Virus record (IMG/VR): IMGVR_UViG_3300021255_002485
Span: 67,802-131,801 of that record
Strand: one strand, 5' to 3'
Source: a virus
Lineage: Duplodnaviria; Caudoviricetes
DNA: 64,000 nucleotides
Shown: positions 1 to 64,000 of the stretch, one piece after another
Layout of the letters: the number at the start of each line of letters is the position of its first letter
Numbering within the stretch: the stretch's first letter is position 1
The notes under the pieces: model-generated
What the model saw: the letters and a program-made list of their open reading frames with translations, nothing else
The model's database searches: none
Told to the model about the DNA's origin: nothing
Made by a program: the position numbers and the translations under genes

Positions 1-719
1 TCATCATAGGTCTTAAACGTCAGATCCCAGTTATCTTCTTCTGGAAAACTAATATTTTTAGCTTTCTGAAGTATACTACGTGCTTCCATATGTTCATTAT
101 TGAGAGCATGAGTATCAGTGCCACAAATTAAGGGTATATCATATTTTTGTGACACTTTATAAAGATTACGATTGTATTTAATCTGTTCTTCTACCATATG
201 ATGCTGAATTTCAAGAAAGCATCTATGCTTATTCTTAATAACAAAATCCAAGATCGCCTTTCGCATATCTTTGTCATTACCAAGCAAAACACCACCTAAA
301 CATGCCGTTGTCACGATAATATTATCAGAAGTGTGACAAAGCTCGTCTACGGTAATTCTCGGCACATAGTAATAATGACCATCCTCTCTATTAAAAGAAA
401 GCGAGGAAAGTCTATTTAACTCTAATACTCCATCATAATTTTTAGCAATAAGGACACAATGTCTATTATCTCGGATTTTCTCGTCCAAATTCTTTGTAAT
501 ATAAAACTCTTCAGCATGAATATATTTCATGCCAGCAGTTTCAATGTGCTCTTTTTTTTTCACCCATGAAAAAATTGAACCATGTTCAGAAAAAGCAAGT
601 GCGGTCATGCCGCACTCTTTGGCTTTTTCTATATATTGATCTGGCTTTGTAACTGAATCAATCGAAGTGACTCCATTACTTAAATCAGAATGTAAATGAT
701 ATACAGTATAGTTCGACAT
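1..719 (-). CDS. dnaE: DNA polymerase III alpha subunit (PHP domain), truncated at the window start
   Basis: Own translation from ATG at 719: MSNYTVYHLHSDLSNG...ALAFSEHG...HCVLIAKNYDG...FLEIQHH...GTDTH, the PHP metal-binding motifs of DnaE; not in the ORF track because it is open at the edge. Confidence 0.93.
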   Translation of the reverse strand, partial: MSNYTVYHLHSDLSNGVTSIDSVTKPDQYIEKAKECGMTALAFSEHGSIFSWVKKKEHIETAGMKYIHAEEFYITKNLDEKIRDNRHCVLIAKNYDGVLELNRLSSLSFNREDGHYYYVPRITVDELCHTSDNIIVTTACLGGVLLGNDKDMRKAILDFVIKNKHRCFLEIQHHMVEEQIKYNRNLYKVSQKYDIPLICGTDTHALNNEHMEARSILQKAKNISFPEEDNWDLTFKTYD

Positions 720-722
720 GAT

Positions 723-1391
723 TTACTCCAATCCATTCTCTTTAATCCACTTTTGCTTTAATTCCTCTACATCCTGTATATATTTATCTCGTTTTTCACC
801 CTCTTCAAAAAGTTCTTCAACGGTATGTAACATATCTGAAATCCCATCTCTCAACTTTATCTCCTTCCAGTGGTTTCTAATTCTTTCAGCAAGCTCGGTC
901 AGATCATATACAATGTCTTCATGATCGCCTTCTGAGAATCCGCGTATTGTATGCGAAGTAGCCATTTTGTTGTCATCATCAGCAATAGCTTTGTCGTATG
1001 GTATAGAGCTATCCCAACAGTCCTCGCAGCATGGATAATACCAACCCGCTCCTGTCATATGTACATCCGGCTTTCCACATCTTATACAGATATTTCCTGA
1101 AAGAACAGAATAATCATCTATAATGCGTTCTGTTTCATCATTGCCACCAGATGAATAAATGCGAACCGCACCAAATTTCTCCTTAGCCTCTTCTATCCGA
1201 AAATGTGTAAGATTATCGCGTTTTATTACATTATCTAGATCCTCACACAGCAGCTCTCCAAATGATATAAGCCACCCGTCTGGAAGATTTGCAAGTTCTA
1301 CGTGTCCTTCATCTTCAATCCATTCATCATCATACTTAGTGATCAACCACGGATATTTTTCTACATTCAGTTCATACATACTAAAACACAC
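723..1391 (-). CDS. hypothetical phage protein (KEKFG motif, CxxC zinc ribbon)
   Basis: Long ORF in a co-oriented run; CIRCG and CEDC pairs. Confidence 0.75.
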   Translation of the reverse strand: MCFSMYELNVEKYPWLITKYDDEWIEDEGHVELANLPDGWLISFGELLCEDLDNVIKRDNLTHFRIEEAKEKFGAVRIYSSGGNDETERIIDDYSVLSGNICIRCGKPDVHMTGAGWYYPCCEDCWDSSIPYDKAIADDDNKMATSHTIRGFSEGDHEDIVYDLTELAERIRNHWKEIKLRDGISDMLHTVEELFEEGEKRDKYIQDVEELKQKWIKENGLE

Positions 1392-1950
1392 TCCTCGTTG
1401 TTAATATACCGATTATTCTTCTGACTTCCTGTTCCGCAATATCTTTATTCGTATCTAACTCTTTAAGTAAATTCTGATATCCATTATTCTGTTCTACCAA
1501 CGAATTCACGACTCTGTTATATTCGGTAATCATATCAGTATTCTCAGCTATTAAACTCTCATATACTTCTTTCTGTTTATCTATTTCATTACATTTCTCT
1601 GAGAATACCACTTTAGCATTGGACAACTGTTCTTTAATCTTAGATATATATAAATCATTCATCTCCTGTCCGACACCAAGATCCACAGTAAAGAGAGTGA
1701 TTACGTTCTGTTTATCCCGGTCTACAACGACAATCCAGTTATCTCTCATATATATCCTAACAATCGAATTATGCCATTCTTTCTTTATCGAACGTCCTTC
1801 GTAAAGCAATTCTCCGTATTCAATCATCTTATTGATGTCTTCTGTAATCTTTTGTATATGATTGGATATAAAAAGATTCATATCTTGAACATCATCTTTA
1901 TCCATTATGCGCTCTGCATACCGCTCCTGAGCATGCCTTGATATATTCAT
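1381..1950 (-). CDS. hypothetical protein (N-terminal SRHAxERY motif, C-terminal coiled coil)
   Basis: 189-aa ORF with GGAGGAG RBS. Confidence 0.75.
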   Translation of the reverse strand: MNISRHAQERYAERIMDKDDVQDMNLFISNHIQKITEDINKMIEYGELLYEGRSIKKEWHNSIVRIYMRDNWIVVVDRDKQNVITLFTVDLGVGQEMNDLYISKIKEQLSNAKVVFSEKCNEIDKQKEVYESLIAENTDMITEYNRVVNSLVEQNNGYQNLLKELDTNKDIAEQEVRRIIGILTTRSVF

Positions 1951-1996
1951 AACTCCTCCAGATGAAATATCGTTTTTATTGGAACTTAATCCTTCA

Positions 1997-2248
1997 TCAT
2001 TCTACATTTATTTTCACATTTATTTTTTTTATGTCACAAAGGACGCATAGATATTTAGCTATATCTTCTGCCCACGCTGAGTTTTCCATGTAAATTGTTT
2101 CAGCAAAATGTAACATCGGATTCATATAAATTGCTTTTTCTTCATCAGTAGCTTGTTCAAATTTTTCATAGTCAGAAACAAATTCAGAAAAAATTTTTTC
2201 CATATGATTTAGATATTCTGCCGTTTTTGGTAATTGTTTCTCAAACAT
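1997..2248 (-). CDS. small hypothetical protein
   Basis: ORF with AGGAGG RBS, bounded by junction palindromes. Confidence 0.65.
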   Translation of the reverse strand: MFEKQLPKTAEYLNHMEKIFSEFVSDYEKFEQATDEEKAIYMNPMLHFAETIYMENSAWAEDIAKYLCVLCDIKKINVKINVE

Positions 2249-2279
2249 TGCACATCATTCCTCCTATCAAATTGTACTT

Positions 2280-2555
2280 TTATAATAATTTGGGTAAAAT
2301 CATCTCTTTTATATATTCATCTATTGTTTTCATATTTAAGTTTTCATAAGTTTCAAACTGTCCGAGAATTAATACAAATGATTCATGCTGCGGATCTGAT
2401 GCTCTAACATTTTCATAGAACTTTTCAAGAGCCTCTTCTGATGGATTTACTATACAATATCCTGAACAGTGTCTATATGGATACCATTGCACATATATCA
2501 ATCCTTGCGTTGCACACCAATGACGTAGTTGATTTAATCCATTTATTGTCTTCAT
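2280..2555 (-). CDS. small hypothetical protein
   Basis: ORF with RBS, bounded by junction palindromes at 2266 and 2567. Confidence 0.7.
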   Translation of the reverse strand: MKTINGLNQLRHWCATQGLIYVQWYPYRHCSGYCIVNPSEEALEKFYENVRASDPQHESFVLILGQFETYENLNMKTIDEYIKEMILPKLL

Positions 2556-2587
2556 ATTTTCCTCTCATAAAAAGTTTATTTCATTCC

Positions 2588-2770
2588 TCATTCCCACTTT
2601 CTGCCAAACACAGGTAAGTGATATAATCCTCTCGTCCAAGCATCTTCTAGACATTTTACTAAGGTTTCTATACTAATTATTTGAAAATTTCTTTTACTAA
2701 ACCAAACGAATCCAGGTTTATCCTCAACAGGTACAAAATTCTTTTTAATAAAATCTTCGATCTCTGTCAT
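2588..2770 (-). CDS. small hypothetical protein
   Basis: ORF coupled to the upstream gene (ATGA overlap). Confidence 0.6.
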   Translation of the reverse strand: MTEIEDFIKKNFVPVEDKPGFVWFSKRNFQIISIETLVKCLEDAWTRGLYHLPVFGRKWE

Positions 2771-2961
2771 TTCTTATCCTTACTTTCTGCATCACGTCTT
2801 TTTGCGCGTTCCTTGTCGTAAGCGCATTTATCACAATATCCATATCCATGAAGCCAACAGTATTCTCGGCAATATGATTCACAAGTATTAAATCCTATTC
2901 TCTGCATTTCGTTTTCCGTGACAGAATCATAAAAACCATCACCGCCCCAACTCTCTAACAT
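2767..2961 (-). CDS. small Cys-rich hypothetical protein
   Basis: ORF with GAGGGG RBS. Confidence 0.6.
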   Translation of the reverse strand: MLESWGGDGFYDSVTENEMQRIGFNTCESYCREYCWLHGYGYCDKCAYDKERAKRRDAESKDKK

Positions 2962-3009
2962 GTATGCCCCCTCACTTAGATATTTTCTTTAATCATACGT
3001 TACCTCTAA

Positions 3010-3390
3010 TTATTCTGTGATCTTCGCAAAGTCATCTTTATATACGAATTTGTCTTTCATAAAATGTCCGAAACCAATGACTTTACTTCCCCATCCACCA
3101 GAACCTTCCAGCACAATTCTACAAGGAATATTTTTGAATTCACTCAGAACAAATCCATCTTCATCCGTCAAATCAAATAATTCCACTAAGGCTTTAATTT
3201 GCCAGCCAATATTATCCGTATTATTATAATCATGATATAAGCTACATGACTTTGTCCAAATATCAAGACTCACCACATTTCCGAAATGTCCAATACAAAC
3301 AATATCACTTCCAGTAATTATGTTGTTTTCTATAGAATTACCATCATCTAAAATTTGATTCTGTGTTTTTATAATGTCTCTTAATTTCAT
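3010..3390 (-). CDS. hypothetical protein
   Basis: 126-aa ORF, coupled to the upstream gene. Confidence 0.7.
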   Translation of the reverse strand: MKLRDIIKTQNQILDDGNSIENNIITGSDIVCIGHFGNVVSLDIWTKSCSLYHDYNNTDNIGWQIKALVELFDLTDEDGFVLSEFKNIPCRIVLEGSGGWGSKVIGFGHFMKDKFVYKDDFAKITE

Positions 3391-3611
3391 TCTGATTTTT
3401 CCTCCTCTTCAACAACCGTAATACAATTTAGCAATGTGCCAAATACCCCATGAATATCAACGTCAATTATTTTTTCTGTAGCCAACTCAATAGGATTGTC
3501 ATTCACAAATCCAACGCACTTGCTGCTAGTATGATCTACAATTTTTGTTATATATACTGGATCGTCCAAATTCATATCCATTAATTTATTTATCAGCTCA
3601 CGAACAGTCAT
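3387..3611 (-). CDS. small hypothetical protein (MTVRELINKL-type N-terminus)
   Basis: ORF with AGGAG RBS; N-terminus common in phage accessory proteins. Confidence 0.7.
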   Translation of the reverse strand: MTVRELINKLMDMNLDDPVYITKIVDHTSSKCVGFVNDNPIELATEKIIDVDIHGVFGTLLNCITVVEEEEKSE

Positions 3612-3639
3612 ATTTTCTCCTATGAAAGTTTTATTTTAT

Positions 3640-3858
3640 TTAATCGCCATATTCAATATTATAATATACGGTATGTTCCACACCATTAGGAACTCTTTCA
3701 TATTCCATATACCCATGTTCCTTTGATAATTCATGATTTAGATATTTTTCCAAATCATCTTTAGATGTAAAATCGAGAGGTTTATGGTCATAAAATGTTA
3801 TTGTCCAAACTTCATTTAATATTGGTACATCACTATTATTTTTTACTAATCTCGCCAT
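3640..3858 (-). CDS. small hypothetical protein
   Basis: GGAGG RBS; flanked by palindromes at 3622 and 3875. Confidence 0.65.
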   Translation of the reverse strand: MARLVKNNSDVPILNEVWTITFYDHKPLDFTSKDDLEKYLNHELSKEHGYMEYERVPNGVEHTVYYNIEYGD

Positions 3859-3888
3859 TGATTATTGTCCTCCAATAAAAATATCTTT

Positions 3889-4089
3889 TTATTTGCATAT
3901 CCTCAAGATCCGCTTTGTCTGACATTCTTCTATTATTCTTTTGACGCTGCACCCAAAACGAATAATCTTATCACAATCCTCACAACAGCTATTCTGTTCA
4001 CAGAAAGACCAGAAATATCCGTATACTCTATCCGGGTTACGTCTATATCTCCCCTGTTCTAATTCTTCTCTTGTCATTTCATTCTCCAA
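3889..4089 (-). CDS. small Cys-rich hypothetical protein
   Basis: ORF whose stop overlaps the palindrome at 3875; start uncertain. Confidence 0.55.
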   Translation of the reverse strand: MENEMTREELEQGRYRRNPDRVYGYFWSFCEQNSCCEDCDKIIRFGCSVKRIIEECQTKRILRICK

Positions 4090-4097
4090 TTAAAATA

Positions 4098-4421
4098 TTA
4101 TTCATCATGATATTTTAAGAATTCATCATATGCACCCTCAATTATTTCTTGAAAAGCATAAGTAAACATCTGACTCCATACCAAATCATCAGCTTCGTAA
4201 GGGGCATCATCACGAAGAATGTTTATAATCTTTTCTACAAACTCCTGTTCTTTGCCTTTTATTACCGTTGCATATCTTCCAACACCATTAAAGTTTTCCG
4301 GGCTTGTGTGAAACAACCTTTTTAACTCTGCTATAGAAATTTTCATTGTCAGAGTTTTATCATCCAGTTCAAATTTCATACTTTGATCTCGCCATTTTTT
4401 CATTTTACATCCTCCAATCAA
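4098..4421 (-). CDS. hypothetical protein
   Basis: ORF; probable true start at MKKWR after GGAGG. Confidence 0.65.
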   Translation of the reverse strand: MIGGCKMKKWRDQSMKFELDDKTLTMKISIAELKRLFHTSPENFNGVGRYATVIKGKEQEFVEKIINILRDDAPYEADDLVWSQMFTYAFQEIIEGAYDEFLKYHDE

Positions 4422-4434
4422 TAGAATAATCCTT

Positions 4435-4599
4435 TTATTGTTGCTCTGTTCTATCCATTTCTTTTATGCTTATAACCATTGAATGTTCCATATAATACTT
4501 ATCAAAAATTGCATTGATAAAAAGCAGGGCATCTTCTAATCGCATATTTGATGCGAGTAGATTATTTCCATGTAATACTTCGAATCTTCGTTCTTCCAT
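4435..4599 (-). CDS. small hypothetical protein
   Basis: Start moved to MEERR after GGAG RBS; flanked by palindromes at 4421 and 4611. Confidence 0.6.
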   Translation of the reverse strand: MEERRFEVLHGNNLLASNMRLEDALLFINAIFDKYYMEHSMVISIKEMDRTEQQ

Positions 4600-4652
4600 T
4601 TTTTTCTCCAATAGAATCAACTTTTTATTTATAATTCCATGTTCTCATTATA

Positions 4653-5021
4653 TTATCTCAGAGTATAATAATATGGGTATATTGAATAATTTGTACGTGC
4701 TATCTGCATTGCTCTTTTACACTCTTCTATTTTGTTTAAAAGATTTTCGTATTCTATATTATGAATTCGTAAATCAGCAAGGACTTTTGCTTGTACCTCC
4801 GGAGAAGGATCTTCGTCTAATTTATAGTATCGTTTCATAATCTCGTTTTCTTTGTTAACATGTTGTAAATTCATAATCTCATCATCTTTTTGAGAGATTT
4901 GCTTTTCTAATTCTTTGTTTTGTTCATTTATTGATAATATCTTATTTTCCAATTCGTTAGTTTTCTGTCTCCAAAAACATATATCTTCTTTTAATTGTCT
5001 TACCTTTTTTGTTTCAAACAT
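4653..5021 (-). CDS. coiled-coil hypothetical protein
   Basis: 122-aa ORF, heptad-like composition. Confidence 0.65.
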   Translation of the reverse strand: MFETKKVRQLKEDICFWRQKTNELENKILSINEQNKELEKQISQKDDEIMNLQHVNKENEIMKRYYKLDEDPSPEVQAKVLADLRIHNIEYENLLNKIEECKRAMQIARTNYSIYPYYYTLR

Positions 5022-5071
5022 ACGATATTAAATCCTTTCAATATTTGAACCATAATACCCTCCAGATGAAA

Positions 5072-5302
5072 TCAATCTTTTACAGTTCTTTGGGAAACCA
5101 TTACCGGAGTCCCGATGTACTCAAAATCATTTTCACTCTCCATTGAAAAAATAAATGCGGTGCCTTGTTCTGGTATTGGAACACCGATCATATAGCGTAT
5201 ATCATCTCCGCACTCTTTAATTTCATCTACGAATCCAAAACATCCACACCATTTATGATTCTCTGTGAATTGTACAACATTGTTAATTTGAAATTTACTC
5301 AC
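5072..5302 (-). CDS. small hypothetical protein
   Basis: GTG start with AGGAG RBS. Confidence 0.65.
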   Translation of the reverse strand: MSKFQINNVVQFTENHKWCGCFGFVDEIKECGDDIRYMIGVPIPEQGTAFIFSMESENDFEYIGTPVMVSQRTVKD

Positions 5303-5313
5303 TTTTATAACTC

Positions 5314-5520
5314 CTATTCTTCATCGCCAATATCTTCGTCCGAAGGTATATGTTCTGTTACTTCCTGCAAACCAAATTCCCTCTGATATTCATTGATCAT
5401 ATTTAGTAAATCCTTGAAAAGAGGATGGTTTGCAGTGATTGCTAATGCCATTACTTTTCCATTAGATGTCGCCTTAAACATACTATCTCGTTCCCAGTTA
5501 GTTTTTTCCTTAATAAACAT
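5314..5520 (-). CDS. small hypothetical protein
   Basis: AGGAGGAG RBS. Confidence 0.65.
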   Translation of the reverse strand: MFIKEKTNWERDSMFKATSNGKVMALAITANHPLFKDLLNMINEYQREFGLQEVTEHIPSDEDIGDEE

Positions 5521-5540
5521 ATCTCCTCCTTTTATTACAA

Positions 5541-5624
5541 TGCAGGAGAAGGGACTCGAACCCTCATGAGAATCTTCTCAACGAATTTTAAGTCCGCTTT
5601 GTATTCCAATTCCAACACTCCTGC
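5541..5624 (-). tRNA. tRNA-Leu (UAA)
   Basis: GCAGGAG/CTCCTGC acceptor, anticodon loop CTTAAAA, long variable arm, GGTTCGAGTCC T-arm, discriminator A, no encoded CCA. Confidence 0.93.
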
Positions 5625-5760
5625 ACATTTAATAGCCGCAAAATCCCATCGACGACCATATTCGCTACCGGCTATTATGTTCACGCTCCACTCTGGAAAT
5701 AGTTTTAGGTCGCTACGTAAAGTTTCCTCTGCTATCTGCGTGAAGTTACCCAACATCCTT

Positions 5761-6000
5761 TTAATCGTCTTCGTTCATTAATTTGTCTCTCAACAACCTA
5801 AAAACCTCTCTCTGTATATCAAAATCTTCCTGCGTAATATCCCGATCCTTTAACCAACTCAGCTGTCTCTTAATATCTCGTTCCTGCCTATAAAGACTGA
5901 TAGCATTCTGTGTCACTCGAATAATTTGTGTAATCACCAATACTGTCGTTATAATTGTTAAATACATAGTAAACATGTCCTCCTGTTTTAATTGCGTCAA
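5761..6000 (-). CDS. small membrane protein
   Basis: N-terminal hydrophobic helix (YLTIITTVLVITQII). Confidence 0.65.
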   Translation of the reverse strand: MTQLKQEDMFTMYLTIITTVLVITQIIRVTQNAISLYRQERDIKRQLSWLKDRDITQEDFDIQREVFRLLRDKLMNEDD

Positions 6001-6527
6001 TCTAATTTAAGAAAATCTTTTCTGTTCCTCAAATACCCGTCTTTGAATAATTCGTACATCTTCAGATCATACAATCGACCATCAGCCAGTTTACAATGCT
6101 TTGTATATGTTCCAACTATACGACCACCGCATTTGTTAATAAACTTGTCGTACATCTTCTCTGCCGGATTACCTATATACACATTAAATTCAATCTTATT
6201 GAAGTTGAATTTACAAAATATATCATCAATTGCTTGCATAACATCTTTGCTGAAAGTTATCTTATCATCAGTGAAATTAATAATATTGAGATCAAATACA
6301 ACATTAGCCGCTCTATCTACAGAATAACCAATGAATCCAATTACGTCACAGCGAGCTACTGAAACAAACTGATGATCATTGACGGTGCTTTCTTCCGGTA
6401 GGAATTCTTCATAGTAGCAGCCATTGTGATAAAACAAGTATTTGTCATCAAACCATGTTTTTCTAAATAAATGTTGTAATTCATCTGTATAAAACTGTGC
6501 TGGCTTAAGCATGTCAAATTCCTTCAA
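5997..6527 (-). CDS. GNAT-family (RimL-like) N-acetyltransferase
   Basis: VIGFIGY, FNKIEFNVYIGNPAEKMYDK and DGRLYD..YEL motifs typical of RimJ/RimL GNATs. Confidence 0.75.
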   Translation of the reverse strand: MKEFDMLKPAQFYTDELQHLFRKTWFDDKYLFYHNGCYYEEFLPEESTVNDHQFVSVARCDVIGFIGYSVDRAANVVFDLNIINFTDDKITFSKDVMQAIDDIFCKFNFNKIEFNVYIGNPAEKMYDKFINKCGGRIVGTYTKHCKLADGRLYDLKMYELFKDGYLRNRKDFLKLD

Positions 6528-6750
6528 GAACCTTTCTAATCCTTGCTACTATAACAGGATCTTCTGTATATGCTCTTAAAATCACCGGTTGCGACAAGTC
6601 CAGACTAAATATACCCATAATTGACTTTGCATCCACCGTATAACGGAAATTCTGCGTAACAAGATCAATGTCGCAATTTATCTTTGTTATACCCTTATGA
6701 AACTTATTAGCACTATCTATTGTTGATAACGAAATCATCTGTTCAAACAT
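6514..6750 (-). CDS. HPr-family phosphocarrier-like protein
   Basis: VDAKSIMGIFSL Ser46 signature; GLHARP/His15 motif absent. Confidence 0.85.
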   Translation of the reverse strand: MFEQMISLSTIDSANKFHKGITKINCDIDLVTQNFRYTVDAKSIMGIFSLDLSQPVILRAYTEDPVIVARIRKVLEGI

Positions 6751-6753
6751 GCC

Positions 6754-7125
6754 TTACCTCTCTTCTATCTCAGGAATCTTATGGATACCATATTTCTCTA
6801 AAATATCAAGATCTCGACGGCACTTTTTAAGGTATTTATTTATTATCCTATTAATGGCTTTTCCCCTCTTTATTTTTGCTCTAGTCAAAGCAAGTTTCTT
6901 GCCGTATTCCACATCGAATGAATCCCCGGGCATACAACGTGCAACTCCGATATAAGTATCTCGAATTAGGAAATCACTAAATCGTATAGCATAATCATCA
7001 CAATATGTTAGTATCCTGTTTAAAGCTATATTTTCACAGTTAGACAGTTTACAAACGACCGTTCCACTTTTTTCATCTACCTTATAAGTAATATCATTCA
7101 TATGTATACCCCTCTTAATCTTCAA
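6754..7125 (-). CDS. hypothetical phage protein (GVARCxPxDxFDxExGKKLAxxRA motif)
   Basis: Motif common in phage proteins. Confidence 0.75.
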   Translation of the reverse strand: MKIKRGIHMNDITYKVDEKSGTVVCKLSNCENIALNRILTYCDDYAIRFSDFLIRDTYIGVARCMPGDSFDVEYGKKLALTRAKIKRGKAINRIINKYLKKCRRDLDILEKYGIHKIPEIEER

Positions 7126-7435
7126 TCATTTCCTCTCTTATAGCCCCAATTGTTTGCCAAACATCCGTAAGATATGTTGTACATTTTTGAGACAATTCCG
7201 TTCTTGATTCTTCACTTTGATTGTATTCCCACGCGATATCAAACAATTCGTGTATCTTACTTATTGCATCATCGATTTCTTCGATCTCCCCCTTTTTCTT
7301 CCGAGTGTTTTTCCACTTGTATTTCTTAAAGCATCTTTTAATTATGTCAATCTGTTTATTTACTCTATTTTTTATATCACTAAACGGATCTGCTATCACT
7401 GTTGAATAATTGTCATCTCTCTGAATTATTGCCAT
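7115..7435 (-). CDS. hypothetical protein
   Basis: ORF immediately downstream of the palindrome at 7449. Confidence 0.65.
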   Translation of the reverse strand: MAIIQRDDNYSTVIADPFSDIKNRVNKQIDIIKRCFKKYKWKNTRKKKGEIEEIDDAISKIHELFDIAWEYNQSEESRTELSQKCTTYLTDVWQTIGAIREEMIED

Positions 7436-7573
7436 AAATTTACCCCTAATAAAAATCGAATTTTATTACCTTTCACATAGAGGTTTAAGCGTCCCCCTCA
7501 AAGCGCACATCCCACCATTGTTGGCCTGACTTTCGTCACTGAGTCCGGTGTCACATTTGCTCTCCCACTCCGC

Positions 7574-7647
7574 TGACTCCAGCGGGACTCGAACCCGGCA
7601 TCCCAGCCTTGAAAGGGCTGTGTCCTTACCTATTAGACTATGGAGCC
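7574..7647 (-). tRNA. tRNA-Glu (UUC)
   Basis: GGCTCCA/TGGAGTC acceptor, CAGCC-CTTTCAA-GGCTG anticodon arm, GGTTCGAGTCC. Confidence 0.93.
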
Positions 7648-7825
7648 ATTTTGCCTACCGCACCAAACGCTTCGCATTTGTTGGTGTCTCTGTTTCTATA
7701 TCTCTGCCGTTGGTCTTACGAGATCGTCGCGTCCATTTCGGCAATTGCTATCAAAATGTCAATTTTCTGCGATTTTGACGCATAATTGCTATCATATTAG
7801 CAAAAGTTTTGAATCATCCTTACAA

Positions 7826-7854
7826 ATCATATCATTGTGTTTTAATTTTGTCAA
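7826..7854 (-). promoter_or_regulatory. sigma-A promoter with AATTAAAA spacer motif
   Basis: TTGACA-AAATTAAAACACAATGA(17)-TATGAT. Confidence 0.75.
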
Positions 7855-8599
7855 TATACCTATATAATTTTTCTGTAGCTTTACTCTTATCAGTGGCTTT
7901 TATACTTCTGCTAACCTCTTGTTGCCAGATGCACTCAAAATCATCTGGTGCTTCAAGTTCCGATATAAGAACTATATTATTCTTCGACCATTCTCGCATC
8001 TTATCCCAGAATTCGTCATAATCAAATCCTTTGGAATATTCATACTGCTTTTTGCCCTTATAAGGTGGATCACAATAAATCACATAATTGTCCAAATGAT
8101 CCAAATTCTTATAATTGCTAATCCCGAACATAATATCTCGAAATAAAGGTTTTTGAATTTGATCTATCAAATTGTCCTTTGCTTCTTGATAGTAATCTCT
8201 ATATCTTCGTCCTTTAGTAGTTTGCTCATATCCCGGTTTTGCATATCCACCGCTATATCCTCTTCCGTTATAACTGGCTAAGAACATTCCTGCTCCTATC
8301 AACCAATCTGGATATTTCTGCTCTTTATTGTCTTCATACCACGCTGCCCTTAATTCATCATATAGACCCTTATCAATCATTTCGGGTAATTCACCACCTG
8401 ACTTAACGTGAATTAATAGATAAATCAGATACTTGTTAATATCATAGGCGAACTTCCTATCACAGCATATCTTATCTATTATGCTACAGCTTCCGCAAAA
8501 CGGTTCTAAATAATAATGGATATTATTATCATCAATTTCTCGTTGAATAATCGGCACCAGATGTTTAGCTATTCTTGACTTACTGCCCATATACTTCAT
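7832..8599 (-). CDS. DNA adenine methyltransferase (D12/Dam class)
   Basis: MKYMGSK, EPFCGS (SAM binding), YCDPPY catalytic motif. Confidence 0.92.
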   Translation of the reverse strand: MKYMGSKSRIAKHLVPIIQREIDDNNIHYYLEPFCGSCSIIDKICCDRKFAYDINKYLIYLLIHVKSGGELPEMIDKGLYDELRAAWYEDNKEQKYPDWLIGAGMFLASYNGRGYSGGYAKPGYEQTTKGRRYRDYYQEAKDNLIDQIQKPLFRDIMFGISNYKNLDHLDNYVIYCDPPYKGKKQYEYSKGFDYDEFWDKMREWSKNNIVLISELEAPDDFECIWQQEVSRSIKATDKSKATEKLYRYIDKIKTQ

Positions 8600-8955
8600 T
8601 CGCCATCTCTCCTGTCATAATCCCTAAACCATCCAGTATTAAACAATTTCTCCATAAATTCTTCAGCTTTTTCCGGTTCCCAACCATTAAGAAATGTGAT
8701 ATCTATAACATTCCCGTCTTTAGTGGTAAGTTGTGTATATGCTTCATATCTTGGTTTTTCTAATTCAGAATGGTTACCATTTTTATATTGACTAAAATCC
8801 CATTTTTTCCATGTTATGAAATACTGTCTATCTCCATTATTATTTCTAACCGCTGTTTGATAACATTTCATGACACATTCTCCGTCGAATGGAGATGGGC
8901 TAAATCTCTGATAACCTTTCTTGATCAATGTTGATTCTATATCAAGTTTCTTCAT
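8596..8955 (-). CDS. hypothetical protein
   Basis: 119-aa ORF coupled to the methylase. Confidence 0.7.
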   Translation of the reverse strand: MKKLDIESTLIKKGYQRFSPSPFDGECVMKCYQTAVRNNNGDRQYFITWKKWDFSQYKNGNHSELEKPRYEAYTQLTTKDGNVIDITFLNGWEPEKAEEFMEKLFNTGWFRDYDRRDGE

Positions 8956-8956
8956 A

Positions 8957-9169
8957 TTAATTCATTCTCCAAAATACTTCTGAATACTTAAAACATCTTC
9001 TTGTTCCAAATTCACAATCTTTCATCAAAATATGATGTGGAAAATATTCTTGGATCGTATACATACGTCCATCAACATCTTTTAGTCTCGGCTTAAACAT
9101 CACTTTGTCTGCTACCAACTTAGGTAAATCTCTCTCTTCATACAGTTCTACTCCATCAATAACTATCAT
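8957..9169 (-). CDS. small hypothetical protein
   Basis: AAGGAG RBS. Confidence 0.6.
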   Translation of the reverse strand: MIVIDGVELYEERDLPKLVADKVMFKPRLKDVDGRMYTIQEYFPHHILMKDCEFGTRRCFKYSEVFWRMN

Positions 9170-9179
9170 CTTCTACTCC

Positions 9180-9410
9180 TTACCGCACATAAGTCATATC
9201 ATCATAAAATGCCCGGATAATCGACTTGCACGCTGCTTTCTTCACTACTTCTGCATTACCCTTCATTTTCTCCTTGATCATTCTCTGACACGTATGACTA
9301 TCATTGATCAGTACATACATAAACTCTTCGTCTTCGGCTATTACTGCCATCAAATGATTTTTCACTTTAATAAAATCACCTACATCAATTTTGTTCATAC
9401 ACACATCCAA
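9180..9410 (-). CDS. small hypothetical protein
   Basis: ORF in a co-oriented run. Confidence 0.6.
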   Translation of the reverse strand: MDVCMNKIDVGDFIKVKNHLMAVIAEDEEFMYVLINDSHTCQRMIKEKMKGNAEVVKKAACKSIIRAFYDDMTYVR

Positions 9411-9604
9411 TCATCAAAATCATCTTTCTCATGCTCGTCAGATAAAATGAGTAATATTCCTGACAAAAGCATAATTACAATCACTAATCCGATGAGAAAA
9501 TACCACCAAGGATAACCGCTCCATACATTAAGAACCGTATAAAACAAAAATCCTAAAATGTATATATGTTTATTTTTATTTACAAAACTCAATATTTCAT
9601 TCAT
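9395..9604 (-). CDS. small membrane protein
   Basis: Two hydrophobic segments. Confidence 0.6.
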   Translation of the reverse strand: MNEILSFVNKNKHIYILGFLFYTVLNVWSGYPWWYFLIGLVIVIMLLSGILLILSDEHEKDDFDDWMCV

Positions 9605-9731
9605 AATCTTTACCCTTGCCTTTCTATATATGTGGGTACACAGTGAAAAGGGGGAATTATTTGCATAGATAGAAGTGAATCTGTGTACCCACTATCACAA
9701 TGGAGGTAATCGCCTTATGGCTAAGACGACA

Positions 9732-9803
9732 CAGGGCATACTGGATTTGAACCAGTGAATACAGCAGTCAAAGTGCTGTGCCTTACCGCTTGGCGAATGC
9801 CCT
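9732..9803 (-). tRNA. tRNA-Gln (UUG)
   Basis: AGGGCAT/ATGCCCT acceptor, GCCAAGCGGTAAGGC D-arm, CTTTGAC anticodon loop, GGTTCAAATCC. Confidence 0.95.
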
Positions 9804-9859
9804 ATTTGCCACACCCTGAGAGAAAGGGAGAATAAAGAAAAAGGTGTGGCTACAAACAA

Positions 9860-10255
9860 TTAGATATTTTCTGTTTTCTGAAGGCCTGCTCCACCATTAT
9901 AAAAAACTAATTTCATCTGATCTCTCATCTTGGCTTTCACCAGCTTACCCTTGTGGTAAATCTGTGGAGCGCAGCCATACTTCTGAAAGACGACCATTTC
10001 AAAACCTCGATTACCCTCAAACGTAATATTGATTACGTTATCAAGCATATCCAATGCATCCTTCAGAGTGTCATGATAATCGTCAACCTGAGCAGACATT
10101 CTACCGTTCGCATCTAACAGATCCTCTATGGTTTCACAATTCTGATTTATTGCATCCCTCACTCTGTCATACTGTTCGTTATACTGATCGACAGTAGCCT
10201 TATACAAGTTACGTTCCTTTACAAGTTCTTCATACTTCTTTTTACTAATCCACAT
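9860..10255 (-). CDS. coiled-coil hypothetical protein
   Basis: AAGGAG RBS, 131 aa. Confidence 0.7.
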   Translation of the reverse strand: MWISKKKYEELVKERNLYKATVDQYNEQYDRVRDAINQNCETIEDLLDANGRMSAQVDDYHDTLKDALDMLDNVINITFEGNRGFEMVVFQKYGCAPQIYHKGKLVKAKMRDQMKLVFYNGGAGLQKTENI

Positions 10256-10270
10256 TTGATTGACTCCTTT

Positions 10271-11455
10271 TTATATATCGTGTTTCATTAAATATTGTCT
10301 GCTTACGTTCTTAAAACTGACATTAGGATTCTTTATTCCTCTGTATACATATCCCTCTCTTAATCCAGAAGATCCAGGTATCTCACATTCCCCATCTGCT
10401 TGAAGCTTCAAGGTTTCCATATCTTCCGGTAGATAATATTCTTCATTGATAATCGGAACCCATTCTATCCCATATTGCTCACAAAGTGCTTTAGCATCTA
10501 CAGAATTCCATCTACCCTCTACGGAATCAATGAAATTAAATCCAAAAAATCTTAATTCATTCAACTTATGCGGATTACCCTGTATGCTTGGACCACATAT
10601 TTCACCTTGAATAGCTACATAATTCCAATCTGGATTCTTTTCGAGCATATCTTGTAAGAAATCTCTGATATGGAATTTGAATTCCGCATTCCAATAAACA
10701 TTATCATCGTGATAGGTCTTCTGATCGGGAGTGAGCTGTCGCACATTACGAGAACATACGTAGAACTCATATTTGCCACGCTTTAACCTTTCAAGGATAA
10801 ATGTACCGGAAGTTCCATCGCATTTAGTTGTCTGAATAAGAGGCTCTTTATAACCAAATAGCCATTCTTGATCAAGTGCTTCTACACGATTTTCGTCGGT
10901 CTTATGTACAAACTCAAATTTTGTAGGAAATCCTAACGGCTTATCTTTTCTACCAAATACAAAGAAGAGTAACTTTTTGCCCCATTCTCTCTTCATCAAC
11001 CATCTAAACCACTTCTGCTTAGCAAGCCTTTGATGCCTTGCAGCCATAGCATTATATTTTGCATTCGGATTATTTTTTGCTTTACGAATGTTATCTTCGG
11101 CAACGGAATAAGTAACTTTAAGAAGCTCTGTGATATCATCACCTTCATGCCATTCCTTATTAGCAAGCTCTGGTATATTTGAGATCGGAATAGCCAATCC
11201 CTGTGATATGACCCCTAACTTACCAAGCTTATAGGTCTTCACCTTATAATGCTTAGGTTCAAGAAATTTACACCAATCCTTTTCGGGAAGCTTGCTATCT
11301 ATTTCAAAGAAAGCACAAAGATCGCCCTCGTGGAAATCTCCAATATGAGCAAATAATACCCAACCAAGTACACCGATCTTCTCTATACTGTCCGCTCCCT
11401 CGATTGGCTTGACCCATGCTATTTTCTCTATATGCGCTAATTTTCTATCTGCCAT
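10271..11455 (-). CDS. RNA ligase (Rnl2/DRB0094-like)
   Basis: RKLAHIEKI N-terminus, motif I KCDGTS, QGEICG, REGYV, SFKNVS. Confidence 0.9.
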   Translation of the reverse strand: MADRKLAHIEKIAWVKPIEGADSIEKIGVLGWVLFAHIGDFHEGDLCAFFEIDSKLPEKDWCKFLEPKHYKVKTYKLGKLGVISQGLAIPISNIPELANKEWHEGDDITELLKVTYSVAEDNIRKAKNNPNAKYNAMAARHQRLAKQKWFRWLMKREWGKKLLFFVFGRKDKPLGFPTKFEFVHKTDENRVEALDQEWLFGYKEPLIQTTKCDGTSGTFILERLKRGKYEFYVCSRNVRQLTPDQKTYHDDNVYWNAEFKFHIRDFLQDMLEKNPDWNYVAIQGEICGPSIQGNPHKLNELRFFGFNFIDSVEGRWNSVDAKALCEQYGIEWVPIINEEYYLPEDMETLKLQADGECEIPGSSGLREGYVYRGIKNPNVSFKNVSRQYLMKHDI

Positions 11456-11661
11456 TACATACCCCTTTCAAAGCGAAATTCTACATTTGACTGCATTACA
11501 ATCTTGATAGTCCATAGACACATCCAAACACCGGTTGCTTGATATAAGGAATAATCCATCCCGAAGATATGAGTAATAAGCATCCACATAAAAACGACAA
11601 ATGCCCAAGTAAATACTGTTACTCCTACAAGTCCACCTATAACCATCATTATATTTTTCAT
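11455..11661 (-). CDS. small membrane protein
   Basis: Two TM-like segments, GGAGGG RBS. Confidence 0.65.
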   Translation of the reverse strand: MKNIMMVIGGLVGVTVFTWAFVVFMWMLITHIFGMDYSLYQATGVWMCLWTIKIVMQSNVEFRFERGM

Positions 11662-11662
11662 A

Positions 11663-12274
11663 TCATCCCTCCGTCTTAATGATTACATACTCCCAACCAT
11701 CGTCTTTCATGTGATAATCCTCTAATACTCCAATCATTTCTTTCATGCGATGAGCGTCATATTCCTGAGAATTCCAATCTGCCCATGAGAAGTATGCATA
11801 TTCAGAGCAGCTTGGCTCACAGTATTCCTCTCCGTATTCATCCTTTTTAGGTTTAGGAGTGCCAAATTTCAGCTCATTCTCCAACTTCATAGCGTATTCT
11901 GCCGGATCTAATACGTCGTAAAAGCCCTCAAAATATTCACCATTGAGATATTCATTAATGTCCTTAATCTTGCAATATCCTCTCTTGATATAATTACTTG
12001 AAGGAATGTCTTTAGCGGGCAAATACCCAAAATAAGGACTAATTTGTCCGTAACCGATATCAGGATCTAGACCGCATTCATATTTGAATTCTTCTTTCAG
12101 TTCGTCAGTTAAATTTTCCTCTGTGATGTGATAAAAAAGATTACCTATTTCCGTGGTGAAAGAACGCGACTCCGTATATATAGGCTTCAGATGTCCATTA
12201 GCATCATATGGTCCCCACGGTTTGATCTTATTATCTTTCATAATTCCACAATACATAGTCGTATACCAGCTCAT
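11663..12274 (-). CDS. hypothetical protein
   Basis: 203-aa ORF with GAGG RBS. Confidence 0.75.
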   Translation of the reverse strand: MSWYTTMYCGIMKDNKIKPWGPYDANGHLKPIYTESRSFTTEIGNLFYHITEENLTDELKEEFKYECGLDPDIGYGQISPYFGYLPAKDIPSSNYIKRGYCKIKDINEYLNGEYFEGFYDVLDPAEYAMKLENELKFGTPKPKKDEYGEEYCEPSCSEYAYFSWADWNSQEYDAHRMKEMIGVLEDYHMKDDGWEYVIIKTEG

Positions 12275-12392
12275 TTCTACACCTCGATCTTCCTCAATAA
12301 ACCCTCTATCTGAGATTTTTGCTTTCCAGTTAGCTTAAGTTCATCTTTGTCTCTTAAAACCCATTTCAGAGCCACCCAATAAAATAGTCTTT

Positions 12393-12719
12393 TCATTTAT
12401 CATCCCTCGTGAGATAGTCATACAACTTTTCTGCTGTACTGAAGTCTATTTCATTACCATCTTCAGTAATACATCCGGGTTTATACTCTTTCCCAAAATC
12501 AAGTTCATAGCAGAAATATCCGATATCTTCGGCTTTATCTTGCATAATTTCTTGTAAGAGATCCACAACATCCACATCTAATCCCATGCCAAGACCGAAT
12601 ACGCTTATGTCTGTGTGATTATCATGAGAATAGTTATTGCATAATCCCCAGATAGCTTCTTCAAATCTCCTCGCATTCTCCAATTTCTTCAGTATCTGAC
12701 AAAACTTCTTCTTGTCCAT
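12393..12719 (-). CDS. hypothetical phage protein
   Basis: YFCYELDFG...LYDYL motif common in phage proteins. Confidence 0.75.
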   Translation of the reverse strand: MDKKKFCQILKKLENARRFEEAIWGLCNNYSHDNHTDISVFGLGMGLDVDVVDLLQEIMQDKAEDIGYFCYELDFGKEYKPGCITEDGNEIDFSTAEKLYDYLTRDDK

Positions 12720-12877
12720 TTCTTTTCACCTGTATTCCCCAACTATAAGGGAACTCCTTTAATGCATCTCTATATCTAATAGCTTCTTCTCTATCGCCTG
12801 TTTTTAGTATCAAAACAGAGTGTTCATCAAGTTTCGCATCAAAACCCAATTTTTGAATCTTTTTCTCCCATTCCTGT

Positions 12878-13234
12878 TTACTCAACAAGTTTAAGTACCT
12901 CGCTTATTTTCTCGTCTGATAATGGTCTGAATATCACTCCAATATCCTCGATTTTTTCATAATCCTGTCCCTCTAATAAATTCAACCCCGACAATTGACC
13001 GACCAAAATCAACAATAGTTCTTTCGTAATAGTTTGTATAAATGGTTTATTGTTTTGTTGTATATAATCCTCGTAAAGCTCTACATCGGGGTTGAATTTA
13101 GTTACATAAAACTTGCCGAGCTTTGTGTAATACATTTTTGTATTATTAATAAATAGGTTTTTCCAATACTTTTCTCCAATTTTAATTATTGTGTCTATGC
13201 TACAATCTTCAGTTAATATAATTAATCTTTGCAT
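12878..13234 (-). CDS. hypothetical protein
   Basis: 118-aa ORF with GGAG RBS. Confidence 0.65.
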   Translation of the reverse strand: MQRLIILTEDCSIDTIIKIGEKYWKNLFINNTKMYYTKLGKFYVTKFNPDVELYEDYIQQNNKPFIQTITKELLLILVGQLSGLNLLEGQDYEKIEDIGVIFRPLSDEKISEVLKLVE

Positions 13235-13245
13235 CTCAAACTCCG

Positions 13246-13866
13246 TTATCTATAATAATGATGTCCAGTTGAATCCGTAAATAAATACGTTGCTCCGTTG
13301 AAAGTCGATGTTTTTCTACTACTCTTAAAGTACAATGCACCTTCCGTTGTATCACCACACAGATACGCGTATTCACAGGCAGCTATTGTTAACGGATCAA
13401 TATTCTTTTTATTATAAGAGAATTGCCCTGGACTTATAACAACCTCTTTTATTGTATTCGGAAACTTATCTGTTTCATCTTTTGCCCGATTTATGATTAC
13501 ATTTGCTACATTTACTTTATCAATAAATACTTGGCATCCATGTGTCTCGGTTTCCACACACTGTTGAAGATATTTGATATCTTCTTCGGAATAAATGTCA
13601 TATATAGTATCCGTGCTATCCAAATAGTTTTTATATGCTTCATTTATTCTGTTATATTCAATCATATACTGAACAGGATCTGTAATGAGTAAAGTGCTAA
13701 TACGCATCATTTCCTTATATGCCAGTATTTCAAAGTTCTCTCTCATTACTACTTCTGCGCCAGCTATGATGTCTTCTGTAACATTTGGTTCCTCTGCTCT
13801 AATTTGTACTGGGAACATAAAACCAATCAAAACAAGTAATAGCAATACTCTATATATATTTTTCAT
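13246..13866 (-). CDS. cell wall hydrolase, SleB/Hydrolase_2 family, with signal peptide
   Basis: VANVIINR, FPNTIKEVV.SPGQFS, GALYF, GHHYY; N-terminal hydrophobic signal. Confidence 0.88.
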   Translation of the reverse strand: MKNIYRVLLLLVLIGFMFPVQIRAEEPNVTEDIIAGAEVVMRENFEILAYKEMMRISTLLITDPVQYMIEYNRINEAYKNYLDSTDTIYDIYSEEDIKYLQQCVETETHGCQVFIDKVNVANVIINRAKDETDKFPNTIKEVVISPGQFSYNKKNIDPLTIAACEYAYLCGDTTEGALYFKSSRKTSTFNGATYLFTDSTGHHYYR

Positions 13867-13880
13867 CTGTCTACCTCGTA

Positions 13881-13909
13881 ATTGTAACATTGTATTTTAA
13901 TTGTGTCAA
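13881..13909 (-). promoter_or_regulatory. sigma-A promoter with AATTAAAA spacer motif
   Basis: TTGACA-CAATTAAAATACAATGT(17)-TACAAT, extended -10 TG. Confidence 0.8.
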
Positions 13910-13916
13910 CTATGTA

Positions 13917-14984
13917 TCAAAAAAGATCATCTTCATCCTCGGAATTCTCTTTATATTTAAGTTGATCACAGTATTCTTTCCAATATTTACAAGAGGTACT
14001 GAAATCGCATAAAGAGCTGCAAAAAAATGATTCCTTATTGATATCACATGGATGGAAGTTCTTTTCTACGTTACCACATTTATGATACTTCTCAATACTA
14101 TCATTGATATACTGTTTGCATTCTTCTATTACTTCATCCGTCAGCTCATAATCTCTTACATAAGGAACGGTTTTGAATTGAGATCTGAGTTCTTTCGGTA
14201 AACATTCCATTGAATTATCCTGTTCCGCTTGGAATAACAAAGCATCTGTATCCACTTCGTCATATCCCATATCCGACAATTTCTTTTCTAATACACTACG
14301 CAGATCCTTGATATAATTTCTCCATTCGCTGATCTTATCTTTGGGTTTACCGTTTTTCTGTATCCATGTAGTTTTACAGTATTTAAGCATACACCAACTT
14401 ACTCTGTTGACCGTATACCCTTCTTCCTGCATGGCTAACGCATATAGCACAAGCTGTCTGCCAGCTTCAACCAAATGCTTCTTATCATAATTGGAACTGG
14501 TTTTCCAATCGACGATATATACACCATTCTTATCATATCTAATAAGATCTATATATCCTTGAATCCATATATTATCTTTCCAATGAAGTAGAATAAGCTT
14601 TTCTGTCTCGAACTTCCCCTTTGGAGTCTTAAATTCTTGAGCAAACTTACTCATATTAACTATCCAATTATTGCGCAATGTCGGATTACCATTCCGATCT
14701 AACGGAAAATCTATCCCAAGGATATCCAAATTCTCTAATTCCTTATTAATTGCATCTTTAAGAATAGATTCTTCGGCTTCGCCCTTAACACATTTCTCAA
14801 GAGCATCATGTATGGACGAACCTAATGCACTCCATACACCTGTCTTTTTCGGAAGACATGCTATATAAGATAAATACGCTTGATATTCACATTGGTTTAT
14901 ACAATTCAACCGGGATATACTATATACTTCCTCTCCTTCATCAAACAGTTTCTGTAATTCTGGTGCTATTTCTCTCGCTGCCAT
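13917..14984 (-). CDS. PD-(D/E)XK nuclease (RecB/AddB/Cas4-like exonuclease)
   Basis: SISRL, GSSIH, GYIDL..IVDWKT, QLVLYA, C-terminal Cys cluster; start after GGAGG. Confidence 0.88.
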   Translation of the reverse strand: MAAREIAPELQKLFDEGEEVYSISRLNCINQCEYQAYLSYIACLPKKTGVWSALGSSIHDALEKCVKGEAEESILKDAINKELENLDILGIDFPLDRNGNPTLRNNWIVNMSKFAQEFKTPKGKFETEKLILLHWKDNIWIQGYIDLIRYDKNGVYIVDWKTSSNYDKKHLVEAGRQLVLYALAMQEEGYTVNRVSWCMLKYCKTTWIQKNGKPKDKISEWRNYIKDLRSVLEKKLSDMGYDEVDTDALLFQAEQDNSMECLPKELRSQFKTVPYVRDYELTDEVIEECKQYINDSIEKYHKCGNVEKNFHPCDINKESFFCSSLCDFSTSCKYWKEYCDQLKYKENSEDEDDLF

Positions 14985-15134
14985 TTTTATCCTCCCAATA
15001 ATAGTCGCATTTACCATCTTTTATCGTTTCGAAAAATGCCGAATACGACTGTAATCTTTCTGGTTTTGATGTAAACCTGTAACAATTGACACGCTTTTCA
15101 CATCCTTTACCATCACATTTTGTAATGTCTAACA

Positions 15135-16142
15135 TTATGTCACCTCATATCTACAATTCTTTACTAAATTCAAAAAACATTCTTTTCCTAAATCCGTAGG
15201 ACTCATTTTTGATCCCCTCGGTAAATACTCTCCTGTTCTGTCGTATATATAAAAAACTTTGTTTCGGTATCTCTGATCTTCAATGAGCAGCTTTTTGGTT
15301 TCATAAGCTACCTCTTCTTCAATTAAATCTTGGTCAAATGCTACCGTTATTTCCACATTTAACATTCTAATATACTTTAATTGTGTCACGCTTAAGTTGT
15401 GACCGCCTATTGCTACTCCACAATTCATATCAAATGACATGCCTTGCATCACTGATTTCTCCGCTTCGAAGATGAATATTCGATTATGTTTAATTATATT
15501 CGTATAGTTAACATCTAATCCATACACTACATTACTTTTTTTATATGGAATGTACATAAACCATCTGTGACTATCATCTGCATTAGGATCATTATTTCGT
15601 CCCTTACATCCTACCAACATATGATTGATATCATATATGGGTATCAATACTGCATCATCTTCATGTGAATATCTAACCCCCATCCTATTCTGAATCTGAT
15701 AAGATACACCATCACGAAAAAATTTGTAACTCAACGAGTTTGCTGGAGGTAGATCCTGTTCATGATAATGCGGCATATCAGACATTGTATTTGGTGAATC
15801 CTTGATTAATTCCCGATAGAAACCACCAAAAGGCCATATTACTTTTACATGAGATACCTGTATATTTAATACTTTTGCCACATATCTGATACTATCTGGG
15901 AAATTACAATGCTTTGTCTCCATAACTAAGGTAAATAGATTCCCTTTAGATCCATGTGAGAAATTCTCATAATGCAAATTATCTTTATAAATGGCTATAG
16001 CTGACGGATTATCACCTCCAATGTTTTGAAAGGAATAGTATTCTCCTTTATCCTTAATATGTTCAAAACCCATTACCTCAAACAAATCTCTTATATACTC
16101 AGGACGAGCGATTATCTTCTCTTGTAACTCCACTACGTCCAT
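15135..16142 (-). CDS. DNA primase (Toprim), SPbeta YorJ-like
   Basis: IFEAEKS and AFD Toprim motifs; position next to the helicase. Confidence 0.82.
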   Translation of the reverse strand: MDVVELQEKIIARPEYIRDLFEVMGFEHIKDKGEYYSFQNIGGDNPSAIAIYKDNLHYENFSHGSKGNLFTLVMETKHCNFPDSIRYVAKVLNIQVSHVKVIWPFGGFYRELIKDSPNTMSDMPHYHEQDLPPANSLSYKFFRDGVSYQIQNRMGVRYSHEDDAVLIPIYDINHMLVGCKGRNNDPNADDSHRWFMYIPYKKSNVVYGLDVNYTNIIKHNRIFIFEAEKSVMQGMSFDMNCGVAIGGHNLSVTQLKYIRMLNVEITVAFDQDLIEEEVAYETKKLLIEDQRYRNKVFYIYDRTGEYLPRGSKMSPTDLGKECFLNLVKNCRYEVT

Positions 16143-16156
16143 AAATCAATCCTCCA

Positions 16157-17290
16157 TCAGTCACCAATCATTTCTACTCCTTCAACCAGTGTTTTTACTA
16201 ATTGTTCGACTTCTTCTACTGTATTTTCCTCATCAAACGTAAATCTCAATGATGCATTGGCTGCTTCCTCACTTAACCCTATGGCTTGCAAAACATGTGA
16301 TGGTTCATGTGATTGTGAATTACAAGCAGATCCAGATGATACACATATATCAAACTGTCCAAGATAAGCTAATAGCTGTTCGCCGGTTACATTATAATTC
16401 TGAAAACAAACATTCACACAGCTCTCCATACTTGTTTGTCCGCCATTATTGAATGTTATCTCCGGCAACGCTAATTTCAACTGAGACTTTAGATTCCAAT
16501 GAATTTCGTGTATCTGTTTTTCTCGTTCTTCTTGTTCTCTGTATGACTTTTCAGCTGCATATGCAAGCCCGACAATTCCAGATACGTTCTCTGTTCCTGC
16601 TATTATTCCTCGTTGTTGAGATCCGCCATAAGTCAGTTGAGCCATAGAATCTTTATATTTTTCTCTTATATATACGAAACCAATTCCTTGTGGACCATGA
16701 AACTTATGACCGACGCAAGATAGAAAATCGATGCATTGAGAATCGACATTAATAGGTAATTTTCCAAAAGCCTGAACAGCATCCGTATGAAAAGGAACAT
16801 CGGCTTTTCTGCATATATGCCCTATCTGTTCAATGTCTTGTATGCTCCCTATTTCATTATTGACATACATAATAGATACAAGATTAGCCACAGAAACGTG
16901 CTGATCAAGTTCTGAAATGTCAATTAATCCATTGATATCTACCGGAAGTTCTATAACTCGAACATCATGTTTATCCTTCAACATATTAAACGTGTTTAAC
17001 ACAGCGTGATGCTCAATAGCAGAAGTAATACCAACTGTACCTCTTCTACACATAGAACGAATAATCCAGTTATCTGCAATACTTCCAGATGCAACAAAAT
17101 ATATTTCGTCTGGATGACAATGGACTAATGCAGCTATTTTCTCTTTAGACTCCATAATAGCTTTACGTGATTTATCTGCAAAAGGATATAAGGCAGACGG
17201 ATTTCCATATTCTTCCACTGCATAAGGCTTCATTATATCCCATACTTCTTCACTTGTTCGCGTTGTTGCATATTTATCAAAATTTATCAT
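16157..17290 (-). CDS. iscS: cysteine desulfurase (IscS/NifS family)
   Basis: YGNPS, EHHAV, HTDAVQ, GHKFHGPQG (PLP lysine), SSGSACNS (catalytic Cys). Confidence 0.95.
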   Translation of the reverse strand: MINFDKYATTRTSEEVWDIMKPYAVEEYGNPSALYPFADKSRKAIMESKEKIAALVHCHPDEIYFVASGSIADNWIIRSMCRRGTVGITSAIEHHAVLNTFNMLKDKHDVRVIELPVDINGLIDISELDQHVSVANLVSIMYVNNEIGSIQDIEQIGHICRKADVPFHTDAVQAFGKLPINVDSQCIDFLSCVGHKFHGPQGIGFVYIREKYKDSMAQLTYGGSQQRGIIAGTENVSGIVGLAYAAEKSYREQEEREKQIHEIHWNLKSQLKLALPEITFNNGGQTSMESCVNVCFQNYNVTGEQLLAYLGQFDICVSSGSACNSQSHEPSHVLQAIGLSEEAANASLRFTFDEENTVEEVEQLVKTLVEGVEMIGD

Positions 17291-17311
17291 TTCTGCTATT
17301 CCTCATTATAT

Positions 17312-17392
17312 AAAAAATGGCTACGGTGTAGGTATTTTACGTATGGAAGGGAATTAAGAAAGTGAGTATATGAAAGGAATTCCGTAGCCATA
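17312..17392 (-). ncRNA. candidate ~80-nt stem-closed sRNA with anti-Shine-Dalgarno loop
   Basis: ATGGCTACGG/CCGTAGCCAT 10-bp stem plus U-tract; starts about 6 nt after a TATGAT -10; CU-rich loop. Confidence 0.55.
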
Positions 17393-17397
17393 TTTAT

Positions 17398-17426
17398 ATC
17401 ATATCTTGCCATTTTAATTTTGTCAA
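17398..17426 (-). promoter_or_regulatory. sigma-A promoter with AATTAAAA spacer motif
   Basis: TTGACA-AAATTAAAATGGCAAGA(17)-TATGAT. Confidence 0.8.
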
Positions 17427-18890
17427 TCATCTGCGAGTATTTACGTGATCATTTAAAATATTACAATATCCTATCTCATACCAACGGTTCCATGCGCTCT
17501 TCCATTCGTATAGAATCTGTCGATCTCCCTCATCATTTCTTGTTTTGTTTATAAAACAAACATAATATGTCTTATTGGGATCAAGCGTGATCTCTTCTTT
17601 TATCTTCTTGTTATCCTTTTTATATTTATAAGGATGACAATCGTACTTTCCACCGGAATACTCGTCTGCCCAAAGCTTGCGCATCATAATAAGTTCACTG
17701 ACCACCTCTTTAATCTGTTTGCTTGAACTAAGGCAGCTTGCATCAAGATATCTTTGATTTGTTGTATACAGAGCAAGCTGAAAAGTACAAGTCAGGGCAA
17801 TATTCAACTTTGAAACTAAATTGAATATCTTACGAGAATTCATTAGTAACTGATACCAAGCATCTCCGTCTACTGCATCATCACCTTTCATTGTATCCCA
17901 TACAATATAACGCACCCCAGAATGAGCGAGTTTCTTAATAAATCTCTCTATAAGGTTAGTATCATTATCAAATATTTTGATAAACTGAATGTTACCGTAT
18001 TTTTCGTCACCAATCTTCTGTGCTTCCTTGATCTTGACCATTTCTTCATCTGTATACTTGCCCAATTTAATCTTCTTACGGGTCAATGACCATGTATCTA
18101 AATCTCTTGTAAGAACATGGGATAACAGCATATTTTGATAAACCTTGATATCCATTTCGTTGCTGATAATAGCAACTTTATTCTCCTTCTGTATCGGTAT
18201 TACCATATTCTCAAAGATCCAACTCGATTTTCCTGTCCCGGAATGCCCGCTAAACAAGAAGACATCCCCTAATGGAGCACCAAGTGTAGTGTAATTGAGC
18301 AAAGGAGCATTTTCTCCGTAACTCAACCCTACATTCTCACCAGACATATTGTTCTTAATGAACTCGTCGGTGATACGAAGTTGTTCTATTTGCGCTTGAT
18401 GCCCCATTTTGAGAGATACTGAACTATTCAGTAACTCGAAAACATCATAAACATCATCGTTTGTAGCGTTATCAAACCTCTCTACATGAGTAAATAATTC
18501 CTCAGACTTCTTTGCCATTTCAGATAAAGAATTCATACGAGCAATCTTATCGTAATAGCCCTCTACATTCTCTGGATCAACAAGATCCTGCAAATCCTTT
18601 ATTGTCTGATATCCACCGTACTCTTCAAACTTCTTCTTAACCTTTTTATTATTAGTCAAAAAAGCTTCAATAGATATATGGTCAAACTTCCTAACTCCCT
18701 GTTCCCACATTCCTCTGCCGAGCATCCAGTAGAATTGTGCATCTTTATCTTGTAATGTTTCGTCTTTACCGACATTAATTTCTTTATAATCTGCAAATAA
18801 ATCGGGATTAGACCAGCAAGCAAATACAAAACATGCTTCAACCTTTTCTCGACCATTATTTATCTTCTTCAACGTTTCTTGTAGATTCAT
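17427..18890 (-). CDS. replicative helicase, DnaB-like (SPbeta YorI-like)
   Basis: Walker A GHSGTGKS, ISNEM, VWDTMK, FQL, KTRN. Confidence 0.88.
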   Translation of the reverse strand: MNLQETLKKINNGREKVEACFVFACWSNPDLFADYKEINVGKDETLQDKDAQFYWMLGRGMWEQGVRKFDHISIEAFLTNNKKVKKKFEEYGGYQTIKDLQDLVDPENVEGYYDKIARMNSLSEMAKKSEELFTHVERFDNATNDDVYDVFELLNSSVSLKMGHQAQIEQLRITDEFIKNNMSGENVGLSYGENAPLLNYTTLGAPLGDVFLFSGHSGTGKSSWIFENMVIPIQKENKVAIISNEMDIKVYQNMLLSHVLTRDLDTWSLTRKKIKLGKYTDEEMVKIKEAQKIGDEKYGNIQFIKIFDNDTNLIERFIKKLAHSGVRYIVWDTMKGDDAVDGDAWYQLLMNSRKIFNLVSKLNIALTCTFQLALYTTNQRYLDASCLSSSKQIKEVVSELIMMRKLWADEYSGGKYDCHPYKYKKDNKKIKEEITLDPNKTYYVCFINKTRNDEGDRQILYEWKSAWNRWYEIGYCNILNDHVNTRR

Positions 18891-19408
18891 TCGCTATCCC
18901 CTAACAATCCAGACACATCATGTCCTTTTCGTTTATGACTGCCAATGTCATAGTCTTCATCACTATGTTGTGCCGCCTTAAATTCAATAACTTTGGCTTG
19001 CTGCTTAAATAATTCTTGCATATGCTGTTTCTCTTTATAGATATCCATTACATTATTATTGATAATAGCAAAAATATACTTGATCTCCGCAGTTTCATTT
19101 ATAAACTGCTTTGTATTTAATGCCCATGCTATATCTTTAGATACCTTCATCATAGTCTCATATATAACGTCATAGCCGAACGGTTCTAATTCTTTGAGTA
19201 ACTTAAAAATATAGGTATTCGGCTTCATTTGAGATTCATACCCCAGGATCTCCATCATAAAATCAATGCACTTCTTACGATTTTCACTATTTTTCACTAT
19301 TTCTTCGTAAGCTGCTTTGGAACTATAATATCTTCCATTCGGAGCCTTATAAGCGTCATTCATGTCGCCTTTAGTTCCCATATCCCATATTTTTACTATC
19401 CTACCCAT
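18887..19408 (-). CDS. hypothetical replication protein (YorH-like position, possible helicase loader)
   Basis: KYIFAII.NN motif; coupled to the helicase gene. Confidence 0.6.
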   Translation of the reverse strand: MGRIVKIWDMGTKGDMNDAYKAPNGRYYSSKAAYEEIVKNSENRKKCIDFMMEILGYESQMKPNTYIFKLLKELEPFGYDVIYETMMKVSKDIAWALNTKQFINETAEIKYIFAIINNNVMDIYKEKQHMQELFKQQAKVIEFKAAQHSDEDYDIGSHKRKGHDVSGLLGDSE

Positions 19409-19570
19409 AAAATCACCTATATAATCGCTGTGGCTGAAACCGGATATCTACTATATATCTGAACGAATAAAAAAATCCTACTATCTGACATAGAGTAAAG
19501 CTGCGGGAAGCGAATACCGCTTCCCACATATATATGTCTCTTTCGCGAACTAAAACGAACCACATCTTAT

Positions 19571-20710
19571 TTATTCCTCAACTAACTCGTTTATCTTATC
19601 TGCTATCTGCTCAAGATGCTTAGTAGGCACTTCATCTGGATTCTTGAAATTCTTGACTCCAAGTTCTTTCATAAGTTCTTTGACTTCTGTAGCAGCGTCT
19701 TCAGATAAACCATTAAACTTAATCTTGATATCCTCTATTAATTCCTCGTTACGTTCTTCATCAATCTTGAGTTCCTTTGCATTTTTAGAATACTCAGAAG
19801 CAGCTTTAGCCTTTTCCTTATCCTTGGCTTTCTGAACTTTTTCAGCTTCTTTATATGATACCCCGCTTTTTGCCTGCTCTGCCTTTATAGCATCCTGAAT
19901 AGCCTTGATAAACGCATCTGCATCAAACGGAATTCTATCGACGATATCAGCAAATCTCGATTTGCTATCAATGCTAAAGCTATCGTCTCTAAACGTAATA
20001 ACACGAGATTCCGACATAACCTTGTTAACCGTGATATCCTTCTTCGTAACAATATTTTTACGCCCTGTATTCTCTTTGATGATCTCTCGATCAACGTAAC
20101 CTACAGCTATAATATCCATCTTGTTACGAATAGCGTTAAAATATCTCTGCTGAGCATCTGCTGTAAGCTGCGAATAAGTTTCCTGTGTAACAGGATCGAT
20201 GATATCAGATCTCTTTGTGTGAGATATAATAAATGAATGTACTCCAACATTTCGAAGTTCCCACATTTTATCAAGGATCATGTTAATACAATAATCCTGT
20301 CCCTTGCCAAAACCACCCCATGCTGACAGAATTGTTTCAGCTCTCTTATCGGGATTTTTCTTATTGTATTGTCTAATAGTTTCGATTTCTCCGAGACGAA
20401 TTAATTCATCCAAGCTATCCCAAATAACTACTTTAAGTTGCGGATAATCCTCGTCTTTGTTATCTACTATATCTCCTACTACTTCTACGAGTTTGCTCCA
20501 ATCCTCTATAGGCTCAGATATAATATTAGAGATAGCATCAACTCCACCCTCTCGTCCTATATTAAAATGAATGTAACCATCTTCGCCTACGAGTTTTTCG
20601 CAAATCTCTTTACTGATGGTTGTTTTTCCTATTCCTCCAATCCCGGCTAAACATATGTTGAGATCAAGGGGATTAAGGCTAATTACGTTTTTCTTACCAA
20701 ACTTTCCCAT
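19571..20710 (-). CDS. AAA ATPase (AAA_24/Sak4-like, SPbeta YorG-like)
   Basis: GIGGIGKTT Walker A, VVIWDS, IISH, SKSRF; start MGKFGKK after GAAGGAG. Confidence 0.85.
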   Translation of the reverse strand: MGKFGKKNVISLNPLDLNICLAGIGGIGKTTISKEICEKLVGEDGYIHFNIGREGGVDAISNIISEPIEDWSKLVEVVGDIVDNKDEDYPQLKVVIWDSLDELIRLGEIETIRQYNKKNPDKRAETILSAWGGFGKGQDYCINMILDKMWELRNVGVHSFIISHTKRSDIIDPVTQETYSQLTADAQQRYFNAIRNKMDIIAVGYVDREIIKENTGRKNIVTKKDITVNKVMSESRVITFRDDSFSIDSKSRFADIVDRIPFDADAFIKAIQDAIKAEQAKSGVSYKEAEKVQKAKDKEKAKAASEYSKNAKELKIDEERNEELIEDIKIKFNGLSEDAATEVKELMKELGVKNFKNPDEVPTKHLEQIADKINELVEE

Positions 20711-20776
20711 TGGCTTTTCTCCTTCCTGCCAAGGGCGACTCTTCTGCGAGCCGCCCAACTTCGAAATGGTTAATAG

Positions 20777-21985
20777 TTATCCAAAAAGATCCGCTAAATC
20801 GTCATCATCGTCGTCATCATCGTCATCAACCTCATCCTCGGGTTCGGGTTCAGGTTCTTTTTTTGCCTTTGTCTTACTCTTTTTAGGCTTCTCTTCCTCA
20901 TCCTCTGGTTCGTTCATATCAAATGGAGGATCATCATCTGATGCTGTAGGACAGAATATCTTTTCCTCGAATTCATCTGGAGTATCATCTACTTCAACCA
21001 TGCCGTCCTGATATGTCCCGGTGGTATTCGGGAAATTTGTAATTCTCCATTCTACTATGCGATTACCATATGATCTGCCCTTTGCAGCAAAATCTTCGAC
21101 CTTGGCAAGACCGCAATCCACCTTCATCTTCTGAAGATCTGTCAACATATCGTAGGTGATGTTCTCCGCATCCCCCATATCTTGTGCTCCATTGAAGTAT
21201 GAAATCACAATTTCATTGGAGTAGTATTTCTTGCCCTTAAGATTGTTAACAATTTTTCCGTCCTTATATGAAAGACCAAGATTCATCAGATTATACTTAA
21301 GCATCTTGAGGTGTTGGTCGTTTTCAAAATCAATTCTTGAACAATCAAGGATAAGCTGAATAGGAATATATCTATTCTCTCCGCCATCAGATCCAAGATC
21401 TCTTCCAGACAGATATTCCTGTGTATACGCATTGATATAGATCTTCTTCTCTTCCTTGAAATCTGTTGTATCTATACTCTCCTTATTCCAGTAAATTACT
21501 GTGGTCAGTTCCAGCTTATTCTTACGCTCATCGTCCTTATCTACTACATAAAGATTATTAATCTGAAATCTTTTTGACTCTTTACCGTTGTAGAAATTCT
21601 CCTGTGTCTGTCCGGTAACTGCGAATCTCTTATCCTTCAACTCATCTATATGATCCTTGATATACTCGCAAAAATCATATGGAGTGATAAATTCCTGTCT
21701 GTCGTCTCCATCTGTTATTACATTCTTACGATAATTTACTACTGACTTAATAACATCGTCATCAAAACGATCATCCCAATCAATATCAATATTATTTCCG
21801 TCAGTATCCTTTGTCTTAATTATGTCGTTCTGCCAGCCCACAGCTTCGACATAAGCACGATTATTCTTTGATACTATTACAGTAGCATTGATACCAAGTC
21901 CGCTATCTCCTATCTTTCTTACCGCGGGTACTTTGGCATCTTCTTTAGTGTTAAATTCTAACTGCCCTACAAATAAAAACCTCAT
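20777..21985 (-). CDS. putative ssDNA-binding protein (YorF-like) with acidic tail
   Basis: First gene of the replication operon; C-terminus DDDDDDDDDDDLADLFG as in SSB-type tails. Confidence 0.6.
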   Translation of the reverse strand: MRFLFVGQLEFNTKEDAKVPAVRKIGDSGLGINATVIVSKNNRAYVEAVGWQNDIIKTKDTDGNNIDIDWDDRFDDDVIKSVVNYRKNVITDGDDRQEFITPYDFCEYIKDHIDELKDKRFAVTGQTQENFYNGKESKRFQINNLYVVDKDDERKNKLELTTVIYWNKESIDTTDFKEEKKIYINAYTQEYLSGRDLGSDGGENRYIPIQLILDCSRIDFENDQHLKMLKYNLMNLGLSYKDGKIVNNLKGKKYYSNEIVISYFNGAQDMGDAENITYDMLTDLQKMKVDCGLAKVEDFAAKGRSYGNRIVEWRITNFPNTTGTYQDGMVEVDDTPDEFEEKIFCPTASDDDPPFDMNEPEDEEEKPKKSKTKAKKEPEPEPEDEVDDDDDDDDDDLADLFG

Positions 21986-22035
21986 AAAAACTCCTTTCGT
22001 TTATATATTTGCTTGTTTGTTTTATTATACCCCTG

Positions 22036-22064
22036 ATTATAATATCATATTTTAATTATGTCAA
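22036..22064 (-). promoter_or_regulatory. sigma-A promoter of the replication operon
   Basis: TTGACA-TAATTAAAATATGATAT(17)-TATAAT. Confidence 0.85.
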
Positions 22065-22068
22065 TTTA

Positions 22069-22350
22069 TTATCGAATGTCTGGACTCGTTTCGTCCAAAT
22101 ATAGACATATTATTCCTGAATCTCTGGTGATTAGAATTGTATTTTTATCCGTATATTCTATACTTATAACCGAATTTATCGGAAATTCTAATCTCAACTC
22201 TCCCTCTCCCATTAATTCTACAGAATCACCAAACATTGTTACACTAACAATACTCATAGCCACATGATTCGATAGTCCGTCATTATCCGTTACTGTATAA
22301 CGAATACGATCCTGCTCAGCAATTCTGTCAAGTAACTTCTCAAAATCCAT
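22069..22350 (-). CDS. SOS-regulated hypothetical protein (candidate antirepressor)
   Basis: GGAGG RBS; own promoter with a LexA box. Confidence 0.7.
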   Translation of the reverse strand: MDFEKLLDRIAEQDRIRYTVTDNDGLSNHVAMSIVSVTMFGDSVELMGEGELRLEFPINSVISIEYTDKNTILITRDSGIICLYLDETSPDIR

Positions 22351-22381
22351 AATTTTTTACCTCCCTCTACAAATACCTCTC

Positions 22382-22426
22382 CGAACGTCTGTTCTATTAT
22401 TATATCCCTCACAAATCATATGTCAA
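22382..22426 (-). promoter_or_regulatory. sigma-A promoter with LexA (SOS) box over +1
   Basis: TTGACA-16-TATAAT followed by AGAAC-AGAC-GTTCG, matching the Firmicutes consensus CGAAC-RNRY-GTTYG at 13/14 positions. Confidence 0.8.
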
Positions 22427-22491
22427 ATCTTTTTCGTATTATGTATGGTTTTAATTATTGTGTTTACATATCCAAGATTAACACCGTAGTG

Positions 22492-23442
22492 TTAATCTGT
22501 CAACTCTAAATATTTATTCCATTTATCAAGGTATCTTGCCTTTGCATATATTGGACCGTATTGATTGCTTATTTCTTCGTGATAACTTTTTATCGCTGTT
22601 TCTGCATCTATATTATCTTTTACCATAAAATCTCTAATCATTTGCAGTCTGCCGCTCTCAAATAACATAGAGCTAGAAATGGCTGGAGTGTCACATTCTT
22701 CTTTTAATCTTTTTATATTTACAGACATGGTGTGCAGGAAAGCTGTTGCTGACGCTCCTTCTTTTTTATTTGGCTTTGATTTGATTATTTTTTTGTCCGA
22801 TGTCTCATAATTCATTATTCGATCTACACCACCGTATAATCTGTATTCATATACTTCTGCTGAAGCCTTAGCTAAATTAATTAGTTCATATGATACTTTA
22901 ATAGTTCTTCCCGGCAGCTCGACCATATCTCCTTTGAAATTATCCATCGTTAAAGCTTCAAAGTCACTATATCCTTTACCACCTATTCCTTCAAATAAAG
23001 CAAGGATCAAGAAACGCTCATATTCATTGAGTATTTTAGGATTCTTGGTTAACTTGATTGCCCCGGCTCTGTCAACAATTCCCTTGTCCAAATATGCAGA
23101 ATTAACACATTGCTGATTAAGGATTTCTCTGTCTATTTCGGTGAAATGATTCTGAGAATCCGGAATCATAGCATTAGTTAAGCACCATTGTGTATACATA
23201 TTCAAATGTGAATGTATCATCATAAGACTTTCAAGAGATCGAGTAACTCTTGATTTATAAAAATCTAATATTTCAGGCACAGTCCATTCACATACGTCTT
23301 TATTAAGATCCATCTCGAATTGAGCTGTTTCAGTAAATCTATTGATTAAAACTTGTTTAGGTGTTTGATTTCTTTTACCGGTAGATTTTTCCATAGTGAA
23401 TTCTTTGATGAAAGTCTCTTTTCTTTTTTCGTTGTACATCAT
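22492..23442 (-). CDS. integrase-fold repressor, SPbeta MrpR/YopR (SroF)-like
   Basis: MYNE..K..FI N-terminus, core-binding domain, LFEGIGGK in place of catalytic GxR, no HxxR; third gene of the triad. Confidence 0.7.
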   Translation of the reverse strand: MMYNEKRKETFIKEFTMEKSTGKRNQTPKQVLINRFTETAQFEMDLNKDVCEWTVPEILDFYKSRVTRSLESLMMIHSHLNMYTQWCLTNAMIPDSQNHFTEIDREILNQQCVNSAYLDKGIVDRAGAIKLTKNPKILNEYERFLILALFEGIGGKGYSDFEALTMDNFKGDMVELPGRTIKVSYELINLAKASAEVYEYRLYGGVDRIMNYETSDKKIIKSKPNKKEGASATAFLHTMSVNIKRLKEECDTPAISSSMLFESGRLQMIRDFMVKDNIDAETAIKSYHEEISNQYGPIYAKARYLDKWNKYLELTD

Positions 23443-23448
23443 AATAAT

Positions 23449-24675
23449 TCACCTCCTCACCTTTTTATTCAGCTCTTTTAATAATTCAGATAAAGCTATG
23501 GCTTTCCTCATATTAAAATGACCTTCCCAATATTGTTTATTATATATACCGTTTTTACTACTATCATTCAACATATATGATTGCTCCGCTAAATTGCTAT
23601 TACAGTTTTTCATTACGCAAACAGCACAGTAAATAAAGCTTCGCTTCCATTTTACATCAATAATAGTTGGGTCTTCTTCAATCATTTGATCTAATTTACC
23701 TTTAATTTCCTCCGTAATTTTCATAGCTTCTGATCTTTTGATTTGAGCAGTATTATAAAAACACTTTACCGCTATAACAAACTCAGGAAAATCAATAATT
23801 CCTTTATTACGAGATATTATCCCATGAGCCATGCTATCAGCAACTCTCTCTCCAATAAATACAGAATAATCATTCTGATTATATGATTCGGAATCCACCT
23901 TTGACATTTGCGTTTTCTGATCTTCCTGCCATATGAAATGTCTAGCATGATCTTCAGTGAAATTAACAATTCTCAATTCCATCTCATAATCAAAATCATG
24001 ATTTTTGGTATACACTTTTGATAAGGCGTGATATCTATGATATCCGTCCAAAATATCAAAGTATTTAAGAGAATAAATTGTTAATTTATGAGTCTCCGAG
24101 TCATAACTAAAATCTGTGCCTTCTATATCTGGAATATTTAGAGTTATTGTATTGGGAATGTACGCATCTTCCTCATAACTTGTTTCAATCTCCTTGACGG
24201 CTGCTTCATTAATAGCTATTTGATATACCTCATGCCCATGAGTTATTTTACGTTCCAATGTACGTTGTGTACGTTCATTATAATTAATAATCTGGGCATC
24301 TCTAAATCTCATCAGTTCCTGTGCCGTAATTTTCCCTATCCATTGATTAGACCTAATTTGGATCATATCGAAAGTTAGTGGAAAATCTAAGGATATCTTA
24401 TTGAATTTCATTTTGGAATATTTCTTTATCTCTTGAGGACTAAAATAGCTTTGGATTTCTTTTTCATTGAAAAAAATTATAGCCAATGCATATAAAAGAA
24501 AATCACTGGCATCTTCTGTTGGAATCTTCAGTGTTAAATAATCAGAAGATAGCCCTCTAGGAATATCGTATGTCTTATACAACGTGTCACTATAGCTTTT
24601 TATTAAATCGGATTTATCGCTTTTTGACGCGATATCATTGTTCAGTTTACTAAAAAAATCATCACTACGTAACAT
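23449..24675 (-). CDS. DGQHR/DndB-like (ParB-fold) protein, YopQ (SroE)-like
   Basis: YNERTQR, PNTITLN, ILDGYHR motifs; position between two integrase-fold genes. Confidence 0.78.
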   Translation of the reverse strand: MLRSDDFFSKLNNDIASKSDKSDLIKSYSDTLYKTYDIPRGLSSDYLTLKIPTEDASDFLLYALAIIFFNEKEIQSYFSPQEIKKYSKMKFNKISLDFPLTFDMIQIRSNQWIGKITAQELMRFRDAQIINYNERTQRTLERKITHGHEVYQIAINEAAVKEIETSYEEDAYIPNTITLNIPDIEGTDFSYDSETHKLTIYSLKYFDILDGYHRYHALSKVYTKNHDFDYEMELRIVNFTEDHARHFIWQEDQKTQMSKVDSESYNQNDYSVFIGERVADSMAHGIISRNKGIIDFPEFVIAVKCFYNTAQIKRSEAMKITEEIKGKLDQMIEEDPTIIDVKWKRSFIYCAVCVMKNCNSNLAEQSYMLNDSSKNGIYNKQYWEGHFNMRKAIALSELLKELNKKVRR

Positions 24676-24698
24676 AACCCCACCTCCATTTTCACCTT

Positions 24699-24781
24699 AT
24701 TCTAAACATATTCGGTTAAAAATGTCAAGTTATGTATACTTGTATTTTTAATTTTTTCGCAAACTTATACCGAATATGTTT
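24699..24781 (-). promoter_or_regulatory. promoter with a 13-bp inverted operator pair
   Basis: TTGACA-18-TAGAAT; AAACATATTCGGT (24704-24716) and ACCGAATATGTTT (24769-24781). Confidence 0.6.
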
Positions 24782-24839
24782 TATCCATTCCTTATTTTCA
24801 TCTCTAAATTATCCAATTTAACCATCTCCTTCCACGTTT

Positions 24840-25835
24840 TTAAATGTTAAAATTAATCATATCCGCAGCTTCTGCCCTTTCGTTTCCCTCTGTTACTGCA
24901 TAAAGCTTTGTAGTACTGACTGATGCATGACCTACCGCCCTGCGAACAAATTCAAGATTTCCTGTTCTGTTGTAAAGAATAGATACATATCCCGCCCTTA
25001 ACTTATGTGGAGACAATGCTTTTCCTATACCTGCTTTGGTATATTTTTTCACCATTTTAGCAATTGAGGTAACAGCCATCCGATTGCCTTGGTTAGACAG
25101 AAATAAACTTGAAGCATTTACCTTTTTAACATATCCGTCTCTTACAGCTAACCATTCTTTGATCGCTATTGCCGTATTCTCGTTGAATTTATATTCCATG
25201 CTCTGTTTACCTTTTGCTATACCGATAATCTTATGAGCCTCAAGATCCACATTTTCTATATTAATCTCAGATATAGCAGATTCTCTTATTCCGGTACACA
25301 TCATAAGAGCAAGCATAGCCTTATCTCTTTTACAAATCATTTCATTAGTGTTTTTATTAACCGAATATAAAATTGCATTGAAATCATCCTCAGTTAATAA
25401 AACCCGCTTTTCATTCACTCTTTCCTGATCTGTCGATTTTGGTTTTTTGATGTTTGATAGATAGTTTTGATCTATGTATCCCATCGAAACCAGAAAAATC
25501 ATAAAACCATTCAAACATGTCCATATACCTTTCTTGTATGAACCTGATGCATATTTTACATTACCTTTATTATCAGATATCGTTTCGATTTTTGAAAAAT
25601 ACTCCCATACTACCTCAGTATTAATGTCTGCCGCTTTAATTTTAGCAACATCTAAATCTATAAATGATAAAAACTTATGAATTTTACTTAAATAATTCCG
25701 ACAAGTCTGTGCTGTCATCCCATTTGCTTTCATAAATTTATAATACTCTGAGACAAATTCCGGCATTGCTTCAAGTTTCTTTTGATTTGCTTCTTGGATC
25801 TGAAGATCATGTTCTAATCTGCCTTCCATAATCAA
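24840..25835 (-). CDS. tyrosine recombinase (XerC/D-like; YopP/SroD-like position)
   Basis: Intact catalytic set: GIR, AKGK, HKLR, GH, KLY. Confidence 0.92.
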   Translation of the reverse strand: MIMEGRLEHDLQIQEANQKKLEAMPEFVSEYYKFMKANGMTAQTCRNYLSKIHKFLSFIDLDVAKIKAADINTEVVWEYFSKIETISDNKGNVKYASGSYKKGIWTCLNGFMIFLVSMGYIDQNYLSNIKKPKSTDQERVNEKRVLLTEDDFNAILYSVNKNTNEMICKRDKAMLALMMCTGIRESAISEINIENVDLEAHKIIGIAKGKQSMEYKFNENTAIAIKEWLAVRDGYVKKVNASSLFLSNQGNRMAVTSIAKMVKKYTKAGIGKALSPHKLRAGYVSILYNRTGNLEFVRRAVGHASVSTTKLYAVTEGNERAEAADMINFNI

Positions 25836-26095
25836 TCCTCCATTTTATTTTCAATCATCTTAAGTCTTTTATACAAATCACTTAAGAAATTATAGAACTC
25901 TTCTTCCCAATCTTTCCCATCTCCGTCTCGATCCTGTGCTCTATCATATTGCGAAAGTTTTTTATCAATAGCAGTGCATATCTTATCTAATTCCACTCTG
26001 TTCATATACTTCTCCTAAATAATCTTCCCTATATATTCATCCCATCTATGTTCTCTAAAGCAAGGAAGGTAACATTTGCTCTTAACCTATTTTAT

Positions 26096-26437
26096 TCATT
26101 TCTCACTTTTGTAGGGTGTTGGCTCTTCATAATCCATATATGCTAACACGTAATCAACAATATCTTCTGACCATTCTGTCATATCCCAATATAATTTTGT
26201 TACTACTAATCCAATATCTCCACCTAATGTCACCCATAATATTCTATCTTTTGGTAATTCCTTACTTGGATTTGATACAGGAATCCATTTGTTCAGATTT
26301 TCCGAACTGCTCATTTGCTTTTCAAGAAGATCCATCAAGTTAGCAAGAAACTTGCACACTTCCTGCTGTGTACCGGTGCCACCATTATCTCGCAATTCTA
26401 TTATAGTTTCTTTTAACTCTTGCCATTGTTCTGTCAT
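26096..26437 (-). CDS. hypothetical protein (C-terminal WIPVS..LP, DUF551-like)
   Basis: KWIPVS..ELP...AYMD motif. Confidence 0.65.
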   Translation of the reverse strand: MTEQWQELKETIIELRDNGGTGTQQEVCKFLANLMDLLEKQMSSSENLNKWIPVSNPSKELPKDRILWVTLGGDIGLVVTKLYWDMTEWSEDIVDYVLAYMDYEEPTPYKSEK

Positions 26438-26608
26438 TATTTATCCCTCACTTTCCTGTGGCTCAATCTGTTGAACAGTAATATTTCAAAAGGCTTCTGA
26501 TAGCTTCTTTTTGTTTATCTGTTAATTTTTTAGTTTCCAATAATTTATCTATGACTACTAACTCCTCAAATGAAACATCATGAGGCTCACTTGGTTCTCT
26601 GTATTTGC

Positions 26609-26830
26609 TCATTCCTTATCCTCACTTCCTGACTTATTTAATGGATTGATAGATTCAAGATATTCTGTTAAAGTCATACCAGCTTTTTCTGCTTCTTTAG
26701 TCCACTGCTCTGTCTTTTCTATAATCTTATCTTTGTTAAAAATCATGTATATCCATACAAGCGTTCGTTCTTCCTCTGTCATTTTTTCAAAAATGTTATC
26801 ACCCATATTATTCCTCACTTTCTGCCTCAA
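26609..26830 (-). CDS. small hypothetical protein ending SEDKE
   Basis: ORF with the shared junction tail; probable start MGDNIF. Confidence 0.6.
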   Translation of the reverse strand: MRQKVRNNMGDNIFEKMTEEERTLVWIYMIFNKDKIIEKTEQWTKEAEKAGMTLTEYLESINPLNKSGSEDKE

Positions 26831-27122
26831 AATCAGTAATGTTATTGATAAATTCTATCGCCTTGTCTTTGGCTTCAAGTATTTCTCCGTTTTCATATGA
26901 TTTTATTGCATCTTTAAGTATCTGTATCTGATTTTCGTCATCCATAAATTTCAAAATCTCCTTTCTGTAACATATCATCTACCTGCAATCGAACTTTCAT
27001 CATAAATAATTCGTCCTTTAATTGTTCCATTCTTGCTTGTATTCGTCCTAAGTCTTGATTATTTTGTGACAAACTTTTCATCTCTTCTTCAGTATATCCA
27101 TCATACTTAATCATTTGTTATA

Positions 27123-27428
27123 TCATACCTCCTTGCTTTTGCACTTGTCGATGATCTCTAATACATCAACATTCCAAATTCGCTCAGGTGTGTCCCCGTC
27201 GGTAAGGCTCATTATCTCTGTTCTTATCTTGTCGAGAATAGGCTCTTGCTCTAACAACCGCTTGTAGTCTTTTAGCCATTCTGCTAACTGTCGGTGTTCT
27301 TCGGCACACGTAGAACATTGATTAGCTTCATGTCTCCAATCCAATTTAGAATATTCTAAATCCTGCGCTTCGTTTTCTTTCTCTTCCGCAACTTCCTCTG
27401 CGTGTTTAATTGCTTCATCAAGTTTCAT
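27123..27428 (-). CDS. hypothetical phage protein (LDEAIKHAEE...EHRQLAEWL family)
   Basis: Recognisable accessory family; GAGG RBS. Confidence 0.75.
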   Translation of the reverse strand: MKLDEAIKHAEEVAEEKENEAQDLEYSKLDWRHEANQCSTCAEEHRQLAEWLKDYKRLLEQEPILDKIRTEIMSLTDGDTPERIWNVDVLEIIDKCKSKEV

Positions 27429-27556
27429 TCGCTTACCTCACTTCCTGCCTGTAACGAACAATCTATAGGCTTTCCAAGTATATCTAATACTCCATCAACT
27501 TTGTCAGCAAGTCTCCGGGGTATCTATAATCACCGTTGATTTGTTCATTCCCTCAC

Positions 27557-27745
27557 TCACTTTCTCCAATCTGTAAATCCGATATAGGCATTGTGACCCC
27601 AATGTTCTATCTCTTCGATATCAAATGAAACATTGTTCTTTTCTGTAGATTCTTCATCTTTTCTTGATTCATCTGTGGTAGCCACAAAAACCTCTGCGTT
27701 CATATCCTCTTCAAGCAATCTTGTTATCAGTTCTTTGACTTTCAT
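27557..27745 (-). CDS. small hypothetical protein
   Basis: MKVKELI-type N-terminus. Confidence 0.65.
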   Translation of the reverse strand: MKVKELITRLLEEDMNAEVFVATTDESRKDEESTEKNNVSFDIEEIEHWGHNAYIGFTDWRK

Positions 27746-27748
27746 TTC

Positions 27749-28138
27749 TTATTCTTCCTTTTCTGTTTGTGTTTCATAATCACAATAATTATGATTTGTG
27801 CAATTCTCGCATTTTGTCTTACTACAATCTATCTTTGCGGGATCCTCGCTTTCTATCTGTGGCTCGTCCATAATCTCAACATCTTTTAGCCGTACTCTTT
27901 CAAGTTCTGAATCATCGTCTATCAGAGTGTCACATACGACTATCAGTATTTCTTCGCTGTAATTGTGCCTGACATTCTCATGTGGTATTCTCCCAAATGG
28001 TAGTTCTTTCCATACATTTGAGCGTATACCGTCATTTACGATTCTATAAACAAATCCCTCTTTCATATTAGAAACGTGTTTGATCCGGCATCTTTTACCA
28101 AAAAGCCCTAAAGGGGGCATATTGTACGTGTTACTCAT
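27749..28138 (-). CDS. hypothetical protein
   Basis: 129-aa ORF downstream of a GAGG junction. Confidence 0.65.
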   Translation of the reverse strand: MSNTYNMPPLGLFGKRCRIKHVSNMKEGFVYRIVNDGIRSNVWKELPFGRIPHENVRHNYSEEILIVVCDTLIDDDSELERVRLKDVEIMDEPQIESEDPAKIDCSKTKCENCTNHNYCDYETQTEKEE

Positions 28139-28162
28139 TTTTTATCCTCACTTTCCTGTGGC

Positions 28163-28366
28163 TCAATCATCTTTATCCGCTAATCGGTAAAGCAAATAAG
28201 CTAACCTCTCACACTGTTCAGCTATCTCTTTATAGCCGCCTTTTGGAAGTGGTGTGCCGTTGGCAATAGCTCTCCATATTTTTTCAAAATGGTATGCCGG
28301 ATAATAATTAGGGCTTGATTTTGCACTCTCAATAACATCTTTGGGTATATCAATTACTATCTGCAT
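28163..28366 (-). CDS. small hypothetical protein (MQIVIDI...PLPKG paralog)
   Basis: Shares its N-terminus and PLPKG with the adjacent gene. Confidence 0.65.
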   Translation of the reverse strand: MQIVIDIPKDVIESAKSSPNYYPAYHFEKIWRAIANGTPLPKGGYKEIAEQCERLAYLLYRLADKDD

Positions 28367-28682
28367 TATCGTTCTCCTTATCTGCTTCTATAATTGTTGG
28401 TGCATCGTTAATCATATCTACGGCATAGTCATAACTTGCATATCTCCCACTTTCATATTTATTTCCATAACGGTTCCAATTATCTTTTAGAGCATTAACC
28501 TCGTTTGCAATTTTGTCTGCATCTTTTAATTTTCCGTGTCCTTTAGGAAGTGGTATACCTTTACGGATTGCCTTTGCCATTGCTAATATATCGTCGGTAT
28601 CATAAAAATCTGTGCCGTTATCAAACAATCGTGTGAAAACATTTTCATCAATATCAATTACTATTTGCATCTGTTCCCTCAC
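28350..28682 (-). CDS. hypothetical protein (MQIVIDI...PLPKGHG..DAD...APTIIEAD)
   Basis: Common Firmicutes phage accessory family. Confidence 0.7.
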   Translation of the reverse strand: MREQMQIVIDIDENVFTRLFDNGTDFYDTDDILAMAKAIRKGIPLPKGHGKLKDADKIANEVNALKDNWNRYGNKYESGRYASYDYAVDMINDAPTIIEADKENDNADSN

Positions 28683-28942
28683 TTTCTGCCACTAAACTGC
28701 TTTTTGAAATTATCCTCTCTTTTAACCGACATCATTGCATGGAGCATTTCTTTAGCTGATGTTCGGCTTATATCAAATTGTTCAGAAAGAAAATCTATCC
28801 ACTCAGAATTTGTCAATTTAATATTTGGTTGCATATTGATTAGTGCTTTTAATGCACTGTGGCTTCCTGCAAAGTTGCCATCTGGTAATGCAGGTAGTTT
28901 ATCAATATGTTCTTTAAGTCTATCCGCATCAATCACTCTCAT
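28679..28942 (-). CDS. hypothetical protein (MRxIDAD family)
   Basis: Common accessory N-terminus. Confidence 0.7.
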   Translation of the reverse strand: MRVIDADRLKEHIDKLPALPDGNFAGSHSALKALINMQPNIKLTNSEWIDFLSEQFDISRTSAKEMLHAMMSVKREDNFKKQFSGRK

Positions 28943-29174
28943 CCCTTATCTCACTTTCCTGCTCTATTTCTTCCTGCAAAGTATCTACTCTCTGCAATAG
29001 CAGTTTCTCATACAAGCTACCGACATTATCAAGAAATTCCAGTGCAGCTATAGCGGTAGCAAATGCCTTATCTCTTTCAGGATTGTCACCTATAAGCGAA
29101 TACATTAGAGCACCCTTGCGAAAGCCCTCATTGAGATTTTTTAAATACTTTATGGCTTTTTCTTCTCTGCTCAT
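28929..29174 (-). CDS. small hypothetical protein
   Basis: GAGGAGG RBS. Confidence 0.65.
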   Translation of the reverse strand: MSREEKAIKYLKNLNEGFRKGALMYSLIGDNPERDKAFATAIAALEFLDNVGSLYEKLLLQRVDTLQEEIEQESEIRDESD

Positions 29175-29379
29175 TCTTTATTCCTCCTCAAAAATTGTTT
29201 TAAGATAAAATAATTCATTACGTTCATCCGCATCAAGAAGATCCTCCTGTTCTACGATTTTAATAAGTAAATACAATGCCCGCTTTATATTTTTAATATC
29301 TTCTTCCATATCTTCTCCTTTCGTTTTTTTTAATTTCGTCATCTTGTGAATATCCATTAACGATGAAATTTACTTTTTA

Positions 29380-29862
29380 TTATAATTCTTCTATTAAACG
29401 GGATTTTTTATCTCCTACCTTAATAAACTCGTGTTGACCCAAAATATAACTCCCAAGATACTCAATTTCTAATATTTTCGCTATATTACACATATGAGCT
29501 TCGCTCACTAAGTCATCTGAACTTGCTTCAATAATGTTATTAGGATGATTATGATAGTCCACAAAAGCTTTAGAACCGCTTAAAACCAAAAACAATACAA
29601 TGTTTCTCATATACACTGGAACATTATCTTGACATCCCAATGCTATATTGATGATTCCAATAATTTCATTTTTAGAATTAATTCCTAACAAGTAAATATG
29701 TTCATTTTCCATAATTCCTAAATGAATTAAATTAGCCATTATATATATACCAAAAGCTTCATCATAATCAGTTTCTGTCACATCAAATTCATTAATTCGT
29801 ATTAATCCCGGTTTTTCATTTTCGTCATGAATCAATTCATATAATGGTATAGTTTTCATCAA
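29380..29862 (-). CDS. RadC-like JAB domain protein
   Basis: E..YLLG, HNHP, SSDD JAB metal motif. Confidence 0.85.
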   Translation of the reverse strand: MMKTIPLYELIHDENEKPGLIRINEFDVTETDYDEAFGIYIMANLIHLGIMENEHIYLLGINSKNEIIGIINIALGCQDNVPVYMRNIVLFLVLSGSKAFVDYHNHPNNIIEASSDDLVSEAHMCNIAKILEIEYLGSYILGQHEFIKVGDKKSRLIEEL

Positions 29863-30257
29863 AATAAACCCCTCTCATTGTTTTGTCTTTGTATTTCTTT
29901 GTAAAAAGGATCGCTTTCTGCCCAATCTTCCATATCAACACATATCTTTCCCTTAAATTCCGGATAATATTTCTTACAATAACGTGTCATAAAATCTATT
30001 GTACCAGCTCTTGATGTCTCAATTTCAGCTTCTAGGTCTTCTTTATAATATGATACTCCTATGATTATGGGGATATCTGTAACTGCTGCATATTGAAAAG
30101 CATACCATTTACTCCATTCTCTTACACTTTTTTGTCTCTCAGGCCTTAAATCAAATGTAAAAGATAACGGTCTATCTTGCCATTTAAGTCCCCCACCCTC
30201 ATTCAAAATGTCATAGGCTTCATTGAGATTAATTACTTTATATTGTTTCATACTCAA
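29859..30257 (-). CDS. hypothetical protein
   Basis: 132-aa ORF. Confidence 0.65.
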   Translation of the reverse strand: MSMKQYKVINLNEAYDILNEGGGLKWQDRPLSFTFDLRPERQKSVREWSKWYAFQYAAVTDIPIIIGVSYYKEDLEAEIETSRAGTIDFMTRYCKKYYPEFKGKICVDMEDWAESDPFYKEIQRQNNERGLF

Positions 30258-30263
30258 TCTCCT

Positions 30264-30971
30264 TTATGAATTGCAATATAATGCTGACACTGAACCATAT
30301 TCTCTAGCCAAACTTTTCCATCCCCCCTTTTTTTGTTCACTATTAAAGTGTTTTATGAAACGATGTATATCATCAATATTGATATTTTTGTTATTCTTTA
30401 TCCATTTATCGGTTACATCCACTATCTCAGCAGTGTCGGGGTTAATATAAAATTCTGCTCCATATCCATTTGAACAAACCATCCCATTTTCATACCAAGT
30501 ATCTTCTTTTTCACTTAAATTATCCTTATTCCAATGTATATATCTAGTAAGATACAATTCATTATTATGAATATCTCTATAGACTTCACCAGTAATTCTT
30601 ACCGAATCCTTTATTAAAGGAGTATCACTCATATTCCATCTCTTATAAAATACGGCTCTTGTTCCACTTGGAGCCTCATTCTTACGTTTTTGATATTCTG
30701 CTTCTCTTTTTTCTTCACTTAAATTCCGCAAAACATTGCGATTGTTATCTTTAAGAACCAAATCTCCATTTTCTCTACGGATATCTCGCAACTCATTAGT
30801 TTGTATATCCCTTATCCTGCCCTTATGGTCAAAATAGACGTTTTCTGGATTTTCATTTCGTTCTCTACGCTGAATTCCCCGTTTTTTCCCATCAAGGTCG
30901 TCTAAATACTCTTTTGTATGTCCGACAGCATTAGTTATAGCAATTGTTAAAGCATATACTATCCCAAACAT
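30264..30971 (-). CDS. hypothetical protein with N-terminal hydrophobic segment
   Basis: 235-aa ORF, AAGGAG RBS. Confidence 0.7.
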   Translation of the reverse strand: MFGIVYALTIAITNAVGHTKEYLDDLDGKKRGIQRRERNENPENVYFDHKGRIRDIQTNELRDIRRENGDLVLKDNNRNVLRNLSEEKREAEYQKRKNEAPSGTRAVFYKRWNMSDTPLIKDSVRITGEVYRDIHNNELYLTRYIHWNKDNLSEKEDTWYENGMVCSNGYGAEFYINPDTAEIVDVTDKWIKNNKNINIDDIHRFIKHFNSEQKKGGWKSLAREYGSVSALYCNS

Positions 30972-31120
30972 ATCTCTATTCTCCTTTTTTCATCCCCTCA
31001 ATATAATTTCGCAACGAATCCTTATCTTCTTTACCAGAAAATAACACTTCAATAATAGCTGTTACTATACATACTACAACAGCTATTCCTATCCCGATTA
31101 TTATGATTTTAACCATATTC

Positions 31121-31309
31121 TCATCCACACTTAAGATTATACTCTTTGATAAGTCTCTGTGCCACCATTCTATTCAGATCTCTACAAGTAAAACTGATGT
31201 GTTTTCCCTCTTTTATGTATATTACATGATCCCCTTTTGTCCGGTCATACGAATAACCATTATTTCTTAGTAGACATGCAAATTCTCTTGATGTATATAC
31301 TTTTTTCAT
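31121..31309 (-). CDS. HicA-family mRNA interferase-like protein
   Basis: LLRNNGY..DRTKGDHVIY HicA motif; start MKKVY after GAAAGGA. Confidence 0.75.
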   Translation of the reverse strand: MKKVYTSREFACLLRNNGYSYDRTKGDHVIYIKEGKHISFTCRDLNRMVAQRLIKEYNLKCG

Positions 31310-31322
31310 ATCCTTTCGCAAT

Positions 31323-31351
31323 ATTATATTCTCTTCTTTTAATTTTGTCAA
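31323..31351 (-). promoter_or_regulatory. sigma-A promoter with AATTAAAA spacer motif
   Basis: TTGACA-AAATTAAAAGAAGAGAA(17)-TATAAT. Confidence 0.85.
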
Positions 31352-32050
31352 TCAATGAGCCTTGAATATAACATGTTCTCCTTTCTTAAGTGCCCAACAT
31401 CCCTCTTCCTTAAAAGCACATTCACTACAATTCCCGCCACAATAATAAGCTCCATACTCAGGAGCCGTTGTATCTCCGTTCTCATATAATACATGAGCAC
31501 AAGGAAGATTATGAGGATTATCTATCTTCATTCCCTTCCAGACGCTCATAATCGGATGAACGTTTTTAGGAAACTTATGATTATCAAGAAATTCATTAAT
31601 TCCCTTATAATTCTTAGTAAAAAATAAAATCATTACTTTTGGATTCTTCCGTCCCAATGCAGCCACATAAGCAAAATCGTCATCTGTCAGATCACCACCA
31701 ACATTGATCCTTAACTCCATAACGAAATTTGCCTTAACCTGCATATTAACTTCATCCCAAAACCTTTTAGGATCTATTTTATGAATGGCTGAATTTCTCG
31801 CCCTATCATTGATTGTCCTATCATATATCATATCATTCTTAAGATCATAACAGTTATGCTGACACTTCCCGCAATTTACACAATCAAGAACCGGAAGTAA
31901 TGATACCGTGTAACAATTCGCTCCTGTCTTTTTATTCCCTTTCTGTATTCTTACATGAAGATTATCTACATTCTCAATTGCCTTATTCCATGCTTTCCGT
32001 AACCTATCAAGTCTTTTCTTTATTCCGTCATTTGTAAATGCTGCTTTCAT
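31352..32050 (-). CDS. Gp88-like Cys-rich (Fe-S/radical-SAM-related) phage protein
   Basis: GNKKTG, CxxCxxCxxxCY, LRINVGGD, FFTK, C-terminal CGGNCSEC..CW. Confidence 0.7.
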   Translation of the reverse strand: MKAAFTNDGIKKRLDRLRKAWNKAIENVDNLHVRIQKGNKKTGANCYTVSLLPVLDCVNCGKCQHNCYDLKNDMIYDRTINDRARNSAIHKIDPKRFWDEVNMQVKANFVMELRINVGGDLTDDDFAYVAALGRKNPKVMILFFTKNYKGINEFLDNHKFPKNVHPIMSVWKGMKIDNPHNLPCAHVLYENGDTTAPEYGAYYCGGNCSECAFKEEGCWALKKGEHVIFKAH

Positions 32051-32060
32051 ATAGACCTCC

Positions 32061-32534
32061 TTACGCTGCAACCTTTTGTGGTCGAACTCCGTTAGATAAG
32101 CAAATTTCCGCCACTTCTGCGTTATCTAAAATTCGATTAACCTTGATGGAAGTACTAATAATCCAAGGATCTTGCTGTTTTGAATTCGTTTTAAAGAGGT
32201 AATATCCGTCAAAATTCAGACTTCTAAATCCATATCTCTGCTCACATTTCACTTCTTTATCTTTGACTTCGCATTCGCACCACACTGTATCTTTTCTCTG
32301 CATCAGCTTTCCGTCTGAATCTCTTTTACCAATCCAATCCGTCCACGGTAATGTAGTTGAGTGCCAACCAGGGCGAAGACTCAACGCTCCAAGACGGCTT
32401 TTTACATGAATCTCATCTGCTTTATCTCCAACTTTTGCGTCTAACCACTTACCAATCTCAACTTCTTCATTTGCAAAAACATAGAGCGGAAACAGCTTTC
32501 CGCTCTTAAATCTGAATAACTTATATGTTTTCAT
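32061..32534 (-). CDS. conserved phage hypothetical protein (LFPLYV, LRPGWH)
   Basis: 157-aa ORF. Confidence 0.7.
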   Translation of the reverse strand: MKTYKLFRFKSGKLFPLYVFANEEVEIGKWLDAKVGDKADEIHVKSRLGALSLRPGWHSTTLPWTDWIGKRDSDGKLMQRKDTVWCECEVKDKEVKCEQRYGFRSLNFDGYYLFKTNSKQQDPWIISTSIKVNRILDNAEVAEICLSNGVRPQKVAA

Positions 32535-32548
32535 ATCTTTTTCTTCCT

Positions 32549-33154
32549 TTAAGCTGCTTCGGTTAATTCGTTCTTAAACATCTTTTTCCACTCTTCTATT
32601 GCATCGAGAATATCTTTATTACTTGCATTGAATACATTGATTCTGGATATTGTCACCTTTGTACGATGCTTGTTATCACATTTCTTATAGCTAACATCTA
32701 TGCATACATTCCCATCTGCTTTAGCAATGATCTGATATTCAAACAATCCCTGGGATAAAACGAATTCGTTTGTTCCATACTTAAAATTATGTTTCCAATG
32801 AAAAACATCATCATCAGCAATTCTGGGAAGTTCCTTCATAATTACGTACTCGTCTTTACCATTTCGATTTATGAATCCACAATAATACTTATTTCCGATA
32901 AACTTCTTCTTTTTCATTCCCATCCAACTATCTGTATAACCTATAAATGAATGGTCTTTCATAGTTGACTTAAAGCACTTTCCTTTGTCATGTACTTCTA
33001 TTTCAAAGTTCTCGAAACGTTCTATTGAATACTCAAACAGCTTATCCATATTCTTGATAAAACCAATTGCAGTTCCCTTATTCTCAAGATCTTTAGCATC
33101 ATATCGTGCAACATAAGCAACTCTCTTTACATCTTCGTTTCCATAATAGTTCAT
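32549..33154 (-). CDS. hypothetical protein
   Basis: 201-aa ORF, GGAGG RBS. Confidence 0.7.
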   Translation of the reverse strand: MNYYGNEDVKRVAYVARYDAKDLENKGTAIGFIKNMDKLFEYSIERFENFEIEVHDKGKCFKSTMKDHSFIGYTDSWMGMKKKKFIGNKYYCGFINRNGKDEYVIMKELPRIADDDVFHWKHNFKYGTNEFVLSQGLFEYQIIAKADGNVCIDVSYKKCDNKHRTKVTISRINVFNASNKDILDAIEEWKKMFKNELTEAA

Positions 33155-33171
33155 GTCTTTTTCCCTCCATG

Positions 33172-33200
33172 AAAAAAGAGCCGCATTTCTGCGACTCTTT
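33172..33200 (-). terminator. intrinsic terminator
   Basis: AGAGTCGCA-GAAA-TGCGGCTCT followed by a T-run. Confidence 0.8.
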
Positions 33201-33235
33201 ACTACTGCTTTCTCTTAATCTAACTGATATATTAC

Positions 33236-33574
33236 TTATGCCACCTGTTCGATTGCATTTACCTTATCAAAACCCTCAATCACTTCCCTTAGCGTTTCTG
33301 CGCTATTATTATCTATAAGATAGTTAAACCATTCAATCAGCTTATCTTCCGGCAAACGTTGTATCATAAAGTTTACAATAGCATTCTGTATTTGCGTCTG
33401 TGTTGCAACTCCTAAACCTTTTACGTGTGAAAACCGATCCCAATTAGCTATTACGTCTTCAATTGTCATACATCCAAATCTCTTAATTGCATTTGTAGGC
33501 TTATTGCTGCTGAATTCAAGCACATCTACCGGCATTTTTTTCATTTCCTCTGTCATCATAATCTGAATATTCAT
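33236..33574 (-). CDS. stand-alone RNA polymerase alpha C-terminal-domain-like protein
   Basis: PVDVLEFS...NAIKRFG..TIEDV...VKGLG, matching the alphaCTD HhH pattern. Confidence 0.72.
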   Translation of the reverse strand: MNIQIMMTEEMKKMPVDVLEFSSNKPTNAIKRFGCMTIEDVIANWDRFSHVKGLGVATQTQIQNAIVNFMIQRLPEDKLIEWFNYLIDNNSAETLREVIEGFDKVNAIEQVA

Positions 33575-33632
33575 ATTTTTATCCTCCTTATATATTCCAT
33601 CGTTGATATTCACCTCTAATCAAATAAGTCTT

Positions 33633-33881
33633 TTATTTGCTCAAATCTAAATAAACTCTTTTTCTCTCCTTTCTTTCACCGTAGCGAACCGGAATAGGAA
33701 CAATTGCATAATATCCACATGGTGTATTTCCCATATGATCATCCCACGTTCTTTCATAGCGATAATACATTTTCAAAGTTGTAATCTTGTAATTATCTAT
33801 ACAAACCGTAACATTTTCCTTATCCCATCCATATTCTTCTACAGTATGTTCCTTCCCGTATTTATCTTTAAGATAATGCAT
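33633..33881 (-). CDS. small hypothetical protein
   Basis: GGAGG RBS; stop overlaps the palindrome at 33619. Confidence 0.65.
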   Translation of the reverse strand: MHYLKDKYGKEHTVEEYGWDKENVTVCIDNYKITTLKMYYRYERTWDDHMGNTPCGYYAIVPIPVRYGERKERKRVYLDLSK

Positions 33882-34144
33882 TATACCTCCAATCCTCTAT
33901 TGTTTTTTTCATTATCAATTACTCCAACAATACCGCTCATAAGATCATGTATTTCCATATCCCGTGTCTTACCAGAAAAATACAAAACCACGAAATCTCT
34001 TAAGTTCTGTAAATCAATATCTGACCGTTCACCAATGCAGAAGTGTTTGCGTAAAGTATTTACTTCATCTTCCTCAAGCCATCCATGATGTTTAGCTTTG
34101 AAGTCTAACGACTTGAGCATATGATAATTTGTTTTCGCAATCAT
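33881..34144 (-). CDS. small hypothetical protein
   Basis: AGGAGG RBS. Confidence 0.65.
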   Translation of the reverse strand: MIAKTNYHMLKSLDFKAKHHGWLEEDEVNTLRKHFCIGERSDIDLQNLRDFVVLYFSGKTRDMEIHDLMSGIVGVIDNEKNNRGLEV

Positions 34145-34328
34145 ATGACCTCCTTTAATGCTTTTTGTAGAAATAATAGTGTTCTCCTAAATCCCCTAAT
34201 TCTCCGTCTATCTTATAGTTCTGTGCTATCTTTTTAATTGCGTCAATTTCGGAATTATAAGTATTGATAAATTCTTCTCTTCCGGATTTAATCCATCTTA
34301 CATAAACATAAAACATATTTAACCTCCG

Positions 34329-34529
34329 TTAATCTTCTTCGTAATAATCCATATCCTCTTCAGCATCTTCTATATCATGTAAATTAAAGCTGAAATCATT
34401 AAATAACTCCTCATCTGTAAAACCTAAGTATAAAAGATGCCGAATTGTTTCTTTACAATTTCGTCCAATAGATTCGTGGTCTATTATTTTATTTAACATT
34501 TCCTTTTGTCTTTCATATGTCATGCTCAT
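34329..34529 (-). CDS. small acidic protein, paralog A (MSMTYERQ)
   Basis: Clear paralog of 35451-35657. Confidence 0.75.
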   Translation of the reverse strand: MSMTYERQKEMLNKIIDHESIGRNCKETIRHLLYLGFTDEELFNDFSFNLHDIEDAEEDMDYYEED

Positions 34530-34558
34530 TTTTATTCCTCCCTTATAAAATTCAGCTT

Positions 34559-35200
34559 TCATTTTTTCTTTTTGCTATACAAATATTCCATTCTTCGCTC
34601 AACTTCCGCATCGTTTTCAGGATCATCAAAATATTTGTAAGCAAGCAACATTGGATAATCACTATCTTTAGCTCTATCCCACATCAGATGCTCTGCCCAA
34701 CAAGGCTCCCCATTAGATTCCTCACACCAGCTTGGCCATTCGTTCATCAACGAATAAGGAGAATTATAATTACATCTATCATTTATGACATATTCTTTAT
34801 TATAGTCATAAATTCTTACCAATATATCCTCAATCGAAACTCGCTTAGCTAATCGGCAGAGCCAGTTCATGAATTCATGGAAAGTTTCACTAAATTCTCT
34901 ATCTCTAAAAGCACCGTTGACTACTAATATGTATCTATCTTGTACCCTAAGCCAACCTCTTTTCTGATTATGATAACCATATGAATCAGTTAAATTGTTT
35001 GTGCAGTCTCCATATTCATCACAGGAGCAACTTGAATTTGTTCCATTTTCCTGGATAGTATATACATTCATATCACCTTCAGATCCGGTTACCAACGGAA
35101 GATGATTTAAGACCGTTTCCAAGATATATCTTTTTTCTGCCTGAGTTCTTCCCATCGGTTGAACTTCAATGGTTCCGTTTATGTATGCCCACCAACTCAT
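34559..35200 (-). CDS. hypothetical phage protein (PLVTGSEG motif)
   Basis: 213-aa ORF between palindromes at 34545 and 35226. Confidence 0.75.
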   Translation of the reverse strand: MSWWAYINGTIEVQPMGRTQAEKRYILETVLNHLPLVTGSEGDMNVYTIQENGTNSSCSCDEYGDCTNNLTDSYGYHNQKRGWLRVQDRYILVVNGAFRDREFSETFHEFMNWLCRLAKRVSIEDILVRIYDYNKEYVINDRCNYNSPYSLMNEWPSWCEESNGEPCWAEHLMWDRAKDSDYPMLLAYKYFDDPENDAEVERRMEYLYSKKKK

Positions 35201-35450
35201 TTATGCCTCCTTGTTTCTCCTTCCCATAAAACTCAACTTTTATCGCTCCTCTGTCCAATAGCTTGATGTTATATCAATATCCTTTACCTTTGCTTTATGT
35301 TTTCTGGCAGCTTTTTTCTTTGCTTTATCCCACGCTTCATCGAATGTTTTTGCTTTTACAGAAACTTTTTCATAAAATGGTGGTTCATAACAACTGCAAG
35401 TAAATTCTGCTTTTACCATATTATCTATCTCCTATCAAAAGTTATTTCAT

Positions 35451-35657
35451 TTAATCTTCTTCGTATTCATTCATATCTTTTTTTGCATCTTCAATATCAT
35501 GCAGATTAAAATAAAAACCAAAATCATTAAATAATTCTTCATCTGTAAATCCGAGCCAAAGAAGATGTTGTACTAATTCCTTACAATTCCGTTTAGCCGC
35601 TTCATAATCAATCATTCTATTTAACATTTCCCTTTGTCTATCATAAGTCATACTCAT
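35451..35657 (-). CDS. small acidic protein, paralog B (MSMTYDRQ)
   Basis: Clear paralog of 34329-34529. Confidence 0.75.
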   Translation of the reverse strand: MSMTYDRQREMLNRMIDYEAAKRNCKELVQHLLWLGFTDEELFNDFGFYFNLHDIEDAKKDMNEYEED

Positions 35658-35690
35658 ATCATTCCTCTTCTTCATAATAAAAAAGTTATT

Positions 35691-35876
35691 TTATTGAACC
35701 TTATATGGAATACTTTCACTACCCATATCTTCGAGTCTCTTTCCAATTAAATCTCTAACAACCCACAACTGCGTAACCGTTCCAGCTATAAATCCCACAC
35801 AATTGCATGTTTCTTTCTGCATATCCTGTAATATATTTATTACTTCTTCTCTTGTATAAATTTCTTTATTCTCCAT
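35691..35876 (-). CDS. small hypothetical protein
   Basis: Stop overlaps the palindrome at 35677. Confidence 0.6.
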   Translation of the reverse strand: MENKEIYTREEVINILQDMQKETCNCVGFIAGTVTQLWVVRDLIGKRLEDMGSESIPYKVQ

Positions 35877-36625
35877 AACTATTTTCCTTCCATCAAGGCA
35901 TTATTTTATCTCTACATTTTCTAACGCAGCTTCAAGCAGTATATTCGTTATCGTTTCGATTGGTTGATTTGTTTCAATCGAAATATCATTAATCCGTTTA
36001 TACGTTTCTGGTTTAACAACTACTGTTGCTCTTCTTGCTTTTGATTTACCTTCTTGTTTTTTTATAATTATTTTGTCCATTTTATATTCTCCTTTATCTT
36101 ATAAAATTGCCTATCTAAATTTTCATAAATCCATTGTTATCAACAATTCCCGTGTTTTTAGATGTACTAATTTTGGTTTTTTCGCCTTATCTAACCTAAT
36201 CGTAAAATAGTATTTTTATTTCCATTTTTCTATTTTTACTTTATCCCACTCTTCCTTTTTAATAAGAGTACAGAACCCGTCGGAACACCTAATTTTTATA
36301 CATCCTGATTCTAATATATCGATCCGTGTTGGTTTATCATAAGATACCTTGCGATTTCTTTCGCTATCTATAAATGTAATACTATAATCTTTCATACATT
36401 TCGTCTCCGTTCATAAAAATATTATTTTATCAATACCATCCGCTTTTCACACATTTTCCATCTACAAAAATTCTAAATGCCATTTCTATTTCTTTTGCTA
36501 TACGGATAGCTTCTGCTATGGATTTACACTCAATAGGACTTATGCAATATCCCCATTTAGTATTAAATACTATCTTGCATGGTTTCGCTTTTGCCATATT
36601 CTTTACCTCCTATCAAAACCTTGTT

Positions 36626-36856
36626 TTATTGGCATGGATAATCATATAATAACCATGCAACACCTTTTGAATGTCGATCATCAAACCAATGCCAGATGTC
36701 TGTGCGAGTAGTTCCCTTTGCAAACAAATACCAATTATCTGCAAGAATCAATTCGCCATCGTCATCTTCATCAAAAAGAACATCTTCAAATTCATCCCAA
36801 AGCTTTTCTAACTTGGTATCTATCTCTTCAGGTGTGTTTACTTTTATTTTTGGCAT
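36626..36856 (-). CDS. small acidic phage protein (F.KGT.R.DIWHWFD motif)
   Basis: GAGGAG RBS; bounded by palindromes at 36612 and 36880. Confidence 0.7.
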   Translation of the reverse strand: MPKIKVNTPEEIDTKLEKLWDEFEDVLFDEDDDGELILADNWYLFAKGTTRTDIWHWFDDRHSKGVAWLLYDYPCQ

Positions 36857-37098
36857 AATATTCTCCTCTCAAATCCCCAATAAAATCTTGGTTTTATTAG
36901 GTTAATTCATCTTCAAAAGCATCTGCCTTTTTGCCATCATGGAACGTAATATGCCACATTCTTCCAACCTCAATATCTCTTTCTGCATCTGTAAGTTCTT
37001 CTCCAACTTCAACTTCTGTTCCGTTATACTGTACTAAATCGCTCTGTGTTGTATTAAATATCTTCTTCATTTTTTCCTTTCTTAATAAAAACTAGATT

Positions 37099-37437
37099 TC
37101 ATTTTATTCTCTCATCCTCAATTATTACTGTTCCTACCCAAACAATGAGTTGCTTTTTATGTGTTTCATCTAAGTAATATCTAAATTCAAAGTCCGTTGT
37201 ACGATTTGTTTTAGAATCGACTCCCCCGTATGTAATTACTGGATGAGCAAAATCTTTTGGTAATAATTCATCTGGAACATTTTCAAAAAGTTCAACACTT
37301 CCATCTATCACATCCTGCATTGCTGACTGAAATTTGTAATACAATCGTGATTGATATAACTGGCTATGCCTTTCTTCTTTATTAAACTCACAGTATTCAA
37401 CTCTTGCTGTTATTAAGTCGTGTATTTCCATCTGCAT
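37099..37437 (-). CDS. hypothetical protein
   Basis: AGGAGG RBS; bounded by palindromes at 37085 and 37452. Confidence 0.7.
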   Translation of the reverse strand: MQMEIHDLITARVEYCEFNKEERHSQLYQSRLYYKFQSAMQDVIDGSVELFENVPDELLPKDFAHPVITYGGVDSKTNRTTDFEFRYYLDETHKKQLIVWVGTVIIEDERIK

Positions 37438-37913
37438 TTCTCTACCTCCTTATGGAAATGTTATTGTATCATCCCCTCCAAACAGGATACCAATTCCCTT
37501 GACTATCTTTCACCCAATATCCTGTACTCCAAGTATCTGTTAATGGATCATAAACTCGTTTTCCTGTATAAATCATCCTCTCCTACACCTCTTATGAAAT
37601 ATTCGTTTTATTCTTCCTCTTCAGTAATTTCAAAAGTACTATCGCAGTGAATGTTATTTAAAGCGTCACCAATAGCATCTTCAATATCACCTTCCATGCA
37701 ATCGTCGTACACCTCTATCCGTACATTAAAAACTTTAGTATTCATATTGTTCTCCTTTCTATGAAATGTTGTTTTTATTCTGTTTCTGTTTCAAAGTCAT
37801 ACGTAGCAATCGGACATATATCTATATCCCAGTTCATATCTGCTGCTGTTTTCGCTCCAACCGCTTCAAGTAACCTTCTCTGTGCATCTTCGTTAAGATC
37901 ACTGAAATAAATT

Positions 37914-38630
37914 TCAAACGTATTCATCTCTTAAATCGCCTTTCTTTAGTCCAAGCGCATCATACAATTGACACCATAAAACTCCGGTTTTTGTAATCTC
38001 CGCGTTTTCACTTCTCATATCATATTTCTGAAGTAGACCTACATACTTGATAGGTACTGCTGCCAGATTGGAAATATCATAATTCTCTACATTGCCGTCC
38101 AAATGAATAACGCTATATCCTTTTGGAATTTCACCGTAATTTTGTTTCCATATTGCTCTCCCTACTTGTTCCCAAGTTCCGTCTGACATTTTCATTACCA
38201 AACGACCAGACTCTTTGCGAATATCTCCTGTCTCTCTTAATGCTCTTTTACTTCCCTTTGCCCTTACAGAACGCAGCTTATTGGTCGTTGCAACAGATTT
38301 ATCTACGAGAAATCCGTAATTAGCACCAAAATTCTTCATGGAACTATATGTTCTTGTTTCGTTGAATTTTGTATTAAACATCGCCAATGTCTTACGGCAT
38401 CCGTATTTAGGATAATTCTCTTTGAGAAATTCAATCTGTTCAGCAGTGTAGTGTCTATGTGTTTCTCTTGGTTTCTTTATCCCAAGTTTGTAACGAGAGT
38501 GATTTTTGATCCCCGCCACACTTACATTTGTGTCGAATTCCTCGTTATATGCATTTCTCAACTCCTTGTAGGAGGGATAGCGGAGATAATTATCCGCTAT
38601 CCATTGATCGTTCCAATCCATCGTTCTCAT
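37914..38630 (-). CDS. HNH endonuclease-like protein with tandem N-terminal HTH repeats
   Basis: IWKQNYGEIPKGYSVIHLDGN..N.DISNL HNH_3 motif. Confidence 0.8.
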   Translation of the reverse strand: MRTMDWNDQWIADNYLRYPSYKELRNAYNEEFDTNVSVAGIKNHSRYKLGIKKPRETHRHYTAEQIEFLKENYPKYGCRKTLAMFNTKFNETRTYSSMKNFGANYGFLVDKSVATTNKLRSVRAKGSKRALRETGDIRKESGRLVMKMSDGTWEQVGRAIWKQNYGEIPKGYSVIHLDGNVENYDISNLAAVPIKYVGLLQKYDMRSENAEITKTGVLWCQLYDALGLKKGDLRDEYV

Positions 38631-38854
38631 CCTGCGATCAACTTCATTGCATTTGAGTGTGCAAGTGACTTAGACTGTGCAGCTAACTTCTCAGTTCTCA
38701 GTATCAAATCTCCGTTGTTTATCATCTGCTTTGCCAAATTTGTGATTATAATACTCTGCTCATTTTCTGTCTGCCTTTCTTCGGGAGTAAGATCATCACG
38801 AAGAGTAACTGTAATTCTGTCGCCTAACACACTCTGAAGTTCTACTAAATTCAT
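38627..38854 (-). CDS. small hypothetical protein (AKQMINN motif) coupled to the HNH gene
   Basis: Start MNLVELQ after GGAGG. Confidence 0.65.
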   Translation of the reverse strand: MNLVELQSVLGDRITVTLRDDLTPEERQTENEQSIIITNLAKQMINNGDLILRTEKLAAQSKSLAHSNAMKLIAG

Positions 38855-38867
38855 TTTTCCGTCCTCC

Positions 38868-49047: not shown

Positions 49048-49579
49048 CTACATAAAACCCATTTCCTTTACTGTCCATTCCTGCTGCACCGAGCAAGAAA
49101 AGAATAAAACCTACTCCTTCCACTCCTTAACCTCCTTATACGTCTCCCTTGCGACTACTGAGGTTATAAGTACGGCGATTATTGCGTATCCCATTACCGT
49201 ACCTCCAGCATTTCCGTTATACCGTTATCCTGATAAATCCAATGATTTTTTACGCAATATGCGATTGCTTCGATCACGGTATCAAATGATGCGATGATTT
49301 CGCTTTTTGTACAGACCTTATACATCGTCCTCATCCTCCTCTTCTCCCTTGAGAAAATGCTCATCAAGCGTCATGAAATCGGACTGATAGCGTTCGAGAT
49401 CTCTCTTACCGTACTGCTTACGGTCTTTTCCGTTATGTTTCCATGATCTCGTCTTACGCATTTACCTTATCTCCCTTCTGCGTTTTCAAGTAGATACTCA
49501 AGATCTGCGCGAATACCTCTACGTGTTTCTACTTTTGTGATATAAATGTAAATTGCCTTGATAAAAAGTTTCATTTACC

Positions 49580-49861
49580 TTATCTCCCTTCTACATATCC
49601 GCTATACTTCACGGATAGGATCTGATCATCTGTTACCTCTGTGGTTCCGTTGTCACTCATGAGCATAGAGCAGATATCTCCCTCCGCCCAATCCTCGATG
49701 CCGTAAAACTGAAACAGGTTTCCGTTGCTACATTCTACGATCACACAATCCTCGGTTTCGTTTACGTCCGTCACTATTGCGGTTTCAGGATACAGACTTG
49801 CGGTTGCCTTGATTTCTCCCGAAGTTATCAGTGACAATAATACTGTTATTAAGATTCCCAT
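49580..49861 (-). CDS. small exported phage protein (YPETAIV...DNGT...DD motif)
   Basis: Signal-like N-terminus, AGGAGG RBS. Confidence 0.7.
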   Translation of the reverse strand: MGILITVLLSLITSGEIKATASLYPETAIVTDVNETEDCVIVECSNGNLFQFYGIEDWAEGDICSMLMSDNGTTEVTDDQILSVKYSGYVEGR

Positions 49862-50119
49862 TTTCTTTTACCTCCTCTTGGATGAATTCATACATTTCTT
49901 GTTTTGTTGAAAATTTTCCCTCGTGCAATAGGGTAAAATCACCGGAGTGCATTGTTGTACTCCGCGTATGCCACATTGAGTGAGTGACATACTATTGTGG
50001 TGATGCGGTCACCACGGATGATGATCTCATACTGCGACTTTGCAGCGTTGTGGTACAGACCGACAGTTTCATTGGTGCGCTCATTGAGTGCGGAATAAAT
50101 ACGTGACATGATTAGCCTC

Positions 50120-50308
50120 CTACATCAGATAGGTACATACTACAGGCGTACCGAATTGAATAACACTCCTTAGCCCACTTGAAGTGTTAACACGCTCTAT
50201 CCGTGAGTCGTACTTGCTGGATAGTGCGCAGATTGCACTCTCAAAACCTTGCTCATACAAAGTGATGATGTCGTGAGGAAATCCCCACTGAGATGTAGAA
50301 ATAAACAT
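50120..50308 (-). CDS. small hypothetical protein
   Basis: Start MFISTSQ after AGGAGGG; the upstream extension in the ORF track lies in the RNA region. Confidence 0.55.
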   Translation of the reverse strand: MFISTSQWGFPHDIITLYEQGFESAICALSSKYDSRIERVNTSSGLRSVIQFGTPVVCTYLM

Positions 50309-50445
50309 AATTACCCTCCTGTTGTGATAGGTTGACGGTGACACCCACAATAATCCGAAGCAAGCAAAAGAGAACCGTAATCCTCTCCCACTCCATGTGT
50401 TCAGAAAAGTTGCGGACACCATAGGGATGACTACACCTATGGATA

Positions 50446-50487
50446 AAGCCGTGTGCGGAGTTGAACCGCTGTAACCGTTCACGGCTA
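50446..50487 (-). ncRNA. tRNA-like minihelix (acceptor stem plus T-arm)
   Basis: AGCCGTG/CACGGCT stem with GCGG-TTCAACT-CCGC. Confidence 0.6.
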
Positions 50488-51140
50488 TAAATTGTAGGAT
50501 TTACGACAGTTGGGACTTGCCACTCTCGACCTCACCACCCCATACGGGTTACAGAACTCACATCACCGTGACTCCTACGCTCAAGGGCTTACACCTTGAA
50601 TGGCTACTCAATGACCTACTACTTGCCACGGACTTATCCGACTACCATACAGCACCGACAATAAGCAAAACGTTCGGTATTTGATACTCTCGTCTGACAG
50701 TATCTCGTGGGTTTGTAGACCATTCTGACAACCGCCTGTGTCCATCGGCTTGTTGTATTTTTACCAAGTAAGATATTTTCGTGTACTATTCCGCTCTTAG
50801 AGCAACCACTTTCTTCTCTCCTATCCTCGGAACACACATATTACAGGTGATTCACTAAGCCCTTGTAATACGTGTTGCTGACCTCTACACTTGGTCGGGC
50901 GGCGACCCGCTTGTCTCCCTGCGATGTTATTTACTCTGTTCCTGTCAATCATGTGATGTACTCCAATCAGCAATCATGTGTTTTGTGGTTTGAACCGCCA
51001 CGACCCGTGAGCCTTAAACAAATCCGGTATTTCACAGTCGGTGTATCTGCTACTTTATCCGGCGACATGACGTATGTGATTTTTGTACGGTACATGACAT
51101 CTTGGCATTTCAATAACACCTTCGAATATCACGCCTTTAT
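50488..51140 (-). ncRNA. large structured ncRNA, ROOL-like (boundaries approximate)
   Basis: About 650 nt with no credible ORF, raised GC and many stems; 3' half resembles ROOL RNAs as I recall them (not aligned). Confidence 0.6.
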
Positions 51141-51145
51141 TGATA

Positions 51146-51265
51146 CCGTTTTGGATTACGGCGAACCGTAGGAAATAAAGCCATGAGAGAACCTCATGAC
51201 GTACAGATTTTGGATTATCTGAAACCTTAAAAAAGACGATAGTTTTAAGGGATTACTATCAACCC
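51146..51265 (-). repeat. three tandem H-type pseudoknot units GGUU-[S2]-AAUCC-AAA-[S2']
   Basis: S2 covaries: GATAGT/ACTATC, CAGAT/ATCTG, CCGT/ACGG. Confidence 0.65.
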
Positions 51266-51267
51266 AA

Positions 51268-51312
51268 ATCCGAAGGGCGGAGTTGCACCGCCCTTGACCA
51301 TCTCGGTCGGAT
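51268..51312 (-). ncRNA. tRNA-like minihelix (second)
   Basis: ATCCGA/TCGGAT stem with GGGCGG-TGCAACT-CCGCCC. Confidence 0.55.
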
Positions 51313-51317
51313 AAGAA

Positions 51318-51734
51318 TTACTTGTTTTTCCACTCATTCCAGAGCTTTTCACGCTCTGATGCAGTTACGGTATTATTTTTTGCGAATGCAGCTGCATCTT
51401 TGGTAGTCTTGAAAGTTATGACCTTTACCGTCTTGTCATACTGTCCACCAACAGACTCAAAACGACGCTTTAGGATCTCCCACACATCCTTCTTGACGTA
51501 TGCCGACAGAGTAACCTTTTTTCCGGTTGCACTCATGTTAACGGTGATATCCTTCGGAGTATACTCCTTCTCCTTCTTCGGTGATGACTTCTGATTACCG
51601 TACATGGATACCATACCATCCAGTATGCCCTTCAGCTTTTCTGCATCTGAGTCAGTAACCATATAGGTTAATCCACAGAATGTTACTTTGTTATCAGCCG
51701 ATACAGTAGATTTCGCGTTTTTGAAGTTAATCAT
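51318..51734 (-). CDS. basic hypothetical protein, first gene of the leftward early unit
   Basis: AGGAGG RBS, 138 aa. Confidence 0.75.
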   Translation of the reverse strand: MINFKNAKSTVSADNKVTFCGLTYMVTDSDAEKLKGILDGMVSMYGNQKSSPKKEKEYTPKDITVNMSATGKKVTLSAYVKKDVWEILKRRFESVGGQYDKTVKVITFKTTKDAAAFAKNNTVTASEREKLWNEWKNK

Positions 51735-52133
51735 ATTATACCTCCTATGCTTTATGGTTTAGCATTAACCAAAGATAAATTTTGTGTCGCTCGGTCTTGC
51801 TGAGCTTGAGAACACATTACCACCGACCTCGGACGGTGCTGAAAATGCCCATTTTCAACACCTTTGAGGAGAGCCATGATCGGCTTTTGTGCCGGTGGAG
51901 GGGCGTGGTTTTAGCGGATTTGTAGTTAATTTTTTGAAAATCGCCAGAAGCTGTTTCATCTCCACACCAACCCCTATTTTCCGCACCTTTTCTTAAAATC
52001 CGCTCCATCGCCCCAAATATCGCTCCAAACCCCCTAATTTCGCGCTTCTCCGCAGCTCTATCCTATATAAATTTAAAAAGAAAAAATCCGCTCTCCCTCT
52101 CTCCAGATCCCTATCCAGAGCGAGTTGGTGCGA

Positions 52134-52162
52134 TTGACACATTTGAAAGTGAATGATAGGAT
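52134..52162 (+). promoter_or_regulatory. sigma-A promoter
   Basis: TTGACA-17-TAGGAT with extended -10 TG. Confidence 0.6.
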
Positions 52163-52174
52163 AATTTCAGATAC

Positions 52175-52386
52175 GTTACTTCTGATTGTTCAACATTTTG
52201 ACACCTCGCAAACCCGCACTATTAGCGAATGTTGAACATTGAGAAGTGACATTAATATATATAATATATAAATATATTATATTATTATATATAGTTATAT
52301 AAGTATATTATTTACTCATATATTATTTAATATATATATTATTACTTTAGTAATAAATACTATGTTGGTTTTAAATGTTCAACATT
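52175..52386. repeat. three A(A/T)TGTT-S-AACATT palindromes flanking a ~110-bp AT-rich tract (candidate origin)
   Basis: 23-bp inverted pair at 52175-52197 and 52228-52250, third core at 52374-52386. Confidence 0.65.
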
Positions 52387-52403
52387 TTAGCAGGAGATTA
52401 TAC

Positions 52404-53339
52404 ATGGTACAAACTGGACAAACCTTTAAGAATTATAAAGAACTCTGCCAATATTTAGGAGAAAACGTTTATGGCGGCAATTCAAAAAAGGCTCAAATGA
52501 AACAGTGGCGATTACAATTCGATTATCACACTGAAGGATATAAGATTATAATTGATCAAATCCATCCCGCTCCTCAAAATAATTCCCGGGGTAGCAACAA
52601 CCATGCAAATATGGATATATATCTCCCCTATATACATCAATGTATATATAAAGAATTTGTAGAAAATCAGAGTATGACTAAACTTATGTGTGACACATTG
52701 CACATTTTGAATATAGAAACGCTTAAAAATTTATATGATAATGATGATGTATTTGAAATGGATGCGGATGAGCTGCGTAAATTCCGTAAATGGATAAAAA
52801 GGGTCGGTGAATTTGTTTCTGATAATATAAAAACGAGTTTGAATAAACTGCAAAAGGATAATCTGATTACATATAATACGGCTTATGCCTTTTTATCTCA
52901 GCCCGACAGGATCAAATATATTGGTTATGCCGAAGGATTTGATGATCAAATACAGGCAATAGAGGAAAAAGTATGTAATCTTATTAATAAAAAGTACCAT
53001 ATTTCCTCTAAAATTAGCGGAAAACAGCTTCAATTTATTATTTTTAAGAACAAAAAGCTACGAAAATTGTATCAAAAGGCCGTTATTAAGCTGATTTTAG
53101 AAAATTTAGATATTATGAGCGCATTACAACGAAGTATAGATGAAATATACTACCGAATTGACTTTGGATCGGATTTCTACCCTATTAAGAAGTATTGGAA
53201 GGTCTGGTCAATAACCGAGGTCGAGATGCCCGAACCAATTGATATTGAACAGGCACGAGCCGCCTATATTGAACTGATTATCCGTAAAACCGCCAGGAAT
53301 ACGGAAATTCCGCAGAAATGGATTGATTTAGCCTTTTAG
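52404..53339 (+). CDS. hypothetical DNA-binding protein (FKNYKELC..LGE...GNSKKAQ family)
   Basis: AGGAG RBS; HTH-like N-terminus; next to the candidate origin. Confidence 0.7.
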   Translation: MVQTGQTFKNYKELCQYLGENVYGGNSKKAQMKQWRLQFDYHTEGYKIIIDQIHPAPQNNSRGSNNHANMDIYLPYIHQCIYKEFVENQSMTKLMCDTLHILNIETLKNLYDNDDVFEMDADELRKFRKWIKRVGEFVSDNIKTSLNKLQKDNLITYNTAYAFLSQPDRIKYIGYAEGFDDQIQAIEEKVCNLINKKYHISSKISGKQLQFIIFKNKKLRKLYQKAVIKLILENLDIMSALQRSIDEIYYRIDFGSDFYPIKKYWKVWSITEVEMPEPIDIEQARAAYIELIIRKTARNTEIPQKWIDLAF

Positions 53340-53340
53340 A

Positions 53341-53369
53341 TTGACACAATTAAAACTCAAGGTTATAAT
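53341..53369 (+). promoter_or_regulatory. sigma-A promoter with AATTAAAA spacer motif
   Basis: TTGACA-CAATTAAAACTCAAGGT(17)-TATAAT. Confidence 0.88.
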
Positions 53370-53397
53370 CGAAACAGAATTATTATGAAAGGAGCAT

Positions 53398-54255
53398 ATG
53401 TCAATGAATGAGATTATTAATGTAACTGTTGATGAAAAAGCAAAAGATAAGACACCTATTGAAATTGCTTTAAAGGTAGATGATGAGAACATGGTATCTG
53501 CTAAAGACCTTTATGATTTCTTAGAGTATGATTCGACGCACTATGCAAGATGGTGTAATGATAATTTGATTAATAATCCGGTGCTTGAAGAAAACGTTGA
53601 TTTTTGGGCTTTTCGCCATAATGGCGAAAACTCACAAGGTGGTCGTCCAAGTGTAGATTATAAAATTTCATTGGATGTTGCTAAAGATATTGCTCTTGCG
53701 GCAAGAAGTGAAAAAGGTAAAGCTGCTCGTAGATATTTTCTCAAATGCGAGAAAGCATTGGTTATTACTGTACAACAATATAACGATCTGCTTGATAATT
53801 ATAATAATCTGAAAACAAAAATTGGCGAACTTGAAACTAAGTTTAATGACGATCTCCTTCTCCTCTCCGCTCGTATGGACGGTTATAACGAGGGTAAGGT
53901 ATTACTCGACAAAGAAAAAGCAGAATTCATCAAGGACGCAACTGATACTCTTAAGGAAATGATGCCGGATTTCGGATATGAGGGCGAAAAATACGGTAAA
54001 ATGCTTAGTGATGTTATAGCAAAAATGGAAGAAATAGATCGTGTGCCGTTTAGTTACTACACAGATGCATATCTTAAGCAGAAGAATTTAGGCAAAGTAA
54101 ATAACCGACTTGAGGTTATTGCAGAATATGATGAACTTCAGGATTTATTCTACTCTGCAATCAAATGTATATATAATAATAAACTCGTTCCGTTTGATTT
54201 AAGTGATTTTGGTAATGTTATAACAAGGGAGGAATTACTCAATGGTTACATCTAA
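53398..54255 (+). CDS. AntA/AntB-family antirepressor-like protein
   Basis: VSAKDLYDFL, ENVDF, GGRPSVDY, AK..A....KGK.AR.YF. Confidence 0.85.
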   Translation: MSMNEIINVTVDEKAKDKTPIEIALKVDDENMVSAKDLYDFLEYDSTHYARWCNDNLINNPVLEENVDFWAFRHNGENSQGGRPSVDYKISLDVAKDIALAARSEKGKAARRYFLKCEKALVITVQQYNDLLDNYNNLKTKIGELETKFNDDLLLLSARMDGYNEGKVLLDKEKAEFIKDATDTLKEMMPDFGYEGEKYGKMLSDVIAKMEEIDRVPFSYYTDAYLKQKNLGKVNNRLEVIAEYDELQDLFYSAIKCIYNNKLVPFDLSDFGNVITREELLNGYI

Positions 54256-54631
54256 TCTTATAATTAATAACTACCCTATGTATGGATTAAACCGCTATCG
54301 TAGTTTCTTACAAGCTCCCAAATGCGAATGCGGGTGTGGACAATCGGCATATCTTGTCTTAGAAACAGATGAGGATGTGGGAGAATTTTGCTCTGCAATG
54401 CTTTTTAAACATGAATGCCCTGACTCAGCTATATTTGCCGTATATAATGATGGTCGCTATCAGGCATTTATAAAGGATTGGAATGAAGAAAAAGAAAAAT
54501 TTAGAGTAACGTGTGTTCAAAGCAAAGATCGTGATCCGCATATTTTTGCTAAATTAGACGGTGAATTCCGCTTTTGCTGCTACAATTTGATAATTGAAGA
54601 GAAACCCGGACAATGGATGATTCAATCATAA
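54242..54631 (+). CDS. hypothetical protein (CECGCG)
   Basis: 129-aa ORF coupled to the antA-like gene. Confidence 0.65.
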   Translation: MVTSNLIINNYPMYGLNRYRSFLQAPKCECGCGQSAYLVLETDEDVGEFCSAMLFKHECPDSAIFAVYNDGRYQAFIKDWNEEKEKFRVTCVQSKDRDPHIFAKLDGEFRFCCYNLIIEEKPGQWMIQS

Positions 54632-54641
54632 GGAGATAATC

Positions 54642-57137
54642 TTGGCTGGTATAAACGTACCTCAATATGACATATTTAAAATTGAGACGAAGAAATTAAA
54701 GTATTCAAATTGGGATCTGCATATAACTAAACGTAATGCTTTTTTGAGAAACGAGGTTGTTTCTCTGTTTGAGTCGCAAACTTTTAGGCTAATTGCAGAT
54801 ATTTTGCAAGAAGATATAAGCAAAATCGAATTTGACAAGTATCTTCTCATTGTAGTCGTCTCTCAAGGGTCTTCTCGTGCGTTTAGAGAGGTTTTAAGAC
54901 CAGAGGGTATAAAAGTTAACGGAGTAACATTTAAACGCTTTGTTGGAACTGCTAGCGGCCTTAAAAACAATACTGTGATATTTGCTAATGTGGATATTCT
55001 GGATGAACTTAACCGTAGATGTAATTGCGGTCGTAAAATGGATATTAAGATTATTCCGGCAAAGTTAGAAGCATATAAATCACTTACTTGCTCTGCTTCT
55101 CAACCTATCGGTGATCCACACGGCATTATTGTTGTTTCGGATTGTCATACGCATATTAAAGAAGATGTAATTATGATTGATGATAGTGGAGACGACCTTG
55201 AACCAAAAATGGAATTATTAAAAGATGAGGAGTTGGAAAATAATGCAAGTGATGGTTTTTGCCTCTGTAGTATTGATTATATGCGTCGTATTTCTGACGA
55301 TTTAGGTCTGGATTATGTGACAGGCGGTGTATGTCTTCGTAATGCATGGCTTAAAGGGATGATGTATGCCTTTCCTATCAAGGAATTTGCGGAGCAATAC
55401 AATGACGGAAATTATGTTGTTAAGGATATTTGGGGACAGGATAAGGATCTCAGAGATGCGGAACTTATTCTCACCGAATCCGTTTTTAAATTATGGAATG
55501 CTTATGACAGTGTTGAGGATTATATCCAAGCATATCACAAGAGTGGGTATAGTTTTGCGGTGACAAAGATATCTCCTGCTGAACTTGAAGATCAACACAT
55601 GGTTAATTACCAATATCTGCAATCTTATGATTTCACAGATGAAGATATCGAGGAACTTTGTGCTCCTACAGTAAAGTTTCTTAAGGATTCCATGTGTGGT
55701 GACTATGCTCAAACCGTAAAGTTTTTAGGCTTAAATGGCAATATAGAGAATTATACGTGGCAACATGCTCTCCGTGTGTCCCCGAAAATGATGAACGATC
55801 CTTTTATTATTGATTCTGTTCACCGGATGATTCGTAAAAAGATAGATGGAGCAAAGATAGGTAAATTATACGTTGAAGGAAATTATCAAGTTATTTCCGG
55901 TGATCCTTTTGCACTGATGCAACATATCTGTGGTCTTGAAGTGACAGGGTTACTTGGAGCCAATGAAATATATTCGAAGTATTGGTCAGATAAAAAAATT
56001 GACGAGGTTTTATTATTTCGTAGCCCCATGACTGTTCATAATAATATTCGCCGTTCTACAGTTATCAATAATGATCGGGTTAATTATTGGTATCAATACA
56101 TGAAGACTATATTAATCATTAATAGTTTTGATACCACATGTCAAAGTCTCAATGGGGCAGATAACGATGGGGATTTAGTACTCTCAACTAACAATAGAGT
56201 GCTTTTAAGATGTCATAGAAAGTTGCCGGCAATAATTTGTATCCAAAGAAATGTAGATAAAATTGTGCCTACTGAGGAAGATATTATTAAAACAAATCGT
56301 GATGGTATGGGAAACAAGGTTGGCACTATAACAAATAGAGTAACAACCATGATGGAAGTTCAAAGTCATTTTGAACCAGGGTCAAAGGAATATAAAGAAC
56401 TTGAATATCGAATAGCTTGTGGACAACTCCATCAACAGAATGAGGTGGATCGCTTAAAAGGGATTATTGCAAAACCGATGCCAAAATATTGGTACGATTA
56501 TAAGGCTTGTAATAACGATTCATTTTTACAATCTGTTTGTGCTGAAAAGAAACCGTATTTCATGACATATGTTTATGATGATTATGGTAAGGAGAACAGA
56601 AAATATAAAGTTCAATCTCAGAAAGATGCGTGGCATGAATTAAATAATGACATAGATAGATTAGGGAAAGATCAGAAACTTTTAGAGTACTATGCTGCAA
56701 AATCTCCTTTTGGTATTGGTAAATGTGCCATGAATCGCATTTGCTGGTATATAGAAAATCAATTTAAGGGGTATGTGACTGAAGTTAAGACTAAAGGCAA
56801 GTTTAAGTACTCATTCTTGAAATCTGAAGCTAATGTATCTGATGAGCATATATCTCAGCTGAAGAGATTATGCTTCGAATATGTTGATGCGCTTAAGATG
56901 ATGAAGTCCGAAGCGGATAATTCAAATGCTGCTTTGGATTCAAGTATAAAAAGAAAAAATCAATTGAAGAGATTTTTTGCTCACGAAGCCTTAGAGATAT
57001 GCCCTGATGCTGACGAGCGTACAGACATTATTTTAGACCTTTGTTATAAACATGGCTATAACCGTCAGTTTATGTGGGATTGTGTTGGCAAGGTAATTGT
57101 TCAAAGATTGGAGAAAATGACCTATGGTGAGATTTAA
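54642..57137 (+). CDS. single-subunit DNA-dependent RNA polymerase, SPbeta YonO-like
   Basis: DG, KGM, FRSP and GADNDGD (DxDGD) double-psi-barrel catalytic motifs; 831 aa; precedes the late genes. Confidence 0.92.
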   Translation: MAGINVPQYDIFKIETKKLKYSNWDLHITKRNAFLRNEVVSLFESQTFRLIADILQEDISKIEFDKYLLIVVVSQGSSRAFREVLRPEGIKVNGVTFKRFVGTASGLKNNTVIFANVDILDELNRRCNCGRKMDIKIIPAKLEAYKSLTCSASQPIGDPHGIIVVSDCHTHIKEDVIMIDDSGDDLEPKMELLKDEELENNASDGFCLCSIDYMRRISDDLGLDYVTGGVCLRNAWLKGMMYAFPIKEFAEQYNDGNYVVKDIWGQDKDLRDAELILTESVFKLWNAYDSVEDYIQAYHKSGYSFAVTKISPAELEDQHMVNYQYLQSYDFTDEDIEELCAPTVKFLKDSMCGDYAQTVKFLGLNGNIENYTWQHALRVSPKMMNDPFIIDSVHRMIRKKIDGAKIGKLYVEGNYQVISGDPFALMQHICGLEVTGLLGANEIYSKYWSDKKIDEVLLFRSPMTVHNNIRRSTVINNDRVNYWYQYMKTILIINSFDTTCQSLNGADNDGDLVLSTNNRVLLRCHRKLPAIICIQRNVDKIVPTEEDIIKTNRDGMGNKVGTITNRVTTMMEVQSHFEPGSKEYKELEYRIACGQLHQQNEVDRLKGIIAKPMPKYWYDYKACNNDSFLQSVCAEKKPYFMTYVYDDYGKENRKYKVQSQKDAWHELNNDIDRLGKDQKLLEYYAAKSPFGIGKCAMNRICWYIENQFKGYVTEVKTKGKFKYSFLKSEANVSDEHISQLKRLCFEYVDALKMMKSEADNSNAALDSSIKRKNQLKRFFAHEALEICPDADERTDIILDLCYKHGYNRQFMWDCVGKVIVQRLEKMTYGEI

Positions 57138-57936
57138 CGAACGTAAGTGGATTGAAGATATCATAAATAACAAGAATAAAGACGAAATAAGAAATATAAA
57201 ATCTTTGATCAAGTATCTGATTAGATATTATATGACTGAGTTTCAAAATGAAAAGCCGAAGAAATTTCAACGTTTTATTCTTGATAAAATGGCAGAATTT
57301 AATTTTTCGGTGGTTTTATATGAGGAATGGGAATTTGCTGATTTCACATATCGTATGTGTAAAAAAGGATTAAAGGGTGAGCTGTTACCTTTAAGAGAAT
57401 TAGAGCAGATTAATATTACGGTAGCAGAGCTCGCAATTATAAACAAAGCCGAAGATAATAACCAGAAGAAGCTTCTGTTTACTTTTTATGTGCTGGCTAA
57501 ACTATATCCGTATAGTTCGGGCTGGGTAAATTTTAGAGATTCGGAAATATTCAAGTTGGCAAATCTCCATATGCCGGTACGCGAAAAGCATCGTTTAATA
57601 TATTATTTAAGTCAACAAGGACTTTTACAGCTAAATCATATTATTGGTCAATCTGGATATAAAGTAGAACTTCATGAAGATTCTCCTACTGCTATAGCGG
57701 TTACATTGGAGAAATCCTTTGGTAATCAATATATAGCGTATACAAAAAAAGATAAAGGATGGCAGTTTTGTCATTACTGTGGAAAGCTTTTTAAGGTTAA
57801 AGGTGAACACGATCACTCTTCCCTGTATTGTTGTAAGGAACATGCCGAAGAGATAGATCGAGCAAAAGCTAGGTATAGGATGAAGAAAAATAGAGCGGAA
57901 AAGCGTTCGAAAGCCAATTTTTCGGAAACCGCATAA
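57124..57936 (+). CDS. hypothetical protein with wHTH-like region and C-terminal CxxC/CC zinc finger
   Basis: Coupled to the RNAP gene. Confidence 0.7.
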   Translation: MVRFNERKWIEDIINNKNKDEIRNIKSLIKYLIRYYMTEFQNEKPKKFQRFILDKMAEFNFSVVLYEEWEFADFTYRMCKKGLKGELLPLRELEQINITVAELAIINKAEDNNQKKLLFTFYVLAKLYPYSSGWVNFRDSEIFKLANLHMPVREKHRLIYYLSQQGLLQLNHIIGQSGYKVELHEDSPTAIAVTLEKSFGNQYIAYTKKDKGWQFCHYCGKLFKVKGEHDHSSLYCCKEHAEEIDRAKARYRMKKNRAEKRSKANFSETA

Positions 57937-58041
57937 ATACTAGCTTTAGAGACTGTTTTTTGAAAATGACTAACGTTCGTATATATGGATGTAGAACACA
58001 ATAATTAAAACACCACAACATATTGTGAAAGGATTAAAAGG

Positions 58042-58227
58042 ATGGAGATAGTTCGAATACATAATATAGATCAAGGATCTCGTCAGTCTTTTGAAAATAA
58101 ATCTTGGTCTGCACCAAAAAGATGCCCGTTTTGTGGACACATTTTAAAACAGATTGAAAATACAAATATCAAAGTATGTACAAACAAGAGTTGTGAAAGA
58201 AGTAAAGAGTTTTTCAAAATAGTATGA
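58042..58227 (+). CDS. small zinc-ribbon protein (PKRCPFCG...CTNKSC)
   Basis: Resembles the Zn finger of NAD-dependent ligases. Confidence 0.5.
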   Translation: MEIVRIHNIDQGSRQSFENKSWSAPKRCPFCGHILKQIENTNIKVCTNKSCERSKEFFKIV

Positions 58228-58236
58228 GGTATCATT

Positions 58237-58842
58237 ATGTCTTCTGTATATTTAACGAATGATAATACATCTCCATATGATCAATTATTCGAGGAAAATT
58301 TAGAAAATAGAATTATAGTTATAAACGACGAGATAAATGATTCTTTAATTGAGAATTGTATGTTATATATCCTCAAATGGAATCGTGAGGATATTGATAT
58401 TCCTAAAAAGAAACGTCAAAAAATAAAGTTATACATTAATTCAATTGGTGGTGACGCATTTATTGCAGGACAGTTCTGCTCTCTGATAGAAAGTTCTGAA
58501 ACACCAATTGTGGCTGTAGCTTTTGATATGGTGGCTTCGGCTGCATATCACATATATGTGGCATGTCCAGAAAGGATTGCTTTTGAAAATTCGACTTTCC
58601 TTCAACATGAAGGAGAACTTGAAATATCTAATAGTACAAGCAAATTCAAGAATACCATAGATTTCTATGACAAGATGGAAGAACGTTTTAAACAAAACGT
58701 TATGAATCATACTCTCATGTCGGATGAATATTATGATTCAGTATATACCAGCGAATTATGGATGTATGCTGATGAAGCCAAAGAACTCGGAGTGGTAGAT
58801 AAGATAATTGGCATTGATTGTAAATTAGATGAGATTTTGTAA
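58237..58842 (+). CDS. ClpP-like serine protease subunit
   Basis: LYINSIGG, VASAA (Ser), FLQH (His), A.EAKELGVVDKII. Confidence 0.88.
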   Translation: MSSVYLTNDNTSPYDQLFEENLENRIIVINDEINDSLIENCMLYILKWNREDIDIPKKKRQKIKLYINSIGGDAFIAGQFCSLIESSETPIVAVAFDMVASAAYHIYVACPERIAFENSTFLQHEGELEISNSTSKFKNTIDFYDKMEERFKQNVMNHTLMSDEYYDSVYTSELWMYADEAKELGVVDKIIGIDCKLDEIL

Positions 58843-58940
58843 TTTAATAGCGATTATTTCTTGCCTGCGTCGTGGTTTACGTCCTGTGGATCATGGCGCA
58901 GTTTCGTTATATATATGAGATATAAAAGGAGGACTATCCA

Positions 58941-60134
58941 TTGGATTTTATAGAAGAGATTCAAAAAATGGGGCTTACCGTTGATCAGTATGAAGCCTGT
59001 ATTAAAGATATACAAGATAAAGTTAACGGAGATTTAGATTTAGATTGGGAAGAAATAAGAAATAAATATAGTCTTCCTATTTCAACAGATTGTTTACGTA
59101 AGGCAAATGCTAAGCCATTTGGCGGTGCATTTATAAAGAGCTATACGGAATCTAAGAGACTTACTAATACTCCTACTCTCTTTGCTGAGCAAATGGATAA
59201 TATTCGAAAAGAAAAGCAAAAGCTTAGCGATGAAAGACTTGCTCTTCGAAAAATAAGTCGTGAAAATGCACGAGCCGAAGAGAATTTCGCAATACTTGAG
59301 CAGCTTATTAGAACTAATGGCATAAATACTTTTAAGCCACAGTCTATTAAGCTTGAAGATAACGGTAATGATATAATTGCATGTTTATCTGATCTTCATT
59401 TAGGCATGGATGTGATGACAAATTTTGGCATCTATAATTCTGATATAGCTAAGAAGAGACTTTGTGATTATATTGTTGAAATTATCAGAATTCAAAGATT
59501 ACATCATTCACAGAACATATATCTCTGTCTACTTGGAGACGAAATCTCTGGAAATATTCATCCCACGGTTCAATTGGAAAACAGAGAAAATGTAATACAA
59601 CAAGTTCAGATGGCAGCTGAAGCAATTTCGGCATTTGCATATGAACTTAGTTGTCATTTTGAAAATGTATATATTGCCGATGTACCCGGGAATCATTCGA
59701 GGATTGGATTGAAAGATTCTTGTTTAAGAGATGAGCGTTTAGACGACCTCATTACTTGGTATATGGCTGCAAAACTTGAACATTTAACTAATATCGGGTT
59801 CATAGATAGAAAATATGACGCTACAATTGGAAGCATTGTAGTTCGAGGGAATGAATTTATACTTTGTCATGGAGATTATGATGCGTACTCTGAAAATGGC
59901 TTAAATAAATTATGTATGTTTTTAGGACACAAGCCTACTGGAGTTTTATTTGGACATCTTCATCATTGTACATATGATGATATAAACGATGTAAAACTGA
60001 TACGTAGTGGCAGCTTTGTAGGTGCTTGCGGAAACTACGAAATACAAAAACGTTTATATAGCAAGCCCTCTCAGATGGTTTGTATCGTAGAGGATAAAGG
60101 CATTAAAGCTTTATACCCAGTAATGTTAAATTAG
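58941..60134 (+). CDS. calcineurin-like metallophosphoesterase (YonJ-like)
   Basis: SDLHLG, GD, GNH, HGD, GHLHH motifs. Confidence 0.88.
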   Translation: MDFIEEIQKMGLTVDQYEACIKDIQDKVNGDLDLDWEEIRNKYSLPISTDCLRKANAKPFGGAFIKSYTESKRLTNTPTLFAEQMDNIRKEKQKLSDERLALRKISRENARAEENFAILEQLIRTNGINTFKPQSIKLEDNGNDIIACLSDLHLGMDVMTNFGIYNSDIAKKRLCDYIVEIIRIQRLHHSQNIYLCLLGDEISGNIHPTVQLENRENVIQQVQMAAEAISAFAYELSCHFENVYIADVPGNHSRIGLKDSCLRDERLDDLITWYMAAKLEHLTNIGFIDRKYDATIGSIVVRGNEFILCHGDYDAYSENGLNKLCMFLGHKPTGVLFGHLHHCTYDDINDVKLIRSGSFVGACGNYEIQKRLYSKPSQMVCIVEDKGIKALYPVMLN

Positions 60135-60183
60135 AGAGACGTATTGCTACGCCTCTCTGTGACTAAAAGGAGAAAATATACCT

Positions 60184-60360
60184 TTAGGTGGTTATTCTCC
60201 GAAATCCGAATGATTTGATCATTTTGGCAATATTTTCGACTTTTTTATCTGACAATTTAGGACACTTGCAGATAACGTTGATTGTATGCCATTTAAGCAC
60301 TATGTGTGCAAGATAACAAATACATCCGCAAATCGAAGGGGCTATGAGCATAATGTACAT
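60184..60360 (-). CDS. small antisense-oriented hydrophobic peptide (58 aa), moron or type I toxin-like
   Basis: GGAAAGGAGG RBS; hydrophobic N-terminus, basic C-terminus; TTGACA at 60421-60426. Confidence 0.65.
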   Translation of the reverse strand: MYIMLIAPSICGCICYLAHIVLKWHTINVICKCPKLSDKKVENIAKMIKSFGFRRITT

Positions 60361-60526
60361 AGCTACCTCCTTTCCGAAATATTTTCTCGTGTAATTAATA
60401 TATTGTTTTGTGGACTTTTGTGTCAAATTTTGCCTATAGGGCATCAATACAGCTTATAACGAAAACTCTCTCAGTATCCGAGATGTAGGAAGTACTTATG
60501 AGTATATTTGATCGACGGATTATTGT

Positions 60527-60554
60527 AGGGATAGAGGACGCTCTATCCCTTTTT
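60527..60554 (+). terminator. terminator-like hairpin abutting tRNA-Thr
   Basis: AGGGATAGAG-GACG-CTCTATCCCT-TTTT. Confidence 0.6.
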
Positions 60555-60627
60555 GCTGTCTTGGCTCAATTGGCAGAGCAGCTGATTTGTAATCAGCAGG
60601 TTAAAAGTTCGATTCTTTTAGACAGCA
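60555..60627 (+). tRNA. tRNA-Thr (UGU)
   Basis: GCTGTCT/AGACAGC acceptor, GCTGA-TTTGTAA-TCAGC anticodon arm, TTCGATT T-loop. Confidence 0.93.
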
Positions 60628-60691
60628 TTTGCTTTAGAAACGACCGTGATAAGTAAAGGATACACGGTAAATGGGCGAGGAGCCCAGTTAT

Positions 60692-60764
60692 GCTTTCTTA
60701 GCTCAATTGGTAGAGCACACGACTGTTAATCGTGAGGTTCCAAGATCGTACCTTGGAGAAAGCG
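60692..60764 (+). tRNA. tRNA-Asn (GUU)
   Basis: GCTTTCT/AGAAAGC acceptor, CACGA-CTGTTAA-TCGTG anticodon arm, discriminator G, atypical T-loop ATCGTAC. Confidence 0.88.
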
Positions 60765-60870
60765 CGTTGTAGATGATATAGAAGACGCATGGAAGTCATG
60801 AGCCTTGTGATGTGGTTACTCGCTTGCACTCTTCTATCTCTTTTATTTTTGACGATTAAAAGGAGAAAAT

Positions 60871-61923
60871 ATGGCTAGGCTTATTCAACCAAAAAGCGAG
60901 TCAGAAATTAGAAAACTTGGTGTAGCAAATGTACGCAACGCTTATTTAGATCTGGCTCGTGATTATAACAGGATAATAGATGGCAATGTATATTATTGTC
61001 ATAAATGTAATGAATTTCATTCTACAGATGCTTTTTATAATGATAATAGATATGCCAGCGGATTATATCCCGTATGTAAAAAATGTCTAATTGCTGAAGC
61101 TTGTGATTACGACAAAACAGAAAAGGTCTATGTAGATAATCGTGAAAAAACAATTGATGTTTTTCACAAACTCGATCTTCCTTTTTTAGAGCCTTTATAT
61201 CAGAGCGCATTAAAATCCGTATCCGAAAAGATGGGTGAGAAAAACCGGAGCACCGCATATCAACATATGCTTACAATGGTTAAATCGCTAGAACAATATA
61301 AAAATCTTCGTTGGAAGGACTCTGATTTCGGTTCAGAAGATAATGATGAAACTCTGCAATTATCTAAACGTAAACCTCGCAAGGAAATAATCAAGTTATT
61401 TGGCAATGGTTTTACCAATGAAGAATATCTGTATTTACAAGATCAATATGATGATTGGTGTGCAAGAACTCAAGTCGATTCAAAATCTCAACAAACATAC
61501 GTGGTGCGCATTTGTCATAAATTATTAGACATTTGGAAAGCTGAGAAGAATGGTTTAGATACAACTAAACTCGATGACTCATTAGATAAATTAATGGCTG
61601 GAGCCAATTTACAACCCCGGCAGAATATTTCAAATGCTGCTACAGATAGTTTAACCTTTGGTCAACTGATAGAGCGTTGGGAAGAAGATAAACCAATTCC
61701 TGAAGCGTCACCAGAATTTCAAGATGTTGATGGTATAGGAAAGTACATAAGGGTTTGGTTTACAGGATGGCTTTCTAAAGCTTTAGGATTAAAAGCCAAC
61801 GTATTTACGAAAGAATATGAAGAAGAAATAGCAAAATATACGGTAAATAAGCCAGAGTATTCTGATGAAGGTTCCGCTGACGAGGTATACGAAAGATTAT
61901 TTGGTACCGAAGGCGGTGATTGA
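60871..61923 (+). CDS. YonG-like protein (probable terminase small subunit/packaging factor)
   Basis: CHKC/CKKC zinc finger, TFGQLIERWE..KPIP; directly upstream of terL. Confidence 0.7.
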   Translation: MARLIQPKSESEIRKLGVANVRNAYLDLARDYNRIIDGNVYYCHKCNEFHSTDAFYNDNRYASGLYPVCKKCLIAEACDYDKTEKVYVDNREKTIDVFHKLDLPFLEPLYQSALKSVSEKMGEKNRSTAYQHMLTMVKSLEQYKNLRWKDSDFGSEDNDETLQLSKRKPRKEIIKLFGNGFTNEEYLYLQDQYDDWCARTQVDSKSQQTYVVRICHKLLDIWKAEKNGLDTTKLDDSLDKLMAGANLQPRQNISNAATDSLTFGQLIERWEEDKPIPEASPEFQDVDGIGKYIRVWFTGWLSKALGLKANVFTKEYEEEIAKYTVNKPEYSDEGSADEVYERLFGTEGGD

Positions 61924-61924
61924 A

Positions 61925-63682
61925 ATGGCTAAGGATAAAAAACTTACTGATCAAGAAATCATTCAAGACAAAACGGATCAGATAATGAATACCATAGCCG
62001 AACGTTGCGCTTATTATCGGGCCAATCCACAAAGATTTTGTGAAGAATTCTTAAATATTAAACTAAAACTATTCCAAAAAATACTAATATGGGCAATGAT
62101 GCATTTTGATGCATTTTATTTTATAGCTGCAAGATCGCTTGGTAAAACCTATTTAGTAGCTTTGTTTGGAGTTTGTAGATGCATACTGTATCCCGGTACT
62201 AAAATTGTTGCTTGCTCCTATACTTTTAAGCAGGGTAAAGAAATCATTCTTAAGATTACTGATGATTTTATGCAACATTCTGCATTACTTCGTAATGAAA
62301 TAAGTAAAACAAGTACTGGTCAAAATGACTGTTTTGTATATTTCAAGAATGGTTCATATATTAGAGTCGTAGTTGCAGGAGAATCAAGCCGTGGAGCTAG
62401 AAGTAATATACTACTTATAGACGAAAGCAGACTTGTTCCCCAGAAAATAGTTGATACGATCCTAGCTCCCATGAATGGTACTCCTAGACAGCCCGGATAT
62501 TTAAGCAAACCGGAATACGCTCATTTACAAGAGATGAATAAAATATTCTATCTTAGTTCTGCTTTTTTCTCTGCGTCGGAAATGTTTGAAAAAGTAAAAG
62601 CATATACTGCGAATATGCTAGATCCGAGACTTAACTATTTCGTCTGCGATCTCCCTTATACTTTGAGTATCAAAGAAGGGTTATTAATGAAGCAGCAGAT
62701 TGAGAATGAAATGTCAGAGGCAACTTTTTCGGATATAACATTTATGATGGAACGCGAGGGATTGTTTTATGGTTCCGCTGAAGACGCATTATTTGATTTT
62801 AAGACATTGAACGATAGACGAATTATTGCTGATAGCTTGAGAGGGTTAGACTACTACAGAGATACTAATACAAAAGTTCCACCTAAACAAAATGATGAAT
62901 TAAGAATATTATCATTGGATATAGCATTATTGGCTTCAAAAAAACATGATAATGATGCTAGTGCTTTTATAATTCATTCTGCAATTCCAACAAGCACCAA
63001 TGATTATATAGATAATCTAGTCAATATTGATACGTGTGAAGGTTTAACAACCGAAGAACTCGGATTGGAAACTTTGCGAAGGTTCTATCAATACGATTGT
63101 GATTATATTGCAATTGATGCAAACGGAATTGGACAAGCTGTCTTAGATTATATTATGGGATCAGATAGATATGACCCTGTATACAATGAAACATATGGAG
63201 CATTAAATGTAATGAATAATCCCGATTTAGAAGACAGGTGTAAGGTTAAAAACGCTCCAAAGGTAATATATGCCATTAAAGCAAATGCCCGAAGTAATAA
63301 TGATATGTGTTTATCGTTAAGGGCGGGATTTCAAAACGGATATATCAATTTATTAATTAGCGATAGTTTAATTGAAGATAAATTATCAAAAATTAAAGGA
63401 TATTCTAAGCTTACTGAGATTCAGCAAGCTAAATTGAAACTTCCGTATATTCAGACAACATTTTTGATAGATGAATTAATTAATCTTACGCATGATACTT
63501 CAAATGGTTTGGTTAAGGTTAAAGAAAAGCCGGGTATGCGTAAGGATAGATATAGTAGTTGTGAATACGGCTGGGCATTAATTCAGGAATTATCTAAGGA
63601 CTTAAAACCCAAACAGTCAACTTCAGATCTTTTATCAAAACTTACATCTCAAATTCGTCCAAGTACAATGTTAAAAAAATGA
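61925..63682 (+). CDS. terminase large subunit (YonF-like)
   Basis: AARSLGKT Walker A, LLIDE Walker B, LSSA, LSLDIA, IDANGIG, RKDRYS nuclease motifs. Confidence 0.92.
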   Translation: MAKDKKLTDQEIIQDKTDQIMNTIAERCAYYRANPQRFCEEFLNIKLKLFQKILIWAMMHFDAFYFIAARSLGKTYLVALFGVCRCILYPGTKIVACSYTFKQGKEIILKITDDFMQHSALLRNEISKTSTGQNDCFVYFKNGSYIRVVVAGESSRGARSNILLIDESRLVPQKIVDTILAPMNGTPRQPGYLSKPEYAHLQEMNKIFYLSSAFFSASEMFEKVKAYTANMLDPRLNYFVCDLPYTLSIKEGLLMKQQIENEMSEATFSDITFMMEREGLFYGSAEDALFDFKTLNDRRIIADSLRGLDYYRDTNTKVPPKQNDELRILSLDIALLASKKHDNDASAFIIHSAIPTSTNDYIDNLVNIDTCEGLTTEELGLETLRRFYQYDCDYIAIDANGIGQAVLDYIMGSDRYDPVYNETYGALNVMNNPDLEDRCKVKNAPKVIYAIKANARSNNDMCLSLRAGFQNGYINLLISDSLIEDKLSKIKGYSKLTEIQQAKLKLPYIQTTFLIDELINLTHDTSNGLVKVKEKPGMRKDRYSSCEYGWALIQELSKDLKPKQSTSDLLSKLTSQIRPSTMLKK

Positions 63683-63689
63683 TATGAGT

Positions 63690-63990
63690 ATATTTGACCT
63701 CCGTGGGTAACGGGGTCATTAATATGTAGAATATCACCCAATAGTAAGTAATTCCCCGCTTTGAGCATGGAGCGATAACATCATGCGAGTTGGCTCCGCT
63801 AACCAACCCTTTCGTAATAACCGAACCAGCGTAATTGCGGGATAATACAGGGGCGCAAAGGTCGTTGCGCTATATAAATGAGCAGGATAAACCAAGTAGT
63901 CATTTAGCTGTGGTGGCAAAGTGTGAGGCGAAAGCCAAGGATACGTGGGCGGGTGTATAGTACCGTAACCAATACTATACAATTTTATTT
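63690..63990 (+). ncRNA. candidate ~290-nt structured RNA after terL
   Basis: GC-rich non-coding block with nested stems, a GGC-GAAA-GCC hairpin and a terminal hairpin plus T-run. Confidence 0.55.
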
Positions 63991-64000
63991 TTTTTTTTTT

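Follow-up and report, generated by a model that had tools for sequence, protein, structure and literature searches.

Introduction

RNase P cuts at tRNA position +1, and in Firmicutes the tRNAs without an encoded CCA are cut by RNase Z after the discriminator. One small RNA that is co-transcribed with a tRNA in E. coli is the 3′ external transcribed spacer of leuZ. RNAC and RNAD of phage T4 are small RNAs of unknown function that are also co-transcribed with tRNAs (PMC9697503). The icaR mRNA of Staphylococcus aureus carries a UCCCCUG anti-Shine-Dalgarno (anti-SD) motif in its 3′ UTR; this motif base-pairs with the mRNA's own SD, and the duplex is a substrate of RNase III (PMC3868564). RNAIII hairpins, RsaA and RsaE/RoxS of Firmicutes are C-rich-loop sRNAs, whose UCCC motifs bind SD regions (PMC3961350, PMC3868564). 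RNase J1 is a 5′-monophosphate-dependent exonuclease, and 5′ structures stabilise messages; the 5′-terminal stem-loop stabilisers of Firmicutes messages, of the aprE and ermC leader type, protect against this enzyme (PMC3997798).

How a message survives and is regulated after a tRNA has been excised from the middle of an operon has rarely been examined in phages. Here, we describe a tRNA-carrying spacer in a phage genome that combines known kinds of element, namely UTR hairpins, cis anti-SD locks and C-rich-loop regulators, and compare it with the systems above.

Results

A tRNA-Gln gene lies between stable hairpins in a minus-strand operon

We analysed a stretch of 64,000 nucleotides (the window; all positions below refer to it), which covers bases 67802-131801 of a gut phage record; the record is 131.8 kb long and has direct terminal repeats. 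A block of minus-strand genes runs from about window −12000 to 52142, and a tRNA-Gln with anticodon UUG sits in a 255-nt gap (9605-9859) of a minus-strand operon. ARAGORN placed this tRNA at 9731-9804 and Rfam at 9732-9803 (63 bits, minus strand), with the CCA not encoded; in the Rfam search only the tRNA exceeded the threshold, and the sub-threshold matches were noise. Upstream of the gap is an ORF of 131 aa without a family (9860-10255, minus strand), and an Rnl-type RNA ligase gene (PHROG 968; 10271-11455, minus strand) lies two genes upstream of the tRNA. Downstream is an orphan ORF of 69 aa (9395-9604, minus strand; hereafter ORF 9604) with two predicted transmembrane helices and an acidic tail, whose start region (9605-9625, minus strand) contains GAAAGG (9624-9619) and AAGGGU (9617-9612) ahead of the ATG at 9604-9602. 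Only weak relatives, or none, were found for the 131-aa and 69-aa genes. The RNA ligase, the tRNA-Gln(UUG) and a nearby tRNA-Glu(UUC) fit a kit for tRNA repair or replacement against anticodon nucleases.

A consensus scan of the sense strand found no promoter-like or terminator-like sites in the gap, so that, judged from the sequence, the tRNA-Gln most simply belongs to a polycistronic phage transcript. The nearest strong promoter upstream of the gap is at 13909.

Read along the sense strand, the stop codon of the 131-aa ORF is followed by 9 nt, a first stem-loop (SL1), AAAU, the tRNA, a single U, a 9-bp hairpin, another U, ACCUCC, 9 nt and a second stem-loop (SL2), after which come the purine-rich start region and the ATG at 9604. 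SL1 (9808-9850, minus strand) has a 10-bp stem, and its C/U-rich loop of 23 nt lacks G and contains UCUCCCUUUCU as its core; the hairpin folds at −14.0 kcal/mol (z −4.6 against dinucleotide shuffles), and its 3′ edge lies 4 nt (the AAAU) ahead of tRNA position 1, the RNase P site. The 9-bp hairpin (9709-9730, minus strand; z −4.5 against dinucleotide shuffles) has a GCCA tetraloop and is separated from the tRNA discriminator by one unpaired U. The ACCUCC at 9702-9707 (minus strand) equals the anti-SD core of 16S rRNA. SL2 (9632-9692, minus strand) combines a perfect 12-bp stem with a 37-nt loop that carries UUCCCCCUUUUC and one G, and folds at −18.5 kcal/mol (z −5.6 against dinucleotide shuffles). 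The whole flanking region folds at z −4.6 by the same measure, and in the MFE folds the loop tracts of SL1 and SL2 are open. The hairpins bracketing the tRNA-Gln, which had been noticed in a first-pass annotation of the sequence, are real and non-random, and their unpaired loops are anti-SD-like with UCCC/CUCC cores.

Sixteen nucleotides after the tRNA-Gln (AGCCAUAAGGCNAUUA; 9708-9723, minus strand) equal the trailer of the tRNA-Gln of Dulem virus 39 (L002:3005-3020, minus strand), an otherwise unrelated 60-kb phage. A scan of viral contigs with this motif gave chance matches only, none of them beside a tRNA.

The hairpins lie at the predicted ends of processed messages

We propose that the 255-nt gap is a processed spacer of a tRNA-carrying polycistronic phage transcript, and that its elements act mainly in cis: hairpins would protect RNA ends, and the SD of the next gene would be sequestered. 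This cis architecture is the explanation that we tentatively prefer, at somewhat below an even chance of being right. By analogy with tRNA maturation in Firmicutes, RNase P would cut 4 nt past SL1, and RNase Z would cut after the discriminator of the CCA-less tRNA-Gln. The upstream message would then end in SL1 plus 4 nt, a position in which SL1 may serve as a 3′-terminal hairpin that blocks 3′ exonucleases. The downstream message would start with a 5′ monophosphate and one U, followed by the 9-bp hairpin as its 5′-terminal hairpin. Such a 5′ monophosphate would be the preferred entry point of RNase J1, and the 9-bp hairpin would guard it; this hairpin is placed as a 5′-terminal stabiliser only if RNase Z makes its predicted cut after G9732.

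The arrangement resembles the aprE and ermC leaders in that a phage hairpin lies at most 1 nt from a predicted 5′ end, which holds for the 9-bp hairpin after RNase Z cleavage and for the stem of a related element at 17312-17392, described below, which stands at its predicted transcription start. It differs in that the 5′ end next to the tRNA-Gln would come from tRNA 3′ processing instead of transcription initiation, and the stem at 17312-17392 closes an open loop of 55 nt, whereas the described stabilisers are compact. As in T4 RNAC and RNAD and the leuZ spacer, a structured non-tRNA RNA adjoins a tRNA, with ends that would be set by tRNA processing enzymes; however, the pieces in the window are contiguous with protein-coding messages, and RNAC and RNAD have better analogues in the modules that lie between tRNAs in the distant phages L230 and L233.

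Hairpins beside tRNAs are common in related phages. On the 5′ side, 35 of 66 unique tRNAs had a hairpin whose end lay no more than 8 nt from the tRNA, compared with 17 of 66 shifted windows (26%) and 85 of 400 random windows (21%). On the other side, a hairpin started within 5 nt of the tRNA 3′ end in 33 of the 66, compared with 74 of 400 random windows (18.5%). Examples come from the phages G001 and L241 and from a group of phages of about 60 kb. In G001, the closest relative with a tRNA-Gln, an 8-bp hairpin with a 3-nt loop lies 5 nt upstream of that tRNA and none lies downstream. Taken together, these counts and the G001 locus indicate that tRNA-adjacent hairpins are a general feature, while large loops are not. 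End protection needs no G-free loops of 23-55 nt, and thus leaves the most striking feature of the locus unexplained.

Homologues of SL1 and SL2 that could be used for covariation were not found among the relatives searched, which counts against the cis model. The collections hold only distant kin of this phage, and G001 matches it at 66-74% identity in scattered genes. Relatives of the RNA ligase exist at 77-79%; none of the 80 RNA ligase loci compared for synteny has a tRNA-Gln downstream, and nucleotide similarity was not found in them beyond the ligase gene. The search returned no SL1 or SL2 homologue from the phage database or these 80 loci, from 38 viral loci with the same tRNA anticodon and T arms, or from 26 metagenome loci with the same tRNA 5′ half.

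ACCUCC is predicted to sequester the SD of the downstream gene

The predicted processed 5′ UTR of ORF 9604 was folded from 9730 to 9585. In this fold, the ACCU of ACCUCC pairs with the SD core GGGU (9615-9612) at P 0.92-0.96, and ACCUCC as a whole is unpaired at P 0.017. SL2 clamps the tip of a long, irregular helix that extends over about 9708-9611, and the loop tract of SL2 stays unpaired at P 0.975; the whole 5′ UTR has a z of −3.7. The anti-SD and the SD of one transcript are paired in the predicted ensemble, as in an icaR-like leader. According to this thermodynamic prediction, the 12-bp SL2 clamp holds ACCUCC in place, and ACCUCC pairs with the SD ahead of the 69-aa membrane-protein gene; translation of ORF 9604 would therefore be blocked for as long as the helix is neither opened nor cleaved.

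The same pairing bears on a further feature of the first-pass annotation, which had read the complement of the segment after the tRNA as a complete start region and taken the RNA to be antisense to it. In the 52-kb minus-strand block, there are three antisense GGAGG-N5-12-ATG matches against about 4-5 expected, and the plus-strand GGAGG-N10-ATG at 9702-9719 is one of the three, so that the match is not special. The ATG GCT AAG of that reading is given by the complement of the 9-bp hairpin, with the ATG coming from its loop and stem; the hairpin itself had gone unrecognised in the annotation. In the modelled fold, the apparent start region is accounted for by the self-complementary 9-bp hairpin together with the cis anti-SD ACCUCC, which is predicted to pair with the downstream SD at P about 0.96.

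The SL1 loop is also predicted on thermodynamic grounds to be unusually complementary to the start region of ORF 9604, with 17 pairs at −18.0 kcal/mol and rank 8 among 235 start regions, in a post hoc comparison that was one of about four tests. An icaR-type pairing of SL1 with the SD of its own gene was rejected (rank 226/235). Pairing of the SL2 loop with its own downstream start region was unremarkable (rank 98/235), and so was that of the 17312-17392 loop (rank 190/235), whose downstream SD is fully accessible in the predicted fold. With two of the three loops unremarkable in cis, the cis model accounts well for the stems and for ACCUCC, but for the loops only in part. The nearly G-free C/U loops would stay single-stranded, and the candidate jobs for them are an extra lock, pairing in trans or protein binding.

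The likeness to icaR lies in a C-rich anti-SD tract in a UTR; its predicted partner is an AGGGG-type SD in cis, and the two would form a long duplex that may be an RNase III target. Two differences are apparent. The tightest partner in the phage is ACCUCC, which by prediction lies in the same 5′ UTR as the SD and is clamped by a 12-bp hairpin, and the 3′-UTR-like SL1 is complementary to the gene beyond the tRNA, not to the SD of its own gene.

Across 235 start regions, the median P(unpaired) of the SD in this genome is 0.55. After the tRNA-Glu, ACCUCU (7484-7477) pairs in a parallel manner with the SD of the gene starting at 7435, which ranks 9/235 for SD sequestration; the gene after a tRNA-Asn ranks 15/235. 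With a broad SD definition, the gene after the tRNA-Gln ranks only 55/235, though its core is about 95% paired.

The region of the tRNA-Glu(UUC) (7436-7831, minus strand) is a 396-nt non-coding stretch with a strong promoter (7854-7826), the tRNA and a purine-rich structured trailer that includes the ACCUCU. Between 60520 and 60850 on the plus strand, a tRNA-Thr is preceded by a terminator-like hairpin and U5, and downstream of the tRNA-Asn come a hairpin, with a stem of 8 bp and a loop of 44 nt, and a U-rich tail for which the next SD is a possible partner.

Hairpins with C-rich loops are rare, and a third one lies at 17312-17392

The sense strand of the minus-strand block consists of 36% A, 23% G, 27% T and 13% C. 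C-containing pyrimidine tracts of at least 9 nt are six times rarer on this strand than on the antisense strand (30 versus 189). Eight of the 30 sense tracts are non-coding, and three of the eight are the SL1 loop, the SL2 loop and a loop at 17345-17353; the other five are mostly descending (3′) arms of ordinary terminators or embedded in stems, and one is complementary to a true SD. A sense-strand CCUCCUUUCC at 60366-60375 was set aside because it is complementary to the SD of a small minus-strand gene, a real one that has a promoter of its own. In 60184-60447 (minus strand), a small hydrophobic ORF (ATG near 60357) has a perfect SD and a TTGACA-18-TATATT promoter, and it opposes the neighbouring plus-strand genes and tRNAs.

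We scanned the whole 131.8-kb genome for hairpins with a stem of at least 8 bp, at least four G-C pairs, and no more than one G in a loop that contains a C-rich pyrimidine tract. Exactly three were returned, namely SL1, SL2 and 17312-17392, all on the sense strand; their loops measure 23, 37 and 55 nt and contain 0, 1 and 1 G, respectively. The same scan of the closest relative G001 gave zero such hairpins. The rarity of the tracts and the three-member outcome of the scan confirm the earlier observation, including the design that the hairpin at 17312-17392 had been said to share with those beside the tRNA-Gln.

The third element (17312-17426, minus strand) has a promoter and a 10-bp stem whose 55-nt loop contains a single G; a U-run, an SD and a gene of 377 aa follow. 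Its promoter is TTGACA, 17 nt, TATGAT (17426-17398), and the RNA is predicted to begin at the stem. A homologue in the phage L302 keeps the promoter, the stem and a C/U-rich loop; between the two, the stem shows one compensatory change from C-G to U-A, and the loop differs in sequence with its composition kept. Only at 17312-17392, among the three hairpins, is the stem followed by a U6 run, which is absent from L302. We rejected SL1 and SL2 as intrinsic terminators, since they have loops of 23 and 37 nt, lack a U-run and were unlisted by the terminator scan.

A possible role of the loops as anti-SD RNAs acting in trans

An alternative that we consider unlikely, if worth weighing, is that the loops act in trans: after excision of the tRNA, and perhaps further cuts, the SL1 and SL2 loops would block purine-rich ribosome-binding sites of phage or host messages. 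Such a role is consistent with the unpaired state of the loops, their UCCC/CUCC cores and a composition that stands out on the sense strand. The best predicted partners of SL1 among the 235 start regions are those of the phage's own genes starting at window −9400 and 49325, with duplexes of 19-20 bp at −26.9 and −27.5 kcal/mol that beat 30 of 30 shuffled loops. The best targets of SL2 in the same set are no better than those of shuffles, and when the phage's own sense RNA was searched for exact complements of the loops, the longest ones did not reach significance (p 0.07 to 0.7).

A UCCCC motif acts in trans in RNAIII and RsaE (PMC3868564) and in RsaA (PMC3961350), and UCCC/CCCCC motifs in unpaired hairpin loops are likewise present in the phage. 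Unlike these sRNAs, SL1 and SL2 have no gene, promoter or terminator of their own; they show no sequence or Rfam similarity to them, and their loops are much larger. Only the 17312-17392 element has its own promoter, one of the marks of a discrete sRNA. Independent RNA ends cannot be predicted for SL1 and SL2, which no promoter or terminator brackets, and neither hairpin is conserved even in the closest relative G001.

The first-pass annotation had gone further, with the hairpins released by tRNA processing as separate guides against host genes such as defence genes, and this interpretation is partly supported. Its link between hairpins and tRNA processing holds insofar as the predicted RNA ends lie directly beside the hairpins. 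Release as separate guides does not follow, as SL1 stands 9 nt past the upstream stop codon, SL2 lies inside the 5′ UTR of the next gene, and the gap has neither promoter nor terminator. Guides aimed at host genes are not supported, and the exact 20-mer of the "start region" had no match in one genome each of 185,579 species. The enrichment at start codons that had been suggested as a check cannot discriminate, because any anti-SD-like sequence would pass.

Anti-SD modules between the tRNAs of related phages

Phages with the same tRNA-Gln type carry non-coding anti-SD modules of 95 and 183 nt between their tRNAs, which argues for a trans role. The 95-nt module (L230:12887-12983 and eight variants, alignment A3) is found in gut phages of 100-165 kb. 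It is ordered as a terminator-like hairpin, a second hairpin, a 12-bp hairpin and an invariant ACUCCUUUCU that abuts the 5′ end of the next tRNA. The module is non-coding, with three compensatory pairs in the 12-bp hairpin and no conservation of an opposite-strand ATG. To judge from its sequence, cleavage by RNase P would give this module a 3′ tail that matches the end of 16S rRNA exactly.

The other module is a spacer of 183-184 nt between tRNA-Gln and tRNA-Thr in L233, L237, L242 and others, starting 3 nt after the tRNA-Gln. It contains a 13-bp stem, a 63-nt loop with a UCUCCUUUCU-type tract and a second tract, ACCUC, and the complements of both tracts read SD-N5-8-ATGATTCC. In four of those genomes, no start region matching the motifs of the L233-type spacer was found elsewhere. 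Across 93 unique tRNA flanks, sense tracts outnumber antisense tracts (29 versus 17), the reverse of the genome-wide bias. Since conserved inter-tRNA anti-SD modules occur in distant phages, a trans role is plausible in phages generally, though at this locus it is no more than a candidate.

The relatives show two further features. Gut phages of about 60 kb (L276-L301, alignment A2) have a tRNA-Gln that shares this 5′ half; a 6-bp hairpin starts 2 nt past it, and the tRNA's conserved, structured trailer of about 140 nt has a hairpin loop, CCCUCAUA, complementary to a downstream GUGAGGG. In another relative, a tRNA with a CUA anticodon (L004:2160-2242; "Pyl" in ARAGORN) may be an amber suppressor, which hints at stop-codon recoding in part of the phage group.

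A broader reading, to which we give a small chance, is that large gut phages employ tRNA-processing enzymes to produce small RNAs with a copy of the 16S anti-SD tail, either displayed or at their end. In the window, its members would be the two loops beside the tRNA-Gln and the promoter-driven RNA at 17312-17392; in the relatives, the member would be the hairpin followed by the invariant tail at the 3′ end left by RNase P. Phage regulators of this class were not described in the literature searched. If this reading is true, the anti-SD RNAs would compete with ribosomes for their binding sites and reprogramme translation during infection.

Less probable readings: the loops as protein platforms or incidental features

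The loops might instead be platforms for a protein, either Rho, at rut-like, YC-rich single strands with more C than G that would give regulated polarity in the untranslated spacers, or a pyrimidine-binding RNA-binding protein of the phage or host; we regard this as quite improbable. Composition speaks for it, with G-free runs of 33 and 41 nt holding 13 C each on a sense strand of 13% C, and between L302 and the window element it is loop composition, not sequence, that is kept. All three elements stand in untranslated stretches ahead of something expressed, and cis complementarity is unremarkable for two of the three loops. Against Rho, loops of 23-55 nt are shorter than typical rut sites (roughly 60-80 nt) and are enclosed by stable stems; the protein reading as a whole has no identified candidate.

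That the hairpins are incidental or neutral, or belong to a plus-strand feature such as small ORFs or promoters, is very improbable: in its favour are hairpin folds on either strand, a weak promoter-like match on the plus strand at 9579-9607 and the abundance of 8-bp inverted repeats in the genome (249), but the z values of −4.5 to −5.6 and the strand-specific asymmetry of composition stand against chance, promoter-like matches are fewer than in shuffles, and plus-strand mini-ORFs were rejected, having just 3-13 codons, with the opposite-strand ATG and ORF lost in the related 95-nt module while its stem covaries.

Discussion

Under the cis architecture that we prefer, the spacer at 9605-9859 offers a compact and testable layout, in which a predicted 3′ cap hairpin, a predicted 5′ cap hairpin one nucleotide from the tRNA cut and a clamped anti-SD lock would follow one another, the lock acting on a small membrane protein. 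Beyond this locus, the anti-SD modules conserved between the tRNAs of related phages hint that RNA resembling the tail of the ribosomal RNA may be used by phages more widely, in a way that has not been described. If this is confirmed, the tRNA-Gln locus would be one entry point to it, and not the cleanest.

Follow-up and report, generated by a model that had tools for sequence, protein, structure and literature searches.

A covarying hairpin with a G-poor loop forms the predicted 5′ leader of a NifS-like cysteine desulfurase gene in one clade of gut or rumen phages

RESULTS AND DISCUSSION

Our comparison of 12 phage leaders indicated that the hairpin situated between a replicative helicase gene and a nifS-like gene is a real, conserved leader RNA motif, previously undescribed and narrowly distributed (one gut/rumen phage clade). 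As judged from the aligned sequences, the unit conserved across the clade is a 5′ leader and not a terminated small-RNA gene. The explanation that we prefer, and to which we give about an even chance, is that the element serves as a clade-restricted 5′ leader of nifS, combining a capped 5′ end with a pyrimidine docking platform. Positions refer to the window, the whole 64,000-nucleotide stretch of DNA analyzed here, which makes up the right-hand half of a phage genome (IMG/VR) that is 131.8 kb long and bounded by direct terminal repeats.

Locus and anatomy of the element

The genes surrounding the element lie on the minus strand in the order AAA_24 protein, YorH-like protein, DnaB-like replicative helicase, the element, NifS/IscS-like cysteine desulfurase, TOPRIM primase-like protein, and PD-(D/E)XK nuclease. 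The helicase (487 aa; 17427–18890, minus strand) showed a Walker A motif (GTGKS) in the alignment, with PF03796 DnaB_C matched on its orthologues, and the desulfurase served by the leader (377 aa; 16157–17290, minus strand) matched Pfam Aminotran_5 (E = 1.4e-66). The gap between the two genes measured 136 nt, and the helicase stop codon TGA (17429–17427) was overlapped by the −35 box of a promoter. No terminator was found on the minus strand at the helicase–element junction in a terminator scan, and nifS had no promoter besides the one ahead of the hairpin.

A NifS-like cysteine desulfurase gene located immediately 5′ of a primase-like gene was seen in at least three phage clades (NifS 30–76% identical; window 15135–18890, L135, L136, L224–L230, and L168–L180), and in the close clade, the NifS-like gene lay between the helicase and primase genes (window 15135–18890). 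In one relative (L125:1-2375), the gene 5′ of the element codes for an 836-aa protein that matches LAGLIDADG_3 weakly, which suggests a helicase with an intein or homing endonuclease interruption.

The promoter of the element (11/12 matches) comprised a −35 box TTGACA (17421–17426, minus strand), conserved in 12/12 homologues, and, across a 17-nt spacer, a −10 box TATGAT (17398–17403, minus strand), for which the homologues carried TATAAT, TATACT, TATAGT, and similar boxes. A reading of the window made from the sequence alone, hereafter the sequence-only reading, had described a 10-bp closing stem with the transcription start on its 5′ arm and a U-tract behind its 3′ arm, and all of these parts were recovered on the minus strand. 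The 5′ arm AUGGCUACGG (17391–17382) starts 6 nt past the −10 box, the position expected of the +1 nucleotide, so that the predicted start falls at or beside 17391; the 3′ arm CCGUAGCCAU (17326–17317) pairs with it; and U5 (17316–17312), abutting the stem, opens a U/A-rich tail, UUUUUAUAUAAU (17316–17305). The 55-nt loop in between (17381–17327), with a single G, 29% C, and 38% U, is predicted to be single-stranded (unpaired fraction, 0.84) and contained the three tracts previously named in it, UUCCUUUCAU, CUCACUUUCU, and UUCCCUUCCAU. Behind the tail stands the Shine-Dalgarno (SD) sequence of nifS, GAGGAA (17304–17299, minus strand; predicted about half unpaired), 8 nt 5′ of the ATG (17290), with a distance of 26 nt between stem and ATG.

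The 101-nt RNA folded with an energy of −18.15 kcal/mol (z = −3.2); among 200 shuffles, one was equally stable. With uniform base composition, about six perfect 10-bp stems with loops of 25–75 nt are expected in 132 kb, and the stems of at least 9 bp (G-U allowed, at least four G-C pairs) actually found in that length numbered 84, so a lone 10-bp stem is not significant in such a genome. It is the conservation and covariation across the 12 leaders that make the element significant.

Conservation and covariation among relatives

Contigs were obtained for 13 clade NifS proteins, together with one IMG/VR relative and one JGI contig. These yielded 11 distinct full-length leaders from relatives (NifS 56–76% identical, the range of this phage clade, below which a gap extends down to bacterial NifS at 45%), which with the window's own leader made up the set of 12. 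An identical order of parts was observed in 12/12 leaders: a promoter of the TTGACA type whose spacer is conserved (TTGACAnnWTTAAA), a 9- to 15-bp perfect stem beginning 2–11 nt past the −10 box, a long loop, an A/U-rich tail of 6–14 nt, the SD sequence, and the ATG.

Compensatory changes were found at six or more stem positions, and the three inner pairs appeared as ACG, AUG, ACA, GUG, and GCA, each faced by an exactly complementary triplet. Covariation was scored on a promoter-to-ATG alignment of 10 sequences (A3), which replaced a hairpin-only MAFFT alignment (A4) in which the 3′ arms were misaligned. In A3, 97.7% of cells paired versus 85% in shuffles, with 0 of 500 shuffles reaching the observed value; 14 cells had changed on both sides versus 5.4 expected; and sliding the partner by 1–3 columns lowered pairing to 28–44%. 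RNAalifold recovered the identical helix unaided, and the closing pair probability in thermodynamic ensembles was 0.87–1.0 in every leader. The hold-out leader L308, obtained after the model had been built, carried GACC/GGUC in place of GGCU/AGCC and still formed an 11-bp perfect stem; two previously invariant pairs had changed in it (G-C to A-U and U-A to C-G), all of them remaining paired. The sequence-only reading had asked whether homologues keep the stem and vary the loop; the stem covaries among the 12 leaders, and the loop composition is kept in 11/12. The helicases adjacent to the element in the window and in L002 are only 29% identical, which places the intergenic sequence far past neutral saturation.

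A covariance model spanning promoter to ATG (R1) identified one full copy of the element per genome, scoring 92.6 bits in the window phage. Its other matches, at 36 bits or less, represented the promoter class without a hairpin. R1 detected no second full copy when run over the genome, 1.2 Mb of loci from related phages, and a sample of 155 bacterial genomes. A pattern search of viral contigs with GGCTAYGG-N30-60-CCRTAGCC returned at least 117 loci, all of which except L002 were attributable to chance (about 1,700 expected). Neither a search with 3 kb around the element against the "phages" DNA collection nor a protein-pattern scan for the helicase returned a match, the latter because relatives are only 29% identical. 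In distant phages (NifS 30–40% identical), nifS has a promoter of this kind, and its leader is short and lacks a hairpin.

The core stem contained no G-U pair, all of about 110 pairs being Watson-Crick, and such a stem would equally fit a palindrome acting at the DNA level, that is, a single-stranded DNA hairpin used as a priming or recombination signal, or half-sites for a co-evolving dimeric protein, which could also give symmetric changes. The placement of the element between the replicative helicase and primase genes agrees with such a role. We nevertheless regard a DNA-level element as very unlikely, given that the arms differ in sequence between homologues (e.g., L308) and have no visible attC-type core and that the stem occupies a fixed position just past a conserved promoter. 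The attC-like and operator-like versions were further disfavored by the variable arm spacing (36–126 bp), unfit for a dimer on fixed half-sites, and by the strand-specific G-poverty of the sense strand in 11/12 loops.

Composition of the loop

The loops measured 36, 36, 38, 41, 47, 47, 55, 55, 58, 60, and 63 nt, with 126 nt in L134, and their sequences were hard to align across leaders. Pooling of 11 loops gave 3.2% G and 31.2% C, versus 21.6% G and 13.9% C for the sense strand of the loci from which they came, and the G-poor side was always the transcribed strand; the extreme case was L308, with 42% C and 0% G. The predicted unpaired fraction of the loops was 0.68–0.99, except in L134. A run of five or more C residues, typically A-C-Y-CCCCC-U-U, was present in 8/12 loops, and the sense strand of the fetched loci, about 50 kb in total, had no C5 elsewhere. 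The loop of the window phage carried a weaker version of this run, with only UUCCCUUCC and UUCC. The conservation of composition, C5 run, and strand bias argues that the loop is under selection as a single-stranded, pyrimidine-rich, strand-specific segment.

The most distant homologue, L134 (L134:2319-2480), combined a 15-bp closing stem with a 126-nt, G-containing, internally folded loop. This loop held a second copy of CATAGCCT and, from its sequence, looks like the result of an insertion or duplication inside the loop.

A small protein was also considered, encoded either by a 44-aa open reading frame (ORF; 17430–17296), whose ATG overlaps the helicase stop (ATGA) and is thereby coupled to it, or by a leaderless 31-aa ORF starting from the 5′-arm AUG, the codon with which the stem opens in 5/12 leaders. 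Open frames are expected here by chance, since a G-free sequence can hold only the stop UAA. Frame and peptide were not conserved, the homologues having unrelated ORFs of 9–50 codons or none; the differences in loop length were not multiples of 3; and no Pfam match was obtained. The small ORF and the leaderless upstream ORF were rejected for this lack of conservation across homologues, and we consider a coding function extremely improbable. The public nifS call in L133 (L133:837-2057) comprises 406 aa and starts at the 5′-arm AUG of the hairpin, an extension that is an annotation artifact because the loop is stop-free and G-poor.

The same composition could instead serve as a platform on which a protein is loaded, either Rho, as at Rho-utilization (rut) sites, or another pyrimidine-binding protein (S1, cold-shock, or KH), which would make the transcription or translation of nifS conditional on the speed of ribosome loading. 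What defines a rut site is RNA that is C-rich, G-poor, and unstructured. The loops likewise show a C-to-G ratio of about 10, are predicted to be unpaired, and are placed in the untranslated leader directly 5′ of the SD sequence. Their length of 36–63 nt, however, is at the low end, below the approximately 70–80 nt usual for rut sites, and they are enclosed by a helix, a feature foreign to such sites that would hinder threading. Taken together, these features leave protein loading a rather remote explanation of the element.

Leader or self-contained small RNA

The sequence-only reading had proposed a self-contained small RNA or, as a second option, an attenuating leader for the desulfurase gene. 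The first proposal was not supported: with the −35 box overlapping the helicase stop and the ATG lying only 26 nt from the stem, nifS must be transcribed through the element, and a U-run (at least four U within 3 nt of the stem) followed the hairpin in only about 5/12 leaders, being absent from L002, L123, L129, L131, L133, L134, and L308. The second came nearer to the evidence as far as the leader is concerned, but the word "attenuating" found no conserved terminator behind it. The hairpin departs from an intrinsic terminator or attenuator in its 55-nt loop (36–126 nt in relatives) and in its U-tract, which is not conserved, and no intrinsic terminator was called at the hairpin by a consensus scan. 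In this phage, the helix together with U5 may stop some transcripts, giving an RNA of about 80 nt. No Rfam family was matched by cmscan in window 16000–19000 at E ≤ 10 or in the 11 homologous loci at E ≤ 1.

A cis function was considered in which the loop would pair with the SD sequence of its own gene. Duplexes between each loop and its own SD/start region reached −6 to −14 kcal/mol, no better than those of shuffled loops (fraction at least as good, 0.06–0.80) or those formed when SD regions were swapped between homologues. The C5 run had no matching G5 in the own SD sequence, and L002, with the SD GAGGGGGA, was among the loops lacking C5. A co-evolved cis pseudoknot between the loop and its own SD was therefore not supported by shuffles, swaps, or a G5 mirror. 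The predicted accessibility of the SD sequence was about one-half to two-thirds.

The claim that the loop is complementary to ribosome-binding sites (RBSs) used elsewhere in the genome was correct as a description. The junction motif GAAAGTGAG occurred six times on the minus strand between 26.4 and 29.0 kb, versus 0.69 expected, each time 7–11 nt 5′ of an ATG, and the leader of the plus-strand gene termed antA in that reading contained TATGAAAGGA (53384). As targets, the two fared less well, since they amount to 9- to 10-nt matches to SD-like motifs, and the six GAAAGUGAG sites represent one repeated motif. The accompanying idea of a multi-target translational silencer stood in part: the loop is indeed predicted to be single-stranded, and it is pyrimidine-rich and anti-SD-like, but the named targets could not be separated from those of any anti-SD-like tract.

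The RBS motif (C)AG(G)AAAGUGAG recurs at six gene junctions in window 26447–28958 (minus strand), 7–11 nt before the ATG. It is also present at window 5302, as well as near window −8516 and −9089, which lie in the left half of the genome. These sites probably mark a small tandem gene family with related 3′ ends.

These observations bear on a trans-acting riboregulator, in which the hairpin of about 80 nt would be freed by U-tract termination or by processing and its loop would pair with SD regions of phage or host. Promoter, stem, and U5 do form a discrete 80-nt unit in this phage, and the single-stranded tracts of the loop complement common RBS motifs. Among 209 crude translation-initiation regions (TIRs) of this phage, 30 held a perfect complement of at least 8 nt, versus about 13 for mono- or dinucleotide-shuffled loops (p ~0.015–0.02), and perfect complements of at least 9 nt numbered 16 versus 4 for mononucleotide shuffles. 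The C5 motif of the homologues, moreover, resembles the C-rich regions through which RoxS pairs with G-rich targets, and two hairpins of like design flank a tRNA-Gln, whose processing would release them. Against this reading, about 7/12 homologues have no U-run, the loop greatly exceeds in size the loops of functional intrinsic terminators (none being called by the scan), and no match to RsaE, C4, or any Rfam family was obtained. The enrichment in TIRs arises partly from one repeated motif, GAAAGUGAG, which accounts for about eight of the complementary sites, and only this loop shows it, the loops of the other phages having no excess of complements in the TIRs of this genome. The tracts named by the sequence-only reading were not conserved in homologues, and a sliding duplex scan of both genome strands gave a smooth distribution with no outlier. 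We thus consider a trans-acting function unlikely, though the most serious competitor of the leader interpretation.

The duplex scan left no unique trans target standing out in the phage genome, and the loop is best described as "anti-RBS-like," with no particular target established. A 12-nt perfect complement to UAAAAUACCUAC, the 3′ portion of the loop, lies outside the window in an RBS-start spacer (G000:C1:38781-38811, plus strand; position 38806), in the TIR of a structural (tail-like) gene of more than 1,000 aa (rough p 0.01–0.05).

A related version, for which we see little likelihood, is a RoxS/IsrR-like C-rich riboregulator fused ahead of the nifS mRNA and released to occupy G-rich SD sequences of host or phage. 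The loop motif CACCCCCUU (L130 and L133) is one base off the anti-SD tail of 16S rRNA. If this version were true, a takeover of translation would be coupled to the phage supply of sulfur or Fe-S clusters, and the hairpins flanking tRNA-Gln would represent further members of the group, freed by tRNA processing.

Proposed mechanism and comparison with known systems

Returning to the interpretation of the element as a 5′ leader, we propose that a host-sigma-A-type phage promoter would start the RNA at the foot of the 9- to 15-bp helix, which would close a G-depleted, C/U-rich loop of 36–63 nt unable to fold on itself and would be connected by the A/U-rich tail of 6–14 nt to the SD sequence and start codon. 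The predicted 5′ end would be buried by the helix, with 0–5 nt left unpaired, and by analogy with known stabilizers may guard the nifS mRNA from 5′-end-dependent decay of the RNase J1 or RppH type. The open loop would dock a purine- or G-rich RNA, or a pyrimidine-binding protein, beside the RBS and would thereby set the output of NifS. Its likeliest partner would be an SD-type sequence, the downstream SD of the gene itself being one candidate.

For the capping part, the helix was found within 5 nt of the predicted 5′ end in 12/12 leaders, as in a 5′ stem-loop stabilizer. The channel of RNase J1 admits only 4–5 nt of single strand (PMC5419742), and B. subtilis aprE mRNA is stabilized by a 5′ stem-loop together with ribosome binding, according to Hambraeus et al. 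(2002) as listed in PMC3997798. We take the helix to cap and stabilize the nifS mRNA because its 0–5 unpaired nucleotides fit the RNase J1 limit and because of the aprE precedent. The element resembles aprE-type stabilizers in having a helix at or near the predicted 5′ end with the SD sequence close behind, within that same limit. Those stabilizers, however, are compact hairpins, whereas the element encloses a conserved G-free loop of 36–63 nt with a C-run, so stabilization alone does not explain it; a plain tight hairpin would protect the 5′ end equally, and the loop must therefore do something further.

For the docking part, the nearest likeness is with RoxS/RsaE, IsrR, and LhrC, to the extent that the unpaired C- and CU-rich tracts of the loop could pair with G-rich SD sequences. 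In contrast to these RNAs, the element presents a single large loop and not several small hairpins, has no Rfam match and no conserved terminator, and forms the 5′ UTR of nifS, not a free-standing gene. By analogy, it would act most like a Firmicute 5′ stabilizer combined with C-rich pairing motifs of this kind.

The C4 antisense RNA of phages P1 and P7, for which an Rfam family exists, is encoded in the leader of an operon and has loops complementary to ribosome-binding regions. Like C4, the element is a phage RNA in the leader of an operon on which it could act; unlike C4, it had no Rfam C4 match, no specific complementary downstream target, and no RNase P-type processing signal identified. 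Since covariance models went unmatched and the defining terminator or target features were not found, the element is a member of none of the systems compared.

Related promoters and hairpins elsewhere in the genome

The promoter of the element belongs to a class with a conserved spacer, TTGACAnnATTAAAA-N8-TATAAT, of which the phage genome holds about 10 copies: at window 7854, 13909, 17426, 22064, 24728, and 31351 (minus strand), at window 53341 (plus strand), and three in the left half. The nine copies other than that of nifS have short leaders and no hairpin. The TTGACAnnATTAAAA spacer motif also precedes nifS in distant relatives. This class may mark one temporal class of genes or the site of a regulator.

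The tRNA-Gln gene (9731–9804, minus strand) is flanked by two hairpins of like design (9632–9692 and 9808–9850), each with a G+C-rich stem and a G-poor, CU-rich loop. The hairpin 3 nt before the tRNA has the form GCCACACC(UU)...(AG)GGUGUGGC, with UUCUCCCUUUCU in its loop. In the other, 39 nt after the tRNA and immediately preceding the next RBS, a stem of 12 bp closes a loop that contains UUCCCCCUUUU. Pairing of the first hairpin's loop with the RBS of the downstream gene, AGAAAGGCAAGGGUAAAG, was calculated at −18.0 kcal/mol, versus −12.7 ± 2.6 for shuffles (p ~0.03). Both hairpins would be released by tRNA processing.

Implications for phage biology

The reach of the finding is limited to one copy per genome in one phage clade, and the design itself, a G-free loop held by a helix, is unusual and readily testable. 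If the leader interpretation is true, the element would represent a structured RNA motif not described before, which covaries cleanly and is joined to a cysteine desulfurase gene, an auxiliary metabolic gene that large SPbeta-like phages of the gut or rumen carry inside their replication module. It would also provide a phage example for two kinds of Firmicute RNA, 5′-end stabilizers and C-rich pairing motifs, and would illustrate how the dose of a potentially harmful enzyme is set by these phages.

What the first reader, a model, noticed from the sequence alone, without database searches (positions are those of the whole stretch)
50488..51140. Large ornate non-coding RNA (ROOL-like) at the head of the early transcription unit
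Seen: about 650 nt lacking a credible gene in an otherwise densely coding phage, with many stems (plus-strand 50581-50599, 50653-50679, 50683-50704, 50728-50753, 50831-50876, 50893-50907). Minus-strand segments such as TTGTCAGAATGGT, GGTAGTCGGA, GTAGTAGGTCATTGAGTAGC and GATGTGAGTTCT...GGTGGTGAGGT resemble the ROOL 3' half as I recall it; this is recall, not an alignment. Established: ROOL RNAs are about 600 nt, occur in Firmicutes and their phages, and have no known function. Placement among the very first early genes rather than beside tRNAs hints at a role in host takeover or counter-defence.
Basis: partly seen in the sequence, partly recalled or inferred. Interest (0 to 1): 0.75.

Follow-up and report, generated by a model that had tools for sequence, protein, structure and literature searches.

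The report
Gene-free phage RNA stretch, not ROOL
A 1-kb gene-free, GC-rich stretch in the early operon of an uncultured 132-kb phage is real and is probably non-coding RNA with folded signals at both ends. It is not a ROOL RNA, and I could not show that its 650-base middle is a large folded RNA.

Summary
The gap is real and larger than reported: 50311-51317 has no credible gene on either strand. It lies on the minus-strand early unit of a 131.8-kb, terminally repeated, distantly SPbeta-like phage.

The ROOL reading fails its own first test. Infernal with all 4227 Rfam families finds nothing in the region, even at E<=10. The ROOL model finds nothing in the whole genome, yet scores 130 bits on a true ROOL in the control.

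The cited stems exist, but the 653-nt body folds no better than shuffled sequence (z -0.30). This test is weak, because the true ROOL scores only z -1.09.

Positive RNA evidence sits at the ends:
- two paralogous T-loop hairpin minihelices
- three mini-pseudoknots with covarying stems
- a terminator-like hairpin
- a stable 3' hairpin domain in front of the next gene's ribosome-binding site

Covariation in the body is therefore untested.

Best reading (about 0.35): a non-coding segment cut out at the minihelices, with its 5' end shielded by the pseudoknots. Rivals are an antitermination spacer and a decayed remnant. Another agent of this scan had already examined the pseudoknot leader on this same DNA.

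The parts
51318..51734 (-). Upstream flanking gene of 138 aa. It has no Pfam or PHROG family. Its conserved C-terminal half has a generic alpha/beta (ferredoxin-like) fold.
   Evidence: Good RBS and ATG. Positive codon score. Six homologs at 49-75% identity, from Logan and ENA only. AF2 model with pLDDT about 90 for residues 60-138. Fold searches give only non-specific matches, Z<5.
51268..51312 (-). T-loop minihelix 1. An outer stem AUCCGA/UCGGAU encloses the hairpin (A)GGGCGG-UGCAACU-CCGCCC(U).
   Evidence: Folds alone at -21.3 kcal/mol, z -3.22. Its 15-nt core is 14/15 identical to minihelix 2 (D3). Found by the architecture scan.
51145..51265 (-). Leader made of PK1 (51265-51238), PK2 (51226-51204), a terminator-like hairpin plus U-tract (51200-51170) and PK3 (51167-51145).
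   Evidence: The three units share GGUU...UAAUCC..AAAA. Their second stems differ but stay complementary: GAUAGU/ACUAUC, CAGAU/AUCUG, GCCGU/ACGGU. The hairpin at 51200-51180 was flagged as terminator-like and has z -4.46. Sliding-window z is -2.3 to -3.1 here.
50487..51144 (-). It is ORF-free and 45.6% GC. Its structure is unproven.
   Evidence: No Rfam hit. z -0.30. No tRNA or tmRNA. No paralog in the genome. No significant k-mer enrichment.
50447..50486 (-). T-loop minihelix 2: AGCCGUG - 10 nt - GCGG-UUCAACU-CCGC - A - CACGGCU.
   Evidence: Folds alone at -14.6 kcal/mol, z -2.65. The outer stem has pair probability 0.91 in the full-length ensemble. It is a paralog of minihelix 1.
50345..50442 (-). 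3' hairpin domain. A 7-bp hairpin CCAUAGG/CCUAUGG is followed by a long irregular hairpin with a 14-bp G.U-rich tip and a UACG loop.
   Evidence: -33.1 kcal/mol, z -2.78. Pair probabilities are 0.96-0.99 and positional entropy is the lowest of the region. The many G.U pairs form only on the minus strand.
50120..50320 (-). Downstream flanking gene of 62 aa (ATG at 50308) with RBS AGGAGGG at 50320-50314.
   Evidence: Sequence. Gene-called in public data, with homologs at 93% and 74% identity.

Best explanation
The 1007-nt gap (50311-51317) is a non-coding part of the leftward early transcript of a distantly SPbeta-like phage of a Bacillota host. It is not a ROOL, GOLLD or OLE RNA, nor any other Rfam family.

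Proposed mechanism:
1. The polycistronic RNA reads from the divergent promoter region near 52150-52250, through the 138-aa gene and into the gap. This is inferred from gene orientation and from the lack of a sigma-A-like promoter inside the gap.
2. Two paralogous tRNA-like T-loop minihelices (51312-51268 and 50486-50447) serve as cutting marks for host tRNA-processing enzymes (RNase P and RNase Z). They would release a non-coding RNA of about 0.8 kb and separate it from the downstream small-gene mRNA. This is inferred from shape only.
3. The three mini-pseudoknots just behind minihelix 1, and the 7-bp hairpin just behind minihelix 2, block 5'-to-3' decay (RNase J1 type) of the two new 5' ends. 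This is inferred from position.
4. What the 650-nt body then does is unknown. A decoy or sponge for a host factor is a guess.

Shown here: the stretch is non-coding, the end elements exist and are individually stable, and the pseudoknot stems covary among the three copies.

Not shown: transcription, cleavage, accumulation, or any defined fold of the body.
For: Non-coding.

Strand: G over C on the minus strand. The T-loop sequences read UUCAACU and UGCAACU only on minus. G.U-rich helices form only on minus.

End elements: the two minihelices share 14 of 15 core bases, while their outer stems differ entirely yet both pair. The three pseudoknot units have a constant first stem and loop and compensatory second stems. 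Each new 5' end would start within 2-5 nt of a stable structure.

No sigma-A-like promoter lies on the minus strand inside the gap, which fits co-transcription.

GC of 45.6% is at the 99.3rd percentile of the genome.

Precedents: abundant stable early non-coding RNA from Pleft in mycobacteriophages L5, D29 and StarStuff (PMC5712189). 5' stabilizers against RNase J1 in Bacillus (review PMC3997798).

An earlier agent of this scan (e1-5950731) reports that the pseudoknot leader is kept in related phages. I could not check this.
Against: - The body has no support of its own. Its folding energy is at chance, it has no significant repeats or motifs, and no homologs were available for covariation.
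- The loose minihelix architecture occurs 0-5 times in shuffled genomes, so the case rests on the pair's shared core.
- A terminator-like hairpin with a U-tract lies between PK2 and PK3. It could stop most transcripts before the body.
- Neither minihelix is recognised as tRNA-like by ARAGORN or by the tRNA covariance model.
- The whole 48.4-52.25 kb island is GC-rich, coding parts included, so GC is weak evidence.
Confidence: 0.35

Rival explanations
1. Cis-acting transcription-control spacer. The three hairpins with the constant loop UAAUCC(N)AAAA act like nut/boxB sites that load an antiterminator, possibly the basic 138-aa protein encoded just upstream. The polymerase can then pass the hairpin terminator at 51200-51180 and the GC-rich minihelix hairpins and reach the delayed-early small genes. 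Under this reading the 650-nt body has no sequence-specific role.
For: Terminator-like hairpin with a U-tract inside the leader (z -4.46). Both minihelices are GC-rich hairpins followed by U-rich runs. Constant loops with variable stems are the pattern of protein-binding RNA hairpins. The 138-aa gene sits next to the sites, as lambda N sits next to nutL (established knowledge). No internal promoter was found.
Against: It does not explain why 650 nt of ORF-free, GC-rich sequence is kept in a densely packed phage. The two minihelices share a loop sequence that plain terminators do not need. The 138-aa protein has no recognisable RNA-binding family or fold.
Confidence: 0.28
2. Non-functional remnant. 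The gap is decayed DNA, for example a former tRNA island or former genes, acquired with the GC-rich island. The minihelices would be leftovers of internally deleted tRNA genes.
For: The island 48400-52250 is compositionally foreign, at 43.5% against 36% GC. Its 93-aa gene has its only IMG/VR relative in a 49%-GC phage. GGUUC-type T-arm words occur 5 times against 1.5 expected. The body folds no better than chance. No homolog of the stretch turned up in the phage collection (full search) or in the motif-limited scans of viral and metagenome contigs.
Against: No frame piece resembles any protein family. No tRNA-like hit appears even at E<=10 or with relaxed ARAGORN. Compensatory changes in the three pseudoknot units and the shared minihelix core point to selection on RNA at the edges. 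An earlier agent reports conservation of the leader in relatives (e1-5950731, not checked here).
Confidence: 0.2
3. Divergent member of the ROOL family.
For: Similar size. Phage setting in a gut or rumen Bacillota phage. An 11-nt word UUGAGUAGCCA and GUAGUCnnAUAAGUCC are shared with the pMP118 ROOL.
Against: No hit to RF03087 in the region at E<=10 or anywhere in the genome. The same model scores 130.4 bits on a true ROOL. The shared words are in reversed order and at chance level, with 8 of 100 shuffles as good. The stretch is not beside tRNA genes.
Confidence: 0.01
4. The gap hides one or more small or unusual protein genes.
For: Phage early regions are full of tiny genes. Several frames of 45-68 aa lie on the minus strand.
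Against: None has an ATG with a Shine-Dalgarno sequence like the neighbouring genes. The codon score is negative throughout. There are no family hits. The only RBS-like site with a start codon precedes a 7-codon frame.
Confidence: 0.06

Closest known systems
ROOL RNA (Rfam RF03087) and GOLLD RNA, the large ornate phage and prophage RNAs
   Same: Length class of 0.55-0.8 kb. Encoded by phages of Bacillota from gut or rumen. No coding capacity and unknown function (PMC12286853).
   Different: No covariance-model match. Not beside a tRNA island. Sits inside an early operon between protein genes. No evidence yet of an elaborate conserved fold.
Abundant early non-coding RNA made from Pleft in Cluster A mycobacteriophages L5, D29 and StarStuff (PMC5712189)
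   Same: About 500 nt or more of ORF-free sequence in the early lytic transcript of a temperate-type phage, with unknown function.
   Different: The mycobacteriophage RNA starts directly at the promoter, and its transcription and toxicity were shown by experiment. Here a gene precedes the RNA and nothing has been measured. There is no sequence relation.
tRNA-like processing marks: plant mitochondrial t-elements, the tRNA punctuation model, and minihelix substrates of RNase P
   Same: An acceptor-like stem stacked on a T-arm-like hairpin with a U-N-C-A-A loop, placed between functional RNA segments.
   Different: Not detected as tRNA by ARAGORN or by the tRNA covariance model. Cleavage is untested. 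The second copy has G in place of the universal U55.
Upstream pseudoknot domain next to the tRNA-like structure of tobamovirus 3' UTRs
   Same: Three consecutive small pseudoknots directly next to a tRNA-like element (papers listed; the layout itself is from my own knowledge).
   Different: The order is reversed here (minihelix first, then pseudoknots). This is the transcript of a DNA phage, not an RNA virus 3' end, and there is no sequence relation.

Membership tests
ROOL RNA (RF03087) | Significant match to the family covariance model. Rfam gathering score is 99.1 bits; the literature uses cmsearch E<1e-5 (PMC12286853). | tested here: not met
   No match at gathering score over the window. 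None at E<=10 over 50250-51400 with permissive filters. None at E<=10 in the whole 131.8-kb genome. Positive control: pMP118 ROOL scores 130.4 bits, E 1e-29.
ROOL RNA (RF03087) | Collinear conserved sequence blocks, such as GGUAcaAGUAGC and GUGAAAgUUGG. | tested here: not met
   Only scattered 8-11-nt words are shared with a true ROOL, in non-collinear order, at a level reached by 8 of 100 shuffles.
ROOL RNA (RF03087) | Location in a phage or prophage, often beside a tRNA island. | tested here: inconclusive
   It is in a phage, but the nearest tRNA genes are more than 9 kb away at 60554-60765. 'Often' makes this feature non-decisive.
ROOL RNA (RF03087) | Multi-pseudoknotted fold supported by covariation, and homo-octameric cage formation. 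| not testable with these tools
   No homologous DNA could be fetched. Cage formation needs cryo-EM or mass photometry.
GOLLD, OLE, HEARO, raiA, group I/II introns, RNase P, tmRNA, 6S, T-box, self-cleaving ribozymes and all other Rfam 15 families | Match to the family covariance model. | tested here: not met
   The best hits in 50250-51400 have E 1.4-8 to unrelated eukaryotic or small RNA families, far below gathering scores. ARAGORN finds no tRNA or tmRNA.
tRNA-like processing element (minihelix or t-element type) | Acceptor-like stem coaxial with a T-arm-like hairpin that has a 7-nt loop with U at position 1 and A at position 5. | tested here: met
   Both copies have this shape. Loops are UUCAACU and UGCAACU. 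Stems are 6+7 bp and 7+4 bp.
tRNA-like processing element (minihelix or t-element type) | Cleavage by RNase P and/or RNase Z at the element. | not testable with these tools
   Needs end mapping or an in-vitro cleavage assay.

The most novel reading that the evidence does not exclude
The stretch encodes a new family of large phage non-coding RNA of about 0.8 kb. The RNA would be excised from an early operon at two tRNA-like minihelices and capped by a triple-pseudoknot 5' shield. It would be restricted so far to a small clade of uncultured gut or rumen Bacillota phages and have its own conserved fold and a role early in infection.
Probability: 0.3. Interest if true: 0.65.

Novelty: new variant of a known kind. 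Interest (0 to 1): 0.38.

Why it matters
Large phage non-coding RNAs such as ROOL and GOLLD are abundant, form striking cages and still have no known function. A further unrelated example in an early operon, with built-in processing and stabilising signals, would offer a new and more tractable case. Its ends suggest concrete experiments: cleavage by RNase P or RNase Z, and resistance to RNase J1.

The practical value of this check is mostly negative. The ROOL label should not be attached to this locus, and the 'ornate' body should stay a candidate until related contigs or RNA-seq are examined. The control run also shows that folding-energy z-scores cannot accept or reject ornate RNAs, since a true ROOL gives only z -1.09.

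Tried and rejected
- **Rfam.** Gathering-score scan of the window and E<=10 scan of the region: only the five tRNAs elsewhere. ROOL model over the whole genome: nothing. I mistyped the GOLLD accession and ran a group II intron piece instead. GOLLD was still covered by the all-family scans.
- **DNA homologs.**
  - blastn against 50,697 phage records: none.
  - Exact and gapped motifs in IMG/VR: only chance hits, none alignable.
  - Own genome: no paralog.
- **Relatives through flanking proteins.**
  - 138-aa protein, alone and as an alignment, in viral, metagenome and genome contigs: none. In phage records: none.
  - 649-aa protein: none.
  - 831-aa protein: L002, L003, L004 and L244. L002 is not syntenic upstream. 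None of their records shows a homolog of the stretch; the only DNA matches are chance-level words of 15-33 nt at E 2.5 or more. The two records tested for the 138-aa gene (behind L002 and L244) lack it.
  - 93-aa protein: L254, a 49%-GC phage that shares only that gene.
- **Other checks.**
  - Pfam on eight frame pieces: nothing above cut-off.
  - The 99-aa ORF: no homolog.
  - Decayed-tRNA test with relaxed ARAGORN: only noise at 70% thresholds.
  - k-mer enrichment: nothing beyond the multiple-testing level.
  - Long-range 9-10-nt complements (51315-51306 with 50642-50633; 50865-50856 with 50591-50582; 51165-51157 with 50385-50377): about the number expected by chance (and my own estimate).
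  - Fold of the 138-aa protein: generic alpha/beta, Z<5, no functional inference.

Full report
**Setting.** The window is the last 64 kb of a 131,801-bp IMG/VR virus record with direct terminal repeats. Its large terminase is about 40% identical to those of SPbeta-group Bacillus phages and 44% identical to a human-faecal phage fragment. One protein has a distant relative in a Bacillota metagenome-assembled genome.

Genes from about 39.9 kb to 52.1 kb run on the minus strand, and genes from 52.36 kb onward run on the plus strand. The AT-rich stretch at 52150-52360 is therefore a divergence point. The finding lies in the leftward unit.

**The observation.** The gene-free stretch is real and longer than reported. 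The 138-aa gene (51318-51734, minus) has a strong RBS and ATG. The next convincing gene is a 62-aa ORF whose ATG at 50308 follows AGGAGGG. That ORF is gene-called in public data and has homologs.

The 1007 nt between them (50311-51317) contain only short frames.
- A codon-usage log-likelihood trained on 46 long genes of this phage is negative in all six frames across the gap and positive in the 138-aa gene.
- Eight frame pieces give no Pfam hit above cut-off.
- The longest ORF (99 aa, plus strand) has no homolog and no self hit among 5.8 billion predicted proteins.

- The 653-nt stretch has an MFE z-score of -0.30 on the minus strand, with 7 of 20 shuffles folding as well, and -1.00 on the plus strand.
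- The stretch 50440-51317 gives -0.89.
- Sliding 150-nt windows in the body range from -1.65 to +1.27.

I calibrated this test on a true ROOL, the abundant RNA of Ligilactobacillus salivarius pMP118. It gives only z -1.09, with 16 of 100 shuffles folding as well. The folding-energy test therefore neither supports nor excludes an ornate RNA.

**The ROOL reading.** cmscan with all 4227 Rfam 15 families finds only five tRNAs elsewhere in the window. With permissive filters and E<=10 on 50250-51400 it finds five chance-level matches to unrelated families. The ROOL model RF03087 (574 positions, gathering score 99.1 bits) finds nothing at E<=10 in the whole genome. The same model finds the pMP118 ROOL at 130.4 bits, E 1e-29.

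Direct comparison with that ROOL shows some shared short words. These are UUGAGUAGCCA (11 nt) and GUAGUCnnAUAAGUCC (14 of 16). However, the words occur in reversed order, and the best match is equalled in 8 of 100 shuffles. The locus is not a ROOL and belongs to no other curated RNA family. ARAGORN finds no tRNA or tmRNA at normal or moderately relaxed settings.

**What is positively there (minus strand, 5' to 3').**
1. *Minihelix 1, 51312-51268.* An outer stem encloses the hairpin GGGCGG-UGCAACU-CCGCCC. It folds at -21.3 kcal/mol, z -3.2.
2. *Three small units, 51265-51145.* They share GGUU, a variable 5-6-mer, UAAUCC, an A-run, and the complement of the variable 5-6-mer. The variable stems are GAUAGU/ACUAUC, CAGAU/AUCUG and GCCGU/ACGGU, so four of five positions change in a compensatory way among the three copies.
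3. *Terminator-like hairpin, 51200-51180.* It lies between the second and third unit and is followed by UUUAUUUCCU (z -4.5).
4. *The body, 51144-50487.*
5. *Minihelix 2, 50486-50447.* It reads AGCCGUG, 10 nt, GCGG-UUCAACU-CCGC, A, CACGGCU, with z -2.65. Its 15-nt core is 14/15 identical to that of minihelix 1, while the outer stems differ completely yet both pair.
6. *3' hairpin domain, 50442-50345.* A 7-bp hairpin is followed by a long G.U-rich hairpin with a UACG loop. Pair probabilities are 0.96-0.99 and z is -2.8. It ends 25 nt before the RBS of the 62-aa gene.

Several features assign these elements to the minus-strand RNA: the G.U pairs, the T-loop reading and the G-over-C skew. I found no sigma-A-like promoter on the minus strand inside the gap. 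The stretch is most simply co-transcribed with the 138-aa gene.

**What could not be done.** The deciding test is covariation among homologs, and it needs related DNA.
- The stretch has no match in 50,697 phage records and no paralog in its own genome.
- It has no relative among the loci pulled by three motif scans of IMG/VR and one of JGI metagenomes.
- The adjacent 138-aa protein has six homologs, but only in Logan and ENA assemblies. An alignment-based search found none in IMG/VR, JGI metagenomes or GTDB genomes.
- Phages reached through other proteins (L002, L244, L254) share single genes only and show no homolog of the stretch. L002 and L244's records were also tested for the 138-aa gene and lack it.

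An earlier agent of this scan (e1-5950731) states that the pseudoknot leader is kept in related phages and calls the downstream part a large undescribed RNA. I treat that as a lead, not as evidence.

**Interpretation.** The edges look selected at the RNA level. The middle has no evidence of its own beyond being ORF-free and GC-rich. Its 45.6% GC is at the 99.3rd percentile of a 36% genome, but it lies inside a 3.85-kb island that is GC-rich throughout.

My best reading (about 0.35) is a punctuated transcript.
- The two tRNA-like minihelices mark cuts by host tRNA-processing enzymes.
- The pseudoknots would start 2 nt behind the first cut, and the 7-bp hairpin 5 nt behind the second. Both would shield the new monophosphorylated 5' ends from 5'-to-3' decay.
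- 5' stabilizers of this kind are known from Bacillus (PMC3997798).
- The result would be a stable RNA of about 0.8 kb plus a separately stabilised downstream mRNA.
- Precedents for abundant early phage non-coding RNAs exist in mycobacteriophages L5 and D29 (PMC5712189).

The main rival (about 0.28) is an antitermination spacer. In it, the constant-loop hairpins are boxB-like protein sites, the hairpin at 51200-51180 and the GC-rich minihelix stems are terminators, and the body is filler.

A decayed remnant of a foreign island, perhaps a former tRNA cluster, is the third option (about 0.2). GGUUC words are mildly enriched, though not significantly after multiple testing.

Hidden small genes (about 0.06) and ROOL membership (about 0.01) are unlikely.

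**Verdict.** The ROOL interpretation fails. 'Large ornate RNA' remains an untested candidate. Interest is moderate: the end architecture is unusual and testable, but the claim that made the finding exciting is not supported by anything I could compute.

Noticed in passing
L002:1150-2250 (minus strand; IMGVR_UViG_3300044556_000077): About 1.1 kb that is ORF-poor and extremely G+T-rich, with GC 0.40-0.51 against a 0.30-0.38 background. It carries repeated units such as GGGAAATGGGTTT(T)CGT and ATTGGGGTA..GAATTGGG. It has no Rfam hit at E<=1 and is unrelated in sequence to the stretch studied here.
   Followed up: partly
window 51760-52140 (minus strand): A second ORF-free leader of about 380 nt lies between the divergent promoter region and the 138-aa gene. 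It carries iterated GGAGCG(R)AT(W)TTT motifs, and its folding z-scores are -2.5 to -3.3 in 150-nt windows.
   Followed up: no
window 52175-52325: Strongest folding signal of the scanned 4.8 kb (z -7.9 on plus, -5.7 on minus). It is a large palindrome in the AT-rich divergence region with three AATGTTCAACATT-type sites, which look like operators or an origin.
   Followed up: no
window 48400-52250: This is the most GC-rich part of the genome (43.5% against 36%). Its 93-aa gene (49580-49861) has its only IMG/VR relative, at 44% identity, in a 49%-GC phage (L254). This suggests the whole early module was acquired from a higher-GC phage.
   Followed up: partly
window 49594-49575 and 49481-49462 (minus strand): The identical 20-nt junction GAAGGGAGATAAGGTAAATG (RBS plus start) precedes two successive small genes, as in the cassette-like small-gene arrays noted elsewhere in this genome.
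   Followed up: no
L253:1501-2043 (NC_007930.1 178263-178805, minus): The true ROOL RNA used as a control has an MFE z-score of only -1.09. Folding-energy z-scores therefore cannot be used to accept or reject large ornate RNA candidates in this scan.
   Followed up: yes

Follow-up and report, generated by a model that had tools for sequence, protein, structure and literature searches.

Three short elements lie crowded against the 5′ end of a large non-coding RNA in a phage genome, and they raise a twofold question: do they fold as pseudoknots and, if they do, what would such modules accomplish at that position? The source sequence is a phage genome of 131.8 kb, and coordinates refer to the window, that is, the whole stretch of 64,000 nucleotides of this genome that was analysed; all elements of the leader and of the RNA are on the minus strand. 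An earlier note on this DNA quoted three minus-strand units, read each of them as an H-type pseudoknot and placed them directly 5′ of the RNA. The units are present in the sequence letter for letter, and they indeed adjoin the large RNA, with a tRNA-like hairpin on one side of them and the conserved RNA start on the other (Table 1). Below, S2 denotes the hairpin stem of a unit, S1 the helix by which the hairpin loop would pair back to the strand upstream and form the knot, and L1 and L3 the strands that cross S2 and S1, respectively.

Results

A conserved phage RNA bracketed by tRNA-like elements

Reading along the minus strand, a conserved open reading frame (ORF) of 138 aa is followed by a T-arm-like hairpin, unit 1, a U-tract, unit 2, a hairpin with a GUUCU loop, a linker, unit 3 and the RNA. 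From position 51141 on, there are ~650 nt without a credible gene, up to a second tRNA-like minihelix. The large RNA is situated within an early operon of the minus strand, ~1 kb from its start, with tRNA mimics on both sides, and the neighbouring genes are small phage ORFs without assigned function. A DUF5688 protein (46882-47688, minus strand, E 1e-50) is encoded downstream of the small-gene array, as it is in L002, L373 and L375 (L-numbers denote related metagenomic phage loci), and a protein with an AntA/AntB antirepressor domain is encoded on the divergent arm (53398-54255, plus strand). A 15-mer known from the front of late RNA blocks has no copy near the locus of the three units.

Table 1. 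Position and composition of the leader, the large RNA and the flanking elements (window positions unless a related locus is named).
Feature	Position	Strand	Description
Conserved 138-aa ORF	51318..51734	-	synteny anchor of the locus, directly upstream; homologues P0002-P0038; gene-free gap after it
T-arm-like hairpin	51273..51295	-	5′ tRNA-like element of the lineage; 8-bp GC-rich stem, 7-nt loop UGCAACU
Unit 1	51238..51265	-	S1 5′ strand GGGUU 51265-51261; S2 5′ strand GAUAGU 51260-51255; loop AAUCCCUUAAA 51254-51244 (contains S1 3′ strand); S2 3′ strand ACUAUC 51243-51238
U-tract	51229..51234	-	6 U, directly 3′ of unit 1
Unit 2	51204..51226	-	GGUU 51226-51223; L1 U 51222; S2 5′ strand CAGAU 51221-51217; loop AAUCCAAA 51216-51209; S2 3′ strand AUCUG 51208-51204
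Spacer hairpin	51180..51200	-	GUUCU loop, then pyrimidine-rich single strand; two compensatory columns
Unit 3	51145..51167	-	GGUU 51167-51164; L1 C 51163; S2 5′ strand GCCGU 51162-51158; loop AAUCCAAA 51157-51150; S2 3′ strand ACGGU 51149-51145
Large non-coding RNA, conserved core	50488..51141	-	start AAUAAAGGCGUGAUA (51141-51127); near-invariant block 50915-50880
3′ tRNA-like minihelix	50446..50487	-	7-bp acceptor-like stem and T-arm, loop UUCAACU
tRNA-like elements in relatives	L002:6455-6485, L128:~560-620		also in L372, L373, L374, L377 and L378

The core of the RNA is conserved over ~0.7-1 kb, starts with AAAGGCRUGAUA and contains a near-invariant block, GACAAGCGGGUCGCCGCCCGACC...GUAGAGGUC. 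An nhmmer profile of this core retrieved 12 loci at E-values from 1e-19 to 6e-60, and with further relatives recovered by other searches, about 19 distinct loci were assembled. Wide pattern scans of viral, metagenome and genome collections with the 15-mer AATAAAGGCRTGATA and a GC-rich core pattern returned mostly chance matches, from which the true relatives were separated with the nhmmer profile; two later scans of the viral collection yielded no further relatives. All these loci reside on uncultured phage contigs, several of which exceed 100 kb, and when three versions of the region were compared by blastn with the cultured phages of INPHARED, no match was obtained, so that no cultured isolate or host is tied to the locus. 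In the layout common to the assembled loci, the ORF, usually followed by a terminator, leads to a tRNA-like element and 2-5 modules, after which come the core and another tRNA-like element. Homologues of the 138-aa ORF were found in metagenome assemblies, and in every fetched contig the homologue is followed by a gene-free gap of 1.1-1.6 kb.

None of this corresponds to a family in Rfam: there was no match in the window at the gathering score, in 49900-51500 at E≤10 or in nine relatives at E≤1, including, in the same scans of the window and the nine relatives, the large phage RNAs ROOL (RF03087) and GOLLD (RF01998). Exonuclease-resistant xrRNA families, whose ring-like fold encloses the 5′ end and stalls 5′-3′ exonucleases, likewise had no match in the window (gathering score) or in 49900-51500 (E≤10). 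ARAGORN reported no tRNA or tmRNA, and the tRNA-like elements are called by neither ARAGORN nor Rfam. Nevertheless, elements of this kind, with an acceptor-like stem, a T-arm and loops of the GGUUCGANUCC type or UGCAAAU, bracket the RNA in every relative. The T-arm-like hairpin of the window shows one compensatory pair, A-U to G-C, in the alignment of the four closest sequences of this lineage (hereafter, A3); fuller acceptor and T-arm mimics, with the loops GGUUCGA(C/A/G)UCC, occupy the 5′ position in the relatives, and the GGGUUCGACUCCC elements of L001, L002 and L004 are the 3′-end equivalents of the minihelix. The spacer hairpin also has counterparts, with (G/A)UUCU loops at the same position, in L002, L004 and L378.

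We consider it probable that the tRNA-like elements are processing signals for RNase P and RNase Z. No promoter consensus was found on the minus strand between the 138-aa ORF and the large RNA, and because, in addition, the RNA lies within an early operon with tRNA mimics on both sides, excision by these two enzymes is the most economical reading that we infer from the anatomy, based on the established recognition properties of RNase P and RNase Z. The large RNA, then, appears to be released by tRNA-type processing. In L004, a match resembling the twister-P1 ribozyme (5787-5840; 47.5 bits, E 1e-7, under the gathering score of 67.2) occurs among small early genes a few hundred nucleotides downstream of the large RNA.

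Three clustered units with a common plan

Each unit consists of GGUU, 0-2 nt, an S2 arm of 4-6 nt, AAUCC, an A-rich run and the second S2 arm. The units measure 22-29 nt, their starts are 39 and 59 nt apart, and their S2 sequences are unrelated. A descriptor scan of both strands of the 131.8-kb genome returned the three units within 120 nt and two loose matches far off, whereas 100 dinucleotide shuffles of the whole genome, which served as the chance control, yielded a mean of 0.47 matches and a maximum of 4. The bare core GGTT-N(1-8)-AATCC is not rare (7 found versus 4.0 expected) and therefore the signal lies in the clustering and in the paired S2. RNAfold predicts the hairpins of all three units. 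Taken in isolation, the S2 hairpins have energies of -4.5, -3.4 and -5.7 kcal/mol with z of about -1, and are no stabler than shuffled sequence. As judged from the sequences, then, the case for the units is comparative, not thermodynamic. The G.U pairs in S1 and S2, together with the direction of the flanking genes, assign the putative structure to the minus strand.

The hairpin stem

For S2, comparison within and between genomes leads to the same result. The earlier note had pointed to internal covariation, in that S2 differs among the three units and always pairs; this observation is correct, and covariation across genomes agrees with it. On A3, RNAalifold recovers the hairpins of all three units without a broken pair. 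Unit 1 shows one compensatory column, A-U to G-C in L005; in unit 2, the second pair of S2 is A-U, G-C or U-A among the four close sequences (A3 columns 82/99); and unit 3 shows two compensatory columns in L005, where CCGU/ACGG has become UGGU/ACCA. These last changes preserve S2 but not a competing hairpin, UACGG-UUCG-CCGUA. In distant clades, positional equivalents such as CGUCU/AGACG versus CAUCU/AGAUG and ACGGU/ACCGU versus AUGGU/ACCAU display the same behaviour, and S2 is fully paired in 28 of 28 curated units. The S2 hairpin is firmly supported and, as far as sequence comparison reaches, established.

The putative knot-forming helix

Within the window, S1 is invariant, with GGUU and AAUCC in each unit, so that the question of its existence rests on the relatives. 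The earlier note had paired GGUU with AAUC. The pseudoknot reading proposed there is largely supported, S2 by clear and S1 by moderate covariation, the latter being best in another register, with GG:CC and a central U.U; this register comprises G-C, G-C, the U.U and U-A. In variants, the U.U is replaced by U-A, U.G or G-C. Specifically, the loop U is changed to A (unit 2 of L001, unit 1 of L005, L128, L377) or to G (L242, L372, L374), both of which pair with U; as a result, unit 1 of L005 has a perfect S1 of 5 bp (GGGUU/AACCC), and the loop AAACC of unit 2 of L001 likewise gives a perfect S1 (GGUU/AACC). At one and the same position, L128 carries GGGU/ACCC and L377 GGUU/AACC, whereas in L372, L373 and L374 the outer pair is flipped, with CGUU/AUCG in place of GGUU/AUCC. 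The same topology with unrelated S1 sequences recurs in L162, in three units (AGGCU/AGCCU, AGGCU/AGC and CCGU/ACGG), and in L378 (CACC/GGUG), although the units of these two loci were picked by eye, which entails a selection bias.

Among the 28 curated units, the 5′ strand of S1 takes six forms, and S1 falls into 14 classes. When loops were swapped among the 14 classes, complementarity amounted to 46.0 as observed versus 37.4 +/- 2.3, and 9 of 20000 permutations reached the observed value. An objective descriptor found 42 pseudoknots in 19 leaders, compared with 13.7 +/- 3.0 in shuffles. Generic shuffle tests for pseudoknots and hairpins showed enrichment but were noisy and inflated by composition, and we give them little weight. 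Furthermore, the distance from the 5′ strand of S1 to the loop is exactly 6 nt in 22 of the 24 units of the GGUU/CGUU type; given that this distance is fixed despite variable spacing between units, the pairing appears to be within a unit rather than between units. The loop lengths, namely, an L1 of 0-2 nt (3 in L378) across an S2 of 4-6 bp and an L3 of 3-7 nt across an S1 of 4 bp, fit the classical rules for H-type pseudoknots. L2 measures 0-2 nt and is mostly absent; an L1 length of 0 presupposes that S2 opens its outermost pair.

One alternative is that the units are plain hairpins without a knot and that the complementarity between GGUU and AAUCC is fortuitous, given flanks rich in G and U and loops rich in A and C. 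Indeed, for some units, composition alone suffices for 4 bp to match in as many as ~40% of the flank/loop pairs after shuffling; S1 is thermodynamically marginal, with three or four canonical pairs and a G.U or U.U; and plain hairpins are what a sister clade uses at this position. The U-A pair of S1 is lost without compensation in unit 2 of L006 (AUUCC), unit B of L002 (GUUCC) and unit B of L004 (ACUCC). Only about five independent events inform S1, most units having the same S1, and, in an alternative offered by RNAalifold, S1 of units 1 and 3 would face competition from a long-range helix rich in G.U pairs (A3 columns 30-38/132-141). Fortuitous complementarity, however, leaves unexplained the matched double changes in S1 (GGGU/ACCC; CG..CG), the remote and unrelated yet complementary S1 pairs within the same topology, the outcome of the swap test and the fixed distance between GGUU and the loop, and loops of 8-11 nt on stems of 4-6 bp would be oddly large for simple, stable hairpins. 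We thus regard the interpretation without a knot as rather unlikely and hold that the units probably fold as pseudoknots.

Several other pairings were considered and rejected for want of conservation. Pairing of a GGAUU located 5′ of unit 1 with the loops is lost in L005, as is the UACGG-UUCG-CCGUA hairpin competing with unit 3; a CCUUAAAA/UUUUAAGG helix is lost in both L005 and L006; and pairing of GCUUUAUU with AAUAAAGGC at the start of the core is lost in L004. The idea of a loop receptor fared no better, there being in the RNA core neither a conserved GGAUU nor, in the case of the CUUUA clade described below, a conserved UAAAG that would track the loop type.

The U-tract makes unit 1 resemble a weak intrinsic terminator, and one could imagine that unit 1 with this tract, and likewise the GUUCU hairpin with the U-rich sequence behind it, are conditional terminators that are tuned by pseudoknot formation and set the read-through of the early operon into the large RNA. 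Each of the four closest sequences indeed has a run of U residues behind unit 1 (6 in the window, 7-9 in the other three), the spacer hairpin, which in this lineage has the U-rich tail, was flagged as terminator-like, and the lineage lacks the strong terminator that is found right after the ORF in other clades. Yet no unit of any other clade is followed by a U-tract, units 2 and 3 lack one in this lineage, too, and unit 1 itself combines an AU-rich stem of -4.5 kcal/mol with an 11-nt loop. Attenuation is, accordingly, a very improbable role for the modules.

A constant face on variable scaffolds

The modules of the leader turn over quickly among lineages, which may carry AAUCC knots, CUUUA hairpins or other S1 sequences, whereas, throughout the lineages, the copies within one genome carry a constant face on variable scaffolds. 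The sister clade (L239, L248, L379 and L380) has, at the same position, three plain hairpins that all end in the same top, ACC-CUUUA-GGU, but have unrelated stems (L239:7460-7545, L248:6839-6925, L379:2538-2620 and L380:2504-2590). In L371 (reverse complement), there is no pseudoknot but only a GGUU-AAA-AUCC mini-hairpin about 25 nt before the start of the core. Thus, the RNA does not require a pseudoknot. In L373, the two strands occur in reverse order (AAAUCC-AGA-GGUUU, 2622-2637), which, along with the stand-alone helix of L371, suggests that the short GGUU/AUCC helix with its central U.U is itself the conserved element.

These observations bring up the main rival to the 5′-end protection proposed below, namely, that the modules are repeated docking sites, of which the RNA would present two or three copies, and whose constant face binds a partner of phage or host origin, S2 being a scaffold that varies so as to avoid mispairing among the copies. 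This face might be the GG:CC/U.U helix with the A-rich strand or no more than the loop and its 5′ flank. Possible partners are the 138-aa protein and, on the host side, an RNA-binding regulator or a nuclease that the RNA would titrate. Such recognition would explain the within-genome constancy better than protection of the RNA end does, as the copies of one genome hardly differ in S1 and L3 but vary freely in S2; the CUUUA hairpins follow the same logic without a knot, and the helix recurs in the stand-alone and reversed forms just described. The 138-aa ORF is strictly syntenic with the large RNA, and an AlphaFold2 (AF2) model of its product (pLDDT 82) comprises a lysine-rich linker and a beta-alpha-beta C-terminal domain, whose ferredoxin/RRM-like topology is weak evidence in the same direction. 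However, no partner was found. The ORF has no family match in Pfam, PHROG or PADLOC; Foldseek returned no match for the AF2 model at E≤0.001; and VIA-align matched the C-terminal domain to generic alpha/beta sandwiches of the ferredoxin, RRM and ACT kind with Z≤4.6, which is not diagnostic, so that the protein was set aside as a candidate RNA binder: its model is good but its fold matches are uninformative. Moreover, L378 combines an ORF of the L239 type with a pseudoknot and no CUUUA hairpins, so that the kind of module does not follow from the clade of the ORF, L162 has a different protein upstream, and the core contains no conserved complementary receptor. On this evidence, docking is a serious contender that we nonetheless rate as unlikely.

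The earlier note had also considered that the units might be decoy antitoxins of type III toxin-antitoxin systems (pseudo-ToxI) or miniature aptamers of the preQ1 kind that soak up small molecules. What the units share with these RNAs is the general shape only, that of a small pseudoknot of the H-type that has an A-rich strand and occurs in a phage, whereas their sequence, length and spacing differ. Against a decoy antitoxin, there are no tandem near-identical repeats (Tandem Repeats Finder gave 0 rows in 50400-51400 at a minimum score of 30), the spacing is variable, and none of the seven neighbouring ORFs matches a ToxN-, AbiQ-, CptN- or TenpN-like protein in Pfam or any PADLOC defence family; absence of the toxin gene does not in itself exclude a decoy, which would need no toxin gene of its own. 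Against an aptamer, cmscan of 49900-51500 at E≤10 returned three unrelated weak matches and no riboswitch, RF00522 included, and the junction varies among the units: L1 may be U, C, G or A or be missing and, with L2 mostly missing as well, there is no conserved pocket. Both proposals are, in our estimate, highly improbable.

Discussion

The explanation that we favour, albeit tentatively as regards structure and function taken together, is that the three elements are genuine small H-type pseudoknot modules that protect and insulate the 5′ end of the RNA. Each module would consist of a variable hairpin (S2) of 4-6 bp with a loop of 8-11 nt, the 5′ half of which pairs back to the GGUU located 0-2 nt upstream to form S1, whereas the connecting strand, which ends in AA, could lie in the minor groove of S1. 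The modules would not be free-standing genes but, together with ordinary hairpins, would make up the fast-evolving 5′ leader of a non-coding RNA of ~0.8-1.1 kb. Under this scenario, host RNase P and RNase Z would cut at the tRNA-like elements and free the RNA, the compact modules starting a few nucleotides past the cut. RNase Z leaves a 5′-monophosphate on the downstream product, and such an end is the preferred entry point for decay of the RNase J1 type. The modules would then cap the new 5′ end against nucleases that depend on access to it, such as RNase J1 in Firmicutes. In addition, a chain of self-contained modules could prevent the leader from mispairing with the core or invading its fold. 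A block to RNase J or another exonuclease, which the earlier note had put forward as well, is plausible on anatomical grounds because, in all lineages, only 3-7 nt separate the 5′ tRNA-like element from the first structured module. A pure roadblock, however, would not need S1 and L3 to be constant within a genome, a feature that hints at sequence-specific recognition.

A more elaborate variant combines this recognition with the mode of release of the RNA. The 2-3 copies of the constant face, that is, the GG:CC/U.U helix and the A-rich strand, could act as a multivalent lure that captures or titrates a host factor, for example, a defence nuclease or an RNA-binding regulator. The copies, each on a different scaffold, would be tethered to an RNA that the host's own tRNA enzymes cut from the early transcript, and the fast turnover of the modules would be the trace of an arms race. 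We consider this chain of assumptions improbable as a whole.

An answer as to whether the leader protects the RNA end, the reading preferred here, or recruits a partner would provide a first experimental handle on the action of the large RNA in early infection. In either case, the units delimit on the 5′ side a conserved RNA of ~1 kb, so far without annotation, that occurs in large phages from gut metagenomes. If the fold is confirmed, the units, at 22-29 nt, would be among the smallest natural pseudoknots, and they would be unusual in that the constant part is the knot-forming helix, whereas variation is left to the hairpin.

Known systems resemble the leader in part. In the classical H-type pseudoknots, such as those of luteovirus frameshift sites and of the gene 32 leader of phages T2 and T4, the elements follow each other in the same order as proposed here (5′ strand of S1, L1, 5′ strand of S2, 3′ strand of S1, L3, 3′ strand of S2), with zero or one nucleotide between the stems, a short L1 across S2 and an A-rich L3 possibly placed in the minor groove of S1; like the gene 32 knot, the units are located in a phage 5′ leader. 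By contrast, the units have a much smaller S1, with four positions including a U.U or G.U, occur in 2-3 non-identical copies and precede a large non-coding RNA, rather than forming part of an mRNA leader or a frameshift site, and there is no link to a regulated gene. The upstream pseudoknot domain of tobamoviruses and tymoviruses also comprises about three small pseudoknots beside a tRNA mimic and is a modular accessory of a viral RNA. It is, however, found at the 3′ end of the genomes of plant RNA viruses, 5′ of the tRNA mimic, as a stacked rod, whereas the modules described here belong to a DNA phage, lie on the 3′ side of the mimic, have linkers and plain hairpins between them and show no sequence similarity to that domain.

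Among small regulatory RNAs, ToxI, CptI, TenpI and the pseudo-ToxI of phages are likewise small pseudoknotted units in several copies, of which phages can carry mimics. The type III antitoxins are head-to-tail, near-identical repeats of 34-45 nt that are cut by the adjacent toxin; the units are not repeats, differ in S2 and spacing and have no toxin-like gene next to them. The preQ1-I aptamer (RF00522) is another very small pseudoknot of the H-type, with the groove of its first stem occupied by an A-rich strand, but in this 34-nt RNA that stem is variable and the pocket loops are conserved, the reverse of the units with their constant first stem and smaller size, and there are no queuosine genes near the units.

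With respect to the RNA as a whole, ROOL and GOLLD are also large structured RNAs of phages and prophages that are associated with tRNA-type elements; neither mini-pseudoknots in a leader nor tRNA-like processing signals at the flanks are known to be part of these families. An array of knots with constant S1 and variable S2 at the head of a phage RNA bracketed by tRNA mimics had no match in Rfam and no description in a full-text literature search. The architecture of the large RNA recalls MALAT1 with mascRNA and the tRNA mimics of plant viruses. H-type pseudoknots as such are well known; what appears new is their proposed arrangement as an array of 22-29-nt knots, with a constant S1 and a variable S2, that would serve as the leader of a large RNA.
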